DNA of 62,463 bases, counting the filler. It is 7 parts of 7 records of this genome, joined end to end, with 100 filler letters (N's around TTAATTAATTAA, not from the genome) between each part and the next. Parts side by side here need not be neighbours in the genome. Positions count along the whole stretch, not along the records: positions 42,226 to 51,348 come from SRR31156797_70177; 6 more parts are not named here. One strand, written 5' to 3'. The notes under the pieces were generated by a model. The model searched no databases and was not told where the DNA came from. It was given only the letters and a program-made list of their open reading frames with translations. Both the position numbers and the translations under genes were made by a program. Position 1 is the first letter of the stretch. Each line of letters begins with the position of its first letter. Below are positions 1-62,463 of this stretch, in pieces.

Positions 1-1532
1 GCGGCCAGCGCCACCGGCGGCGTGATCGCGCTCAATAGTGCCGAGTAGAACACGAACATGTGCGCCGCCACCGGTTCGACCCCAAGCTGCGTCAGCGTCG
101 GCGCCGCGATCATGGCGACCACGATGTAGGCGGGCGCCGTTGGCACGCCCATCCCGAGAACCAGGCACGAGATCATGACCAGGAACAACGTCAGCGGCAG
201 AAACCCCATGGAAAGATTGGTCACGATGGTGACGAACTTCAGCCCGACACCGGTGATGTCGAGGACCCCCACGACGATCCCAGCGCAGGCGCAGGACACG
301 GCAATAACCGTGCTTTGACGGGCGCCGTTGACGAGGGCGTCGAAGTAGCCCCGCACCGACAGGCGGCTCGATTTGCGGAAGGTCGAAACGACGATGAGAG
401 CGACGATGGCCATGAAGGCGGCCCGAAACGGTGTGTAGCCCATGAACAGCACGACCACGAGGAGGATCAGTGGAATGAAAAAATGCGCGCCCTCGGCGAG
501 GGTCGTTTTCATGTCCGGAAAATCCCCCGCATTGGTCGATCGCAGGCCGTGCCGTGCCGCTTCGAGATGAACCGAGGAAAAGACCGCCGTGTAATACAGC
601 AGGGCCGGAATGATGGCGGCGCCGAGAACGGTGAGATAGTTGACGCCCAGCATCTCGGCCATGATGAAGGCCGCCGCGCCCATGATCGGCGGCATCAGCT
701 GTCCGCCGGTGCTGGCGGCGGCTTCGACCGCACCGGCGTAGTCGCGGTGAAATCCCATCCGCTTCATCAACGGTATGGTGATGGTGCCGGTTCCGTAAAC
801 GTTGGCGACGGAGTGGCCGGAAACGGTGCCGAAAAGCCCGCTGGCGACGACCGCGACCTTGGCCGGGCCACCGGTCGTGCGGCCGACCAGGGCCATGCTG
901 AAATTGATGATGAACCGGGACGCGCCAGTCTGTTCCATAAACGCGCCCAAAAGGATGAAAAGAAATACAAACGTCGCCGAGACGCCGGTCGGAATGCCGA
1001 AAATCGCCTGCGTGGTCAGGAACATGTGATCGATGAATATCAACGGCGTCGGGGATTTGATCGTGAAGGGGTACGGCAGGTGCCCTCCCCACATGGCGTA
1101 GGCAACAAAGAACAGGGCGACGATCGGCAACGCCCATCCGGTCACCCGGCGCGATGCCTCGAGAACCAGCAGCATCGTGGCGACGCCGAGGGCGATATCC
1201 CAATCCGACATCGGGCCCCAGTACCATTCCCGGGTGACGATGCGATCATGGTTGATGACGAGGAAAAGCCCGATTCCCAAGGCCAGGGCCGCGATCGGAA
1301 GATCGATGCAGGCGTTCCGATGGACCGACCAGCCGGGGCGCGACGGCTTGATCAGGAAAACGAGGGAAATCAACGGGAATATATGAATCGTCCTTTGAAG
1401 ATACGCGTCGAACACACCGAACGCTCCGGTGTAAAGCTGAAATAGGCTGATGCTCACCCCGATTGTCGCCGCCAACGTTTTCATGATGAAAACGACAGGA
1501 TTTTCGGAATAGAGTTGAGCGAGCTTGTCCAT
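1..1532 (-). CDS. TRAP transporter fused 4TM/12TM permease (TAXI-associated), 3' end truncated by the window edge
   Basis: Absent from the ORF track because it has no stop. Hand translation from ATG 1532 (GGGAGA RBS) gives MDKLAQLYSENPVVFIMK...FQLYTGAFG; the frame ends ...VAAHMFVFYSALLSAITPPVALA, typical of fused TRAP permeases. Confidence 0.92.
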   Translation of the reverse strand, partial: MDKLAQLYSENPVVFIMKTLAATIGVSISLFQLYTGAFGVFDAYLQRTIHIFPLISLVFLIKPSRPGWSVHRNACIDLPIAALALGIGLFLVINHDRIVTREWYWGPMSDWDIALGVATMLLVLEASRRVTGWALPIVALFFVAYAMWGGHLPYPFTIKSPTPLIFIDHMFLTTQAIFGIPTGVSATFVFLFILLGAFMEQTGASRFIINFSMALVGRTTGGPAKVAVVASGLFGTVSGHSVANVYGTGTITIPLMKRMGFHRDYAGAVEAAASTGGQLMPPIMGAAAFIMAEMLGVNYLTVLGAAIIPALLYYTAVFSSVHLEAARHGLRSTNAGDFPDMKTTLAEGAHFFIPLILLVVVLFMGYTPFRAAFMAIVALIVVSTFRKSSRLSVRGYFDALVNGARQSTVIAVSCACAGIVVGVLDITGVGLKFVTIVTNLSMGFLPLTLFLVMISCLVLGMGVPTAPAYIVVAMIAAPTLTQLGVEPVAAHMFVFYSALLSAITPPVALA

Positions 1533-1599
1533 GGGCAGTCTCCCGGACCTGCGGCGAACCCGCGCGTTCGCCGCAGAACCAGTTCGTCAAAGCCGTGCG

Positions 1600-2598
1600 T
1601 TATTGCGTCGGAATGCCGCGCTTGTCGTAAAACGCTTTCGCGGCGGGGTGAAGCGGCAGCTTCATTCCCTTGCCCATTCCTGCCGATGTGAACCCGGAAA
1701 GTCCCGGATGAAAGCCGGCGTAACCGCGGGCATTGTCCGCGAGTGCGGTCAACATCGCTTCGACGACACCTGCGTCGACGTCGCGGTTGACGACCACCTG
1801 GCACGGGGTGAACGGCACGACGATGTCTTCACCGATACCGGGATACGTATCGGCGACGATCTTGCCCTGCGCCAGGCCGAACTTCTTGGCGGCCAGGTCG
1901 AGGAATTCGTCGTTCCATTTGAGAATCTTGATGTCGCGGGCATTTGCCAGGTCCATGACCCAACCGATTTTCGCGGAGCCGACCGCGAGGATGCCGTCGG
2001 CATGGCCATCCTTCACGAGATTGACGGCGTCGGCCCAGTTCACGAAGCTGAGGGAGCCGCCCCATTTCGCCGAGATGTCATCCCAGGAAACGCCCTGCGA
2101 TTCGAAAATGCTCCGCCAGACCAACTCGGTCGCCGAGCCCTTGTGCAGCGTCGCCAAGCGAAGCGGCAATTTTTTGGTGAAAAGGTCTCCGATCGATTCG
2201 ACGTCGGAATCCTTGCGCATGATCGCAAAAAAGTTGAATGAATTCTGCACATTGAAAAGCGCCGTCACATTAGAGAGGTCGTTTTTGTCGTATGGCGCCA
2301 CTTTGCCTTCCGCCATTGCGGCTAGCGAAACCGTCGTCGCGCCGAGATCGGATTCGCCGACGCCGACACGGGGAATGTTGCCGACGAAACCGCCGGGAAC
2401 CACCGTCAGTTCCAATCGCGGATAGGCATCCTTGACGACCTTGGACATGGCGCTCAAGAGGACGAAACCGACTCCTCCCGGCGATGCGCCCAGCGCCTTG
2501 AGGACGGATTGAACGCTTGTGTCCGGCTGCGCTGCATGGGCACCGACGGTGACGAAGACCCCGACCGCAGCGGAAAGAAGAACGGATTTAAATCGCAT
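1600..2598 (-). CDS. TAXI-family TRAP solute-binding subunit
   Basis: Signal peptide MRFKSVLLSAAVGV...AHA; GASPGG near the N-terminus; C-terminal LPLHPAAKAFY motif; lies directly upstream of the fused permease. Start moved from 2721 to ATG 2598. Confidence 0.9.
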   Translation of the reverse strand: MRFKSVLLSAAVGVFVTVGAHAAQPDTSVQSVLKALGASPGGVGFVLLSAMSKVVKDAYPRLELTVVPGGFVGNIPRVGVGESDLGATTVSLAAMAEGKVAPYDKNDLSNVTALFNVQNSFNFFAIMRKDSDVESIGDLFTKKLPLRLATLHKGSATELVWRSIFESQGVSWDDISAKWGGSLSFVNWADAVNLVKDGHADGILAVGSAKIGWVMDLANARDIKILKWNDEFLDLAAKKFGLAQGKIVADTYPGIGEDIVVPFTPCQVVVNRDVDAGVVEAMLTALADNARGYAGFHPGLSGFTSAGMGKGMKLPLHPAAKAFYDKRGIPTQ

Positions 2599-2704
2599 GG
2601 TGCGTTTCCCCCTGTTGTTGCCATGTTTCGACTGAAACAAACTTATCAGTCGTCCGGCCTTTGGCCTGAAAAGTTGGCGTCTTGAGCCGCTTGTCCCATA
2701 CAGC

Positions 2705-2720
2705 AGCAAGTCTCGTGCCA
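2705..2720 (-). promoter_or_regulatory. sigma54 (-24/-12) promoter for the TAXI-TRAP operon
   Basis: Minus strand reads TGGCACGAGACTTGCT, an exact TGGCAC-N5-TTGCW match about 105 nt upstream of the TAXI start. A sigma54 activator gene is divergent. Confidence 0.88.
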
Positions 2721-2795
2721 AAAACCTTATAAAATGTAAGGCCTTGTTTTGTATGAATTTTTTTATCCGTTGATGGCAAAGCCGTCGAAAAACGG

Positions 2796-2829
2796 TGTCT
2801 AATATCCGACAATTGACGAATAATAGACA
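2796..2829. promoter_or_regulatory. putative upstream activator sequences (two tandem TG(T/A)C-N8-GACA boxes)
   Basis: TGTCTAATATCCGACA (2796-2811) and TGACGAATAATAGACA (2814-2829), about 75-110 nt upstream of the -24 element. The first fits TGT-N10-ACA. Confidence 0.6.
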
Positions 2830-2979
2830 TGCATCAAGGGGTGAAACGTAGGCGCCGAAAAGGCGTCAAGGTGGTGCCTTTGGGCCTGTTTCCGATATCA
2901 TATTGTAATTCAATGAAATAAAATTCAGAATCTTAACGGCATATGCTGATCACGATGGGATAAGGCCAATCGGGCGGTG

Positions 2980-2995
2980 TGTCGGATATTGGTCA
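2980..2995. promoter_or_regulatory. third copy of the activator box, just before the activator RBS
   Basis: TGTCGGATATTGGTCA matches the reverse complement of box 2796-2811 (TGTCGGATATTAGACA) at 14 of 16 positions. Confidence 0.5.
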
Positions 2996-3008
2996 TATGG
3001 AGGTACGC

Positions 3009-4622
3009 ATGTCTTGGCACTCCGCAGAACGATATCAAATGCTACTTAAGATAAATAATGCAATCGTTAAGCATAAAAGCCGTGAAACTCTGTTCAAGGC
3101 ATTCGCTTCTGAGTTACATAAGATATTTCATTACGATAGATTTAGTATTTATTTATACGATTCCGTCAATGAATACCTCCGGTTCTTTGCCGAAGCCGAA
3201 GGAATCCGATTGGCCGGTATTTATAATTCTTCGCGTCCACTTGAGAAGAAGGTTGTCGCGAGTGCCGCCATTCGCTCCCGCAAACCGGTAATCATTTCAG
3301 ATCTCCGTTCGGTAGCCGATACCTATGCGGTCAGCAACATGCTGACTGTTGGGCTGAGGGCCACCATCGTTTTTCCGATGATCGTTCGCGACGAGGTTCT
3401 TGGAACCATTCATTTCGGTTTTCGGAAGGCGCCAAAGAACATGAACGACCTCGTCGACTTCCTCACCGAAGTGGCGACACAGGCCGCAATCGCCGTCGAC
3501 AACATGTTGTCCTACACCAAGTTGCGGGAGGTGAACGAGAACCTCGAACGGCAGAAACGCTTTCTGCAAAGCCAAACCAACGAAGGATACGATCCGAACG
3601 CCTTTTCCTTTTCCAGTCCGGCCATGCAATCGGTGCTGACGCAGGCGGAAATGATCGCCGAAACCGACGCATCGGTCTTGATTTCGGGTGAAACCGGTAC
3701 CGGGAAAGACTACCTGGCCCATCACATCCACCATCTGAGCCCCCGCCGCGACGCGCTGCTGGTCAAGATCACCTGTCCGGCATTGGCTTCCAGCCTGCTC
3801 GAAAGCGAACTGTTCGGCCACGCCAAGGGCGCCTTCACCGGAGCCGATACTCCCCGTATCGGGCGATTCGAACTGGCATCGGGGGGCACGGTTTTTCTGG
3901 ATGAGATCGGTGATCTTCCACTCCAGCTTCAGGCCAAAATCCTGAACGTCCTCCAGGATCGCGCGTTTGAACGGGTCGGAGAAAGCCGGCCGATCAATGT
4001 CGACTTCAGGCTTATCGCGGCAACCAACCGAAATCTCGAACAAAGCGTAAGGGACGGTTCATTTCGATCCGATCTGTATTACCGGCTGAATACCGTTTGC
4101 CTCCATATCCCGCCCTTGCGCGATCGGGTCGAGGACATTCCCCTTCTGTTGATGCGAATCAATGAGACGCAATCGCGGAATATGCAACGGGATCCGGCCA
4201 TCTATCCGAACGAAGTGGTTGATCTGCTTTGCCAATATCCGTGGCCGGGAAACATTCGTGAACTGATGAACCTGGTAAGCCGGATGGTCATCCTGCGCAG
4301 CGGCCACGTGGTGACCGTTCATGATATCCACAGCCATCTTTTCTCGATTTCCCAAGACCAGCCGTCCACCTTGCAGGAAAGCGACGGATCCAGGTTCCTG
4401 ACGCTTGATGAAGCAGAACGCGCCCATTTGGAGCGCGCGTTGATAAAGGCAAACGGCACGGTCGCCGGCCGCGGTGGTGCCGCCGCATTGCTGGGTATCC
4501 CTCGATCGACCTTGAACTATCGAATGAAACGCCTGGGTTTGAATCCCGTCGAATATCGGTCATTGGCGACGCGGGACTTTCCGGGAAATCGCCGAACCGG
4601 CCAATCTGTCATCCCGGCGTAA
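3009..4622 (+). CDS. sigma54-dependent activator, GAF-AAA+-HTH (FhlA/NifA-like architecture)
   Basis: GETGTGK Walker [30 protein letters not shown] and a C-terminal HTH ([16 protein letters not shown]). GGAGG RBS precedes ATG 3009. Confidence 0.93.
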
Positions 4623-4653
4623 CCCGACGGGCTGGGATCGGCATCCTGCCGGG

Positions 4654-5589
4654 CTACCCGCCGTCCAGGCGCAGGCCCGATCTTTTTGCGGCCCGCAAGG
4701 CTTCGGAGAGTTCCTGATCGGTTGGCCGGCGGTCGATGTCCGGCTGCTCGCAGGCGCGATGGCAGGGCCGATACTGGGCCATGACATTGACGTAGGTGTC
4801 GGCCGAGATCTCGTCGGCCAGGAAACGGAGAATTTCCAGGGTGCCGGCCAATTCGTTCGGCATGATCAGGTGGCGCACCAGCAGGCCGCGCCGGGCGACG
4901 CCGTCCCTGTCCATGACCAGATCGCCGACCTGCCTGTACATTTCGCGCACCGCGGTGCGGTTGACGGGGCCATAATCGCGGACCTTCGAAAGGCGCCGGC
5001 CGATGCCGCTGTCGTCGTATTTCATGTCGGGCATATAGATGTCGACAATGCCGTCCAGCAGTTCGAGCGCCTGCGGGCTGTCGTAGCCGCCGGTGTTATA
5101 AACGATGGGAAGTGTCAGGCCGGCTTCGGCGGCGATCGAAACGGCTTCGATCACCTGGGCGACGACATGGCTGGGGCTGACCAGATTGATGTTGTGGCAG
5201 CCCTGCTCCTGCAGATGCAGCATGATCGCGGCGATTTCGTCGGCCTCCATTTCGCGGCCCTGGCCGCGCCAGCTGATGTCCCAGTTCTGGCAGAATAGGC
5301 AGCGCAGGTTGCACCAGGCAAAAAAGATGGTGCCGGAACCGAGCCGTCCGACCAGGGGCGGCTCCTCGCCGAAATGCGGCCCGAAGGAGGAAACGACGGC
5401 GCGCGTCCCGGTCCGGCAGGCGGCGCCTTTGACCGAGACCGTGCGATCGACCCGGCAATTCCGAGCGCAAAGATCGCAGTCGGTCAAATGCCGCGCCGCG
5501 GTTTCGGCCCGGCGCCGCAGTTTACCGGAACGGTGCAGACACAGGTAGGCGGCCTCGAACCGAGGACCCGATTTCGGCGAAGCGGTCAT
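4654..5589 (-). CDS. pflX: PflX-family radical SAM protein
   Basis: CDLCARNC, HFGEEPPL, GSGTIFF, CNLRCLFCQN radical SAM motif, YMPDMKY, GLLVRHL, MAQYRP. Confidence 0.88.
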   Translation of the reverse strand: MTASPKSGPRFEAAYLCLHRSGKLRRRAETAARHLTDCDLCARNCRVDRTVSVKGAACRTGTRAVVSSFGPHFGEEPPLVGRLGSGTIFFAWCNLRCLFCQNWDISWRGQGREMEADEIAAIMLHLQEQGCHNINLVSPSHVVAQVIEAVSIAAEAGLTLPIVYNTGGYDSPQALELLDGIVDIYMPDMKYDDSGIGRRLSKVRDYGPVNRTAVREMYRQVGDLVMDRDGVARRGLLVRHLIMPNELAGTLEILRFLADEISADTYVNVMAQYRPCHRACEQPDIDRRPTDQELSEALRAAKRSGLRLDGG

Positions 5590-5619
5590 GCTGCCCTCGC
5601 CTGTTGTGTTTATGGCGCC

Positions 5620-7908
5620 TTACTTCGAGGTGGCGACGTAAACGCCATCCCAGCCGTCGCCGGGCGGATCGGCTTTGTATTCGGTCATGCGCTCGGCGTA
5701 GATGTCGTAGAAGTTGTTCAGGTTGAAGCCGTTGGTGATCTCGCGGCAGCCGGTCAGTTTGTCCTGGGCTTCGTCCCAGCGTTGACCGCGATAGGCATCG
5801 AGCATTTCGTCGTGAAGCCCGTTCAACGCGATAAAGGAATTGCTTTCGCGGATGTTTTCATCGCCGAGAAGGGTATGGATGCGCACCGCCTCGGTCTTGC
5901 CCTTGACCTTGATCAGATCGAGTTCCAGCGTTGCCAGGCTGGGCGCCCGGGCCAGCGTATTTTCGCCGATGACGATATCGACGGCGTAGGTCTTGCACTG
6001 CCCTTCAAGGCGCGAGGCCAGGTTGACCTGATCGCCGAGGATGGAATAGTCGAAACGCTGTTCCGATCCCATGTTACCGACGACGACCTCGCCGGAATTG
6101 ACGCCGGTACCGATCTTGAGCGGAATATGCTTGCGTCCGTCGGCGATGGCTTCGGCTTCCAGGCGGTCGTTCAACGGCCCCATTTCCTCGTTCATGGCAA
6201 GCGCCGCCATGCAGGCGTTGCGGGCGTGTTCGGGATCGTCCAGGGGGGCGTTCCAGAAGGCCATGATGCAGTCGCCCATGTATTTGTCGACCGTGCCCTG
6301 GCGTTTCATGATGAGGTCGGTCTACGGCGTCAGCAGCTTGTTGATCAACTGCGTCAGCCCTTCGGCGTCGAACTGTTCGGATATGGTCGTGAAACCGCGA
6401 ACGTCGCAGAACAGCATGGTCATGTCGCGGGTTTCGCCACCCAGCGCCAGTTGGCTGGGGTCTTCAGCCAGCTTTTCGACCATCGCCGGAGCCAGATAGA
6501 AGCCGAAGGCGTCGCGCACCTGTTTTCGTTCGGCTTCTTCGCGGGCGTAACCCGTGTAGGTCAGGATCACATAAAGCGCCAGGATCGAAATGACCGCGAA
6601 AAACGCGTCGAAGAGGATGCGCTCTTCCGCGAACAGATACCACGACGTATAGGCGGCGGACGAGGCGATAATGGCAAATACCAGCAAGGTCCAACGGGCG
6701 CCGACGGCCGGCACCAGCCAGATCATCAGCAGGCCGCCGAAGAAGATCAGCGACAACTCGGCCCCGTTGATGTAGCCGGGCCGGGTCAGGAACCCGCCAT
6801 AGGCAACCGATTCGATCAACTGCGCGTGGACCTCGACCCCCGGAAAATAGGCATCGATGGGCGTTTGACGAATATCGAACAGGCCGACGGCCGAGGTTCC
6901 GACGATGGCCATGCGCCCCTTGATGATGTTGGCATCCGCCGTCCCGGCCAAAACTTCCACCGCCGGCACGTATTTGTCCTTGTCGCTTTTGCTGAAATAG
7001 GGCCAGGCGCGGCCCTTGTTATCGGTCGGCACGCCCAGCTTCTTGGTGACGCGAACGGCCTGGATGCCCAGTTGGTTGGTTTCGACCAGGATGGTGCGCC
7101 GACCGGTGGCGACGCGCAGCATCTCGACCGCCAGCGACGGGTAAAGCCCGCCGTCATAGGAAAACAGCGTCGGCACCCGCCGCACAACGCCGTCCGGCTC
7201 CGAAACGACCGAAAAGATACCGTGGCCGGCGGCGGCCTTTTCGATGACCGGAACGTTGCGAACCAACGACTGGAAATTCGGCAGATACCCGTGCGGCTTC
7301 GGGCCCTTAAGAGCAACCGATTTCTTTACCGGGGGTCTGACTTCGGTGTCTTGTTGTCGCCAATAGCCGGCTTGGCCGAGGACGACCCGCTTACCTTTGA
7401 TCAGTTGCGCAAAAATGGCGTCGTTGCCGTCTTTTGGCATCTTCCGCAGACGTTCCTTGGTCTCCTCGTCCAGGCCGTAGACGGAGTTGACGACATTGCC
7501 CGGATTCATCCGGTCGCTTTCCGGGAAGACAACGTCGAAGGCGACAACGGAGGCGCCCAACTGAAACAGGTTCTGCACCAGTTGCGCCAGGACCGGGCGC
7601 GACCAGGGCCATTGCCCGACCTCGGCCAGGCTTCTTTCGTCGAGGTCGATGATGACGACCGGTTTTTTCTCGGGCGGCGGGATTTCGCGCGGTTTCCAGC
7701 GCTGAAACATATCGAAGGTCTTAAGGCGGACGAATTCGACCGGATAGGGATCGGCAACGAAGGCGGTCAAACAACCGGCCAGGACGACCATTCCGATCAG
7801 GCGATCGAAACTGAAGACCCGGCGAAAAAAGGATTTGCCGCCGCTTTTTTTCTTGCCGGATATACGTGCGAACAACCGTCCGATCATATTTGTCTTGCGG
7901 AAGACCAC
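5620..7908 (-). pseudogene. CHASE2-domain class III adenylate cyclase interrupted by one in-frame TAG at 6322-6324
   Basis: ORFs 6322-7908 and 5620-6309 are in the same frame: ...INKLLTP*TDLIMKRQGTVDKYMGDC. Motifs: CHASE2 (GQWPWSR, PGVEVHAQ), TM helices, FCDVRGFT, GDQVNLASRLE. The start may instead be ATG 7887. Confidence 0.85.
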
Positions 7909-8419
7909 CCGCCGGCGGTCCTTAAATCCGCCCCCCTCCGAAGCCTAGAACGAACCCGCGGCCACGCGGCCGCAACCCATTATAACGGTTGCCGCCAAAC
8001 TTTCGAGACCGGCCCGCGTGTGCTTCCACTAGAGCGGGCCGGGACAGCCGGGTCAACCTCTAACTAAGTCGGGGCTCTTTCCGGAATCAATTCTTTCCAT
8101 ATTGCCAATCATTTTGCCAATCGACAGCCCAGGTCACGCAACAAAAAATTAACGAATCGGTCGGTATTCTCACCGAAACGGGGGGAAATGGGGAGATTCC
8201 GATGATCCGGTAAACGGGTGTATTTGGCACCATATTTGCTGATGCTGTGGAAAAACCGTGCAAATTCCTCGTTTGCATGTTATCTTTTTCTTGTATGTTG
8301 TTGTTATTGTTAAATATTTTATGACAGAACGATTTCGGCCGGGAGATTAGGGTGGATGAAACCCCTGGATTCCCGGCAAAAATGATTCGTTAAGAATTTA
8401 CGGAGAGAATGCTTCGCAT

Positions 8420-10828
8420 ATGAGCGCGCCCTCAAATCGAAGCTGGCTCCGGTCGTTTCTGAAGCCGATTTTACCGGTCTTCCGCGAAGTTTTGGCGATG
8501 TCGTTTTTCGTCAATATCCTCGCGCTGGCCGTACCGGTATTCACGCTGCAGGTATACGACCGGGTCGTCTTCCATGCCGGCATCAGCACCCTTCAGGGGT
8601 TGGTGATGGGCATGATGTTTGTGCTCGTCTTCGATTACGTTCTTCGGCAATCCCGATCGCGGATCATGCAACGCGTCGCCCTTAGGGTCGACGTCATCGT
8701 CGGCCGCCAGGTTTTCGAAAAATTCATGTCGCTGCCGATGAGCACCCTGGAAACGAAACCGGGCGCCCATTGGCAATCCCTGTTCCGCGACGTCGACGTC
8801 GTTCGCAACACCCTTTCCGGGGCCTCGGCCATTCTGATTGCCGACCTGCCCTTCGCCATTCTGTTCCTCGGCGTCATTTTCGTCGTGGCGCCGGCCATCG
8901 CCTGGGTGCTGCTGGTGCTGTTGCCGATTTTCGCGTTTGTCGCCTGGCGGTCCGGCGCCGTCATGGCCAACGCCAACGCCGACGAGCGGGAAACGACGCA
9001 AAGCCGCGACAGCCTGATCTCCGAGATCATCGCCGGACGCACCACCATCAAGGCATTGTCGTTGGATCGTGCCATGCGGCCGATCTGGGAAGACAAACAC
9101 GCCGAAAACATCGAACGTGCCGCCAACCGCGGCGGCAAGGCCGATACCTATACCAACCTCGGCGGCACCCTGACCATGCTGACGACGATCTGCATGACGA
9201 CGATCGGATCGATCGCCATCATCGACCAGCGCCTGACCATGGGCGGACTGATCGCCACCAACATGCTGTCCGGACGGTTGATCGGCCCCTTGAACCAGTT
9301 GGTCAATCAGTGGCGCACCTATTCGAACTTCAAGCAGGCGGTCGAACGGCTTGGCGAATTTTTCGCCGAAACCAGCGAACGGATAGAAAGCGAAATCAAG
9401 CTTGAAAAGCCGCGCGGCGAAATCTCTGTCGAAAACGCCGTCTTCTCGTACACGGATGAAGGGGCGAAGGTCGTCGACAGCGTCACCATCAAGATCGAAC
9501 AGGGCGGCATCAGTGCCCTTGTCGGGCGCAACGGCAGCGGCAAAACGACTTTGCTGAAGATCCTGCAGGGGCTGTATATGCCGACGTCGGGCCGTGTATT
9601 GCTGGACGGTGCCGATATCAGCCAGTTCTCGCGTTCGGAACTGGCCACCTGGATCGGCTATGTGCCGCAGGAAAACGTGCTGTTCGCCGGAACCATTCGC
9701 GATAATATCGCCCATCGCATTCCCGACGCGACGGACGACGAAATCGTTCGCGCCTCCAAGGCGTCGGGCGTTCACCATTTCATCATCGATCTTCCGGACG
9801 GCTATGCCAGCGACATCGGCGAAGCCGGTCAGCGTCTATCCGGCGGCCAGCGGCAGCGCATCGCCATCGCCCGCGCCCTCGTCGGCGATCCGCCGGTGCT
9901 GCTGCTGGACGAACCGTCGAGCAGTCTGGATCGGCAGGCCGAGCATGAACTGCGGAAGACCCTGGAAGAAATCGGCAAGACCTGCACGGTCGTGATCGTC
10001 ACCCACAGCCCAATTCTGTTGTCGGCGTGCCGCGACCTGGTGGCGCTCGATCGCGGCAAGGTCGCCCTGGCCGGACCGGCCAGCGATATCCTGCCGAGAC
10101 TGTTTGGCGCCGGCGCCCGTCCGTCCAGGCCGCCCGAAGAGACGCCTGCTTTGGACGAGAAAGCAGCAGCGGCTGAACCTTCGAAGAAAACCGAAAAAAA
10201 AGTCGCCGAGGCAACAGTCCCGAAAGCCGACAAGACGCCTGCCAAAGCCGACGGCAAGGTTACACCGATGGTACCGCCGTCGCGGCGCCGAAAGGCCGCT
10301 GCCGAAGAGGTCGATGACAAGGCGGTTGCCAAAACCGCTCCCGCGGCAAGGAAAAAGGCCGAAGCCAGCCCATTGCTGCAGTCTTTGACCGCCGCCGAAA
10401 CAGGCGCCGAAACCATTGCCGGTGAGAAAAAAGCGCCCCGGCGCAAAAAAGATGTAGCGCCCAGCCCCTTGTTGGAATCCCTTGGAGCCCCCAAATCCAA
10501 GGAACCGGAGTTGGAACCCGCGGCGGAAGCCGAGTACGAGGATGACAACGTTGCGACGATTTCGCCGCCTTCGGGAATACCGGTCACGGCACTGGATGAT
10601 GCGGAACAGAAACCGAAATCGAAGCCCATTCTACGGGTTGCGCCGGCTGAACATTCACCGGTTCCGGACGCCGTGAACGACGAATTGGATGGCGAGTTTG
10701 AAATGCCCTCCCGCCCGCCCCGCGGCACCAAGCCGCGGCTTGTCGTCAAACAAGGCGGCAGGCAGTTAACCGGGACCAACGGAATGGGGCCGTCGCCGGA
10801 TCTGTCGGATGATGAGATCGATGAATGA
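8420..10828 (+). CDS. type I secretion ABC transporter (permease/ATPase) with a long low-complexity C-terminal tail
   Basis: FTLQVYDRV, GRNGSGKT, LSGGQRQR, LLLDEP. No C39 domain. Followed by a HlyD gene with ATGA overlap. Confidence 0.93.
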   Translation: MSAPSNRSWLRSFLKPILPVFREVLAMSFFVNILALAVPVFTLQVYDRVVFHAGISTLQGLVMGMMFVLVFDYVLRQSRSRIMQRVALRVDVIVGRQVFEKFMSLPMSTLETKPGAHWQSLFRDVDVVRNTLSGASAILIADLPFAILFLGVIFVVAPAIAWVLLVLLPIFAFVAWRSGAVMANANADERETTQSRDSLISEIIAGRTTIKALSLDRAMRPIWEDKHAENIERAANRGGKADTYTNLGGTLTMLTTICMTTIGSIAIIDQRLTMGGLIATNMLSGRLIGPLNQLVNQWRTYSNFKQAVERLGEFFAETSERIESEIKLEKPRGEISVENAVFSYTDEGAKVVDSVTIKIEQGGISALVGRNGSGKTTLLKILQGLYMPTSGRVLLDGADISQFSRSELATWIGYVPQENVLFAGTIRDNIAHRIPDATDDEIVRASKASGVHHFIIDLPDGYASDIGEAGQRLSGGQRQRIAIARALVGDPPVLLLDEPSSSLDRQAEHELRKTLEEIGKTCTVVIVTHSPILLSACRDLVALDRGKVALAGPASDILPRLFGAGARPSRPPEETPALDEKAAAAEPSKKTEKKVAEATVPKADKTPAKADGKVTPMVPPSRRRKAAAEEVDDKAVAKTAPAARKKAEASPLLQSLTAAETGAETIAGEKKAPRRKKDVAPSPLLESLGAPKSKEPELEPAAEAEYEDDNVATISPPSGIPVTALDDAEQKPKSKPILRVAPAEHSPVPDAVNDELDGEFEMPSRPPRGTKPRLVVKQGGRQLTGTNGMGPSPDLSDDEIDE

Positions 10829-12315
10829 CACGTCTCGATCAGTTGGTTGACAGCCACCCGATGCCGACCTGGCGCATCATTGCCTGGCCGGTGATGGTGT
10901 TTCTCGGTGCGCTGGTCGCCTGGGCCAACTACGCCGAACTGGACGAAGTCTCGATCGCCATGGGCGAAGTGGTGCCGCGCGGCAACATCAAGACCGTGCA
11001 GCATCTTGAAGGCGGCATCATCGAGGCGATCAACGTCGATGAAGGCGACACGGTCAAAGAGGGACAGATTCTCGTTCAGTTGGACCTTGGTGCAACCGGC
11101 GTCAACCGCGAGGAATTGCAGGTCCGCCTCGACAACGAATACCTGGTCCGGGCCCGCCTAGAAGCGGAAACCCAGGGCAATCCCTTCCGGGTTCCGAAAG
11201 AACTTGCCGACAGAAGGCCGACCCAGGCGATCGCCGAAGAGCGGTCGTATGATGCCCGCAAGCAGCAACTTGCAGCCAAACTGAACGTTCAGCGCGAATT
11301 GACACGCCAGCGCGAGTTGGAGGTCGAGGAACTGCAGGCGCGCATGCGCTCGCTGCGGGACCGAAAGCGGGAATTGAGTTCGCCGGCCGGCTCCCTGCGT
11401 CAGCAGGCCCGCCAGAAGGAACTGGAAATCAAGGAACTTCAGGCCCAGCGCGACACCATCAACAACAACCTGAAACTCATCCGCGAACGTTTTCAGATGT
11501 CGGCCAAACTTTTGGCCGACGGTCTGGTTCCGAAGATGGAGCATCTTGAACTCGAGAGCGAGGTCAAGAGCCTGGAAGGCGAGCTTGCCGGTCTCAATCA
11601 GTCGATCCCTCGGGCGCGGGCCGCCGTTGAGGAAGTTCGCGGTATCCTGAAGGAAGAGATCGAGGCCGTCGACGCCGAGATCAACGCCCTACGCCCGTCC
11701 ATTCCCCGTTCACAGGCGGCAGTCGACGAAGCCAACCAACGGGCCCGGGAAGAAGAAATCCGGTTCCGCCGCGAAGCACAGGAAGAACTGGTCAAGGCCG
11801 AACAGACCATCGCCCGCATTCGCGAACTTCTGAGCGAAGCGACGGAACAGAAGATCCGAGCCGATATCCGCAGCCCAATCGACGGCATCATCAAGAACCT
11901 GCGCTACAATACCATCGGCGGCATCGTCCAACCCGGCGAGGCGATCATGGAAATCGTCCCGACCGGCGAACGCCTGATTATCGAAGCGAAACTCAGTCCA
12001 ACGGATCGCGGTTACGTAAACATCGGTCAATCGACGGTCGTCAAGATTTCGACCTATGATTATGCCAGATACGGCGGACTTGAAGGTATGGTCACGATGG
12101 TTGCCCCCGACACCAGCACCGACGAGGAGGGAACGCCTTTCTTCCGGGTCCTGGTCGAAACCGACAAGACCTATCTTGGTAAATCCGAGGGCGAATTGCC
12201 GATCATTCCTGGCATGGAAGCCACCGTCGACATCCACACCGGGTCGCGCACGGTTATCGAATATCTCGTCAAGCCGGTCCTTAAATTGCGGCATGAAGCG
12301 TTCCGCGAACGCTGA
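10825..12315 (+). CDS. HlyD-family type I secretion periplasmic adaptor
   Basis: N-terminal TM, VQHLEGG, IRSPIDG, YARYGGLEG, PGMEATVDIHTG, EAFRER end. Confidence 0.94.
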   Translation: MTRLDQLVDSHPMPTWRIIAWPVMVFLGALVAWANYAELDEVSIAMGEVVPRGNIKTVQHLEGGIIEAINVDEGDTVKEGQILVQLDLGATGVNREELQVRLDNEYLVRARLEAETQGNPFRVPKELADRRPTQAIAEERSYDARKQQLAAKLNVQRELTRQRELEVEELQARMRSLRDRKRELSSPAGSLRQQARQKELEIKELQAQRDTINNNLKLIRERFQMSAKLLADGLVPKMEHLELESEVKSLEGELAGLNQSIPRARAAVEEVRGILKEEIEAVDAEINALRPSIPRSQAAVDEANQRAREEEIRFRREAQEELVKAEQTIARIRELLSEATEQKIRADIRSPIDGIIKNLRYNTIGGIVQPGEAIMEIVPTGERLIIEAKLSPTDRGYVNIGQSTVVKISTYDYARYGGLEGMVTMVAPDTSTDEEGTPFFRVLVETDKTYLGKSEGELPIIPGMEATVDIHTGSRTVIEYLVKPVLKLRHEAFRER

Positions 12316-12376
12316 TCCGAACACCATGCCTCATGATATAGCCGCGTTCTTCGCTATGGGGCTGAAAACTCTGAAC

Positions 12377-12476
12377 NNNNNNNNNNNNNNNNNNNNNNNN
12401 NNNNNNNNNNNNNNNNNNNNTTAATTAATTAANNNNNNNNNNNNNNNNNNNNNNNNNNNNNNNNNNNNNNNNNNNN
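12377..12476. other. artificial contig spacer
   Basis: 100 nt of N with a central TTAATTAATTAA (stops in all six frames). Confidence 0.99.
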
Positions 12477-12771
12477 CCTCCGGATTCGGCAGCGTGTGCC
12501 AGCCCCAGTGAGATTGCGTACAGAGCGGCGTGCCCTGCTCGTGAAACTCCGGGAAGGTTTGCAGGCCCGTGATGTCGGCGTTGAACGCGAACTCGCCATT
12601 GCCCACACTCAGCGGCGTCAACGGATCGGGCTCACCCAGAATGACTTTGTGTCGCATTACGAGGGCCTGACGATCGATCCGTTCGCCCGACCGCGCGTCG
12701 GCATTGATGAACATCACAGCTAACAATGTCGCACAAACAATGGATACCGTGTTTCTCTGAGTCATCGCCAT
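12477..12771 (-). CDS. secreted putative glycoside hydrolase, N-terminal fragment
   Basis: Signal peptide followed by IDRQALVMRH...LSVGNGEFAFNADITGLQTF...QSHWGWH, resembling GH65-like N-termini. Truncated by the contig end. Confidence 0.55.
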
Positions 12772-12802
12772 ATCGTCCTAAGTGTTCTTTTCCGAACCCG
12801 CG

Positions 12803-13882
12803 TCAGCGTTTCTGGAGGATCTTCAGCGCGTTGTTGCGGTAGACGTTCTCCAGCACCTCGTCATCCAGGGCAAAACCGTAGAGTGGCCAGTGGTACGTCG
12901 AATGGTTCCAGGCGTAGAAATGCTCGTCGGCCGATTCCAGAATCCGGAAGGTCCACTGGTACATGGCCGGGTTGGGTCCCATGTCCGTCCCGTAAACGAG
13001 CCGGCCCTGGTATCTCTTATAGAACTGCGCCACGAAGCGCGGAATCGCCGCGGTCTCGGCGTAGCGGGCGGAGATATCCGCGTAGAGATTCGGATGCTTA
13101 TCGAGCAGCGCGCCGAGCAGATTCAGATCGTGCGAGCAATTGGCGAAGTGACACACGACGAACGTGGCCTTGGGATGCTTGGCCACGGCGTTGTCCAAGG
13201 TCTTGAGCAATCCCCCATGATCGACGACCCCGGGCTGAACGTCGATGCGCCATTTGTGGGCGTTCATCAAGCCATCGTTCTTGGCGTCCATCGGTTCGTA
13301 CATCCAGTACGGATCGGCCACATGAATATTGACGGGCATCTTCAGTTCGGCGCACTTGGCCAACAGCGGATCCATGCGGGCATCGTCGAGATGCATCCCC
13401 CAGGCCTTCGTCGGCTTGCTATAGAACAATCCCTTGCCCTTGTCACCGAGTTCGCCCACGCCGCGCGCCCCCAGGCGGTAGCAGCGCTCCAATTCCTTGA
13501 CCGCCGCGGGCCCGAAGCCCGGCTTATCATATCCGGTGTAATCCAGACCACACCACACCTCGAAACGATCGGGATACTTCGAATACATCGCATAGATATC
13601 ATCGAACTGCTTGCCCGTCGTGTAGGTCAGGATGATGGTCTTCTCGATCCCCATTTCGTCCATGACACGGACCCAGCGGGCCACCTCCTCCGGCGTCTTG
13701 GCATTGGGATGGGAATGCATGTCGATCGCGGGATACTTGGCCTTCTGCACCACCGTCTGCGGGATGTTGTAGATGGATCGAGGCCGGTAGTCCTTCAGCA
13801 GCAACTCCTCGGGATCGGATTCGGCGGCGAAGGCCGGCGCCACACAACCGGCGACCAGCAAGGCGATGTGAACGTGCTTCAT
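12803..13882 (-). CDS. secreted amidohydrolase-2 family metallohydrolase
   Basis: Signal peptide, IDMHSH, GVGEL, PVNIHVAD, VVCHF, LYADIS, YGTD. AGGAGA RBS precedes ATG 13882. Confidence 0.88.
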   Translation of the reverse strand: MKHVHIALLVAGCVAPAFAAESDPEELLLKDYRPRSIYNIPQTVVQKAKYPAIDMHSHPNAKTPEEVARWVRVMDEMGIEKTIILTYTTGKQFDDIYAMYSKYPDRFEVWCGLDYTGYDKPGFGPAAVKELERCYRLGARGVGELGDKGKGLFYSKPTKAWGMHLDDARMDPLLAKCAELKMPVNIHVADPYWMYEPMDAKNDGLMNAHKWRIDVQPGVVDHGGLLKTLDNAVAKHPKATFVVCHFANCSHDLNLLGALLDKHPNLYADISARYAETAAIPRFVAQFYKRYQGRLVYGTDMGPNPAMYQWTFRILESADEHFYAWNHSTYHWPLYGFALDDEVLENVYRNNALKILQKR

Positions 13883-13902
13883 GATGGGTCTCCTTCCTAA
13901 GA

Positions 13903-13940
13903 ATAGGTCCAACAGGTCCTATAGGACCGATAGGACCTAT
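13903..13940. repeat. four degenerate 9-bp units forming an imperfect 38-bp palindrome
   Basis: ATAGGTCCA-ACAGGTCCT-ATAGGACCG-ATAGGACCT-AT. Confidence 0.75.
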
Positions 13941-14096
13941 CATTCTAACCGCCAGGTCGCGACGGCGTCCAGTCAATACGGGCCATGAAAACCCGTGACG
14001 GGCCGCGACCGCCCTGATATCATGGCGTCTGTCATTTGGCCCCCAGGGCCACCGAATATCCGAACTCGATAGACGTCACATTGACAAGGAATTAGA

Positions 14097-17000
14097 ATGA
14101 AGTATCTACTGCCCCTCTGCGTCGCTCTGTTCTGCCATCTGGTCCCCACCTCAGCCGAAACGCCGGCCCGTCTGCTGCGTTTCCCGGCGATCCACGGTGA
14201 CCAGGTCGTCTTCACCTATGCGGGCGATCTGTACACGGTCGATGCGGCCGGTGGAATCGCACGCAAACTGACGAACCACGAAGGCTTCGAAATGTTCGCC
14301 CGCTTCGCGCCCGACGGGCAAACCCTCGCCTTCACCGGGCAATATGACGGCAACACCGAAGTCTACACGATGCCCGCGGCCGGCGGCATTCCCCAACGTC
14401 TGACGTACACACCGACCCTCGGCCGGGACGATGTCTCCGACCGCATGGGGCCGAACAACATCGTGATGACCTGGACCCCCGACGGTGAGCGTATCATCTT
14501 CCGCTCACGCATGCGGTCGTTTAACAGCTTCAATGGACGCCTGTATTCGGTTCCCACCTCGGGCCAACTGCCCGAGGAGTTGCCCTTGCCCCGCGGCGGG
14601 TTCTGCTCGTTCTCCCCCGATGGCAAGAAGATGGCCTACAACCGCATCTTCCGCGAGTTCCGCACCTGGAAGCGCTATCGCGGCGGCATGGCCGACGACG
14701 TCTGGATCTACGATTTTGATTCCAAGCAGATCGAGAACATCACCAACCATCCGGGCCAGGACATCATCCCGATGTGGGCCGGCGAGAAGATTTACTTCCT
14801 CTCCGACCGCGACGAGAACAAGCGGATGAACCTGTTCGTCTACGATCTGGGCACGAAGGAAATCCGCAAGCTGACCGACTTCGCCGAGTTCGATATCAAG
14901 TTCCCCTCGCTGGGTGACGAAGCCATCGTCTTCGAAAACGGTGGCTACCTCTATCGCTTCGACCTGGAGCAAGAAGAAGCGGCGCAGATCGACATCTCGA
15001 TCCAGGAAGACCTTCCGGGCGGACGCGGAGGTCTGACCAGTGTGGCCGGCAATGTCACGAACTATGAGATTGCCCCGGACGGCAAGCGGGCCTTGTTTGG
15101 CGCTCGGGGTGACGTCTTCACCGTGCCGGCCAAGCACGGCGCGACGCGCAATCTCACCGCTTCGCCCGGCGTCCACGAGCGCAACTCGAAATGGTCGCCC
15201 GACGGCCGCTGGATCGCGTACGTCTCCGACCAGACAGGCGAGGATGAGATCTGGGTGGTCCCGCAGGATGGCAGCGGTGCGGCCCGGCAGGTGACGACGA
15301 ATGCCGAGACGTACAAATACGACCTCCGCTGGTCGCCCGACAGCAAGAAGATCCTCTGGGCCGACAAGCGACTGCGCCTGCGCTTCGCCAACGTGCGCAG
15401 CGGGCGGATCACCGAGGTGGCCACGTCGCAGCGCTGGGAATTCAATGACTATTCCTGGTCGCCCGACAGCCGGTGGATCGCCTATAGCCGGGCCGAGATG
15501 GAGGGGATGAACAAGATCTATCTCTACTCGCTGGGCCAGAAGGAATCGCACGAGCTGACCGACGGCTGGTACGATTCGTCGAACCCGACGTTCAGCGCCG
15601 ACGGGAAATACGTTTTCTTCGTCTCCGACCGCGACTTCAATCCGATTTACGGCCGGACCGAATGGAACCATATCTACCGGGACATGTCACGCCTCTACCT
15701 GATCACGCTGGCCCGCAAGACCGAATCCCCGTTCCAGCCGCGCAGCGACGAGGTCGAGATCGAGAAACCGGAAAAGAAGAAGAAAGGCGAAGACGAGGAA
15801 CAGCCCGAGGAGAAGGCCGCAGAAGAAGCGACAGAAGAAAGCACTGCCGAAGAACAGGAGGCCCAGCCGGAAGCCGAGAAGGCCGAAGGGAAGGACTCTG
15901 AGAAATCGGAGAAGCCCGAGCGAATCAAGGTTCACATCGACGGCATCAAGGACCGCATCGCCGTATTGCCGGTCGAGGTCGCGAACTACTACAACCTCGC
16001 CTCTGTCGATGATGCCCTCTACTATATCCGGCGCACCAGCCAGGGCAACGGCGCGCAATTGTGTCGCTACGACCTCAAGGAACGCGAGGAGAAGGAACTC
16101 GGCAATATTCGCGGCTACGAACTCTCGGCCGATCGCCAGAAGATGCTTGTCGCCTCCAATGGTAAGTATGCCATCATCGACACGCCCAAGGGCAACGTCG
16201 ATATGGAGGACACCCTGGATCTGTCCGGCATGGAAGTCAACCTGGACAAGCGGGCCGAATGGACGCAAGTCTTCAACGAGTGCTGGCGGCAGATGCGGGA
16301 GTTCTTCTACGTGCCCAACATGCACGGCGTCGACTGGCCGGCCATGCAGCAGCGCTACGCCCCGCTCGTGCCCTTCGTTAATCACCGCGCCGACCTGACC
16401 TATATCATCGGTGAATTGATCGGCGAACTGAACGCCGGACACACCTACGTGGGCGGAGGCGAACAGCCCAAACCCAAACGCATCACCATGGGCCTGCTCG
16501 GCGCCGAAGTGCAGCACGATGCCGATTCCGGCTACTACCAGATTGCCAAGATCCTGCGCGGTCAGAATTGGGATCGAAGCATGCGGTCGCCCCTGACGGA
16601 AATCGGTGTCGATGCCAACGAAGGCGACTACATTCTCGCCGTCGACGGGCACTCGACCGCCGAGGTCGACAACCTCTACGAACTGCTCATCAACAAAGCG
16701 GGCAAGCAGGTGACACTCACGCTGAACGCCGAGCCGAAGACCGAGGGCAGTCGTAAGGTCACGGTCATCCCCACCGACAACGAAGAGTACCTGTACTATT
16801 ACGGCTGGGTCCAGGACAACATCCGCAAGGTCACCGAGGCCACGGACGGCAAAGTCGGCTACATCCACGTACCCGACATGGGCCGCCACGGCTTGAACGA
16901 ATTCATGAAACATTTCTACCCGCAGATGCGCAAGAAGGCTCTGATCATCGACGTGCGCGGCAATGGCGGCGGCAACGTCTCGCCTATGCTCATCGAGCGA

Positions 17001-17450
17001 CTGCGGCGGGAGATCGTCATGATCGACTTCGCCCGCAACACCGCCCCGTCGACCGATCCGGGCGAGATGCTCTACGGCCCGATGGTGTGCCTGGCCGACG
17101 AGTTCTCCGCCTCCGACGGCGACCTGTTCACCTACCGCTTCAAGAAACACCAGCTCGGCACAGTCGTCGGCAAGCGGACCTGGGGTGGCGTCGTCGGCAT
17201 TCGGGGCTCGCTGCCCCTGCTTGATGGTGGTTCATTGAACAAGCCCGAGTTCTCGCGGTACGATGTCGAAGGCCAAGAATGGATCATCGAGGGCAAGGGC
17301 GTCGAGCCCGATATCTACGTCGATAACGATCCGGCCCAGGAATACGCCGGCGTCGACCAGCAGTTGAACAAGGCGATCGAGGTTATCCTTGAAGAGCTCG
17401 AAACCCAGGAGAAGGATATCCCCACTCTGCCCCCCTACCCCGTCAAGTGA
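14097..17450 (+). CDS. tricorn protease homolog (S41)
   Basis: Signal peptide, PD40 propeller repeats (WSPDG), WKRYRGG, GYIHVPDM, DVRGNGGG, SASDGDLF catalytic region, RTWGGVVGI. Confidence 0.96.
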   Translation: MKYLLPLCVALFCHLVPTSAETPARLLRFPAIHGDQVVFTYAGDLYTVDAAGGIARKLTNHEGFEMFARFAPDGQTLAFTGQYDGNTEVYTMPAAGGIPQRLTYTPTLGRDDVSDRMGPNNIVMTWTPDGERIIFRSRMRSFNSFNGRLYSVPTSGQLPEELPLPRGGFCSFSPDGKKMAYNRIFREFRTWKRYRGGMADDVWIYDFDSKQIENITNHPGQDIIPMWAGEKIYFLSDRDENKRMNLFVYDLGTKEIRKLTDFAEFDIKFPSLGDEAIVFENGGYLYRFDLEQEEAAQIDISIQEDLPGGRGGLTSVAGNVTNYEIAPDGKRALFGARGDVFTVPAKHGATRNLTASPGVHERNSKWSPDGRWIAYVSDQTGEDEIWVVPQDGSGAARQVTTNAETYKYDLRWSPDSKKILWADKRLRLRFANVRSGRITEVATSQRWEFNDYSWSPDSRWIAYSRAEMEGMNKIYLYSLGQKESHELTDGWYDSSNPTFSADGKYVFFVSDRDFNPIYGRTEWNHIYRDMSRLYLITLARKTESPFQPRSDEVEIEKPEKKKKGEDEEQPEEKAAEEATEESTAEEQEAQPEAEKAEGKDSEKSEKPERIKVHIDGIKDRIAVLPVEVANYYNLASVDDALYYIRRTSQGNGAQLCRYDLKEREEKELGNIRGYELSADRQKMLVASNGKYAIIDTPKGNVDMEDTLDLSGMEVNLDKRAEWTQVFNECWRQMREFFYVPNMHGVDWPAMQQRYAPLVPFVNHRADLTYIIGELIGELNAGHTYVGGGEQPKPKRITMGLLGAEVQHDADSGYYQIAKILRGQNWDRSMRSPLTEIGVDANEGDYILAVDGHSTAEVDNLYELLINKAGKQVTLTLNAEPKTEGSRKVTVIPTDNEEYLYYYGWVQDNIRKVTEATDGKVGYIHVPDMGRHGLNEFMKHFYPQMRKKALIIDVRGNGGGNVSPMLIERLRREIVMIDFARNTAPSTDPGEMLYGPMVCLADEFSASDGDLFTYRFKKHQLGTVVGKRTWGGVVGIRGSLPLLDGGSLNKPEFSRYDVEGQEWIIEGKGVEPDIYVDNDPAQEYAGVDQQLNKAIEVILEELETQEKDIPTLPPYPVK

Positions 17451-17477
17451 CGTGGGATTTGATACCGGAGGTGTCTC

Positions 17478-18974
17478 ATGAGATTCGGCAGCAGACGTTC
17501 ATCATTGCTTACGATGGGTGTGCTTCTTGCGAGCGCGCTGGCTTCGCCTGGAGCATCAGCTGAGGAAATCCCCCTGGTGCGCGTCGCCGATCTCGATATC
17601 GGTGAAGCGCAGACCCTTGAGCTTTCCAGCGGCGACTCAGTCACAGTCAAGCTGATCGATCTCAAAGAGGTCCGGGACAACGTCCGCAACGCCGTGCGCC
17701 GGGCGACGGTGAAGGTCGACGTCGCCGGGAAGGTGGTGTCACTCGTCTCGTCGACCTACCATCTGCCCGTGACGGTGGGCAATGTGCAGATCGACTGCCC
17801 GGTCACCCAGGGCTATACGACCAACAGCAGCAAGGACAACGCCTGGGGCCTGACCAAGGCAGCGCGGATTCGTCTCTGGCCCGCCGACTCGCCCCTGATC
17901 CGGCCCGGAACGTTCGTCTATCCGGTCAAGCAGTGCTGGTTCGCCACCGACACGCAGATGGCCAACGTGCCCACCTTCGTCGATGGCGGGGAACTCCCCA
18001 ACAATAAGAACATCTACTATCACTACGGCCTGGACTTCGGCGGCGCCGAGGCGATGGTTGAAGTGGTCGCGGCCACGGACGGTCAGGTGATCTCAGCCGG
18101 TACCGAAGTCCTGTCCGGCAACGAAGACACGCCCGTGCGACCGCGCTACGACGTGATCTACGTCAAGGACGGTCGCGGCTGGTTCTACCGCTACAGTCAC
18201 TTGTACGAGATCGACAGTTCCGTCAAGCCCGGCGCGCGAATCCGCATGGGCCAGAAACTCGGTCGGCTCGGCAAAGAAGGCGGCAGCGGCGGGTGGTCCC
18301 ACCTGCACTTCGGGATTAAGGCCAGGCAACCTTCCGGCCTGTGGGGCACGGTGAACGGCTACGCCTTTGCCTGGCAAGCCTACCAGCGGCAATACCAACC
18401 CGAAATCATCGCCGTCGCGAGGCCCCATTGCATAAGCTGGGCGGGCGAGCCGGTCGAACTCGACGCCACGCGCTCCTGGAGCCGGTGCGGTACGATCGAC
18501 AAATTCGAATGGACCTTCTGCGATGGAACAGCCGCCACCGGTGCGAAGGTGAGGCGCATTTACGACAAGTCGGGCGAGTACAACGAAATCCTCAAGATCA
18601 CCGATGCGCGGGGCAACGTGGACTATGACTTCGCCGTCGTGCAGATCCTGGACAAGGCCCATCCCGATCAGACGCCCCCCACCGTCCATGCGGCGTACTA
18701 CCCGACGTCCGGCATCAAGCCGGGTGACGAGCTGACGTTCAAGGTCCGCGCCTTCCGCACCACGCACGGCTACGAGACGTGGGATTTCGGCGATGGCAGT
18801 CCCGAAGTGGCGGTCCGCTCCGACGGCAATGCCGAGGTTCACAATCCGCAGGGCTACGCCGTGAGGAAACACGCCTACCGCCAACCCGGAGATTATATCG
18901 CCAGCGTCCGCCGCACCAACGAACGCGGCCAGCAGGCCATTACCCACCTGCACATCCACGTCGGGTCCAAATGA
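17478..18974 (+). CDS. secreted M23 metallopeptidase with PKD domains
   Basis: HYGLD (HxxxD), YSHL and HLHF zinc motifs; two PKD-like units (WTFCDG, WDFGDG). Confidence 0.8.
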   Translation: MRFGSRRSSLLTMGVLLASALASPGASAEEIPLVRVADLDIGEAQTLELSSGDSVTVKLIDLKEVRDNVRNAVRRATVKVDVAGKVVSLVSSTYHLPVTVGNVQIDCPVTQGYTTNSSKDNAWGLTKAARIRLWPADSPLIRPGTFVYPVKQCWFATDTQMANVPTFVDGGELPNNKNIYYHYGLDFGGAEAMVEVVAATDGQVISAGTEVLSGNEDTPVRPRYDVIYVKDGRGWFYRYSHLYEIDSSVKPGARIRMGQKLGRLGKEGGSGGWSHLHFGIKARQPSGLWGTVNGYAFAWQAYQRQYQPEIIAVARPHCISWAGEPVELDATRSWSRCGTIDKFEWTFCDGTAATGAKVRRIYDKSGEYNEILKITDARGNVDYDFAVVQILDKAHPDQTPPTVHAAYYPTSGIKPGDELTFKVRAFRTTHGYETWDFGDGSPEVAVRSDGNAEVHNPQGYAVRKHAYRQPGDYIASVRRTNERGQQAITHLHIHVGSK

Positions 18975-19002
18975 AATCGTGTGGGCGAATGGTGATTCGC
19001 CC

Positions 19003-20889
19003 CTACCTATCGCCAGGCCAGACCCAAACGCGATCGCGGGCCGGGATCGTGAACGTCAACCGCACCGCATCTTCAATTCGCATGGCCCGGCCCGGAATCG
19101 GCTTGCCCGAGAAACGGTCGACCAATCGAATTCGATCGGCCGGCAAGATGAGGCCAACGTCGACGGCCTCATCGTTGAAGTTTTGAATCACACAATCGCC
19201 TTTCTGCGTGCCGGCAAAGGGATGGTATGTAACACTGGCCGGGCCTTCGAAGGTCGCCCGCTGCCCGCCGGCAAAGGCCGTGCGGAACGCCGTCAGGGCC
19301 GATCCATTCAGAGAGAGCAGGCCGAGCGGGCGCGGGCAGAGCAGCACTTCACCCACGGCGTCGAAATCCGCCTGATTGTACGTGTGCGTGTTCAGCAAAG
19401 AGACATTGCCCGCCGTGCGTAACAGCAACAATTGCCGCGAGCCATCGGAGCAGACGACGTCGCCCGCCTGTGGTGTCACTTCGATGGGGGCTTCGAGATC
19501 GACGTCCACATCCCCAACGTCGGTGCGACACATCGCACGCATTGGAGCGGACTTAAGGTCGGGATCGACACCAACAACCGCGGCCAACTCTCTACCTTGC
19601 GGCCACCTGATCAACAGGTTTGTCGTCACGACCAAGTGCGCGCCTCGCGCCCTCGCCTTCTTGACATGTTCGTGCAGGTCGGGATCGGCGGCGGCCTGGG
19701 CGGGTAGGATGATCACCGGCGCCGCTTCCGGGAACTCGTGCACTGGAACCAAAGGGATGCCCAACATGCCGAGAAAGTCCAGGAGGTACATATCGCCGGC
19801 CGGATCGCTGTTTGGCGGTTTGTAGGCGGGAATGCCTGTCACAGGATGCGCGCGGACGAACGCGGCCAGGTCGGCCAGTTGCTCGAACTGTGCCGCGACC
19901 TTCGCATGGTCCGGATGATCCGCAACGACGTTGCCCAGATTGAAGAAGACCAGTTCCGGCGCGCCGGCCAGCACGCTCGTATACGCCTGATCGAGAAAGT
20001 CGTGTTCGGCGCAGTCGCCATGATCGAACCAGGCCCCGCCGATTTTCTCGCCCGCGATGTCCGCCAGCCAGCGGTAGTTGACGAAGCCCTCGTAAGGTTG
20101 CACGAAGCCGAATCGCTGCGTGTTGCGGCCCCGCGTCTCCGTCCCCACCCAAACCCGATCGAAGAGGCGCGGAAACGTCTCCGTATCGTAGCCAAACAAA
20201 TGGAACCGGTCATGCCACTGCGGGTACTTGACGATCATGGTAATGTCGGGATTGACTTCCTTGGCCGGCCCGACGAAGATCGATTGGGCCAGTTCCGTGA
20301 GCAGGTCACATCGATACTGCCCCCACGAACGGTCGCCCTTGGCCTGTTCTGATTCAGCGCTGACGTCACCTGTACAGAGGAAATCGTCAACGATAAACGT
20401 ATCGAACACCGGCGCACTGGCGCGAACGATCCGCTCCAGATCGCGCTGCGTCTTGGCGTTCTGCCAGTTGAACCAGCCGAGCGGCCCTTCCTGCCGCACG
20501 CCCACGTCCCCGCCGGGGACCGTAGCAATCCCACCGACAACGTCGATGTCCCGCGCTTCGAGCCAGTCCCGCACTTGGACCAACTGCTCGGGCGCGACCG
20601 TGTGACCACCGCGATAGACCTCGACATAGAGCTTGGTAATCCCCATCCGCTCGACGGTCTCCCAGACGGCCGCACGAAAGCCCTCGTCCGTCGCCATCTG
20701 CTGGACCTGCCCCGACGTCGCGTACGACCCCAGCCGCAGATCGCCCGCACGCTCGCGCGCCCTGTCCAGCAACGTCCCCTCCGAAACCCCACCGGCCACC
20801 GTCGCCAATACCGCCACCCACAACATCCGTCTCAACACAATCGCACCTCCATTGCCTGCTACCGGATCAAGAATTCGACTGTCATCCAA
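19003..20889 (-). CDS. secreted hypothetical protein, glycoside-hydrolase-like TIM barrel
   Basis: 628-aa ORF with GC-rich coding bias, a hydrophobic leader, and IVDDF, KYPQW and GTETR motifs. The true start may be slightly downstream. Confidence 0.6.
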   Translation of the reverse strand: MDDSRILDPVAGNGGAIVLRRMLWVAVLATVAGGVSEGTLLDRARERAGDLRLGSYATSGQVQQMATDEGFRAAVWETVERMGITKLYVEVYRGGHTVAPEQLVQVRDWLEARDIDVVGGIATVPGGDVGVRQEGPLGWFNWQNAKTQRDLERIVRASAPVFDTFIVDDFLCTGDVSAESEQAKGDRSWGQYRCDLLTELAQSIFVGPAKEVNPDITMIVKYPQWHDRFHLFGYDTETFPRLFDRVWVGTETRGRNTQRFGFVQPYEGFVNYRWLADIAGEKIGGAWFDHGDCAEHDFLDQAYTSVLAGAPELVFFNLGNVVADHPDHAKVAAQFEQLADLAAFVRAHPVTGIPAYKPPNSDPAGDMYLLDFLGMLGIPLVPVHEFPEAAPVIILPAQAAADPDLHEHVKKARARGAHLVVTTNLLIRWPQGRELAAVVGVDPDLKSAPMRAMCRTDVGDVDVDLEAPIEVTPQAGDVVCSDGSRQLLLLRTAGNVSLLNTHTYNQADFDAVGEVLLCPRPLGLLSLNGSALTAFRTAFAGGQRATFEGPASVTYHPFAGTQKGDCVIQNFNDEAVDVGLILPADRIRLVDRFSGKPIPGRAMRIEDAVRLTFTIPARDRVWVWPGDR

Positions 20890-20891
20890 AC

Positions 20892-21932
20892 TTACCGTTT
20901 CACATCAGTATGCAAACCTTCCCACCAGCAGTTGACCGCCGTGGCTTTGCGCATATAGCCGCCCACCGCATTTACCGCGCTGATAACCCACAAGTAACCC
21001 ATAAGCACCGCCAGGTACAGCAGCAGCAAATCCGTGTCGAAGTCCAGGAACACGGGCAGGACGATCATCAGAGGGACAAGAATCCCATAGCTGGCAACCC
21101 AGGCGGTCGCCAGCAGCTTGATCGCCTCCATCTTGGCTTCGATCAGCTTCCGCAACTCGCGGGCAAAACCGGCAAAGCTCAGTTCCAGCTTGCCACAAAT
21201 CTCGTTGGCGTCGATGTCAGCAATCATCCCCTCGGGGACGAACGACACGGCGGCCAGCGCATCGGCGAAGCTGTCGCCCCGTTCGACGGCCGTTTTGGCC
21301 CCGAGCAGGCCACGCTGCAAGTACCGGTTCTCGACCGCGTTGATGGAAGCGCGAAACATCTCGGGCACGGGGAGCGTGCTGTCGTAGCAGACCTCCAGAC
21401 AGGAGAAGAACTCCAGCAGCGCCACCTGCTGGGTCCAGGTGCCCACAAAGGGCATCTTCGCCAGCAGTGCGTCCCGTCCATACGCCAGCGTCCCGATCCA
21501 GCGGGGCAATACGTAGAGACCGGCCAGTACCGAGAGGAGCACGAAGGATGGTCGCCCACCGAAGGCGACGGTGACGCCGATGCAGACTAAGTAGGCGACC
21601 AGGGCATACCGGCCACAACGACGCAGAGTGTGCCGGACGGGCAGAACCTGGCGGATGTAATGCGCCGCAGAGGTCAGTGCCTGGGGGACCCGCCCGGTCA
21701 GGATGCCACACTGCAAAATGGTCAGATAGAATGGGGGCAGCGCGCGGGAAAACGCCTGCGTCGGTAGATCCTCCCCCAACAGCAGCGCCCGGCTCACCCG
21801 ATCGGCAAAGCGCCGATTCTCTGTCGCCGCCATGCACTGCCCCGCCACTTCCAGGGCGCGCTTCAGCTCGATGCCGCTACCCAGCATCTCGCCCAGCCCT
21901 TCACTGTACTGAGCCAATTGCGGCAAATTCAT
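20892..21932 (-). CDS. type II secretion/type IV pilus platform protein (GspF/PilC family)
   Basis: Two T2SSF repeats (LGEMLGSGIELKRAL...; VERGDSFADAL...NEICGKLE), RDALLAKMPFVG, TM segments. Confidence 0.8.
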   Translation of the reverse strand: MNLPQLAQYSEGLGEMLGSGIELKRALEVAGQCMAATENRRFADRVSRALLLGEDLPTQAFSRALPPFYLTILQCGILTGRVPQALTSAAHYIRQVLPVRHTLRRCGRYALVAYLVCIGVTVAFGGRPSFVLLSVLAGLYVLPRWIGTLAYGRDALLAKMPFVGTWTQQVALLEFFSCLEVCYDSTLPVPEMFRASINAVENRYLQRGLLGAKTAVERGDSFADALAAVSFVPEGMIADIDANEICGKLELSFAGFARELRKLIEAKMEAIKLLATAWVASYGILVPLMIVLPVFLDFDTDLLLLYLAVLMGYLWVISAVNAVGGYMRKATAVNCWWEGLHTDVKR

Positions 21933-21991
21933 AATCCTCACTTCAGAGAAGAACATGGCGTGCATGGCACGCCGTGAAGCGTTAGACCCGC

Positions 21992-23197
21992 TCAGTCTCC
22001 ATTGGACACAGCGGTTGGCAGTCCAGGAACCCAGTGAACAATGAAACTGACATTAAGATCCTTCGGCCGCAGGCCGTGCTCATCGCTCACCAGGTTGGCC
22101 ACGTTGGAGCCAGCCACAAGGCTCATTATGGAGCCATCCGTGAAATGGACTATGATGACTTCACTTTGATGTACCCCGTCGAGCTCTTCGCGAGTACCAA
22201 CCTCAACCCTTTCAACAGTCTTGTCCTGCATGCGCAGAGCCTGAACGATCGAATAGTGGGATTCAGGGGGATGCGCAATGCACGGCAGCCATTGCTTGGC
22301 TGTATGCCGATCATATGCCTTCTGTCCATCCATTCCAGACTTCGCCTCAAGTTCCCCAAGGACCTCCTTGACGCCACGCAGGCATAGCTGCAGATCTTGC
22401 GTGAACGCCGAGAATGCCCCAAACTCCTTGGCTTGATCCCGTACACCATGCGACGCCAGTCGCCGTTGCTGACTGACTAAGTCCATAGCACGCTTGAAGT
22501 CGGTGGAGATGCCAAGACTTGGGAACAAACGTTTGAGAGATTGCACCGTCCTGTCACTATCTGCTTTGATGTCACTTCCTAACCTCGCTCCGAGCTGCGA
22601 GATGCACTGCTTATCGAGCCCGTCGATCAGATAGCCATAAAGATTCTTGTGAGAATCCTGGTATGCATGCGTATTCTCTGCGGCAGGATACGGTAACGTA
22701 TCATCCAGTTCGTGCTTGTACAACGAAAGGCCCACCAACTCATTGGTCAGGCCATTAATTATCTTGATCGTCTCTGCCAAGTAGTAGGATGGTCCACTAT
22801 CAACATCCCAACTCCCTTCCAGATTGCGCCTGATCCAATTGTCGAACCGTTCATCGTATTCCGCAGTCCATTCGGGGCTCCTGAGTTCGAACGCGCTCCA
22901 TCTTGCAGCATGCGCTTTAGACTTCTCGCACAGGTCTGGCAGCCAAGCGACTATCGCCAGACTGCCATCGTTGAGAGTTCGATAGCCAAAATGCACGTAC
23001 ACTGTCTGATCCGTTTCGCCTGTCTTCTCTAAACTCCGATAGTACTCATCTGTAACCGTGAGTTTCCCCTCGAAGAAATCCGACCTTATCACGTACTTGT
23101 CCGGTTCATTTCGATAAGACGCGAGCACTTGTGAATCGAAGTATCCCAAGAAATGTTCGACAGATGAGATGTCGACTTCGTCCTGGCCACCATTCAT
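21992..23197 (-). CDS. hypothetical protein with a putative HEPN Rx4H motif
   Basis: 401-aa ORF with an RBS-like GGGAG upstream; RRLASH at the end of a helical segment; more AT-rich codon usage than its neighbours. Confidence 0.6.
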   Translation of the reverse strand: MNGGQDEVDISSVEHFLGYFDSQVLASYRNEPDKYVIRSDFFEGKLTVTDEYYRSLEKTGETDQTVYVHFGYRTLNDGSLAIVAWLPDLCEKSKAHAARWSAFELRSPEWTAEYDERFDNWIRRNLEGSWDVDSGPSYYLAETIKIINGLTNELVGLSLYKHELDDTLPYPAAENTHAYQDSHKNLYGYLIDGLDKQCISQLGARLGSDIKADSDRTVQSLKRLFPSLGISTDFKRAMDLVSQQRRLASHGVRDQAKEFGAFSAFTQDLQLCLRGVKEVLGELEAKSGMDGQKAYDRHTAKQWLPCIAHPPESHYSIVQALRMQDKTVERVEVGTREELDGVHQSEVIIVHFTDGSIMSLVAGSNVANLVSDEHGLRPKDLNVSFIVHWVPGLPTAVSNGD

Positions 23198-23423
23198 GAT
23201 TTGCTGCTCCCGATCACGCTAAGGTCATGACGAATCACAGATTTCCATGGCCCTTCCCTGGTGGTGTCTGTGCTCCGCAGAAGAAAGTGCACCCAAATAT
23301 TGACCATCAGACTATATAGCTGAAATCCGGGCGGAAATCAAAGGACATGATTGAGGATTCGGAGGACATGGCGGAAATACCCAAGCTGCGCCCTTGAGCA
23401 GTGGAGACTCGCCGAATTCAAGT

Positions 23424-23594
23424 CTATGAGGCCTGCGTGTGTGGCGGCTCCTTCGGCTGACATCTCGTCAGGCGGTCGGTATAGACTTCTTGTTGCTCGC
23501 GCAGGTGCTCGTAGAACGAGGCCGCATCCGGATACTGCTGTGCAATCTCCTTGCGCACCAGACGCACCTCTTCGACAATCGGACCGCTGGACAT
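23424..23594 (-). CDS. 56-aa small protein, antitoxin-like (PIVEEVR family)
   Basis: Not in the ORF track. Hand translation: MSSGPIVEEVRLVRKEIAQQYPDAASFYEHLREQQEVYTDRLTRCQPKEPPHTQAS*, with a GAGGT RBS. Confidence 0.65.
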   Translation of the reverse strand: MSSGPIVEEVRLVRKEIAQQYPDAASFYEHLREQQEVYTDRLTRCQPKEPPHTQAS

Positions 23595-23697
23595 ACCAAA
23601 CCTCTATCAAACCTCACGCTTAAAGGGTACCAGAACTGCTACGTCCGGGCAACGCAGAACAGGCCGACGCGGGAGTGGTAGGCGGCCTCCGCATCGT

Positions 23698-23940
23698 CTA
23701 AGTTGTGGGATGCTCTCCGCTCAGTCTCGCTTCGATTTCCCGCCGGTACCGCCTCGCGGTCCGCTCCAGCGTCGCCATCAGGACCTTGGCCCGCAGGCTG
23801 CCGGTACCGAGCCGGGCGTTCATCAGGCGTTGAATGATCCGGGACAACTCCGAGAGCCGGTCCTGCGGTGCGGCAGCGTCGTGTCCCGCACCAACCCCGG
23901 AGAGAAAGCCCTGGATCGCCTTGAGTTCTTGTTTGTCCAT
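23698..23940 (-). CDS. small helical hypothetical protein (80 aa)
   Basis: MDKQELKAIQGFL...RREIEARL; amphipathic helices and GC-rich codon usage. Confidence 0.5.
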   Translation of the reverse strand: MDKQELKAIQGFLSGVGAGHDAAAPQDRLSELSRIIQRLMNARLGTGSLRAKVLMATLERTARRYRREIEARLSGEHPTT

Positions 23941-24120
23941 TACCACGATTATATCACATCCGGCGCCACTGGCTGCGCCCGAAGCAAAGGCAGAATAGGC
24001 CCGCCGGCGATCCAGTCGAGAATAGCCGTGACGGATGGCAGCGTCAAATCCACAGGATTTGGGGATGGTCTCACACATCGCAAACGACCGGTGGGCCGCC
24101 GCAGCCAAGAGATTTTTCTG

Positions 24121-24149
24121 TTGACAAACACAGTGATTATATTTACTCT
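24121..24149 (+). promoter_or_regulatory. sigma70-type promoter
   Basis: TTGACA-N17-TACTCT inside a short AT-rich patch. Confidence 0.5.
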
Positions 24150-24354
24150 ATATAGAACATCGCCGGGAGCGGCGTTGCGGCTGGCGGACCGAGGTCGAGT
24201 GCTGGTGGCAGAGGTGCTGGGGAAGAAGGAGCGAGATGAAGACTCTTCCTATAAAACCCATAGGACTGGAGAGATTTCCCGGTCAATACGGACGGTCTGA
24301 TCGGCCGGATCGAGGGGCGATGGGCACGATCAGCGTGTACACATTGGCGCCAAA

Positions 24355-24426
24355 CAAAGCCAATTTGCGGCGTTTCTGGCCTGAAAACTGGGATCGAGCA
24401 GAAGAACAAAGCCAATCAAAGCCAAT
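24355..24426 (+). repeat. three copies of CAAAGCCAAT
   Basis: Copies at 24355, 24407 and 24417, close to the contig end. Confidence 0.7.
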
Positions 24427-24446
24427 CGCCGCAGGCGTCCTGAGCG

Positions 24447-24546
24447 NNNNNNNNNNNNNNNNNNNNNNNNNNNNNNNNNNNNNNNNNNNNTTAATTAATT
24501 AANNNNNNNNNNNNNNNNNNNNNNNNNNNNNNNNNNNNNNNNNNNN
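24447..24546. other. artificial contig spacer
   Basis: N-run + TTAATTAATTAA + N-run. Confidence 0.99.
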
Positions 24547-25140
24547 AAAAAAATGCTGGAGACCAAAAAGATCCGCGTGCTGGCCGATAACTGGTACCGG
24601 ATGCCGCGTGTCCTGGTCACCAAAGAGGCTGTGAAATCGGTGGATGATCTCAAAGGCCGGAAGCTTCGGATGCCGAATCTGGACACTTACATCCAGTCCT
24701 GGAAGGCCCTGGGGGCCAAACCGACGGTCATCCCGTGGGCCGAGGCCTATCTGGCACTTAAGACGGGTGTCGTTGAGGGCATGGATTCGCCGTTGAGTTC
24801 GATCTATCCCCAGAAGTTCTACGAGGCGGCCAAACACATCACGATTACCAACCATGCCATCGCCCCCTTCAACATTCTGATCAGCGAGCTTGTATTCCAG
24901 AAGCTGTCGAAGAAAAAGCAGGAGGCGTTGGTGGCTGCCGCCGAAGAAGCCGGCGAGTATTATACGCAGACTCTCCATGAGGCTTTTGCCGGCCATCGTC
25001 AGAAGATGGAGGCTACCGGTGCGACCCTGGACGAGATTGAGCTTCGGCCCTTCGCCATGAAGGCGCGTGAAGCCGCCCTCCGTTTCGAGGATAAGGGCCT
25101 CTGGTCAAAGGGGCTGTTCGACGCAATCCAGCAGCCGTGA
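24547..25140 (+). CDS. dctP: TRAP solute-binding protein DctP, 5' truncated
   Basis: DDLKGRKLRMP, ALGAKPT, EAYLALKTGVVEG. Confidence 0.9.
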   Translation, partial: KKMLETKKIRVLADNWYRMPRVLVTKEAVKSVDDLKGRKLRMPNLDTYIQSWKALGAKPTVIPWAEAYLALKTGVVEGMDSPLSSIYPQKFYEAAKHITITNHAIAPFNILISELVFQKLSKKKQEALVAAAEEAGEYYTQTLHEAFAGHRQKMEATGATLDEIELRPFAMKAREAALRFEDKGLWSKGLFDAIQQP

Positions 25141-25257
25141 TCCTCGCGTAATCCTTTGTCATCACCATTGCCGGCGCCGGCCTTCGCTTCGCACGACTAA
25201 AGTCCGGCGCCGGAAACTTCCTGCACGGCGAACCCGATTTTCGCCACCTGAAAAGAG

Positions 25258-25770
25258 ATGACGATGAAGAACTTTCTATTCGCCTTGGATCGGGCGGTCC
25301 TGCGTGCCGAGACCTATGCCGCGGTCTTCTTTCTGGCGGTGATCGTCGTGGTCACCTGCATGGCGGTCTTCTGGCGCTACGTTCTCGGAAACCCGTTAAC
25401 CTGGAGTGCCGACGTTTCCGTCCTTGCACTGGTGTGGCTGACCTTCATTGGGGCGGCGGCGATCCTCAAGGAAGGCGGGCATGTCGCGGCGTCCGGTTTG
25501 GTCGAGAAGCTTCCCGGGGCCTTGCGGCATGCGGTGAATACGGTTCTGCTCGTTCTTCTCTTGGTCTGCCTGGTGTTGCTTTGCCGCTTCGCGGTCTCGG
25601 CCGTGGCGGTCCAGTCCGGCCAGATGATTTCGACACTTGGCATCTCCCGCGGTTTCTACACGCTGCCGGTGATATACGCTGCGGCCTCCATGGCCTTGTG
25701 GACGCTTTCGACCCTTCTCAACGTCGATGGGCGCAACCGCCCCTTCACGGCACCGGAAGGGGAACGGTAA
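25258..25770 (+). CDS. dctQ: TRAP small permease DctQ
   Basis: Four TM segments, RYVLGNPLTWS, WLTFIGAA, GGHVA. Confidence 0.9.
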   Translation: MTMKNFLFALDRAVLRAETYAAVFFLAVIVVVTCMAVFWRYVLGNPLTWSADVSVLALVWLTFIGAAAILKEGGHVAASGLVEKLPGALRHAVNTVLLVLLLVCLVLLCRFAVSAVAVQSGQMISTLGISRGFYTLPVIYAAASMALWTLSTLLNVDGRNRPFTAPEGER

Positions 25771-27059
25771 TGGCACTCACCATCCTGATCGTCACGTTCC
25801 TGTGCCTGTTGCTGTTTGGCCTACCCATCGCCTTCTGTTTCGTCCTTTCCTCCTTCGTTTACTTGGTTCTTGCCGATTTTCCACTCACCCTGGCGGCCAA
25901 AGTCATGTCCAGTGGTGTCAGTGGCTACACGTTGCTGGCCGTTCCCCTCTATATCCTGGCTGGGGAGCTTTTGAATCTCGGCGGAATTACCGAGCGTATC
26001 TTCGCCTTTGCGAATGCCTTGGTCGGGCACATCCGGGGTGGACTCGGTCATGTCAATGTTGTGGCGAGCCTCATCTTTTCCGGTATGTCCGGTTCTTCCT
26101 CGGCCGATGCCGCCGGTCTCGGCCGTATCGAGATCGAAGCGATGATCAAGAACGGCTACGGCCGCGAGTTCGCCGCGGCGATCACTGCGGTTTCCTCCTG
26201 TATCGGTCCCATCGTACCACCAAGCATCCATCTGGTGTTGTACGGCGCTATCGCCGAGGTCGGAATCGACTATCTGTTCCTCGCCGGGATCGTGCCGGGT
26301 GTGGTCATGGCCTTGTGCCTGATGGCGGCAATTTTCGTCGTCGTTTCGCTCGGACTGGAGATATGCCCGAAATCGGAATGGGGCGGCCTTCCGTCGCTGT
26401 GGGCGGCGACCAAGCGCGCCGTGCTTCCGATCAGCGCGCCGGTGATCATCGTCGGGGGAATTTTGAGCGGCATCTTCACCCCCACCGAAGCCGGTGCCGT
26501 CGCGGTGGCCTATGCGTTGTTCCTCGGTGTCGTTGTCGGCGATCTGAACACCCGTGTTTTATTCCAGGCGATGGTCCGTGCAGTGCGCTCGACCGCGGTG
26601 GTGATGTTTATTTTGGCGACGGCCAAGCTGTTCGCATGGGGCGTCACCATCGAGCAGGTGCCGGAACTACTGGCCGGAGGGCTGTTCTCGGTCTCCGAAA
26701 ACCCGAAGGTACTGCTGTTGATTATCCTGGCGGGACTGCTTGTGCTGGGGATGTTCGAAAGCGCCTCGGCCAATCTCGTGATCGTCACCCCGATCCTGGT
26801 GCCTCTGGCGCCAGCCCTGGGCCTCGATCTCGTCCATCTCGGCTTGATCATTGTTCTTTCGCTGATGATCGGGATCATCACGCCGCCGGTCGGCATGTCC
26901 CTTTACATCGTTTCGGATATCGCACGCATACCGTTCAATCGCGTGTCGGTAAAGGTGTTGCCGTATCTCCTGGCCCTTCTGGCGGCCCTTCTCGTGGTTG
27001 CCTACGCACCGGGAATCGTTCTGACCATCCCGGAATTCTACGGCTATGCCCCCAACTAG
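25770..27059 (+). CDS. dctM: TRAP large permease DctM
   Basis: TAATG coupling to dctQ; FSGMSGSSSAD, IVPPSI, FTPTEA, ITPPVG. Confidence 0.95.
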   Translation: MALTILIVTFLCLLLFGLPIAFCFVLSSFVYLVLADFPLTLAAKVMSSGVSGYTLLAVPLYILAGELLNLGGITERIFAFANALVGHIRGGLGHVNVVASLIFSGMSGSSSADAAGLGRIEIEAMIKNGYGREFAAAITAVSSCIGPIVPPSIHLVLYGAIAEVGIDYLFLAGIVPGVVMALCLMAAIFVVVSLGLEICPKSEWGGLPSLWAATKRAVLPISAPVIIVGGILSGIFTPTEAGAVAVAYALFLGVVVGDLNTRVLFQAMVRAVRSTAVVMFILATAKLFAWGVTIEQVPELLAGGLFSVSENPKVLLLIILAGLLVLGMFESASANLVIVTPILVPLAPALGLDLVHLGLIIVLSLMIGIITPPVGMSLYIVSDIARIPFNRVSVKVLPYLLALLAALLVVAYAPGIVLTIPEFYGYAPN

Positions 27060-27332
27060 AGCACTTTCCGGTCAGATGGAATCAATTCTGATGGCTTCCG
27101 GGCGAGGCGGTCCGCCAGGCGTTCGGCGCGGCGCGATGCCGAAACATCGGGCAAGCCGGGCAACGCCGCGGCTGCCCGAACCGGGGCCACCCCTTCAGGG
27201 CCGGGCGTTTCGGCCTTGGAAGTTCGTCGAGCTTCTTGACCGTAGTCCCCGCTACGCTCCACGAAGCCCTCCTGCTCCGGAAACCGAAACGCCTCGGTCA
27301 GAAAGATTCTACCCAACCGGAAAATGCTCTAG
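27056..27332. mobile_element. MITE-like non-autonomous element, 277 bp, bounded by CTAG
   Basis: Left end CTAGAGCACTTTCCGGTCAGATGGAATCAATTCTGA versus reverse complement of right end CTAGAGCATTTTCCGGTTGGGTAGAATCTTTCTGA. No transposase inside. Confidence 0.75.
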
Positions 27333-27347
27333 GGAAATGAGGGAACA

Positions 27348-28739
27348 ATGAAAGGACAGCATTACGACATCGTGGTCGTTGGTGCCGGTGCGTCGGGCAT
27401 TGCCGCGTCAACCGCCGCGGCGCGCCAGGGTGCCCGCGTGATCGTCATCGACGCAGGCGCGATGCCAGGCGGCGAACTGCTGACCGGCATGACCATCGAC
27501 GGGGCTATCAATGCACGGGGCGAACCCGTGGTTGGCGGTGTGTTGTTCGACCTGATCGATATCTGCAAGTCGATGGATGGCTATATCGGTGCGTTTAACG
27601 ATTGGCGGTTGATCCGCTACCACTGCTATGACCCCGAGATTATGAAAATCGCCGTGCCACGGTTACTGATCGGCGCCGGGGTCGAAATCCTGCTTCACAG
27701 TTTTGTGGAGGATGTTCTCCGGGTCGATGACCGGGTCGAGGGCGTCGTGGTACGCAACAAATCGGGAAAGACGTTGATCCGCGCCGACATGGTGCTGGAC
27801 TGTTCGGGGGATGCCGATGTGTGCGCCATGGCCGGCGGCCGGTTTCAGGACATGGATGACGATCCGACTCTGCAGCCCGTCTCGCTGATGTTCCGAATGG
27901 CCAACGTCGAAACCACACGGTTGCTTGCCTTCGCCTGCGAGAGCCCGGAGAACCTAGCGCTCGGTGAAAGTGAGGTCATCCGCGGCGACCGGACGGATGC
28001 GGAAATCGTCGAGGAACTGCGCCGGCAGGGGCAGCCTTGCGTTTTCCTGCGGGGCGACGGCCCGGCGCTGGCACATGCCATCGCCGATGGGGATTTGTAT
28101 CCCACCGCGTTGATCATGATCCAGCCGACATCGGCCGCGCGGCAAGAGGTTTGCGTCAACTCGACGCGTATCGGGGCGGTCGACGGGGCGCGTCCCGAGC
28201 AGGTCAGTGCGGCTTTGCCTGAACTGCTGGAGCAGGTCTGGACATGCGCGACCTTCCTGAAGAACAGGATCCCCGGGTTTGAAGACGCCGTTCTTTCCGG
28301 AGGCAGCCAACGGGTCGGCATTCGGGAAACCCGGCGCATCCTCGGTGAGGAGGTTCTGCAGACGGACGACGTGCTGTCAGCCCGGAAACGATCCTGCGGT
28401 ATTGCCAAGGGATGTCACCATGTGGATATCCACCAATCCGGCACCGGGCAAATCCGAATTCCCGTCGGGAACGGCGGTTCCTATGACATCCCGTTCGGCG
28501 CCCTGGTGCCGCAGGGCCTATCCAACGTTCTTGTGGCTGGCCGCTGCCTGTCGGCTACGCGCGATGCCCAGGGGTCGGCTCGGGTCATGGGCAGTTGTTT
28601 GGCCATGGGACAGGCCATTGGAACGGCCGCGACCTATTGGCTGGAGCGAAACGATCGATCTCCAATCGCCGCAATTCCCGTGGATGTCATTCGCGCGCGA
28701 CTTCTGCAACAGGGGGCCATTCTCGAAGGAACGGCTTGA
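27348..28739 (+). CDS. FAD-dependent oxidoreductase (FAD_oxidored family)
   Basis: VVGAGASG, DCSGDAD, GIRETRRI, YDIPFGALVP, VAGRCLS, RVMGSCLAMGQA. Confidence 0.9.
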   Translation: MKGQHYDIVVVGAGASGIAASTAAARQGARVIVIDAGAMPGGELLTGMTIDGAINARGEPVVGGVLFDLIDICKSMDGYIGAFNDWRLIRYHCYDPEIMKIAVPRLLIGAGVEILLHSFVEDVLRVDDRVEGVVVRNKSGKTLIRADMVLDCSGDADVCAMAGGRFQDMDDDPTLQPVSLMFRMANVETTRLLAFACESPENLALGESEVIRGDRTDAEIVEELRRQGQPCVFLRGDGPALAHAIADGDLYPTALIMIQPTSAARQEVCVNSTRIGAVDGARPEQVSAALPELLEQVWTCATFLKNRIPGFEDAVLSGGSQRVGIRETRRILGEEVLQTDDVLSARKRSCGIAKGCHHVDIHQSGTGQIRIPVGNGGSYDIPFGALVPQGLSNVLVAGRCLSATRDAQGSARVMGSCLAMGQAIGTAATYWLERNDRSPIAAIPVDVIRARLLQQGAILEGTA

Positions 28740-29027
28740 CCCGGAAAATAGGGTCTTTTCGCTCTTTCAGGGCGGCACAAACGGAAACCGGTCATTCCCG
28801 ATTTCCGGATCAATGAAATCCGGCTGGCCGGCGGGTTTTCTTTGATGGATCACTGCTAATTTCCAGTTGGCACACCCCTTTGCTTCCGGGAATCAGCCCT
28901 ATCCTTTGCCCCGTTTCCCCGACAGCCATTCCATCGTACACTGGAGTCTTCGGGAGGATCGGAGACGATACCGACCGGCATGCGAAATCGGTCGCTACGA
29001 ACCGAAAGCAGAAGACGGGAGGACCCC

Positions 29028-29900
29028 ATGAAAGACCTGAAGGGCATTTGCTGCGCACTTTGCACGCCGTTCACGGAAGACGGCGAAGCGATCGACGAAG
29101 CGGCGTTTCGCAATCACATCGATTCCATGATCGAAACCGGAATCCATATCATTCTGGTATGTGGGGGAACCGGTGAATTTGCCTATCTGCGCCCGGACGA
29201 ACGGCGGCGGCTGGCGGAAATCGCCGGAAAGCACATCGACGGTCGCGCCGATTTCATGGTCCAGACGTCCACCATCGGCACGTCGGACGGCATCGAATAC
29301 GCCAAACACGCCAAGGATTGCGGCGCTGATTGTCTGCTGATCCTGCCGCCCTATTTCGAAGGCCCGGATGCCGATGGCGTCTACGATCACTACGAAAACA
29401 TTGCGGCGGCGGTCGAAATCCAGATCATGCCCTACAACATCCCGGTTCATTCCGGATTCGACATCACGCCGAAATTCTTCAAGCGCCTGATGCAGATCGA
29501 CAATGTTCGCTACATCAAGGACAGCACCGCCGACATCGTCCGCATTCAGCATCTTCTGGCCATGGGTGCGAAGGTTTTCAACGGCGGCGATCCGAATGCC
29601 TTCTATGGACTGGTCGCCGGCTGTCCGGGCTGCGTCTGGGGTGCGCCCAACGCCATGCCGCGCGAGGCGGTTGAGCTTTACAACCTTGTCGAGGGCGGAA
29701 ACCTGGTGGCGGCGCGCGATCTTTGGTCCCGTATGTTCCCGTCCAACCTGTTTTTCTGGAACCACGTCTACAATGCGTCCGTCAAGGCGGCGACGATTCT
29801 TTCGGGACGTCCGGTCGGTCCCTGCCGCAAGCCGGTCCGGCCGTTGACCGCGGATGAAATGACCGAACTGAAGGAACGGCTGAAACCCTTGGGGTTCTAG
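29028..29900 (+). CDS. dihydrodipicolinate synthase (DapA/NAL) family lyase
   Basis: TPF, GGTGEF, PPYF, YNIP and the Schiff-base lysine in IKDS. GGAGG RBS. Confidence 0.9.
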   Translation: MKDLKGICCALCTPFTEDGEAIDEAAFRNHIDSMIETGIHIILVCGGTGEFAYLRPDERRRLAEIAGKHIDGRADFMVQTSTIGTSDGIEYAKHAKDCGADCLLILPPYFEGPDADGVYDHYENIAAAVEIQIMPYNIPVHSGFDITPKFFKRLMQIDNVRYIKDSTADIVRIQHLLAMGAKVFNGGDPNAFYGLVAGCPGCVWGAPNAMPREAVELYNLVEGGNLVAARDLWSRMFPSNLFFWNHVYNASVKAATILSGRPVGPCRKPVRPLTADEMTELKERLKPLGF

Positions 29901-30120
29901 AGCCGATCATGTGCATCGACGCCTTGCCCCAAAGGCCGAATCATTCTAAAAAAGATCGGAATGAACGGAAGAAACAAGATTGGGAACGGGATATCGTTCA
30001 AGAATACCGATCACGAGTTCAGCCCCTCAAGATATGCGGCCCGATTGTAGACCGCATGGCGACTCCTTGAATGGCTCCATTACCCCCCGCTCCCGTTAAT
30101 TCGTTTAAGGAGACCTGCCC

Positions 30121-30600
30121 ATGCTGAAAGCGCTTCACATCGATGCGGGCAAGTGTACCAACTGCATGCAATGCGAGTTGGCCTGCTCGTTCGAGAACGA
30201 GGGCGTATTCAATCCGGCCAAATCGCGGATCAAGGTTTTCACCTTCCACGATCAGGGCCGTTACGTTCCCTATACCTGCACCCAATGCGCCGAAGCCTGG
30301 TGCATGTCGGCCTGTCCGGTCGATGCCATTTCGGTCGACGCCGCAAGCGGTGCGAAGGTGGTTTCCGACGATCTGTGCGTCGGCTGCAAGGTGTGCACCA
30401 TCGCCTGTCCCTTCGGAACGGTGAATTACAACCGGGATACGGGCAAGGTCATCAAGTGCGACCTGTGCGGCGGCGACCCGGCCTGCGCCAAGGCCTGTCC
30501 GACCGATGCCATCACCTACGTCGATTCCGACTGGACCGGATACGACAAGATGCGCAACTGGGCATCGAAGACCGATGCCGGCGCACAAGCGCAGGCCTAA
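30121..30600 (+). CDS. aorA: 4x[4Fe-4S] electron-transfer subunit of aldehyde oxidoreductase
   Basis: CTNCMQC, CTQC, CVGCKVC and CDLC motifs; adjacent to the AOR catalytic gene. Confidence 0.85.
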   Translation: MLKALHIDAGKCTNCMQCELACSFENEGVFNPAKSRIKVFTFHDQGRYVPYTCTQCAEAWCMSACPVDAISVDAASGAKVVSDDLCVGCKVCTIACPFGTVNYNRDTGKVIKCDLCGGDPACAKACPTDAITYVDSDWTGYDKMRNWASKTDAGAQAQA

Positions 30601-30615
30601 GGGGGGAAACGAAGC

Positions 30616-32439
30616 ATGTCGTGGCAAGGAAAAATTCTTCGCGTCGACCTGACCAAGGGTGTCTGTACCTCGGAATCCCTGAACATGGAATGGGCGCAGA
30701 AATACTTGGGTCAGCGCGGTCTCGCCGGCAAATATCTGGCCGAAGAGATGAACCCGAAGGTCGATGCGCTTAGCCCGGAAAACAAAATGATTTTCGCGAC
30801 CGGGCCGTTGACCGGTACCGGCGCGGCCACCGGCGGCCGCTGGTCGGTCGTCACCAAGGGCGCCTTGAACAACGCCATATCCGATTCCAACTCGGGCGGA
30901 TATTTCGGTGCCGAGCTCAAGTTCGCCGGCTGGGACATGATCATCTTCGAAGGTCGGGCCAAAAAGCCCGTCTACCTTTATATCGAGGACGACAAGGTGG
31001 AACTTCTGCCGGCCGGCGATTTGTGGGGCAAAACCGTGTGGGAGGTCGAACCGGCCATCCGCGACATCCACGGCGATCCGATGCTCAAAATCGCGTCGAT
31101 CGGCCCGGCCGGTGAAAACGGCGTGCGTTACGCCTGTGTCATGAACGACATGGACCGGGCGGCCGGCCGTTCGGGTGTCGGCGCCGTCATGGGCTCCAAA
31201 AACCTCAAGGCTGTCGCCGTACGCGGCACCAAGGGTGTCGCCGTGCGCGATCCGCAGGCCTTCATGAAGGCGGTAGCCGAAGGCCGCGCCAAGCTCGATC
31301 CGTCGCCGGCGACCAAAATGTTCACCGACGGCGGCACCCTGCCGATGATGGATACGACCAACAAATACGGGATATTGCCGACCCTGAACTGCCGTGAGGT
31401 GCAGTTCGACGGCGTCGAGAGCGTCAACGTCGCCACCATGAAGCGCGTCCGCCCGACCGACGGCAAGGCGAACCTGCTGACCAACAAGGGCTGTTTTGCC
31501 TGCACCATCGGCTGCGGCCGGGTTTCGAAGATGGATCCGACCCACTTCTCGGTCAAGGAACGGCCCGAATATCACGGCGCCTCAGGCGGGCTCGAATACG
31601 AATCGGCGTTCTCGTTCGGCCCGATGGCCGGTGTTACCGATTTCGAAGCCATGACGTTCGCCAATTACATGTCGAACGAATACGGAATGGATCCCATTTC
31701 CCTGGGCGTGACCATTGCCGCGGCCATGGAATTGTTCGACGTCGGTGCCATCACGACCAAGGATACCGGTGGTATCGAGCTCAAATTCGGTTCCGCCGAA
31801 GCCTTGGTCAAGCTGGCCGAATTGACCGGCAAGGGCGAAGGATTCGGCAAGGATATCGGGCTTGGTTCCAGGCGCTTGTGCGAAAAGTACGGCCATCCGG
31901 AATTCGCCATGGTCGTCAAGGGCCAGGAATTCCCCGGGTACGATCCGCGCGGAATGAAGGGCATGGCCCTGGCCTATGCGACTTCCAGCCGCGGTGCCTG
32001 CCACATGCGCGCCAAGCCGTGGGCCGACGATTTCGCCCGCAACACCACCGACGATAAGGCGGCCCTGGTCAAGGCCACCCAGGACGAGGTCAGCGCCATC
32101 GATTCCAGCGGCATCTGCTTTTTCGCCACCAATGTCTGGACCCTGGACGACCTGGCGCCACAGATCGAGGCCGCCTGCGGTGGCGGTTGGACCAGCGAAA
32201 AGATGATGGAAGTCGGCGAGCGCATCTTCAACCTTGAACGCGATTTCAACCTCAGATCCGGCTTGACCAAGGCCGACGACACCTTGCCCGAGCGGTGCCT
32301 CAAGGAAGGCGCCAAGACCGGCCCGGCCAAGGGGTCGGTCGCCGGCCTCGATAAGATGTTGCCGGAATACTATGCGTTGCGCGGGTGGACCAAGGACGGC
32401 GTCCCCACCAACGAGACGCTTGAACGATTGGCGTTATAG
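30616..32439 (+). CDS. aorB: tungsten-dependent aldehyde oxidoreductase catalytic subunit (AOR family)
   Basis: SNSGGYFG, RAAGRSGVGAVMGSKNLKA, CFACTIGC, LEYE, DSSGIC, EYYALRGW. Confidence 0.93.
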   Translation: MSWQGKILRVDLTKGVCTSESLNMEWAQKYLGQRGLAGKYLAEEMNPKVDALSPENKMIFATGPLTGTGAATGGRWSVVTKGALNNAISDSNSGGYFGAELKFAGWDMIIFEGRAKKPVYLYIEDDKVELLPAGDLWGKTVWEVEPAIRDIHGDPMLKIASIGPAGENGVRYACVMNDMDRAAGRSGVGAVMGSKNLKAVAVRGTKGVAVRDPQAFMKAVAEGRAKLDPSPATKMFTDGGTLPMMDTTNKYGILPTLNCREVQFDGVESVNVATMKRVRPTDGKANLLTNKGCFACTIGCGRVSKMDPTHFSVKERPEYHGASGGLEYESAFSFGPMAGVTDFEAMTFANYMSNEYGMDPISLGVTIAAAMELFDVGAITTKDTGGIELKFGSAEALVKLAELTGKGEGFGKDIGLGSRRLCEKYGHPEFAMVVKGQEFPGYDPRGMKGMALAYATSSRGACHMRAKPWADDFARNTTDDKAALVKATQDEVSAIDSSGICFFATNVWTLDDLAPQIEAACGGGWTSEKMMEVGERIFNLERDFNLRSGLTKADDTLPERCLKEGAKTGPAKGSVAGLDKMLPEYYALRGWTKDGVPTNETLERLAL

Positions 32440-32521
32440 GCTTTTTTTGAGGCGGCCGGCGCGAATGAACAGGCGCCGGTCCCCTTTCCCGCCGGTGACG
32501 CCCAATAAAGGAGAAAAGGCC

Positions 32522-33754
32522 ATGCAATACGTCGTTATCGGCGGTGGGCCTGCCGGCGTCACGGCAGCGGAAACACTTCGGAAAACGAACCCCGACAGTT
32601 TCGTCTCCCTGATCGGCGGCGAGGCCGGCCCGCCCTATTGCCGCATGGCCATTCCCTATTACCTGGCCGGAAATATCGAGGAAAAAGGCACCTATTTCCG
32701 AAAAGGCGGCGACGAACATTACGAGCGCCTGGGGATCCGCTATCTGAACGACCGGGTCGAAACCCTGCGTCCGGCCGACCGCAGCCTGTCTCTGGCCGGC
32801 GGCGAAAGCCTGTCCTACGACCGGCTTTTGATTGCCACCGGATCGCGGCCCGCGATGCTGCCGGTGCCGGGCCTGGATACCCCAGGGGTTCATGCCTGCT
32901 GGACCCTGTCCGATGCCCGCAACATCGCCAAACGCGTGAAAAACGGCGGTCGCGTCGTTCTGATCGGGGCCGGTTTTGTCGCCTGCATCATCATGCAGTC
33001 GCTGGTTCGCCGCGGCGCCGAGCTGACCCTGGTGACCGGAAGCTCGGGCCGCATGGTCCGCAGCATGATGGATCCCGTTGCCGGCAACCTGATCATGAAT
33101 TGGTGCCGCGATCAGGGCGTTCGCATTGTCACCGGCTGTCGGGTCGAAGCCATGTATGAAGGGCCTTCGGTCGAATTGAATAGCGGTGAAAAGTTGGATG
33201 CCGATCTCGTCATCGTCGCTTCCGGTGTGCGGCCCAATTCCGAATTCGCCGTCGACGCCGGTATCGGTGCCGACGTCGGCATCATGGTCGACGACTTCCT
33301 GTCCTCCGATACCGACGGCATTTTCGCTGCCGGCGATGTCGCCCAGGGACCGGATTTTTCGACCCGCACGCGCTCGGTTCACGCCATTCAGCCGACGGCG
33401 ACCGAACACGGCAGGATCGCGGCCCTCAATATGGCCGGACATAAGATCGCCTATCGCGGCAGCCTCGGCATGAACGTGCTCGATACCCTGGGGTTGGTTT
33501 CCACTTCGTTCGGGCAGTTCCAGAGCACCGAAGACGGCGAAAGCGCCAGCCAGCTTGATGAAGACCGCTTCCGCTACATGACCATGGCGTTCGATGACGA
33601 CCGCCTGATCGGCGTCAATTCGGTCGGCCAAACGGCCAACATCGGGGCCTTGCGCGGATTGATCCAGAACCGCGTGCGCCTGGGCAAATGGAAAAGCCGC
33701 CTGACGGCGAACCCGTACCGCTACATGGAAGCCTTCGTCGCCTGCACGGCGTAA
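32522..33754 (+). CDS. aorC: FAD/NAD-dependent oxidoreductase subunit of AOR
   Basis: IGGGPAG, LLIATGS, IGAGF, FAAGDVA. AGGAG RBS precedes ATG 32522. Confidence 0.8.
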   Translation: MQYVVIGGGPAGVTAAETLRKTNPDSFVSLIGGEAGPPYCRMAIPYYLAGNIEEKGTYFRKGGDEHYERLGIRYLNDRVETLRPADRSLSLAGGESLSYDRLLIATGSRPAMLPVPGLDTPGVHACWTLSDARNIAKRVKNGGRVVLIGAGFVACIIMQSLVRRGAELTLVTGSSGRMVRSMMDPVAGNLIMNWCRDQGVRIVTGCRVEAMYEGPSVELNSGEKLDADLVIVASGVRPNSEFAVDAGIGADVGIMVDDFLSSDTDGIFAAGDVAQGPDFSTRTRSVHAIQPTATEHGRIAALNMAGHKIAYRGSLGMNVLDTLGLVSTSFGQFQSTEDGESASQLDEDRFRYMTMAFDDDRLIGVNSVGQTANIGALRGLIQNRVRLGKWKSRLTANPYRYMEAFVACTA

Positions 33755-33775
33755 TCCATCGCCAAGTCATAAAAC

Positions 33776-33822
33776 GAAAACCCGGGAACACTAGGGTGGG
33801 GATCGCGCTCCCGGGTTTTCTT
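33776..33822 (+). terminator. hairpin / probable intrinsic terminator after aorC
   Basis: GAAAACCCGGGA-N21-TCCCGGGTTTTC, a perfect 12-bp stem. Confidence 0.6.
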
Positions 33823-33831
33823 CCCCCCGTT

Positions 33832-33864
33832 TAACAGGCTGTTGAAGAACTCTGGAAGGACTGC
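33832..33864 (+). mobile_element. possible IS/MITE terminal repeat at the contig end
   Basis: TAACAGGCTGTTGAAGAACTC resembles, from recall, CAGGCTGTTGAAAAA-type IS termini. The contig breaks just after it. Confidence 0.4.
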
Positions 33865-33964
33865 NNNNNNNNNNNNNNNNNNNNNNNNNNNNNNNNNNNN
33901 NNNNNNNNTTAATTAATTAANNNNNNNNNNNNNNNNNNNNNNNNNNNNNNNNNNNNNNNNNNNN
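33865..33964. other. artificial contig spacer
   Basis: N-run + TTAATTAATTAA + N-run. Confidence 0.99.
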
Positions 33965-34470
33965 CTAAGTTCTCTAATTGAAGTATATGCTAAACCAGCA
34001 CCAACTCCAGATAAAATTCCCAGCCAATCGGTTTTGTCTAAAGTACTTCCATCAAATTTAGAGATAAATAATATCCCTATAAATCCAATAAATACTCCTA
34101 ACCAACCTTTGAAACCAAGTTTCTCTTTTACAAAAATATATGCAAAAATTGCACTAAAAATTGTTGAAGTTTTTGAGAAAGTCATAGCTTCCCCAAGAGG
34201 TATATTTGCAATATTATAAAAAAAGAATAAAAGTGCTAAAAATCCAACAGTTCCTCTAAAGATTAATAATAGCGGTTTTCCTCCACTTTGCTTTAATGGT
34301 GATTTATAAATTGAGATAAGTATTAAAACAACGCCAAATACATTTCTGAAGAAAACAACTTCAATTGAACCCATTGTTCCACTAAGTTGTTTAGCAAAAG
34401 CTCCCATGCAAGCAAACATCAATGAGGCAAACAGCATATACTTTACACCTAAAGATACATCATTTGTCAT
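33965..34470 (-). CDS. DMT/EamA family transporter, 3' truncated
   Basis: EVVFFRN, LLIFRGTVG, FVKEKL; hydrophobic throughout. Confidence 0.88.
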
Positions 34471-34627
34471 CAAAATTCCTTAAAATAAAGATGGCATTTT
34501 ATTTAGTTTCCATTTAAATCTTGGTTATTAAAAAACTTAAGTTGAAAAATTAATATTTTTAGCAACATTTCGATAGAATTGCTTCAATTTTTACAAACAA
34601 AAGGGTTTTTCCCCTAATAGGAAAATA

Positions 34628-35893
34628 ATGGAATATTTAAAAATCACTGGTGAATCAAAACTAAATGGAGAGGTTGTGATTTCAGGTGCAAAAAATGCAG
34701 CGCTACCTCTTATTGCAGCTACAATATTAGCTAAAAATGAAATCTCAATATGTAACCTACCAAATGTAGTAGATATTAATACACTTTTAAAACTAATTGA
34801 CAAACTTGGTGGAAAGTTTACAAAATGCGATGATTGTATCAAAATTGACACTTCAAAACTAAATAAAACAACAGCAACTTACGATATTGTAAAGACAATG
34901 AGAGCTTCAATTCTTGTGTTAGGTCCAATACTAGCAAGATTTGGACATTGTGAAGTATCTCTTCCTGGTGGATGTGCAATTGGCCAAAGACCCGTAGACT
35001 TGCACCTTAAAGCATTAGAAGCAATGGGTGCAAAAATCACAATCAACCATGGTTATATAGAAGCTTCAGCACCAAATGGGCTGAAAGGAACGAAAATTGT
35101 ATTCGATAAAGTTACTGTTGGGGGAACTGAGAATACTGTTATGGCTGCAGCTTTAGCTGAAGGTGTTACAACAATTATTAATGCAGCAAAAGAACCAGAA
35201 GTTCAACAATTATGTGAAGTAATTAGTAATTCTGGTATAAAAATTGAGGGAATCGGTACATCTAAACTTGTTATTCATGGTTCAAATAGAGAACTTCTTG
35301 ATATGCCAGACTTTGATGTAATTCCAGATAGAATTGAAGCTGGTACTTATATGTGTGCAGCAGCAATTACAAACTCAAAATTAAAAATTTCAAAAGTTAA
35401 ACCTCTTCATCTAGAAGCAGTGATTGCAAAACTTGAAGAGATGAATTTTGAAATACTACAAGATGATAACTCAGTTACTATTTTACCAACAGATGAGATT
35501 AAGCCTGTAAATATTATTACAAGTGAGTACCCAGGTTTTCCAACAGATATGCAAGCTCAATTTATGGCATTGGCAACCCAAGCTAATGGAACAAGTACCA
35601 TAGATGAAAGACTTTTTGAAAACAGATTTATGCATGTAAGTGAGTTATTAAGACTTGGCGCAGACATTCACTTAAATGGTAATATAGCAACAATTAATGG
35701 TGCAAAAGATATTTTAAACGGAACAGATGTAATGGCTACAGATTTAAGAGCTTCATCTGCACTTGTTTTATCTGCATTGGTTGCTAAAGGCGAAACATCA
35801 ATACATAGAATTTATCATCTTGACAGAGGTTATGAAGATTTAGAAGGAAAACTTAATAAAATTGGTGCCAGCGTGGCAAGATACAAAGAGTAA
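34628..35893 (+). CDS. murA: UDP-N-acetylglucosamine 1-carboxyvinyltransferase
   Basis: [41 protein letters not shown]. Confidence 0.98.
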
Positions 35894-35938
35894 TTTGGGT
35901 AAAACTTTATCCAAGCTACAAGAAAGTAAAAAGGGTTA

Positions 35939-37042
35939 ATGAATATGAAACTAGAGATCTCACTATTTAGATTTGATTATAAATCAGACTATTTACCATA
36001 CTACACAAAAAACTACATCAAAATTAAAAATGAAAAAACGCTTTTAGATGTTTTGGCTAATATCAATGCAGAATATCCATTTGAGTACAGAAATATAGAA
36101 AACTTTTTATTAGTTGTAAATGGTAAATACACTACAGCATCAGTAAAAATTGATTCTTTAGTAGAAAAGTTTGGTACAGATTTAATAGTTGAACCTATTT
36201 CAATTAGAAGAGCTCACACAGATTTACTTATAAATGAAGCAGACTTTCAAGAAAGATTAAAAGTTTTATCAGAATTTATTGAAGAAGAAGATAAAAAAAC
36301 TTATGAAAGCTACAAGCTTTACTTTTATGCATCTGATACATTAAGTTATGAATACGATTATATTGGTGATGCTATACTACTACTAGCATACGATTTAATC
36401 CAAAAAGACAAATCAAAAGAAAATGAGATTTTAGAAGCTTTAAAACAATACGATGTAGGTGCTTCTTATCATACAAGTTTAAAAAACAAACTATTTGATT
36501 TTGATGATTCAATTGAAGAAAAAATCTCTTATATTAGAGAAAAACTTGAAGTTTCAAAACCTATAAAAGAGCAAAATCTTTTTATAGATAATAAAAACTC
36601 AATCAATTTTGGAGACTTTTCCGAAAACTATTCAATAAAACACAATTTTGAAGATTTTAGAATTGCTTATTATAGTGGTAAAGAAAAAGATTTACAAACA
36701 CAAGAGTTGATTAATAAACTAAATGTTAAACAGATTAATACAAAATCGATGAAAAGTGATTTAGCTCTTGAGACTTTACACAAAAATCCAAACTTTTCTT
36801 TAAGACTTGCATCAACTATTATGTTAGATGCTTTTGATAATGCAGCTGATTTATTAGTTGTAGATAACGAAGATATTTTTTATTTCCTTGACTCTAATAG
36901 AAAATCAATAGCAAAAGTTTCAGGTAGAGATATTTTAACACCAGTAATTCACAAAAATGAACTACAAAAACTAGCTTCAGGTGAACATGATGAATTAAGT
37001 GCTCAACTAAAAAAACATGTAGTTGATCCTGAAATCATCTAA
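35939..37042 (+). CDS. cysteine-free SdhB/FrdB-like plus HdrB-like protein (DUF5644-type)
   Basis: FRFDYKSDYLPYY N-terminus, VEPI...DL, FRIAYY, DAFDNAADLLVV; no Cys in 367 aa. Confidence 0.65.
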   Translation: MNMKLEISLFRFDYKSDYLPYYTKNYIKIKNEKTLLDVLANINAEYPFEYRNIENFLLVVNGKYTTASVKIDSLVEKFGTDLIVEPISIRRAHTDLLINEADFQERLKVLSEFIEEEDKKTYESYKLYFYASDTLSYEYDYIGDAILLLAYDLIQKDKSKENEILEALKQYDVGASYHTSLKNKLFDFDDSIEEKISYIREKLEVSKPIKEQNLFIDNKNSINFGDFSENYSIKHNFEDFRIAYYSGKEKDLQTQELINKLNVKQINTKSMKSDLALETLHKNPNFSLRLASTIMLDAFDNAADLLVVDNEDIFYFLDSNRKSIAKVSGRDILTPVIHKNELQKLASGEHDELSAQLKKHVVDPEII

Positions 37043-37053
37043 AAAGAGGTAAA

Positions 37054-37677
37054 ATGGTATTAGATATAAAATTTATAATTGCAGGAACATTAATAATTCT
37101 TGCACTAATACCATTGTATATCTACAGAAAAACTATATATAAAAAACTTTTCAAATCAAAAACAGATATAAAACCTTTTATTAAATCTTTAAATGAATAC
37201 TTAATAAAAACCTATCCAAGAATAAACTTTAACTTTGACATTGTGGAAAAACTTATTGATGAGAAAGATTTTAAAATAAAACAAATATTGATAATTGAAG
37301 ATTTAGTTAGTCAATTTGCTTATTATGAATATTCACTTGAAACACAAAAGAGTGTCGACCCTGAAAAACTATGGACAGGCTATGATCAAAACTGCAAACT
37401 TTTAAAAGAGAACACTTATCCTAAAGATTGGGCACAAAGAAAAAGCACAGCTTGGGTCAGAGATGATGGTAAATGTAATAGATGTGGAACAAAAATAAAA
37501 ATAGAAAACTCAACCGCCCTACTTGCAAAACAAATGAAAAATGGTGGAGGTTTTAACCTAGAAAATATTGTAATATTGTGTAATGATTGTTCAAAAGTGA
37601 TGAAGTCATCAAATATTGAAAGTACAAAAAAAGATTTGCATATTTTAGATGAACTTATGAAAAAGACTACATACTAG
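37054..37677 (+). CDS. membrane-anchored HNH-like zinc-binding protein
   Basis: N-terminal TM; RDDGKCNRCG...GGG...ENIVILCNDC. Confidence 0.7.
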   Translation: MVLDIKFIIAGTLIILALIPLYIYRKTIYKKLFKSKTDIKPFIKSLNEYLIKTYPRINFNFDIVEKLIDEKDFKIKQILIIEDLVSQFAYYEYSLETQKSVDPEKLWTGYDQNCKLLKENTYPKDWAQRKSTAWVRDDGKCNRCGTKIKIENSTALLAKQMKNGGGFNLENIVILCNDCSKVMKSSNIESTKKDLHILDELMKKTTY

Positions 37678-39103
37678 TTCCTAAAAGATTTTTCAATCTA
37701 TTTTCATGTAGCTCTTTCTCTTTATAGCTTGTTTTACTTAAGCTCTTATTTTTTAATAAAATCAATGCCTCTTTTAAAAAACTATCCTCTAAAGCTTTTA
37801 GTTTAGACAATTCTTTTCTTACAAAAGTGACATTTTTATTTTTTGGCACAATATATGGTGTTATTATTACCATCAAGTTTTTATTTGAACTATTTGTATT
37901 TCTATTTTTAAACAATTCACCTATCAAAGGAATATCTCCTGCAAAAGGTACTTTTGTGATTGTTTTTTCATTTTTCTTTTCTATTAAACCACCAATAATT
38001 ACACTCTCTCCATTGTTTAATATAACTTCTGTTTTGATTTGTTTTTTTGTTGTATCAGGATTTAAATTTACTGATGTTCTATTTTTTATATCTTCAACTA
38101 AAGTATCTATATGTAGGAGAATATTTTTATTATTTGAAACCCGCGGTCTAACTTTTAAAGTTAATCCAATATCTGCTCTTTCAAATGTAGATGAAGTATT
38201 TCCTCCATCTGTTACAGTTGTACCTGTTTGTAAAGATATAGATTCACCTACATAAATAAAGCTTTCTTTATTGTTTAAACAAAGAATAGAAGGTTCTGAT
38301 ATCACATCAAGCGCATAAGTTTTATTTAGAAGATTTAAGCTAGCCCCCAATGCTAAACTAGAGTAAATATTTGGAATATCCAAAGAAACACTTTGAGTGT
38401 CTATATTAATTGAACCTTCTGAATTAAGACTTGAAGAAAAAGTATATAATCCACCAGAATATCTTTTTCCACCTAGTATTCCATACTTTAAACCTATATC
38501 TTCAACTAAATTATCATTTAGTTCAACTATTTTTGCACGGACATAAACTTGATTTTTATTTTTATCAAACTTTTTTATTATAAGTTTCAACTCTTCTACT
38601 TCATCTTTTTCTGCATCAATTAATATAGAATTGTATTCTTCATCAAGAGCAATTATTGGTTTGTTTTTCTTTGGGTATTCTCTTTGAATAATCAAGTTTT
38701 TCAAAACTTCGAAAACTTTTTTAGCTTCTATGTTAGATATGTAAACTAACTCGCTGATTCTATTTTTTTCTTTTTTAGGCAATGTATTATTTTTAATAGC
38801 TTTTATATTTTTGAGAGAATCTTTTTTTACTACTCTATAAATATCTTTATTTTTTACAAGGGTAAAACCTTTTGCCTCTAAACTGTAAATTAAAATATCT
38901 AAAAGTCTTTGTTTTTCGATAGGTTCATTTGAGATAAAATCAACCTCACCCTCTATATTTTCTGTTATAAGTATATTTTTGTTTATTTTTTGGGAGGTTA
39001 TATTTATAAGTTCTCTTATACTCATATCATTAAAATTTATATTTATAAGTTCATTTGAGAAAACAACAGAAACTAAAAATAAATAAGAGAATAAAAACTT
39101 CAT
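37667..39103 (-). CDS. secretin (GspD-like)
   Basis: ININFNDM N0 domain, QVYVRAKIVE, DIGLTLKVRP, KVPFAGDIPLIGELF, VIITPYIV. Confidence 0.9.
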   Translation of the reverse strand: MKFLFSYLFLVSVVFSNELININFNDMSIRELINITSQKINKNILITENIEGEVDFISNEPIEKQRLLDILIYSLEAKGFTLVKNKDIYRVVKKDSLKNIKAIKNNTLPKKEKNRISELVYISNIEAKKVFEVLKNLIIQREYPKKNKPIIALDEEYNSILIDAEKDEVEELKLIIKKFDKNKNQVYVRAKIVELNDNLVEDIGLKYGILGGKRYSGGLYTFSSSLNSEGSINIDTQSVSLDIPNIYSSLALGASLNLLNKTYALDVISEPSILCLNNKESFIYVGESISLQTGTTVTDGGNTSSTFERADIGLTLKVRPRVSNNKNILLHIDTLVEDIKNRTSVNLNPDTTKKQIKTEVILNNGESVIIGGLIEKKNEKTITKVPFAGDIPLIGELFKNRNTNSSNKNLMVIITPYIVPKNKNVTFVRKELSKLKALEDSFLKEALILLKNKSLSKTSYKEKELHENRLKNLLGTSM

Positions 39104-39149
39104 AACAAGCCTTTAATAAATAATATTAAATATTATATTTTAAAAAGAC

Positions 39150-39725
39150 TTATAGATTTATTTTAATCTCCCTTGGAAGTTTTACTTCTAACTCATCTAA
39201 TTGTTCTTTTGTAACTTGTAGAGTTAATTTAACAGCAGAATCAAACTCTTTATTTGAAACAATAATTTCCAAACCATTTATTATATATTCAACTTTTGAA
39301 AGTTCTGAGTAATCTAATTCTAAAGATATTTTTTCTAGTTTTTCATATTTTATAAGTTTTGAACTGTTTATTACATGATTTGCTGCATCGCTATATGCTC
39401 TAACTAATCCACCTGTTCCTAATTTGATTCCACCAAAATACCTTACAATTATCACAGCCGAATTAATAAGTTCATTTCCAGCTAAAACATTTAAAGTAGG
39501 TTTCCCACTTGTTCCTTTTGGTTCCCCATCATCACTTTGATTTTCTACTACTTGTTCAAATTCATTTAAATATCTATATGCATAAACAAAGTGTCTTGCT
39601 TTTGGGTGTTCAACTCTTAACCTATGCATAACTTCATCAAACATATTTATAGGCATAAGGTGTGCAATAAATTTTGATTTTTTCTCTTCTATTACACCAC
39701 TTGTTTCTTCTTTTACAAATACCAA
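39150..39725 (-). CDS. yigZ: YigZ/IMPACT family protein
   Basis: KKSKFI, SDDGEPKGTSG, RYFGGIKLGTGGLVRAY. Confidence 0.93.
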   Translation of the reverse strand: MVFVKEETSGVIEEKKSKFIAHLMPINMFDEVMHRLRVEHPKARHFVYAYRYLNEFEQVVENQSDDGEPKGTSGKPTLNVLAGNELINSAVIIVRYFGGIKLGTGGLVRAYSDAANHVINSSKLIKYEKLEKISLELDYSELSKVEYIINGLEIIVSNKEFDSAVKLTLQVTKEQLDELEVKLPREIKINL

Positions 39726-39854
39726 TTTTTTTATCTATCCTAATTCTTTTATTCTTAATTCTAAAACTCTTTTATATTACCATTTCTTTCATAAATAAAA
39801 TTTAACAAGCACTAATAAATGGATTATTGAGAAACTTTTCACTATAATTACCCT

Positions 39855-40562
39855 ATGAGATTAGACCTTTTTCTAACAGAAAACTTTGATATACAAAGTA
39901 GAAATAAAGCACATGAAATTATAAAATCAAAAAAAGTAAAAGTTGATGGAAGAATCATTACCAAGCCATCATTTGATGTATCTGAAACATCTAATATAGA
40001 ACTTTTGGAAGAAAACTTCTATGTTAGTAGAGCCGCATACAAAATAAAATACTTTTTAGAGGATATAAACCTAGATATCAATGACAATAACGCATTGGAT
40101 ATAGGAAGTAGTACTGGCGGTTTTACACAAATATTATTAGAAAAAAATATTAAAAAAGTAACTTGTGTTGATGTTGGTTCTAACCAACTTCATGAAAGAA
40201 TAAAAGATGACAAGAGAATTTGTTTTTTTGAAAACCAAGATATCAGAACTTTTAAAGCAGATTCAACATTTGAATTAATAACTTGTGATGTTTCATTTAT
40301 ATCTATTTTAAATATTTTAGATGATATTAATAGATTAGCAAGTGATAAAATTATTATACTTTTTAAACCACAATTTGAAGTGGGAACAAATGTAAAAAGA
40401 GACAAAAAAGGTGTTGTAAAAGATAAAATAGCTATAGTTAAAGCACGAGAAAAATTTCTAGACCAATGCCAACTTTTAAATTGGAAATTAATAGATTTTG
40501 CACCAAGCAAAGTAGAAGGAAAAGACGGGAATGAAGAAGAGCTCTTCTATTTTAACAAATAA
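39855..40562 (+). CDS. tlyA: TlyA rRNA 2'-O-methyltransferase
   Basis: S4 domain (MRLD), YVSRAAYK, DIGSSTGGF, DVSFIS, KPQFE, GNEE. Confidence 0.95.
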   Translation: MRLDLFLTENFDIQSRNKAHEIIKSKKVKVDGRIITKPSFDVSETSNIELLEENFYVSRAAYKIKYFLEDINLDINDNNALDIGSSTGGFTQILLEKNIKKVTCVDVGSNQLHERIKDDKRICFFENQDIRTFKADSTFELITCDVSFISILNILDDINRLASDKIIILFKPQFEVGTNVKRDKKGVVKDKIAIVKAREKFLDQCQLLNWKLIDFAPSKVEGKDGNEEELFYFNK

Positions 40563-41370
40563 AAGTGAGATAACAACAATTGCAATAGGCGGATTTGATG
40601 GGATGCATTTAGCTCATCAAGAACTTTTCAAGCATTTAGGGAAAAATGGAGGAATTGTAACTATTGAATCAGACTATGCAAATTTAACTCCAAGAACATA
40701 TAGACAAGAGTATTCAGAATATCCTATATATTATTATGTGCTAGAAAATATTAAACACCTAAGTGGATGTGAATTTATAACTTTATTAAAGGAAGAATTT
40801 CCAAACTTAAAAAAAATCGTTGTAGGTTTTGATTTTTGTTTTGGTAAAAATAGAAATAATTGTACAAATGAATTAAAAGATTTATTTGATGGAGAAGTTA
40901 TAGTTGTAGATGAAGTGAAGATAGAAGGTATTTCTGTTCACTCAAGAGTTATTAGAGACTATATAAAAGATGGTAATATAAAAAAAGCAAATACTCTTTT
41001 AGGAAAAGAATATAAAATCTATGGAAAACAAATAAAAGGTCAAGGACTAGGTTCTAAAAGTTTTGTTCCTACGATTAATCTTGATGTAGAAGATTTTATA
41101 TTACCAACAGAAGGTGTTTATCTTACAAAAACTATTATCAATGAAGAAGAATACAATTCTGTAACTTTTACAGGTCATAGAGTTACAACTGATGGAAGCT
41201 TTGCAGTTGAAACACACATTTTAGACAAAAAACTTACAAATAGGTTTTCTATAGTACAAGTTAAATTTGTTGATAAGATTAGAGATAATAAAAAATTTGA
41301 TTCATTTAAAGAATTAAAACATCAAATCGAAGAAGATTTAAATAAAGCTAAAATACTTATAAAACAGTAG
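40531..41370 (+). CDS. ribF: bifunctional riboflavin kinase/FAD synthetase
   Basis: IGGFDGMHLAH, VGFDFCFG, PTINL, ETHIL, IRDNKKF. Confidence 0.95.
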   Translation: MKKSSSILTNKSEITTIAIGGFDGMHLAHQELFKHLGKNGGIVTIESDYANLTPRTYRQEYSEYPIYYYVLENIKHLSGCEFITLLKEEFPNLKKIVVGFDFCFGKNRNNCTNELKDLFDGEVIVVDEVKIEGISVHSRVIRDYIKDGNIKKANTLLGKEYKIYGKQIKGQGLGSKSFVPTINLDVEDFILPTEGVYLTKTIINEEEYNSVTFTGHRVTTDGSFAVETHILDKKLTNRFSIVQVKFVDKIRDNKKFDSFKELKHQIEEDLNKAKILIKQ

Positions 41371-41380
41371 CAAAGGGAGA

Positions 41381-42125
41381 TTAACTCTTAGCTACTTCAA
41401 CTCTATTTCTTCCACCTTTTTTAGCTTCATATAACGCATCATCAGCTATTTTATAAATATCATAACTACTTTTTATATCTTTTCCATTTGCTGTATATAA
41501 TCCACATGAAATTGTTATAAAAGTGCTTGCATTATTATACTTATGTTCTATCTTTAAACTCTCTATTTCCTGTCTAACTAACTCTGCAAAATGAGATGCA
41601 CTATTTAAGCTATTTGATTGAAAAAGAATTGCAAATTCTTCCCCACCTATTCTAAATGGAATATCAGATGAACGCTTACATAAACTGTTAACTTTTTTTC
41701 CTATTGCAATTAAAACCTCATCCCCATTTTGATGACCGTAGTTATCATTGTATTGTTTAAAATTATCAACATCAAAAATTAAAAAGCCAAACCATTCATT
41801 TGTTCTTTTAATCCTATTTATTTCTTGTTCGAAAATTATATTAAAATGCCGTTTGTTATATAAAGTTGTCAATTCATCAGTAATAGACAAAGTTTCTATT
41901 CTTTTTTTATCAGTAATATCACTTCTTATTGAACGATAGCCTGTGATTTCACCATATTTATTGATATCTGGTGTAATAGTAGTATGAACCCAATAACTTT
42001 GTCCATTCTTATTTTTATTTTTTATTTCACCTACCCAGATATGTCCACTTTTTATTGTTTCCCACATATCTTTAAAAACATCAGGTGACATATCTTCATG
42101 TCTTACAATACTATGAGGTTTGCCT
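41381..42125 (-). CDS. PAS-GGDEF diguanylate cyclase, 5' truncated
   Basis: GKPHSIVRHEDM PAS motif, DVDNFK, RSSD I-site, GGEEF, AKKGGRN. Confidence 0.92.
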
Positions 42126-42225
42126 NNNNNNNNNNNNNNNNNNNNNNNNNNNNNNNNNNNNNNNNNNNNTTAATTAATTAANNNNNNNNNNNNNNNNNNN
42201 NNNNNNNNNNNNNNNNNNNNNNNNN
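42126..42225. other. artificial contig spacer
   Basis: N-run + TTAATTAATTAA + N-run. Confidence 0.99.
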
Positions 42226-42440
42226 AAAACGGCTGCAGCAATAACAACAACAGCAACAACTATTATAATTACTGTTGTGTTTGAGCCCGAAGCTTGTTCA
42301 ACATCTGTTAATAAATCTTCCTCCATGTACGAACTGTCTTGAGCACCAAGGTTATCAATATAAGTTCCTTGGTCCTGAGCCATTAATAAAGTTGGTAAGC
42401 TCATGATAAACAGTCCGATCATTGCAATTACTCTTTTCAT
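42226..42440 (-). CDS. small protein with signal peptide, acidic linker and TM helix; 3' truncated
   Basis: MKRVIAMIGLFIMSLPTLLMA-QDQG...SGSNTT-VIIIVVAVVVIAAAV. Confidence 0.7.
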
Positions 42441-42463
42441 CTCTAAAAACTTTTAAATTCTAC

Positions 42464-44407
42464 TTAATCTATTTCTAATTTCTCTTTTACTTTTTTTAAA
42501 AGTGGTGCTGCATTTTTGTAACGGGGATTTACTTTAATCAAATTCCGAAGCGCAAGATAGCTTTTTTTGTAATCTTGTTGATTAAAAAACTTTTGTGCTT
42601 CAAGTAAATAAAACGGTTCGTAATACGGATGTATTGTTCTTCCCTGACTTATCAAAGTTTCGCATTCGTCAAATTCATTTTGTGCCAATTTTAAATTTGC
42701 CAGGTTTACATACAGCCAAACATTATTTGGATCTTTTTTTATTTCGTCTTTTAACAAACGTTCTGCTTCATTCCAATTTCTCTTTTTTAAAGTATTTATG
42801 GCATTTAAATCCTGTTTGTTATCTCGTTTAAGTACCACTACCAAAGGATTTCCTTTATGATAAAATGTTTGTACAACCTTACTTGGGTGCCACTTGTTAT
42901 TTTTAAGTAAGTACGGGTGAATATAATTCACACCAAAAAGCGCATAATCCCAATCGGCCGAACTTCTTTCCAGGTAACGTGTATATTTGAAATCTACATT
43001 GGGTGTTTTATCAAAATAGTTTGGCAAATTACAATTCATGGCAACCACAGCCTTTTCTTCTCCAATTTCAGCAAGCAAATAATCGCTTGCCTCCTTTATT
43101 CCATGAAAGTAGTAGTCGTATTCAAAGTTGCTCCAGGCTGCTTTATTTCCTCCTGAAATTGTATTAAAGTAAACGTAATCAACCGGAAATGTTTTTGCCT
43201 GATGTTGAAAAGGAAGAAACATTAATGCAAAGAATAAAATAGAGGCAGGTAACTTAATAAACTTTTTTGATTTGGAATTGAATAACTCAAAAAATCCGAG
43301 TATTGCCAAAACAGTAAAAACAGGAATTACAAAAAGCATTTGGCGCAATCCACTATACAAATTCGATCCAATTGCTATTACATAAACAATGGGGAATAAC
43401 AGAGTAAAAAAGGCGAACAACTCAATTAAGAGTTGTTCGCTTAAAGGTCTAGAAAACTTATAGGTTAAAAAGGCTATAAAATATATGAACCCGAGAAGTA
43501 TAAACTCCGGGGTTGATATCAGAATCCATTTTATCAGGTAATTCCACGGAAGGATTGAACTCCAGATTACCTGACCTTCAAAAACTTGCTTAATACTTAC
43601 TTTGTAATGCTCCATTACCGAAAGACTTTCAAATGGATGACGCACCACGTCCTGCAAGGCATAGGGCCAGAATAGTAATCCCGCAAAATAACCAAGGGAA
43701 GCTATTAAAAATCCCTGGCCCAATAACCTTACAAAACAAGATTTAGTTGAAACGATATATTTAAGTAAAAAAGGCTTCAAAATTGAAGAAGCAACCAGTG
43801 CCAAACCCAGGTAGGCAAACAGGATTAGTCCGCCAATACGTACCGAACAGGTAAAGGCTATTGCCAATGCCAAATAAATTGCAGTTGTCCATTTGGGGTG
43901 GGGGAGCTGTTTTATAAATCTTATAATAAAATAAATACCAGCGATGTAACCTGTGGCAAAAGGAATGTCTTTCAGATTGCCAAAGGCCTGGCCAAACAAT
44001 CGTGGCGAAAGCATTAGCGCAATAACGGTAAGGAATGAGATCCAATACGATCCACCTAATTCCTTTCCCAGCAATCCGGCAAATACCAATAACATGAAAA
44101 AGAAAAATGCACCGGTAAAGTGTCTGGTTAAGAATTCTTTTTCAATAGTAAAAGCACGATTAATTAGTGCAGTAAAGTTATCTACCGATTGACCGTAGTA
44201 TTGAAGGTTGTCAGGAGAGTCGAGGCATGAGCCGTCTTCACCACCTGTAAAATACCAGTTTACCACTTTTTTAGCGTGTGGGTAGTGCAACATTTCGTCG
44301 ACATTAACAGCTGCTTTTGGGGCCAGAAATGCCAGAATTATTGCTGCAAGAACCAAGCTGGCAACAAAGGCATTTCGTGCTGTTATTATGTCAACGTATT
44401 TATTCAT
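42464..44407 (-). CDS. GT-C (ArnT/PMT-like) membrane glycosyltransferase with C-terminal TPR
   Basis: VDE motif after TM1, NLKDIPFA, many TM helices, DYY, TPR-like C-terminus (DPNNVWLYVNLA). Confidence 0.8.
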   Translation of the reverse strand: MNKYVDIITARNAFVASLVLAAIILAFLAPKAAVNVDEMLHYPHAKKVVNWYFTGGEDGSCLDSPDNLQYYGQSVDNFTALINRAFTIEKEFLTRHFTGAFFFFMLLVFAGLLGKELGGSYWISFLTVIALMLSPRLFGQAFGNLKDIPFATGYIAGIYFIIRFIKQLPHPKWTTAIYLALAIAFTCSVRIGGLILFAYLGLALVASSILKPFLLKYIVSTKSCFVRLLGQGFLIASLGYFAGLLFWPYALQDVVRHPFESLSVMEHYKVSIKQVFEGQVIWSSILPWNYLIKWILISTPEFILLGFIYFIAFLTYKFSRPLSEQLLIELFAFFTLLFPIVYVIAIGSNLYSGLRQMLFVIPVFTVLAILGFFELFNSKSKKFIKLPASILFFALMFLPFQHQAKTFPVDYVYFNTISGGNKAAWSNFEYDYYFHGIKEASDYLLAEIGEEKAVVAMNCNLPNYFDKTPNVDFKYTRYLERSSADWDYALFGVNYIHPYLLKNNKWHPSKVVQTFYHKGNPLVVVLKRDNKQDLNAINTLKKRNWNEAERLLKDEIKKDPNNVWLYVNLANLKLAQNEFDECETLISQGRTIHPYYEPFYLLEAQKFFNQQDYKKSYLALRNLIKVNPRYKNAAPLLKKVKEKLEID

Positions 44408-45314
44408 AAATTTCTTTAATCAAATAAGTGGGACGTTTCTGAACCTCTTTGTATATGCGATAAATATATTCTCCAATTAGTCCCAAAAAGGTGAGCTGAA
44501 CTGATCCAAAAAAACTGATGGCCATAAATGTGGAAGACCAGCCAAACGGAGCTAGTCCGGTGAATTTTGATGCCAAAGTATAGACAATTGCAAAGAGAAA
44601 TACCACTACTCCCAAAAGCCCAAGGTACAAACAGGCTTTAATTGGCCATTTGGAGAAGGAATAAATGGCATCGGCAGCCAATGCAAAAAGCTTTTTATGA
44701 CTCATTTTGGCTTGCCCCATGGTTCTTTCAGGACGGTCGAATTCCACTGTTTCATGCTGAAATCCAATAAAATTACGGATCCCGGGGAAATAGCGGTTTT
44801 GTTCGTTAAACTTTAAAATGGCATCAACTGCCCGCCGGCTTAAGATGCAAAAGTTTCCGGCTTGTTCCAGTTGCTCCTCAACCGAAACGTTTCTGAAAAC
44901 TTTATGGAAAATGTTGATGTAGAGACGTTTGCTGATTCGTTCTCCTCTTTTGCTTCGAACAGCCGAAACAACGTCTGCTTTTGATGATTTCATTTTAGAA
45001 TACAACTGGCTAATAACTGCAGGAGGATCTTGCAGGTCGCCATCCATTACTACAACATAATCGCCAGATGTGTGGTCCATTCCGGCGGCCAGGGCAGCCT
45101 GTAACCCAAAGTTGCGGGATAAGGAAATTATTCTTAGCTCCTTCTTTTCTGTTTTTTGTTGCAAAAGCCTGTCCAGGGTATTATCTGTGCTTCCGTCGTC
45201 AACACACACTACTTCGAAAGGCTTGCCAATGGCCTGCATACTTTGATGAACCTGACTCAAAAGGTCAGGAACTAAAGCACTTTCGTTGTATAATGGTATT
45301 ACTACGGAAATCAT
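44400..45314 (-). CDS. GT2 polyprenol-phosphate glycosyltransferase (GtrB/ArnC-like)
   Basis: SVVIPLYNE, VDDGSTD, SRNFG, MDGDLQDPP, two C-terminal TMs, IGEYI, RPTY. Confidence 0.92.
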   Translation of the reverse strand: MISVVIPLYNESALVPDLLSQVHQSMQAIGKPFEVVCVDDGSTDNTLDRLLQQKTEKKELRIISLSRNFGLQAALAAGMDHTSGDYVVVMDGDLQDPPAVISQLYSKMKSSKADVVSAVRSKRGERISKRLYINIFHKVFRNVSVEEQLEQAGNFCILSRRAVDAILKFNEQNRYFPGIRNFIGFQHETVEFDRPERTMGQAKMSHKKLFALAADAIYSFSKWPIKACLYLGLLGVVVFLFAIVYTLASKFTGLAPFGWSSTFMAISFFGSVQLTFLGLIGEYIYRIYKEVQKRPTYLIKEIYE

Positions 45315-45323
45315 AGATTAATT

Positions 45324-46667
45324 TTAAGTGTTATGTTGTATACCGGGAACCGGAACCGGGAATTCCATATCAACAGGTCCCATTTCGTATTTATCCGGCC
45401 CAAGTTTCATATTCGAAGTCATCATCTCTTCCCAACTAACTTTTTGTCCGGTGTAGGCAGCTGTTCTTCCCATAATTGCCGTGAGGGTTGATACCGCAGT
45501 GCGGTGTGCCTCTACAATCGGTTTGTTGGTTCGTATGGATGTTACTAAGTGAATGTGTTCCTGGATATAAGGCGAAACTGAAACAACACCCGTTGAACGA
45601 CCATCTTTATTCTTTGGGTATTCATAGGTCCATTTTACCGAACCGTCGTGATTAAAAATGGTGTTTTTACAGTTGGTGTATCCTTCAGTTCCAACAACAA
45701 ATTCTCCCAGCTGGTTGGCACATCCGTCCATTTGGCGCGAGAAACTGTGTGACGAAATGCCGTTTCCAAAATCAAAGTCGATGCTAAAGAAATCGTACTG
45801 ATCGCCGGTTAATCGGTGGTGGCGACCTCCAAATCCAACGGCAGTTTCAGGGTGTTTACCCATAAACCAGTTTACAATATCAATGTTGTGAACGTGTGTA
45901 TCAAGAATATGGTCGCCACATAACCAGCAGAAATTATTCCAGTTACGCAACATATATTCCATATCGCTCCAGCCTTCTTCTCGTGTGCGAAACCAAACAT
46001 GTGACTGCATCCAGAAAGCTTTGGCCGAAACGATATCTCCGATAGCACCACCTGCCACTTGGCGGTAAGTTTCAACATAATCGCGCTGATGACGGCGTTG
46101 TGTTCCGGTAATTACACTTAATCCAATATTTTCTGCCTTTTTGGCTGTTGCCATAATTTGGCGTGCACCAACCGGATCAACACAAACAGGTTTTTCCAGA
46201 AATACATGTTTCTTGGCCTGAACTGCTGCATCAAAATGCATGGGGCGGAAATGAGGAGGTGTGGCTAAAATTACTACATCCAAATCAACTTCAAGTAGTT
46301 GTTTATAGGCATCAAATCCCCAAAAACAATTCTTTTCAGTAACCTCAACTCTTTGTTTTAATAGTTTATTTCTGCAATCCCAAACTTTATCTTCAAAAAC
46401 ATCGGCAAGGGCTACCAGGTGCAGGTCGTGTCCTGCAGCTAAAAAGTTAAGGGCAGCACCAGTACCGCGATTACCGCAACCTACCAATCCTGCTCTTAGT
46501 TTTTTCCCGTCTGGAGCCTGATCCAGTAAGGGGGGGAATTCATAATCAACTTCTTTTAAGGTGCCCTTTTTGCAAGAGTTTAAAGCACTCACCCCAATGA
46601 CACCGGCAGCACCAATAAGTGCCGATTTCTCCAGGAAATTTCTGCGTGATAGTTGATTTTTATCCAT
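45324..46667 (-). CDS. Tat-exported (lipo)protein, Gfo/Idh/MocA oxidoreductase
   Basis: SRRNFL, LNSC lipobox, GCGNRG, ATPPHFRP, EKP, GTQRRH, HNID. Confidence 0.92.
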   Translation of the reverse strand: MDKNQLSRRNFLEKSALIGAAGVIGVSALNSCKKGTLKEVDYEFPPLLDQAPDGKKLRAGLVGCGNRGTGAALNFLAAGHDLHLVALADVFEDKVWDCRNKLLKQRVEVTEKNCFWGFDAYKQLLEVDLDVVILATPPHFRPMHFDAAVQAKKHVFLEKPVCVDPVGARQIMATAKKAENIGLSVITGTQRRHQRDYVETYRQVAGGAIGDIVSAKAFWMQSHVWFRTREEGWSDMEYMLRNWNNFCWLCGDHILDTHVHNIDIVNWFMGKHPETAVGFGGRHHRLTGDQYDFFSIDFDFGNGISSHSFSRQMDGCANQLGEFVVGTEGYTNCKNTIFNHDGSVKWTYEYPKNKDGRSTGVVSVSPYIQEHIHLVTSIRTNKPIVEAHRTAVSTLTAIMGRTAAYTGQKVSWEEMMTSNMKLGPDKYEMGPVDMEFPVPVPGIQHNT

Positions 46668-46672
46668 AGTAT

Positions 46673-48193
46673 TTAGTTTTTTTCAGCATTAAACATATCT
46701 TCATCGTACTCGCAAACTACCCTGAATCCAACACTTTTTGTATCAGAATACCACCAAATGCTTTTGGGGATTTGCGGATCGGTAACCAACCAGGCTTCTG
46801 TTCTGGTAAAATCACGTCGGGCAACCCTGAGGTCTTTGGGTGTATTTTTAAACGAACCTCCCCGAACCACGTGTTCCATTCCGTTTCTTGGGCCTCGTGG
46901 ATTCCGCACAACACCCTTTGGGTATTTTCCATACACTTTCGGATCGTAAAAATCGAGACAGAACTCGGCAACATTTCCCAACATATTTTTTAGACCATAA
47001 GGATTGGTCTCAATGTTTTCCGGTGCCTGTGTTTTATTCGAACTATTATCGTAATAAACAACATACCTGTTTATTATTTCTTTATTGCTGCCGAATAATT
47101 TTTTTAAGAACCCATCAGCTTCAAAATCTTTAGGCGATCCTTCAAAGAAATAAGGAGTTTGAGTTCCTCCGCGAGCGGCATATTCCCATTCAGCTTCGGT
47201 GGGTAACCGGTATTTCTTCCCAGTTACCTGACTTAGCCAGCGGCAATACGTTTGTGCCGCATGATGACTCATCGTAATGGCAGGATTGCTGCCTTTGCCC
47301 CAGCCTTGATCGGGTGCTCCCCAGGGAGGTGTAGGCCCCGAGATACCATCTACCTCTTCATTAATTTCTACCGCTTCTTTTCGACCTTGAGATCCTGTAG
47401 CTGCAAAAAAGGCCAGGTATTCATCCCAGGAGACTTCAATTTCTGCCATCCAGAAATTATCAACAAGAACATCTCTCACCGGTCCTTCATCTCTGTGTCG
47501 ATAAGATTCATCGGCCAGACTTCCCATTTTAAATTGTCCACCTGGTATTGCAATCATTTTAAATGATACTGCAGTCCCCGGAATTTTTTCACTAAATGAT
47601 TTGAATTCTGAAATCGTTGTTGCTTCTGCAAAAATCTCCTTTGGTTCTGTATCTTCTTCCTCAACCAGCAATGTTGTTTCTCCTCTGTAATGACCGGTAT
47701 TATGATGGCACTGCAAACACGAGTTATTCTCAGGATCGCGAATGTATTTTATATGTTGCTGACACCCTTGAGCACTTAAGGTAGACGGAAACATATTAGT
47801 GTGGCATTTTAAACATCCATCCTCGTATACAAAACGTTGTGCTGTTTCAGCTGATCTTTTGGCAGCCCAGTCAATTTCTTCAATATCCATGGTTAGGTAT
47901 GCATACAAGTCATGAAAACCGTGGTAAGCCTTTCTTGTTAGAAAATGCATCGTTTGATCTTCGGGCGGTAAATGACAATCTACACAATCTGCCGAAACAC
48001 CGCTTGGTGTGTTATGGTGTGGTGAAAGCTTGTAACTCGCATCGGCGTGTGGGTGAACATGGCATGAATTACAGAAGTCGTTTGATGAAGTGTAGTGTAT
48101 TGTTTTATTGAACAAAAACAAAAGAGCAATAACGCTCAGTCCTCCGGCTACAAAAATCAGGTAGTGTTTTCGTTTAATTGTTTTACCAGTCAT
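46673..48193 (-). CDS. NrfH/NapC-type tetrahaem cytochrome c fused to an FGE-sulfatase (SUMF1-fold) domain
   Basis: N-terminal TM and four CxxCH motifs (CNSCH, CVDCH, CLKCH, CLQCH), then FKMGS, RLPTEAEWEYAARGG, NPYGL, GNVAE, RGGS and GFRVV. Confidence 0.9.
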   Translation of the reverse strand: MTGKTIKRKHYLIFVAGGLSVIALLFLFNKTIHYTSSNDFCNSCHVHPHADASYKLSPHHNTPSGVSADCVDCHLPPEDQTMHFLTRKAYHGFHDLYAYLTMDIEEIDWAAKRSAETAQRFVYEDGCLKCHTNMFPSTLSAQGCQQHIKYIRDPENNSCLQCHHNTGHYRGETTLLVEEEDTEPKEIFAEATTISEFKSFSEKIPGTAVSFKMIAIPGGQFKMGSLADESYRHRDEGPVRDVLVDNFWMAEIEVSWDEYLAFFAATGSQGRKEAVEINEEVDGISGPTPPWGAPDQGWGKGSNPAITMSHHAAQTYCRWLSQVTGKKYRLPTEAEWEYAARGGTQTPYFFEGSPKDFEADGFLKKLFGSNKEIINRYVVYYDNSSNKTQAPENIETNPYGLKNMLGNVAEFCLDFYDPKVYGKYPKGVVRNPRGPRNGMEHVVRGGSFKNTPKDLRVARRDFTRTEAWLVTDPQIPKSIWWYSDTKSVGFRVVCEYDEDMFNAEKN

Positions 48194-48374
48194 TCTAAAT
48201 CTATTTGAACAACAATATTACCCGCGTGCAATTAGTTGTAACTTAACATTGTTGATAAGAACTACTTAACGGCATCTTAATATTATATTAATTAATTTAG
48301 TAAGTGGCTGAAATAAAAATAGATAACTAAATAATAAATTTCGCTAAAAAAAATTGTTTTATCTTTAAATTTAA

Positions 48375-48382
48375 TATATTTG
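48375..48382 (+). promoter_or_regulatory. Bacteroidota -7 promoter element
   Basis: TATATTTG matches TAnnTTTG, about 60 nt before ATG 48442, with a TTG about 20 nt upstream. Confidence 0.45.
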
Positions 48383-48441
48383 AAGCTAAAATAATATCAA
48401 ATTAAGAGTATATCTTGCTCTGTTCGAAGAGGGATTGAGAG

Positions 48442-50949
48442 ATGCGAATTGTAAAATTTATTTTGGTTTTTGTTTTGGGAATAACCTCCGTTTTAAAAAC
48501 CCATGCTTTGGATTTTGCAGACAACTCGTTTCTAATTGCAAAAGTAAATTCAACAGAATATCGGAGCAATCGGCTTTGGAATTTTTTACAGGAAAATAAT
48601 TGGTCGGGTATTGAGCTCGATCTGGACTTTGACACCCTAAATAACAACGCTTTTGTTCGAAACAGCAGGTTGCCATTTGCCGATGTATTAATAAAGGTTG
48701 AAGAGTTAATTGATAAAAACGATTCAAAAATATTTCCTGTATTTATTAATTATTCGGGAGACGTAGAACTCCTTGATTCAATCATAAATGCCTCGGCAAT
48801 ATCGACAAGGATATTTTATTTACCACAAGGTGAAAGGTGGCCATCAAATGAATACCTGGTTCAGGCAAATCGACGGGTAATTTTTTTTATTGAAGGGGAG
48901 ATTGAACATCAAAGCCGGATTCTTCATCACACCGATAATTATGCCTTGCAATTGGGAGCAAGCCGGATTACCCCAAATTCTGTTATATTAAGTGCTGAAT
49001 CAAATATCAATAAAGAACTATTTAAGGTTACTGATTTTCACCATTTACCAACCGGTGTGTCTACTTCGAAGATCAATAGTAACATGTATCCGGATTATAT
49101 TAATTTTTTGCTTGATAGTTGGACAAAGTACGGGAAAAAACCAAATTTTATTTCTGTTGGAAACAGTATATTCAACTTTAGTTTTATAATAAGCCAACTT
49201 AATTCTTTCGAGGTTATAAAAGGGCAGGTTCGAACATCCGGAAAGAATCTTGACCGTGTGTACTGGCGAAATGCAGAAACACTAATTACTGGTGGTAAAT
49301 TTAGTTTTCCTATACGCGGAGGAGATGAAATGATCTTAACTCCTTTTGTGCCAGGCTATAGTTTAACTCCGTCGCAACTCATTATTACAGCTGAAATGAC
49401 CGTACCCGAACATTATTCAATAATGGCTCATCCACTCAACCTGAATCAGGGACTTGTTGCAAGTTTTCATTTCGAGAATGATTTAGTGGACGTTGTAAAT
49501 CCCACCAGAAGTTTTGATGGAAATGCATATTCTTTTAGTCAGGACATTGAAAGGGGGACAGTATTAAGGCTTCCGGAAAATGCCAATGTAAATTTAGGAG
49601 AACCATCACTGTATAACTTTCCGAATAGTAGTTTTACAGTTAGTTGTTACGTGAAGTTTACAGATATATTAGAATATGGCGATAACGCGATTCTTGGAAA
49701 CGATGAAGAAGGTTATCGACGCGGAATGCATTTGGTTTTACGATCTGGTCATCCATATTTTGGTTTATGGGCCAACGATTTTATGTCAACGGAAATAATA
49801 GAGCCTAACATCTGGTATCATTTAACCTGGCGGTATATTATTGAAACGGGGCAACAGGCCATTTTTGTTAATGGCCAGTATAGTGGTGGATCAGATAGCC
49901 ATCCACCCTATTCGGGAACAAGCGATATTCATATCGGCAGTGCCTTATCGGGTGGGGCGAGTTTACGAGGCTATATCGATAATTTACATATTTGGAACAG
50001 ACCTTTGGGTAATGAAGAAATAAGCAGAATTGCCGTTGATGAGGAAATTATTATTGAACAACCGGAGGAGGAATTTAAGCTGTTCTCCATGAAAAATTTG
50101 GTAATACTGTTGGGTGTATTTGCAGGATTAAGTGTTTTTCTAATTATTGTTTTGCTGCTAAAAGCAAATGCAAAGAAAAATTCTATATTGTTAAACAAGC
50201 CCGAAACGCCTACCAAAAATCAGATACAGTTGTTTGGCGAATTTAAAGCGATTAACAATTCGAATGAAGATGTATCAGATTTGTTTACTCCAAAAGTAAA
50301 AGAATTGTTTATTTATACTTTGGTTGTCAATTTGAGAAACAGAATTGGTGCACCTATTGCTGAAGTTAACGAAACGCTTTGGCATGGTATAGACTCAAAG
50401 AAAGTTGCAAATAACCGTTCAGTAACCCTAAATAAATTGCGAAAAATCCTTGGTAATTTTGATAAAATAGAGATAACCTCTGCCAATGGATATCTTCAAA
50501 TGAAAATGTCGGAAACTTTTTTTTGCGATTATGTTGAAGCGTATCATCTGTGCCAGATCTCAGAAGGAATGTCGCGTGAGCAGTTACAGTTATTCTTTCA
50601 TTTGGTTAAAAAAGGTCGTCTTCTTAAAGGGACAGATTGGCTCTGGTTGGATGATATCAGAGGATTTACGGGGAACCAGGTAATTGATAACCTGTTAAAA
50701 CTGGCATCTTCTTATAAGAAAGAGAATAAACCAAAGGAGGTGGAAAAAGTGGCACAACGAATTCTTGATTACGACGATTTGAATGAAGAAGCTATATTTC
50801 TTCAGATCTGGGCTCTTCAAAAGGCTAATAATTCGCATATGGCCAGGTTTTACTTCAACTCATTCTGTTCAAAATATGAAAAAAATATGGGGGAAGTATT
50901 TCGGATGAATTTTAGTGAGTTCGCCGGGTATTATTCAGAGAGGCTATAG
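48442..50949 (+). CDS. one-component transmembrane regulator: periplasmic PLC-like and LamG domains, TM, cytoplasmic wHTH/BTAD-like
   Basis: Signal peptide; IELDL; LamG (SFTVS, WYHL, GYIDNLHIWNRPL); one TM; IQLFGEF, LW, VTLNKLRK and DDLNEEA, typical of SARP-like C-termini. Confidence 0.75.
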   Translation: MRIVKFILVFVLGITSVLKTHALDFADNSFLIAKVNSTEYRSNRLWNFLQENNWSGIELDLDFDTLNNNAFVRNSRLPFADVLIKVEELIDKNDSKIFPVFINYSGDVELLDSIINASAISTRIFYLPQGERWPSNEYLVQANRRVIFFIEGEIEHQSRILHHTDNYALQLGASRITPNSVILSAESNINKELFKVTDFHHLPTGVSTSKINSNMYPDYINFLLDSWTKYGKKPNFISVGNSIFNFSFIISQLNSFEVIKGQVRTSGKNLDRVYWRNAETLITGGKFSFPIRGGDEMILTPFVPGYSLTPSQLIITAEMTVPEHYSIMAHPLNLNQGLVASFHFENDLVDVVNPTRSFDGNAYSFSQDIERGTVLRLPENANVNLGEPSLYNFPNSSFTVSCYVKFTDILEYGDNAILGNDEEGYRRGMHLVLRSGHPYFGLWANDFMSTEIIEPNIWYHLTWRYIIETGQQAIFVNGQYSGGSDSHPPYSGTSDIHIGSALSGGASLRGYIDNLHIWNRPLGNEEISRIAVDEEIIIEQPEEEFKLFSMKNLVILLGVFAGLSVFLIIVLLLKANAKKNSILLNKPETPTKNQIQLFGEFKAINNSNEDVSDLFTPKVKELFIYTLVVNLRNRIGAPIAEVNETLWHGIDSKKVANNRSVTLNKLRKILGNFDKIEITSANGYLQMKMSETFFCDYVEAYHLCQISEGMSREQLQLFFHLVKKGRLLKGTDWLWLDDIRGFTGNQVIDNLLKLASSYKKENKPKEVEKVAQRILDYDDLNEEAIFLQIWALQKANNSHMARFYFNSFCSKYEKNMGEVFRMNFSEFAGYYSERL

Positions 50950-51001
50950 AAGAAAAGGGCGGAACAAATCCACCCTCCTATAACTAATAAATGTTCATTC
51001 A

Positions 51002-51348
51002 TTATTTGTCAGCCTGTTCTAATTCAACAGAAAAATGTCGCATAATCGGGGCTTCATTTTTTATCCGATATCCGTGTTCAATATTTTCCCGTCTGTCAAA
51101 TATATTTTTTAAAGCTACTGCTACAACATCCATGTGGTTATTTGTATAAGTACGTCGTGGAATGGCTAAGCGCAACATTTCCAATTTAGGGTAGCGGTTT
51201 TCTCGTGTATCAGGATCGCGGTCAGCAAGCAGAGTCCCGATCTCTACCCCTCTTACTCCTGCTTCAAGATACAATTCGATGGCAAGGGTTTGCGCAATAT
51301 ATTCTTCTTTGGGTACATGGCTAAGGAATTTTTTAGCATCAACAAAAA
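51002..51348 (-). CDS. tnaA: tryptophanase, C-terminal fragment
   Basis: LYLEAGVRGVEIG, RLAIPRRTYT, and MRHF (His as in tryptophanase rather than Phe as in tyrosine phenol-lyase). Confidence 0.85.
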
Positions 51349-51448
51349 NNNNNNNNNNNNNNNNNNNNNNNNNNNNNNNNNNNNNNNNNNNNTTAATTAA
51401 TTAANNNNNNNNNNNNNNNNNNNNNNNNNNNNNNNNNNNNNNNNNNNN
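51349..51448. other. artificial contig spacer
   Basis: N-run + TTAATTAATTAA + N-run. Confidence 0.99.
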
Positions 51449-51621
51449 TTTTTCTCAATTTGGTTGCGAATTTCATCAATCCGTTCCGAAATTGTATTGA
51501 TGGTTGCCATTAAAGACTTCTCCATCGCTTCAAATAAGGGCAGCATCCTTTCCGAAACCTTCAGAATTTTCTTCTGACGGGCACGTTCAGTCTTTGTATA
51601 TTTAATTTTTATACCTGCCAT
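51449..51621 (-). CDS. V/A-type ATPase subunit D, N-terminal fragment
   Basis: IKYTKTE...KILKVSERMLP resembles subunit D N-termini; operon context agrees. Confidence 0.7.
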
Positions 51622-52121
51622 TATTTGTCCTCCTTATTTTTTACCGGATCTACCACCGACGCCAGAACTTCGGCCCCCCTTTCATTGTTAAACGAATGCA
51701 ATCTACTCAGAATCTGCAGTTTCAGTTTATACACCAGAACTTCAGTTAAGGAGAATGTTTTTCCTGCTTCAATGGTATCCAACTCTTCCCACTGCCAACG
51801 CATAATTTTCTCTTCGCGTTGTAATGGATTTCCAGCGATTACCTCTTTAGGCAAACATTCCAGCTTAGGTTGACGGTTTTGTCCCCTTGCCTGACGAACT
51901 TCTGAAAGATCCTGTTGAACATTTTTCAGCAATGAAGAAATGGATCTAACACCATTCTTTGTTGCATTCATTTTCTGCATATCAACCGATTCGAGTACTT
52001 TAAAATGCCTGGCCGACAACTGGCTTTTTGCATCCATGTTAAACTCTTCGATTGAAATGGGCGGCACCTGCCCCAGGGTCAACGATGGCAAACTGGTCAT
52101 AAGATATACCATGTTTGACAT
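51621..52121 (-). CDS. DUF2764-family V-ATPase-associated protein (subunit C-like)
   Basis: YLMTSLPSL, NPLQRE, FSLTEVLVYKLKLQIL, ERG. Confidence 0.8.
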   Translation of the reverse strand: MSNMVYLMTSLPSLTLGQVPPISIEEFNMDAKSQLSARHFKVLESVDMQKMNATKNGVRSISSLLKNVQQDLSEVRQARGQNRQPKLECLPKEVIAGNPLQREEKIMRWQWEELDTIEAGKTFSLTEVLVYKLKLQILSRLHSFNNERGAEVLASVVDPVKNKEDK

Positions 52122-52123
52122 AC

Positions 52124-52729
52124 TTAATCCTCCTGGGCTTTTGTAATACGATCAACCAAATCTTTATTTAGTAAAGAAAACAGTCCAGCTTCAACATCTT
52201 TCCTGCTCAATACGAAACTTATGCCCTCTTTGTCGGTAGATTTCACTTTTATTTTTGCTTTACTAATAGAAAGCGGTTGAAGTGTAACTTCATCTTTAAG
52301 CCCTTCTTTAATCAGAAATGCTTCCATATCTTTTTGCAGCTCTGGTGCAACCTTAACTGATTTATTTCCTGATATAGAAGCAAGTACGGCTTTTAACAAT
52401 TCCTGTAAGTATTGTTCCTGAGTAAACAAGGTACGACACTCCTCGCCAAAAACAGATCGCATGTATTTCAACACCGCAATTTTAGTTGCTTCAACCATGT
52501 CGCGGGAAGCCTGTGCAATAGCAGTTTGCGCATTTTTTTCCATCTGAGCGGCTTTGGTTTCTGCTTCCTGAACAATTGTCTTGCTGCTTGCTTTGGCTTC
52601 TGCAATAAGTTGTTCAGCCTGCTGCTTCGCATTTTCAATTATGCGTTGTTTTTCTTCTTCTCCGGCATTAATTCCTTGTTCCTTCAGTTTCGAAACAATT
52701 CCTTCCAGATTTTCTTTATTGTATTTCAT
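52124..52729 (-). CDS. V/A-type ATPase subunit E
   Basis: KLKEQGINAGEEE coiled coil and QASRD; operon context. Confidence 0.82.
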   Translation of the reverse strand: MKYNKENLEGIVSKLKEQGINAGEEEKQRIIENAKQQAEQLIAEAKASSKTIVQEAETKAAQMEKNAQTAIAQASRDMVEATKIAVLKYMRSVFGEECRTLFTQEQYLQELLKAVLASISGNKSVKVAPELQKDMEAFLIKEGLKDEVTLQPLSISKAKIKVKSTDKEGISFVLSRKDVEAGLFSLLNKDLVDRITKAQED

Positions 52730-52748
52730 CTTAACTCCTGATTAGTGG

Positions 52749-54053
52749 TTAATTCCAATATTGATCGATCAATTTTTTACTCAACCCTGTTTCGGTTGGC
52801 TCAAAATGCCTTTTTAATATATCCCAGCATTTATCCAGTGCTGCTTCCAACTCAATGGATTCACCAAAAGGCTCTTCCATGTTCGTAATAAAATCTTCAC
52901 GGTAACCTAATAATTTTTGAGAGAAAGCATCGTTTGCAGCTCCAACCTCAGCTGCTTCATGAGCTTTTTCAGCATCGGCAAGTAACGATGCCATTGCTGT
53001 CATTATGGGTCGGTGATCATCACGGGTATCGCCATTTACCTGTTGCTTTAATCTTGAAAGCGAGCGTGCTAACTTCAGTTTACCGTTATCAAGGAAAAAC
53101 TGTCCTTCAGTAATGTAACCCGTATTATCCGGCACAGGATCCTCGAGCGATTCCAGCGTAGTCGCTCCAATAATAGTAATCGAACCAGCTCCTTCAATAT
53201 CGGCAGCTACTTCGTATCGTTTTGCCAATTCAGAATACAGCGATCCCGGATACCCTTGAAGCGACGGAATTTGATCCTGGTAGTTGGCCACGTTACGCAA
53301 AATATTCGACCAGTTCGTCATATCTGTAAGCAGTACTAATACATCTTTGCCCTGATCGGCAAACTCGCGTGCAACACTTAAGGCCACATCCGGTAACATC
53401 AAACCTTTAATCTGAGAATCACCTGCAAGGTGCGAGAACATAATAGTTTTATCAATGTTACCCGACTGCGATAATTGTTCTTTGAAATAATGATATTCGT
53501 CGAACTTTAAACCGATACCGGCAAAGATTATCACATCAGCTTGTGCGCCTTGTGCAATTTGCGACAGCAAACGGTTGTATGGCTCCGTTGGACCAGCAAA
53601 AATTGGAATTTTTTGCGATTTCACAAGCGTATTAAATACATCAATCATCGGGATACCTGTCCACAATGGTTGTTTGGGCACCAAACGCACTGTTGGATTT
53701 AAAGTATCTAAACGGGTTGAAACCTGTTTTTCAAATATAATGTCAGGTCCACCATCGGCGACATCACCTACTCCATCAAAACTACGTCCGAGCATATTGG
53801 GCGAAAATCCAGCGGTTAAAGGAATTTCGTGCATTCGAATTTTAGTTTGTGTACTCAATCCCTGAGTTCCGTTAAACACCTGGAAACGGGTTGAATCTTC
53901 GGAAATATTAATGGCTTTAGCAAACGAAAGACTTTGGTTGCTTCCTGCTTCGAGTAACTCAACCACATGGTTCAAAGCAACACCTGGATTTCCTTCAACA
54001 GAAATCAAAGCTTTACCAACCTCGCTTATTCGATTTATTTCTTTTCGTATCAT
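52749..54053 (-). CDS. V/A-type ATPase subunit B
   Basis: TGIPMIDVFNTLVKSQKIPIF, LLTDMT, GYPGSLYS, PDNTGYITEGQ, SLSRLK. Confidence 0.93.
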   Translation of the reverse strand: MIRKEINRISEVGKALISVEGNPGVALNHVVELLEAGSNQSLSFAKAINISEDSTRFQVFNGTQGLSTQTKIRMHEIPLTAGFSPNMLGRSFDGVGDVADGGPDIIFEKQVSTRLDTLNPTVRLVPKQPLWTGIPMIDVFNTLVKSQKIPIFAGPTEPYNRLLSQIAQGAQADVIIFAGIGLKFDEYHYFKEQLSQSGNIDKTIMFSHLAGDSQIKGLMLPDVALSVAREFADQGKDVLVLLTDMTNWSNILRNVANYQDQIPSLQGYPGSLYSELAKRYEVAADIEGAGSITIIGATTLESLEDPVPDNTGYITEGQFFLDNGKLKLARSLSRLKQQVNGDTRDDHRPIMTAMASLLADAEKAHEAAEVGAANDAFSQKLLGYREDFITNMEEPFGESIELEAALDKCWDILKRHFEPTETGLSKKLIDQYWN

Positions 54054-55825
54054 AGTGTATATTCTTCTTGTGAAATAAATTGTTCAATTTTTGGGAGAAG
54101 TTCTGCCATTTCATCCAGACTCTGAGCTGTGCTATTCCATTCTCTCCACCACTGTCGCAGTTCATCAAATTTAGCTTTTACCAACTCTTTCACCTCTTCG
54201 TCTTCCATTCCTTCTTGAGAAAAATTGATGGAATTATCAATTAGTTTCTGTACGGCCTCATTTATAACAATTAAGCGTTCCGGACGTGTACAGGCATCCA
54301 ATTTATGAAAAGCATTTTGCTGCATCACACAAAAATCGATGGTTAATCCTTTTTGATACATTACATATTTATCAACCGGAACCTTTTTTAATCCAATTGT
54401 ACTGATTGTTTGGTCAATTCCATTTGCTTCGTGCAATGTTTGAAGCATTTTGTTCCGATCAGTCCATGAAATAAAACTATCGTAAACCGAAGAAGTATAG
54501 GCCAGTGGATCAATAGCCGGATATTTTTTTGCATCGGCACGGTCTTGCGATAATCCCCAGAAACCACCTGTAGCATCCATTGTAGCCTGAGTAACGGGCT
54601 CCTGAAAATTACCACCCGCAGGAGAAACTGTTCCAATAAAAGTTAGCGAACCACCGGTTCCCTCATCGGCACCGGCACGTTGATACATCCCTTTTATCTG
54701 ATCAGGAATATCCATTGGGAATGCTTCGGGTCCCGGGATGTCTCCCTGACGACCACTTCGTTCGCGTAGTGCCTGTGCCCAACGTGAAGTTGAATCGGCT
54801 AAAAGAATTACGCTGTAACCTTGATAGCGGTAGTATTCGCCTACAGTAAGTGCAATAAATACACTGGCCTCGCGGGCAGCTACCGGCATCGAACTGGTAT
54901 TTCCAAATATACACATCCGGTTCATTAACGAATCACCTGTTGAAGGATCATCCAATTCGGCAAAATCTTTAAATACCTCAACCGCTTCTCCTGCACGTTC
55001 ACCACAAGCAGCCATAATAATGATATCGGCTAAAGCATATTTACATAACGAGTGCTGTAAAACAGTTTTACCGGCACCAAACGGACCAGGATTACCAACG
55101 GTACCTCCATAACCAACGGGTGCTAACAAATCGATAACACGAACACCTGTTGAAATGGTTTTGCTCGGAATGGCACGTTCCTTAAAAGGAATAGGCTCTT
55201 TTACTGCCTGACGGAATGCCAACCTTAACTCGTGCTTCGTGTTTTGACTATCGGCAACCACTGCGACAACCTGAGTAATATTTACCGAACTTTTTTCAAT
55301 GATACTTTCAACCTTACATTTGCCAAGATTAAAAGGAACTAAAATTTTATGATCCAGTCTTCCCTCGGGCACTGAAGCAATGGCATCGCCACCTTTTACA
55401 AAGTCGCCAACCGTTACACAGGGAGTAAACTCCCATAATTTTTCTTCATCCAGTGCAGGAGCTTTCATTCCTGGCACCAAATAAGCATCTTGTTCTCCTA
55501 AAGTGTACAAAGGATTTTGAAGCCCATCCCAGATACTCGTTAAAAGTCCAGGCCCCAAGAGTACCGATAAAGGTTTCCCGGTAAATTCAACCATATCGCC
55601 AATTTGTGCTCCGGTCAAATCTTCAAATACCTGCATCTCTACAATACCTGCATCGGGATTTTTTGGGTCGGGTATAATCTGCAATACCTCGGCCTGAAGA
55701 AGCTTACCATCCACGGTGATCTGGGCGGTTTCACCCATTATCACATCGTCGAAGAAACGTGCTTTTACCAACGAGTCCTGAATCGCTATTAGAGTTCCAG
55801 TTCTCTTTTTAATACTATCGTTCAT
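54050..55825 (-). CDS. V/A-type ATPase catalytic subunit A
   Basis: DGLQNPL, PGPFGAGKT, CGERAGE, NTSSMPVAAREAS, ADSTSRWAQA, VSPAGG. Confidence 0.95.
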   Translation of the reverse strand: MNDSIKKRTGTLIAIQDSLVKARFFDDVIMGETAQITVDGKLLQAEVLQIIPDPKNPDAGIVEMQVFEDLTGAQIGDMVEFTGKPLSVLLGPGLLTSIWDGLQNPLYTLGEQDAYLVPGMKAPALDEEKLWEFTPCVTVGDFVKGGDAIASVPEGRLDHKILVPFNLGKCKVESIIEKSSVNITQVVAVVADSQNTKHELRLAFRQAVKEPIPFKERAIPSKTISTGVRVIDLLAPVGYGGTVGNPGPFGAGKTVLQHSLCKYALADIIIMAACGERAGEAVEVFKDFAELDDPSTGDSLMNRMCIFGNTSSMPVAAREASVFIALTVGEYYRYQGYSVILLADSTSRWAQALRERSGRQGDIPGPEAFPMDIPDQIKGMYQRAGADEGTGGSLTFIGTVSPAGGNFQEPVTQATMDATGGFWGLSQDRADAKKYPAIDPLAYTSSVYDSFISWTDRNKMLQTLHEANGIDQTISTIGLKKVPVDKYVMYQKGLTIDFCVMQQNAFHKLDACTRPERLIVINEAVQKLIDNSINFSQEGMEDEEVKELVKAKFDELRQWWREWNSTAQSLDEMAELLPKIEQFISQEEYTL

Positions 55826-56308
55826 AGTAGTAGATATTTATTTTATGGTGTTAAAGAAAATCAAAACAAATTACTTATTGTAACCATACTCCAAATCTGT
55901 TAACATTTGTTTGCAATAGTTGTCGATTTTCTTTCTTTTTTCATCGGCTTAAAGCAGGCTGATTTCTCAAATATTGTTCCTTATTTATGAAATTAAAAAC
56001 TTTTATTGATTTCCAAAATGCATTTTATAATTTATTAACATGCACGGGTAATAGAACAAAAAATTATGTTATTGTAATCGTTTACAAGACCTAAGATAAT
56101 CTTGCTTTGGATGTTGAAACAAAAATTGGCCATGTAAATTCAGGTATAATTTATTGGCCAGAGAACACTCTTTCGTGATGATTATATCTTATCCCAAAAT
56201 GTAAAAAAACAATTTAAGCAGAAGGTAAGAAAATTCCATTTAAAGCTTTTGGCAATTCCGCTATAAAAACAAAAAAAACATTTCTTTTTATCTATACCTG
56301 CAAATTGG

Positions 56309-56909
56309 TTATTCAACTTCGGTATGACTAATACCAGGCAGATTTTCTATAAAATATCTTTGATCATTTACCTCGTATACCTCCGGTCTTTTTTTCCAGT
56401 CCATTTCCAACGTTGTAACAGGCTGTGTTGTCAATAATGCAATTTGCGCCATTGTAAGTGGCTGTGTTTCTCCAGATATACTGGTTTTATTAAATTTTGG
56501 AACTGCTTTTACCTTACTGTCATTTTCCACAAATAAATCTACTGTTTCGCCGTTGGCCAGGTATAATTTTATATTCTTTCCTTGTTTTAGATATCCAAAA
56601 TACCGCTGCCCGTCTCCTACCGGGAAATCCCAATTATAACCAATCCTGATAGCTCCTTCAGTATTGGCACAACTAAGTTTGCAACGTACTTTTGCTGCAG
56701 CCTCACCAAAATAATTTTCCAATCGTTTGCTTACCTGAAAAACAAACTCAACCGGATCTGTTTTAAGTACGTGCGAAGAATCAATTGCAATAATCACCTT
56801 TTCCTTTGTTTTATACGAAACCAGGTCTTCTTTTTCTTCAACTATCTTTTTCTCTTCATATTTCCAGGTTCCATCGTCAAACAATAATACCGTGTTTCCC
56901 GATTCGGTA
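56309..56909 (-). CDS. hypothetical protein with a DUF3157-like N-terminal motif, 5' truncated
   Basis: Frame open to the contig edge: TESGNTVLLFDDGTWKY. Confidence 0.6.
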
Positions 56910-57009
56910 NNNNNNNNNNNNNNNNNNNNNNNNNNNNNNNNNNNNNNNNNNNNTTAATTAATTAANNNNNNNNNNNNNNNNNNNNNNNNNNNNNNNNNNN
57001 NNNNNNNNN
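56910..57009. other. artificial contig spacer
   Basis: N-run + TTAATTAATTAA + N-run. Confidence 0.99.
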
Positions 57010-57030
57010 AATCGTTGATGTTTTATGCAG

Positions 57031-58956
57031 TTACTTCTTTGCGTCGACTTCCTTGAGCAGAGATTCGGTTTCGTCCAGGAGGTTTTCAAAGAGATTCATG
57101 CAATCCTGGTACGGCTTGGGTGACGTCATGTCGACACCAGCGTCCTTCAGCAGGTCGACGGGGTACTTGCTGCAGCCGGCCTTGAGGAAGTCCATGTAAG
57201 CCTTGATCGCCTTGGGGTCACCACTTTCGATGCGCTTCGCCAGGGCGGTAGCCGCACAGTAACTGGTGGAGTACTTGTAGACGTAGAAGTTGTAGTAGAA
57301 GTGCGGGATACGAATCCAGTAGTTGTCCACGACATCGTCATGAACGTATGCAGGACCGTAGTAGTTCTTCATGATTTCCCCGTACGTCTTTCCGAGGGTA
57401 TCGGCGGTCAGAGGCTGGCCTGCTTCTGCCATTTCGTGAATCTTCTGTTCGAACTCGCTGAACATCGTCTGGCGGAAGACGGTACCGCGGACGGTTTCGA
57501 GGAACTCGCCCAGAAGCTGGAGCTTCTGCATCTTGTTGTCGATGTTCTTCAGCATGTAGTTCTGCAGCAGAATCTCGTTGGTCGTCGAAGCGACTTCCGC
57601 ACAGAAGATGTCGTAATTGCTGTAGACGTACGGCTGGGTTCCGCGTGAGAAGAACGAGTGCATCGAGTGACCCATTTCATGAGCCAGTGTCGAGACGTCT
57701 TCATAGCCACCGTGGAAGTTGAGCAGGATGAACGGCTGGGTCAGGTACGTGCCACTTGAGTAAGCGCCGCTGCGTTTGCCCTTGGTCGGGTAGACGTCGA
57801 TCCAGCGGGATTCGATTCCTTTTTCCATCGGGTCGAGGTATTCCGGACCGAACGGCTGCAGTGCCTTGGTCATCAGCTCGACGCCTTCTTCGTAGGTGAA
57901 CTCCATCTTTTCGCCATCAGCCATCGGGGCGAAGAGGTCGTATGCATGCACACCGTCTTCAAGCTTCAGAACTTCCTTGCGGATTTTCTGGTAACGGTGC
58001 AGCAGGGGGAGGTTGTCGTTGACGGTCTTCACCAGGGTGTTGTAGACCTCGACCGGGATGTTGCCACCATCAAGAGCTGCCTGGAGACAGCTGTCGTAGC
58101 CACGGGCTTTCTGCTGGAGAATGTGTGACTGGACAAGGCCGTTCAGCAGGGCGGCGGCAGTGTTGCCAAAGCCTTTGTAGGTGCCGATCAGTCCCTTGTA
58201 AGCTTTTTCGCGGATGTTGCGATCCGGATCACGCATCAGCAGATAGAATGCTGCGTCGTTCAGTTCCACTTCCTGGCCGTTGGCGTCCATCTTGGGAAAC
58301 TGAATGTCTGAGTTCGTGAGGACGTTATATGCAGAGTAAGGCGTGCGGAGTGCATCGCCTGCCATGGCGAGGATTTTTTCTTCCTTGTCGGAAAGGACGT
58401 GTTCCTTCTGGCGGTACAGGTTATGGAAGAACTGTGCGTACACAGCAAGGTCTTTGTCTTTGGACATCCACTTCTTGACGGTGCTGTACGGGATGGATGT
58501 CATTTCCGGTGTAAACCAGGCTGTCTCCTGCCCGTACTGGACAAACAGGCCGATCACTTTGTTCTTCATGCCCAGGTGTTCGGAAACGCTGGTATCCTGA
58601 TCTGACAGGAGTGATGCATAGACATACACGCGGTCGAGGCGAGCTTCGAGGTCGTCGCTCATCTTCAGGAATTTAACCAGGTTGTCTGCCCCGCCATTGG
58701 CCAGGGAACCCTTGAACTTGTCGAGCTTTCCGATTTCGCCTTTGGCTGCATTGAATTCTTTTTCCCATTCTTTTTTGTTGGGGAAGATGAGTTCGGTTGC
58801 CCAGGTGTATTTCTTCGGGAGTTCTTCCCGGTTTTTGATCAGGCTGTTTGATGCGCCGGAATCCGGTTTCATCGTCTTGGATACGGGTTCTGCCCCGTTA
58901 CTTTCAAATGCGTAGAACATGACGACTCCCATTGCCAGTACCAGTAGTTTTTTCAT
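57031..58956 (-). CDS. pepF: oligoendopeptidase F (M3B) with a signal peptide
   Basis: WIDV, GKRSGAYS, HEMGH, AEVAS, RQTMFSEFE, RIPHFY. Confidence 0.95.
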   Translation of the reverse strand: MKKLLVLAMGVVMFYAFESNGAEPVSKTMKPDSGASNSLIKNREELPKKYTWATELIFPNKKEWEKEFNAAKGEIGKLDKFKGSLANGGADNLVKFLKMSDDLEARLDRVYVYASLLSDQDTSVSEHLGMKNKVIGLFVQYGQETAWFTPEMTSIPYSTVKKWMSKDKDLAVYAQFFHNLYRQKEHVLSDKEEKILAMAGDALRTPYSAYNVLTNSDIQFPKMDANGQEVELNDAAFYLLMRDPDRNIREKAYKGLIGTYKGFGNTAAALLNGLVQSHILQQKARGYDSCLQAALDGGNIPVEVYNTLVKTVNDNLPLLHRYQKIRKEVLKLEDGVHAYDLFAPMADGEKMEFTYEEGVELMTKALQPFGPEYLDPMEKGIESRWIDVYPTKGKRSGAYSSGTYLTQPFILLNFHGGYEDVSTLAHEMGHSMHSFFSRGTQPYVYSNYDIFCAEVASTTNEILLQNYMLKNIDNKMQKLQLLGEFLETVRGTVFRQTMFSEFEQKIHEMAEAGQPLTADTLGKTYGEIMKNYYGPAYVHDDVVDNYWIRIPHFYYNFYVYKYSTSYCAATALAKRIESGDPKAIKAYMDFLKAGCSKYPVDLLKDAGVDMTSPKPYQDCMNLFENLLDETESLLKEVDAKK

Positions 58957-59121
58957 ATGACGTGCTCCATTAACGATTGTGGAAAAGACGGGTTATTGTG
59001 TCAGCGATCCGGTGGCGTCCCCGTCGAGCGTCCCGGAATTCTGTAGCGTAGCCTTCTGCGGGTATGCATTCAAGCAGGGCATCGTCAGAAAATGTATCAA
59101 ACCTGACGATGGTACAGGGAA

Positions 59122-59898
59122 CTAGTCGAACCTGGAAACTGCATTGCGGAAGATAGACAGACCATCGCCTTCGTTGTCGGCTTCAGCCTGATTGCCGGTC
59201 CAGAGTGGATCCTGTGTTCTGTGAATAAACCGTTCAGGGTGTGGCATCAGCCCGAGGACCTGTCCGGTCGCGTCGCAGAACCCTGCGATGCCATCGACGC
59301 TACCGTTCGGGTTCAGGGGATAGTCGCACTTACTGCCCTTTGCGTCGACATAGGACAGGGCGATATGTCCGTTCTTTCGAAGTTCATCGAGTGTTGGCTG
59401 GTCGGACACTACGATTTTTCCTTCGGCATGGGCGACTGGCAGACGCAAAGAACCACCATCCGGGAGGAAGGCACATTTATCTGACTCGACTTTCAGATTC
59501 ACCCAGCGGGCTTCATACTTCGAGGAGTCATTGAACATCAGTGTAACGCGTGGCTCGTTGCCAGGCAGTCCCGGGAGGACACCTGATTTCATGAGGACCT
59601 GGAAACCGTTGCAGATGCCGAGAATCAGCTTGCCCTGCTCGATAAACTGCCCGATTTCCTCGGCCAGGTGCAGGCGGATCTGGTTGCCGAGAATCCTGCC
59701 GGCAGCAATGTCATCTCCATAACTGAAGCCTCCTGCGACCGTGAGAATCTGGACGTCGCGGAGCAGGGAGGGTTGGGCGATGAGGGCGTCGATGTGAATG
59801 AGTTCGGAGTCCGCTCCTGCGGTTCTCCAGGCATGGGCCGTTTCTTCATCGCAATTCACACCCGCTGTTCGAATGACATATGCTCTGGCTTTTGCCAC
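59122..59898 (-). CDS. purQ: FGAM synthase glutaminase subunit
   Basis: GVNCD, GGFSYGD, GICNGFQ, AHAEG, NPNGS, MPHPER. GTG start with AGGAG RBS. Confidence 0.95.
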   Translation of the reverse strand: MAKARAYVIRTAGVNCDEETAHAWRTAGADSELIHIDALIAQPSLLRDVQILTVAGGFSYGDDIAAGRILGNQIRLHLAEEIGQFIEQGKLILGICNGFQVLMKSGVLPGLPGNEPRVTLMFNDSSKYEARWVNLKVESDKCAFLPDGGSLRLPVAHAEGKIVVSDQPTLDELRKNGHIALSYVDAKGSKCDYPLNPNGSVDGIAGFCDATGQVLGLMPHPERFIHRTQDPLWTGNQAEADNEGDGLSIFRNAVSRFD

Positions 59899-60015
59899 TG
59901 TGGATTCTCCTTTCGCAGGGATTAATCACTGCTGATGTACCGGCACTGTACCGATGAGAATCCGCTCTGCAAGAGAAGCGAGAGGTTTTCCTGAGTTTTC
60001 AGAATGAAGTCCGGA

Positions 60016-61395
60016 TCAGCGTACCGTCACGGGCAAGGCGGTCGAAGCTGGCAGTGGGATCCGCGTGACCAGACGCCAGCTTCCGAGCAGGACCATGGCT
60101 GCCAGGAGAATCTCTGAAACATCCGGAACGTGTGCAGAATTGAACGACTGGGCAATCTCCGTGCACAGTGCTGAGCCAATCACAATCATGGTAATCCTGC
60201 CCCAGGGAACTCGTCCGTCTTTCTGAAGCAGCAGGATCGAGCAGGCTGTCAGAATCCCGAACCGGAGCATCGAGCCGATCAGCATGGAAACCGCGATCGG
60301 GAAAGGATTATAAAAGTGCTGGGCAAAAGGCAGCCAGGAGAACCGGGAGAATCCACCCGATGACGAGATGGTATCAACCGGGGTGATCGCTTTCATGACA
60401 GGCCAGGCGATCTGCACGGCAAGGATTCCGACCAGCAGCAGAACCGGAAGGCGCAGAAGGCTGTCCCGTTTGCTGGATGCTTCGAGAAACGCGAGAACCA
60501 GCACGGCTCCGGTACCCACGGCAAAACCGTGGATCAGAATGTCAGCAGTGTCAAAGACGCGTGATCGAATGAAGAGCTGGAGCACTTCGATCATGACGAT
60601 AATCACCATCCCTGCACCCAGAGAATCGAGCAGGGCACTGCAGCGGGATTTGCCATTATCAAGATAACCGAGCATCAGCACGCTCGACAGAAGGAACAGC
60701 AATCCCATGGACGAAACAGAACTCGACAGTGCGGAACGAAGACTAAACGGCACGATTGAACCGTCTGCTGTTTCGCGAATGGCGAATGGATGCCACTGCG
60801 AAGACAACAGGGATTCTTTGAATCCGTCTGAGTCTGTTACGACGTCGAACGGGGCGAGTCCGTGAATGAAGATGATCGTAATCAGGATCAGGGCCAGCGT
60901 GTTGGCTGGATTGCTGATCATTCCGTTTCTCAGGGATCGCCACATCCATGACAGGATCAGGTACGCCAGGGGGGCAACGATTGCACCCGTGAACGCTCCT
61001 GCACCGTTGACGATAACATCGATCCAGGACGCACAACGAGTCGGTGCAAACACCTGCATCGATTCGAGGACGAGGCTCATGCCAAGTCCGGCGAAACCAG
61101 CCAGCATCATGGCTGAACCGTATTTGCGGACCACCCGGCGGATCCAGCCATAAGCCGTGATGCCAACGGGGATGTAGATGAAGTAATTCGTGATGACGTC
61201 CATCGCCGGGGAGGGCGTCCAGTTGATCTGTGACAGGATGTTCATTCCTGCCTGGGACATACGACTGAAATCAAAACGGAAGGGGACCAGTGATCCGCAC
61301 ACGATCATTGCGACAATCATGGTGCCTGCAATGAGGGCTTCGATGCCGATGATCCCTCGCCTGGGATCGGGATTCACACTGGTTGTACGTTTCAT
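60016..61395 (-). CDS. multi-VanZ-domain membrane protein
   Basis: Three repeats of E-x-x-Q-x-F...D (ESMQVF...WID, EVLQLF...TAD, EIAQSF...VSE). GGAGG RBS precedes ATG 61395. Confidence 0.75.
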   Translation of the reverse strand: MKRTTSVNPDPRRGIIGIEALIAGTMIVAMIVCGSLVPFRFDFSRMSQAGMNILSQINWTPSPAMDVITNYFIYIPVGITAYGWIRRVVRKYGSAMMLAGFAGLGMSLVLESMQVFAPTRCASWIDVIVNGAGAFTGAIVAPLAYLILSWMWRSLRNGMISNPANTLALILITIIFIHGLAPFDVVTDSDGFKESLLSSQWHPFAIRETADGSIVPFSLRSALSSSVSSMGLLFLLSSVLMLGYLDNGKSRCSALLDSLGAGMVIIVMIEVLQLFIRSRVFDTADILIHGFAVGTGAVLVLAFLEASSKRDSLLRLPVLLLVGILAVQIAWPVMKAITPVDTISSSGGFSRFSWLPFAQHFYNPFPIAVSMLIGSMLRFGILTACSILLLQKDGRVPWGRITMIVIGSALCTEIAQSFNSAHVPDVSEILLAAMVLLGSWRLVTRIPLPASTALPVTVR

Positions 61396-61649
61396 GATGC
61401 TTCCTCCACAACTCCTGCACTGTTGGAATCTGCATCTGGCGCGCCATCCTGGTATGGTAGAGGAATGGGTGGGGGCTTCCTTCAAAAGGCCGATAATACA
61501 GAAGAACTATCGTTTTATTTGCATAGAAGAGGAAAAGAGTGTGAAATAAAAGACCGTGTCATGACGGTTGACACCCTGCGGTCTGTACCGTGATGTTGCT
61601 GTAAAACAACACCGGTATTCTCGTAAGCAACAGTCAGGAGAGTTTTTCA

Positions 61650-62463
61650 ATGTCTTCGCGAAAATCTGTACAGCACGTTCTGGGGGTAGAAAAAGCAGTA
61701 GTGGGAATGGTGCATGTCGCTGCTTTGCCGGGAACCCCCCGCAATACCTGTAGCGTGAAGAAGATTGCAGCATCGGCTGTTGACGAAGCCCGCGTTCTCG
61801 CGGATGGAGGTGTCGATGCCATCATGATCGAGAACATGCACGATGTTCCGTACCTCAACCGAGCAGTCGGGCCGGAAATCGTTGCCGGAATGACTGCGGT
61901 CGGATGTGTGATTCAACAGGCTGTTTCACTTCCGCTGGGAGTGCAGGTGCTGGCAGGGGCAAATGTGGAAGCTCTGGCAGTAGCTCAGTCCTGCGGTGCA
62001 GTATTTATCCGTGCGGAAGGATTTGTTTTTGCTCACGTCGCGGATGAGGGCTTGATGCCTGTTGCCGATGCGGGAGAACTGCTTCGCTATCGCAAGATGA
62101 TCGGAGCGGATGAGATTGCCATCTGGGCTGACATTAAGAAGAAGCATTCCAGCCACAGCATTACCGCTGATGTGGATCTTGCTGATACCGCTAAGGCCGC
62201 CGGGTTCTGTGGTGCAGATGCTGTGATCGTGACTGGATCGGAAACAGGTCAGCCGGCGGATGTGAAGGACCTTGAGATGGTCAATGCAGCCTGCTCGCTT
62301 CCTGTGATCGTCGGCAGTGGGGTGACGCCTTCCAATATCGGTGACGTCTGGGACTCCGCGGATGCTTTTGTGGTCGGATCCTGTCTGAAGAAGGGCGGGA
62401 ATTGGATGAATCCTCCGGATCAGCGGCGAGTGCAGGAACTGGTTGATGTCGTGCGGAATCAGC
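61650..62463 (+). CDS. BtpA/SgcQ family protein, running off the window end
   Basis: Not in the ORF track. AGGAG RBS, then GMVHVAALPGTP, IENMHDVPY, FIRAEGF, ADIKKKHS, VTGSETG, VGSG. Confidence 0.92.
   Translation, partial: MSSRKSVQHVLGVEKAVVGMVHVAALPGTPRNTCSVKKIAASAVDEARVLADGGVDAIMIENMHDVPYLNRAVGPEIVAGMTAVGCVIQQAVSLPLGVQVLAGANVEALAVAQSCGAVFIRAEGFVFAHVADEGLMPVADAGELLRYRKMIGADEIAIWADIKKKHSSHSITADVDLADTAKAAGFCGADAVIVTGSETGQPADVKDLEMVNAACSLPVIVGSGVTPSNIGDVWDSADAFVVGSCLKKGGNWMNPPDQRRVQELVDVVRNQ

Follow-up and report, generated by a model that had tools for sequence, protein, structure and literature searches.

In the window analysed here, a stretch of 62,463 nt, 100-nt linkers (44 N, TTAATTAATTAA, 44 N) connect seven contigs whose GC contents range from 0.28 to 0.60. 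One of these contigs (42226-51348) bears five ORFs on the minus strand (46673-48193, 45324-46667, 44400-45314, 42464-44407 and 42174-42440), separated by gaps of 5, 9, -8 and 23 nt, in agreement with the arrangement given by the initial annotation. The domains that it named (cytochrome-FGE, Tat Gfo/Idh/MocA, GT2 and GT-C/TPR) were likewise all recovered by profile searches or in a predicted model. Its inventory of five genes was nevertheless incomplete: all five are real, but, as the stretch is made up of contigs with N linkers, position 42226 is a contig end at which the small gene is cut, and a sixth conserved gene (48442-50949, plus strand) had been missed. The tight spacing is not a matter of chance, since dozens of other genomes show the same gene order. 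The operon-like cluster is real and derives from a Draconibacterium-like member of the Prolixibacteraceae, and the conserved set comprises a SARP/LamG membrane regulator, a cytochrome-FGE fusion, a Tat dehydrogenase, a GT2, a GT-C/TPR protein and a small type-I membrane protein. The host is a bacterium of marine-sediment type.

Judging by Pfam matches and the CXXCH count, the gene at 46673-48193 (minus strand) encodes a membrane-anchored protein of 506 aa that joins a tetrahaem NapC/NirT-type cytochrome to a Cys-less domain of the FGE/SUMF1 fold. The protein has a single N-terminal membrane helix (hydrophobic segment at residues 9-32) and four CXXCH motifs, at residues 41, 70, 127 and 159. Its cytochrome module (residues 10-169; 47687-48166, minus strand) exceeds the cut-off of Pfam PF03264 NapC/NirT (1.5e-24), matches NCBIfam NrfH at 4.4e-20, under that model's cut-off, and matches NrfH 2j7a in the PDB at 2.1e-5. 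The N-terminal helix and the four CXXCH motifs within ~160 residues are shared with the quinol dehydrogenases NrfH, CymA, NapC and TorC (tetrahaem, or pentahaem in TorC). Unlike these, the fusion falls under every curated NCBIfam equivalog cut-off, bears a C-terminal FGE-fold domain and would run towards quinone reduction.

The FGE-fold domain (residues 212-461, running on to around residue 495; 46811-47560, minus strand) matches Pfam FGE-sulfatase at 2.1e-42, FGE entries in the PDB at 1e-17 to 1e-19, PvdO in the PDB at 4e-16 and the NCBIfam PvdO model at 1.7e-23, under its cut-off. Like PvdO, the domain lies in the periplasm and is missing the catalytic Cys pair; the segment following RGGSF, where the two copper-binding Cys of FGE are placed, contains no Cys, there being none between residues 413 and 493. 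It differs from both FGE/SUMF1 and PvdO in its fusion to a cytochrome, in consistently adjoining a Gfo/Idh/MocA gene, and in two motifs of its own. The signature W468..DPQ.P.S.WW481 is invariant in the three groups compared, and D..[ST]G[AP]T is invariant among fusions. Residue conservation places the latter here at D282-G-I-S-G-P-T288 (47330-47350, minus strand), which is similar to the [S/T]GA[S/T] motif that defines covalent FMN sites (PMC8238504). D282, G286 and T288 are kept in 83/83 A-type sequences and in 8/8 other fusions; position 287 is Ala in 60 of the 83 A-type sequences and Pro in 23, the protein of the window having Pro. Stand-alone FGE-like forms lack the motif Gly in most cases, with Arg at position 286 in 22 of 26.

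The neighbouring gene (45324-46667, minus strand) encodes a Tat-exported Gfo/Idh/MocA dehydrogenase of 447 aa, with Pfam Rossmann and C-terminal domains and GCGNRG at residue 63. Its Tat signal scores 21.8 bits against TIGR01409 (TAT_signal_seq; cut-off 16.7), and with C32 following that signal the enzyme is, on its sequence, probably lipid-anchored. It lies far under all curated cut-offs, including those of IolG, BT_2158_fam (36.5 vs 750 bits) and others. The closest solved structures are DgpA1 (1.3e-11) and then inositol dehydrogenases; the glucose-fructose oxidoreductase of Zymomonas is not among the PDB matches listed at E ≤ 0.001. That enzyme, also a Tat-exported Gfo/Idh/MocA protein with bound NADP, regenerates its cofactor by means of a second sugar and lacks a cytochrome partner, whereas the present dehydrogenase is encoded next to a cytochrome.

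Two glycosyltransferases follow. The GT2 (304 aa; 44400-45314, minus strand; Pfam GT2 6.6e-30) is of the polyprenol-phosphate type, with DGD at residue 91 and two C-terminal membrane helices visible as hydrophobic segments; it matches PgfS (240 bits) and ArnC (154 bits) along its whole length, under cut-off in each case. The second (647 aa; 42464-44407, minus strand) is a multi-span protein with a weak Pfam PMT match (1.6e-4) and TPR matches at residues 541-604, and in its predicted model (pLDDT 93.9) a GT-C fold is combined with an alpha/beta domain on the periplasmic side and C-terminal TPRs. Foldseek returned STT3, ALG12, AglB, AftA, ArnT, DPY19, PglB and Pmt4 at E-values of 1e-6 to 1e-4, and structure comparison gave VIA Z values of 22-25, tied among ALG12, AglB, STT3, ArnT and Pmt. 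D37 in the first loop is invariant and E38 is found in 57/59 sequences, within a DE..HY arrangement that we take to resemble the PMT motif. Pairs of a polyprenol-phosphate sugar synthase and a GT-C enzyme are familiar from Ppm1/Pmt, DPM1/PMT/TMTC, ArnC/ArnT, GtrB/GtrC and PgfS/PgfM. The present pair shares with them the order of a GT2, with its two C-terminal helices, before an enzyme of GT-C fold whose first loop contains an invariant Asp, and with TMTC the C-terminal TPRs; it differs in scoring under every curated family cut-off, in having no GtrA-type flippase gene in the cluster, and in its predicted co-transcription with a redox pair. The last gene is represented by its 5′ part of 71 codons (42226-42440, minus strand), the remainder of the ORF at 42174-42440 reading as X. 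Full-length orthologues of this small type-I membrane protein (78-90 aa) combine a signal peptide and an acidic-aromatic motif with an S/T/G spacer, a membrane helix and a tail of poly-Lys, match no Pfam family, and are followed by unrelated genes.

The sixth gene (48442-50949, plus strand) encodes a membrane-anchored one-component regulator of 835 aa, as assigned from Pfam, hydrophobic segments (1-25 and 545-578) and predicted fold. A signal peptide is followed by a periplasmic region with LamG (Laminin_G_3 7.8e-18, residues 382-528), one membrane helix, and cytoplasmic SARP-type DNA-binding and BTAD domains. No Pfam model is significant on the SARP module, but the modelled C-terminal 252 aa (pLDDT 95.3) have EmbR and AfsR as best folds (E ~1e-5, TM 0.65-0.69). 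In contrast to these SARP regulators, the cytoplasmic module here is C-terminal to a signal peptide, a ~520-aa periplasmic LamG region and a membrane helix; membrane-bound one-component regulators are known in ToxR and CadC. Alignment of intergenic regions outlines a putative operon promoter (48213-48293, minus strand) in which five TTAA-core direct repeats (48291-88, 48280-77, 48268-66, 48246-43 and 48234-31; spacing 11, 11, 23 and 12) lie upstream of a TA...TTG box (48220-48213), the core bases of the repeats being kept in 51-52 of 52 aligned divergent intergenic regions. Direct repeats of ~11-nt spacing upstream of a putative target promoter are also a SARP trait, and we presume that the TTAA repeats are SARP sites and the TA...TTG box a Bacteroidota -7 box.

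With regard to conservation, the cluster was compared with the best 80 of 215 relatives, all of them loci from Prolixibacteraceae and related Bacteroidales. Amongst these best 80, cytochrome-FGE orthologues show 53-82% identity, Gfo adjoins the cytochrome in 79/80 loci, the regulator adjoins the cytochrome gene in 63/68 (divergent in 49, same strand in 14), and the small protein is present in 55/61 under strict criteria. Within the same best 80 of 215, the 57 loci that extend 10 kb or more downstream include 54 with the GT2, 56 with the GT-C and 53 with the two together; since the counts are this high, the orthologous transferases are not unlinked in other genomes, and the neighbourhood conservation that the initial annotation proposed to check holds within one clade. 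Genes flanking the cluster vary from locus to locus, and in 11 loci 2.6-7.2 kb of genes are inserted between Gfo and GT2. These encode ThuA, further Gfo/Idh/MocA proteins, a 3-keto-disaccharide hydrolase (DUF1080), TIM-barrel and MFS proteins, a 3-keto-sugar catabolic set to which deeper-branching relatives add a cytosolic Gfo/reductase gene. Linkage thus outlasts both the flips of the regulator and the 2.6-7.2 kb insertions, and spans divergence down to 53% identity for the cytochrome and ~30% for the GT-C. In the trees, the linked cytochromes group in a single clade (83 tips, support 0.999), as do the linked GT-Cs (42 tips, support 0.88), and in an inner clade of 59 tips the catabolic genes are gone and the transferases kept. 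The linkage of redox and transferase genes is limited to one clade and has a single origin, and the synteny seen in the best 80 of 215 relatives may be inherited, which counts against a functional link.

The association of cytochrome and dehydrogenase reaches further. Eight non-A fusion loci (five B-type paralogues, L137 and two deeper-branching fusions) all have a dehydrogenase next to the fusion gene (8/8), and a stand-alone FGE-like gene is adjoined by one in 25/27 loci, so that the proposed pairing of cytochrome and dehydrogenase is borne out as far as adjacency goes. No transferases were found around the non-A fusions (0/8 loci) or within ±9.5 kb of stand-alone FGE-like/Gfo pairs elsewhere in the phylum (0/20 loci), and the redox pair thus does not need them; the tie between redox module and transferases, as first proposed, is confined to orthologues of the one clade. 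The cytochrome-FGE fusion and the dehydrogenase are an old, self-sufficient core, also present as a lone paralogue in the same genomes, of which the stand-alone FGE-like protein with its dehydrogenase is a cytochrome-less form found across the phylum. The transferases, small protein and regulator are an addition confined to one clade.

A counterpart is offered by the periplasmic 3-keto-glycoside pathway of Bacteroidota, which, according to two reports (PMC8121099; bioRxiv 10.1101/2024.03.25.586180), is encoded by BT2156-BT2160 in B. thetaiotaomicron and AL1-AL5 in Alistipes and recycles NAD by keto-sugar reduction. In the same reports the acceptor of Tat-exported Gfo enzymes is an open question, for which cytochromes are suggested. 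Common to both systems is a Tat-exported Gfo/Idh/MocA enzyme presumed to retain its NAD(P), and the deeper relatives of the cluster share with the pathway its DUF1080 hydrolase, its TIM-barrel enzymes and its cytosolic Gfo enzyme; a figure legend of the preprint also places GT2 and GT39 genes on the Alistipes fosmid carrying the 3-keto-glycoside cluster (bioRxiv 10.1101/2024.03.25.586180). Compared with the published pathway, the present dehydrogenase falls outside the BT_2158 family, the cluster has a cytochrome-FGE partner, the operon of the window is without hydrolase or isomerase, and the regulator is of SARP type rather than SusR or DUF6377. Literature searches found no described pathway with this combination of redox and transferase parts, as the initial annotation had supposed.

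The reading we tentatively prefer, at a little under even chances, is that of a periplasmic NAD-type sugar dehydrogenase passing electrons through the Cys-less FGE domain and four haems to menaquinone, accompanied by a co-regulated glycosylation accessory. The dehydrogenase would be exported folded by Tat with NAD(P) bound, be held at the membrane by its lipid anchor, and oxidise a hydroxyl group on a sugar or glycoside; the likeliest product would be a keto-sugar, as in 3-keto-glycoside pathways. Presumably unable to make formylglycine, the FGE-fold domain would dock the dehydrogenase and relay electrons to the four haems, possibly with an FMN at T288 as covalently bound intermediate, and thence to menaquinone, a direction that would be downhill from NAD(P)H. 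In favour of the FMN step, ApbE is found in 5/5 related genomes; its gene is not adjacent to the cluster and serves other complexes, which, like the departure of SGPT from [S/T]GA[S/T] and the loss of the motif Gly from stand-alone forms, counts against that step. The regulator would sense a periplasmic carbohydrate-like ligand and activate the operon at the TTAA repeats. Outside the electron path, the GT2 would load a common sugar on polyprenol phosphate and the GT-C move it to a periplasmic acceptor, selected with help from the TPR domain and most simply the small membrane protein, which might otherwise be a partner; this module would be a lineage-specific accessory of sugar oxidation. Against the scheme stand the lack in the operon of the window of any gene for hydrolysing, isomerising or transporting a keto-sugar product, the three loci that keep the GT-C but miss the GT2, and 17 related GT-Cs that are found elsewhere, near genes for DegT, epimerase and acetyltransferase or near one for a lipid A acyltransferase.

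Such contexts bear on a rather unlikely account in which two unrelated units, a sugar-oxidising pair and an independent envelope glycosylation system acting on a protein or lipid, share one inherited, co-regulated cluster and no substrate or product. The single origin of the linkage, the occurrence of the redox pair without transferases (0/8 and 0/20 loci) and of GT-C relatives without the redox pair, among unrelated genes, all fit it. It sits less well with the retention of both modules in 53/57 loci (of the best 80 of 215) despite divergence, insertions, regulator inversion and changed flanks, with the gaps of 9 and -8 nt in the window, which leave no room for a separate promoter, and with genome G559, where the orthologous GT2 and GT-C come after a 3-keto-glycoside cluster and so stay with sugar-oxidation genes although the cytochrome pair is lost. 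The initial annotation had left open whether the module respires a sugar or glycoside or redox-edits an installed glycan; the inserted genes of deeper-branching relatives are catabolic (3-keto-disaccharide hydrolase, TIM-barrel, MFS and cytosolic reductase, lying between the modules) and favour respiration. Editing, in which the dehydrogenase would convert a polyprenol-phosphate sugar or a sugar installed by the GT-C to a keto or epimerised form and send electrons via the cytochrome to menaquinone, is doubtful. It would have an analogue in mycobacteria, where decaprenyl-phospho-ribose is oxidised before GT-C arabinosyl transfer, and would account for the sharing of one operon by GT2, periplasmic dehydrogenase, quinone-linked cytochrome and GT-C, and for the 59-tip clade that lost catabolic genes and retains transferases. 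The periplasmic part of the regulator, which resembles PI-PLC-like plus LamG proteins (feature search, 0.87; a lead only), could then read a lipid-phosphate-sugar head group. Yet no transferase accompanies the paralogous or the stand-alone redox pairs, the operon of the window holds neither a second reductase for epimerisation nor an aminotransferase, and we know of no GT-C that transfers a keto-sugar.

Two further proposals assign the accessory domains a role in maturation. O-glycosylation by the GT-C of the operon's own dehydrogenase tether, cytochrome-FGE linker or regulator sensor domain, for stability, is suggested by the PMT-like first-loop motif, by TPRs of the peptide-binding kind and by PgfS, from a protein-glycosylation system, being the best NCBIfam match of the GT2. 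It is improbable: comparison with the transferase-less B-type paralogues revealed no A-specific Ser/Thr-rich stretch in the cytochrome linker or dehydrogenase N-terminus, and the tied Z values mean that fold cannot separate protein from lipid or glycan acceptors. Far less credible is that the FGE domain is catalytically active, generating formylglycine or carrying out a related thiol oxidation with the cytochrome feeding it, and matures a sulfatase-like target. Whilst the Pfam FGE-sulfatase match and the FGE entries that head the PDB matches would agree with it, the segment after RGGSF is devoid of Cys, the cluster has no sulfatase gene, and the constant neighbour of the domain is the Gfo/Idh/MocA dehydrogenase.

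The six 100-nt linkers (44 N + TTAATTAATTAA + 44 N) fall at positions 12377–12476, 24447–24546, 33865–33964, 42126–42225, 51349–51448 and 56910–57009, and the seven contigs they separate display GC contents of 0.59, 0.60, 0.60, 0.28, 0.39, 0.40 and 0.54 (overall 0.28 to 0.60). The window looks like a concatenated assembly, probably of more than one organism, and a gene on one side of a linker, such as the GGDEF-like ORF at 41381–42091, is not a neighbour of genes on the other. The contig considered here (42226–51348, 9123 bp, GC 0.39) carries five ORFs on the minus strand, separated by gaps of 5, 9, −8 and 23 nt, just as the initial annotation had described. These encode a cytochrome–FGE fusion of 506 aa (46673–48193, from its Pfam domains), a Gfo/Idh/MocA dehydrogenase of 447 aa with a Tat signal (45324–46667, Pfam), a GT2 of 304 aa (44400–45314, Pfam), a GT-C/TPR protein of 647 aa (42464–44407, from its structure model) and a small membrane protein (42226–42440, recognised as an ORF). 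The span of 42226 to 48193 previously assigned to this set is right as to its genes, but its start is the contig end, where the last ORF is cut. The earlier domain calls (NapC/NirT plus FGE-sulfatase, Tat Gfo/Idh/MocA, GT2 and GT-C/TPR) hold against Pfam, curated models and fold. On the plus strand, an ORF of 835 aa (48442–50949) was identified as a LamG/SARP regulator from its LamG domain and the fold of its C-terminal part; beyond it, at 51002–51274 on the minus strand, a tryptophanase gene is represented by its 3′ part, the rest being cut off by the contig's other end. Draconibacterium sediminis (L006) likewise has this gene beside its regulator, and the contig is thus collinear with the genus Draconibacterium.

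With regard to conservation of the cluster, one genome per species was scanned, yielding 215 cytochrome–FGE relatives, of which the best 80 (53–82 % identity) were kept; these derive from Draconibacterium, Maribellus, Mariniphaga, Sunxiuqinia, Gaoshiqia, Puteibacter and Bacteroidales MAGs, and all genome-wide statements are taken from relatives' genomes. Amongst these best 80 of 215, the dehydrogenase lies beside the cytochrome–FGE gene at 79 of 80 loci, the 80th being cut. Where at least 10 kb of downstream sequence is present, GT2 is found at 54/57 of these loci and GT-C at 56/57; where at least 3 kb is present upstream, the regulator occurs at 63/68, transcribed divergently in 49 and in the same direction in 14. 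The small protein was recovered by strict criteria at 55/61. The proposal that the redox genes are kept together with a glycosylation pair thus stands for fusions of the window's own type (A-type), which retain both transferases at 53 of the 57 loci, but does not extend to other fusions (0/8) or to loci with a stand-alone FGE-like protein (0/20, ±9.5 kb). Four A-type loci do not have both transferases: three are without GT2, and in the fourth the GT-C would fall past the end of the locus. Three extended clusters (L038, L039 and L043) possess GT-C and the small protein without GT2; in these genomes the lipid-linked donor may come from another locus. At 11 loci, 2.6–7.2 kb of extra genes are inserted between dehydrogenase and GT2, encoding ThuA, further Gfo/Idh/MocA proteins, 3-keto-disaccharide hydrolase, xylose-isomerase-like TIM barrels, an MFS transporter and a cytosolic Gfo enzyme. 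Genes flanking the cluster vary between loci, and the linkage of transferases to redox genes outlasts rearrangement.

The eight fusions outside the A-type comprise three further loci and five paralogues, one in each of five related genomes, that are full length, share 52–54 % identity and have their own dehydrogenase alongside (B-type). No GT2, GT-C, regulator or small protein is present within about 9 kb either side of these five. The bare cytochrome–FGE and Tat-dehydrogenase pairs at L081–L085 and L137, which sit amid unrelated genes (ComF-like, TonB receptor, DUF4249), are a natural control for the transferase-linked copy. In a phylum sample of 401 genomes the full fusion occurs in 3, and a stand-alone FGE-like protein, about 40 % identical to fusion residues 192–494, in about 35; a dehydrogenase homologue adjoins the stand-alone gene at 25/27 loci (18/20 of those fetched with ±9.5 kb). 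In an order sample of 201 genomes, GT-C relatives are present in 33 and the cytochrome in 24, the two being neighbours only in the four genomes with a window-type cytochrome. Phylogenetically, the GT-linked cytochromes fall in a single clade (83 tips, support 0.999), as do the linked GT-Cs (42 tips, 0.88), which lie apart from 17 unlinked relatives. The paralogues, the stand-alone forms and the trees thus mark the cytochrome–FGE (or FGE-like) protein and its dehydrogenase as the ancient core, to which transferases, small protein and regulator were added on a single occasion. Two GT-Cs inside the linked clade have no adjacent cytochrome, one lying at a contig start and the other in the genome of a relative, G559, where it comes after a complete 3-keto-glycoside cluster; the only cytochrome pair of this genome lies on a different contig and belongs to the paralogous type, and no DUF6377-type regulator was found near the cluster. 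This arrangement is in line with a preprint about the Alistipes AL1–AL5 cluster, one figure legend of which names GT2 and GT39 genes, with no further remark, as present on that cluster's fosmid (bioRxiv 10.1101/2024.03.25.586180). Amongst fetched unlinked GT-C loci, 3-keto-sugar genes occur only at L131, itself inside the linked clade.

The fusion begins with a membrane helix (hydrophobic segment at residues 9–32), followed by CXXCH motifs at 41, 70, 127 and 159. It scores well above the Pfam cut-off for NapC/NirT (PF03264, 87.1 versus 24.1 bits) and falls below the curated subfamilies of NrfH (72.1 versus 134.2), napC_nirT (49.8 versus 310.6) and TorC (58.6 versus 478.2 bits). The remainder adopts an FGE-sulfatase fold (Pfam 146 bits; PDB FGE entries at ~1e-19), with alignments to solved FGEs ending at RGGSF-K. 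In FGE/SUMF1 the catalytic, copper-binding Cys pair sits just past the conserved GGS segment. As the fusion is devoid of Cys between residues 413 and 493, the next being residue 494, a copper-binding pair of the FGE type is missing; nor is Cys amongst the three commonest residues at positions 447–470 in 83 A-type sequences. A signature, W..DPQ.P.S.WW, is common to A-type fusions, other fusions and stand-alone forms. The fusions also share the motif D282-x-I-[ST]-G-[AP]-T288, which resembles, with an imperfect fit, the ApbE flavinylation site [S/T]GA[S/T], whose modifiable Ser/Thr faces the periplasm (PMC8238504). The window fusion reads S-G-P-T at residues 285–288, with P where the flavinylation motif has A; position 287 is A in 60/83 A-type sequences, T288 is invariant, and stand-alone forms carry R in place of the motif Gly. 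ApbE is encoded in 5/5 related genomes, away from the cluster, and the main text of PMC8238504 does not contain the terms FGE-sulfatase, Gfo or NapC. A putative flavin on the FGE-fold domain would bridge a hydride donor to one-electron haems.

The dehydrogenase exceeds the Pfam cut-offs for PF01408 (55.2 bits) and PF22725 (31.3 bits), carries GCGNRG at residue 63 and has a Tat signal at residues 6–26 (TIGR01409, 21.8 versus 16.7 bits), of which R8 and R9, the twin arginines, are invariant in 48 sequences; a Cys follows at position 32. It lies outside the BT_2158 glycoside 3-dehydrogenase family (NF058561, 36.5 versus 750 bits). GT2 (PF00535, 104.7 bits) contains DGD at residue 91 and two C-terminal membrane helices (hydrophobic segments 222–255 and 262–281), and aligns end to end with PgfS and ArnC, scoring below both equivalog cut-offs (240.3 versus 500 and 153.7 versus 529 bits, respectively). 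The GT-C model (pLDDT 93.9) displays a GT-C membrane fold, then an alpha/beta domain and then TPRs, and matches STT3, ALG12, AglB, ArnT and Pmt4 at probability 1.00 (Foldseek). Structural comparison gave VIA Z 22–25, with Pmt4/Pmt1 (22.9–23.7) tied with ALG12, AglB, STT3 and ArnT. Pfam PMT falls narrowly short on the window protein (21.7 versus 22.7 bits), as does PMT_2 on a relative (23.8 versus 26.1 bits). In the first periplasmic loop, D37 is present in 59/59 and E38 in 57/59 sequences.

Orthologues of the small protein (78–90 aa) consist of a signal peptide, a conserved acidic-aromatic motif (GTYIDNL..QDSSYM in 43 proteins, SIDDMDPVFY in 8) and a spacer rich in Ser, Thr and Gly, followed by a membrane helix with a poly-Lys tail, and match no Pfam family. 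It is plausible that the small protein is an acceptor or partner of the TPR-bearing GT-C. No A-type-specific Ser/Thr-rich acceptor segment was seen in the cytochrome linker or the dehydrogenase N-terminus.

The regulator is divergent, 248 nt upstream of the cytochrome gene, and comprises a signal peptide, ~520 periplasmic residues with LamG, one membrane helix and a cytoplasmic SARP module (wHTH + BTAD). Pfam models were not significant on this module (Trans_reg_C reaching only 0.057 in one relative, and TPR_6 0.012), and so the assignment was settled by fold search: the model of the C-terminal 252 residues (584–835, pLDDT 95.3) matched EmbR (2fez, 8.7e-6) and AfsR (8k60_I, 9.6e-6) at TM 0.65–0.69 over about 250 aligned columns (Foldseek), and is predicted to form SARP winged-helix DNA-binding and BTAD domains. 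The combination of LamG sensor, membrane helix and cytoplasmic SARP is a new regulator architecture, to our knowledge undescribed. A feature search placed the periplasmic part near clusters with PI-PLC_cat/PI-PLC_X and LamG (0.87); residues 23–381 have no Pfam match, and a 37-sequence profile of the periplasmic part against PDB sequences returned LamG/pentraxin domains only, making a PI-PLC-like sensor domain a lead only. Between the divergent genes, at 48213–48293, are five TTAA-core direct repeats with spacings of 11, 11, 23 and 12 nt, kept in 51–52 of 52 aligned divergent intergenic regions; a TA...TTG box within this segment, directly upstream of the cytochrome gene, is conserved alongside them in the same alignment. 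The repeats are candidate sites for the SARP regulator and the box a candidate operon promoter, a reading based on general features of SARP sites and the −7 box of Bacteroidota. General scans for promoters (21 versus 25.2 ± 6.1) and terminators (10 versus 8.0 ± 3.4) were at chance level.

The best-supported reading of these predictions is that a periplasmic sugar or glycoside dehydrogenase would feed electrons to menaquinone, with a periplasm-sensing SARP regulator turning the cluster on and a co-regulated glycosylation module accompanying sugar oxidation. A role in which the redox pair would instead edit a glycan already installed seems improbable, because the genes inserted in deeper-branching relatives are catabolic and the redox pair stands independently of the transferases elsewhere. 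Another explanation, that two unrelated units are merely co-inherited, is rather unlikely.

It is also conceivable, if a long shot when its steps are taken jointly, that transferases and redox pair act on one tethered sugar. GT2 would form a polyprenol-phosphate sugar; the TPR domain would dock the acidic-aromatic motif of the small protein, guiding GT-C to place the sugar on the membrane-near Ser/Thr-rich spacer (or, alternatively, the lipid-linked sugar would itself be the substrate); the lipid-anchored dehydrogenase would oxidise the tethered sugar; and electrons would reach menaquinone by way of a flavin bound covalently to the FGE-fold domain and then the four haems. In such a scheme, formation of a keto- or epimerised sugar in the extracytoplasmic space would be coupled to respiration, a parallel, though built of unrelated parts, to the DprE1 step of mycobacterial arabinan synthesis.

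The periplasm is a compartment without free NAD. How the bound NAD(P) of a Tat-exported dehydrogenase is re-oxidised is left open by two studies of the Bacteroidota 3-keto-glycoside pathway, of which one proposes a second sugar as acceptor and the other mentions cytochromes as a possibility (PMC8121099; bioRxiv 10.1101/2024.03.25.586180). A concrete candidate for the missing electron link is the tetrahaem membrane cytochrome with its fused, dead FGE fold, next to which a dehydrogenase of this type is always encoded; if it is that link, periplasmic sugar oxidation would be directly respiratory. All parts are known folds, and their arrangement is a new variation on periplasmic sugar oxidation; what is new in the window is that a single widespread clade of sediment Bacteroidales has retained the pair alongside two genes for polyprenol-phosphate glycosylation and one for a very small, conserved membrane protein. 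In keeping with the initial remark that no described pathway is known to have this combination, neither it nor the cytochrome–FGE fusion was found in the literature searched. As cultured hosts exist (Draconibacterium, Maribellus, Mariniphaga and Gaoshiqia), genetic testing is possible. Should both modules share a substrate, the cluster would open a new route for glycan chemistry outside the cytoplasm; otherwise, it would still be of use as a natural means of approaching the redox pair, since one cell contains both an A-type copy and a B-type one.

Several further features of the GT-C proteins were observed. In the periplasmic domain, E429, D431, Y432 and W486-D487-Y488 (residues 429–432 and 486–488) are invariant in 59/59 sequences; the WDY triplet recalls the WWDYG motif of oligosaccharyltransferases, and STT3 and AglB are amongst the tied best structural matches. 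Within the coding region, an 11-bp GC-rich hairpin is followed by a T run (43413–43440, minus strand), and may be meaningless given that the total of terminator-like sites is at chance level. Open frames of 930–990 aa at GT-C matches suggested GT2/GT-C fusion proteins; this notion was rejected, since additional TPR repeats account for the greater size (968 aa in L116, 949 aa in L124) and GT2 has its own gene upstream. These two longer relatives, of about 950–970 aa, are the unlinked GT-Cs that were annotated. At L116, GT-C is preceded by GT2, with DegT aminotransferase, epimerase/dehydratase and PglD-like acetyltransferase genes alongside, and at L124 it adjoins a lipid A acyltransferase gene. 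These neighbourhoods resemble an amino-sugar system of the Arn kind for envelope modification.
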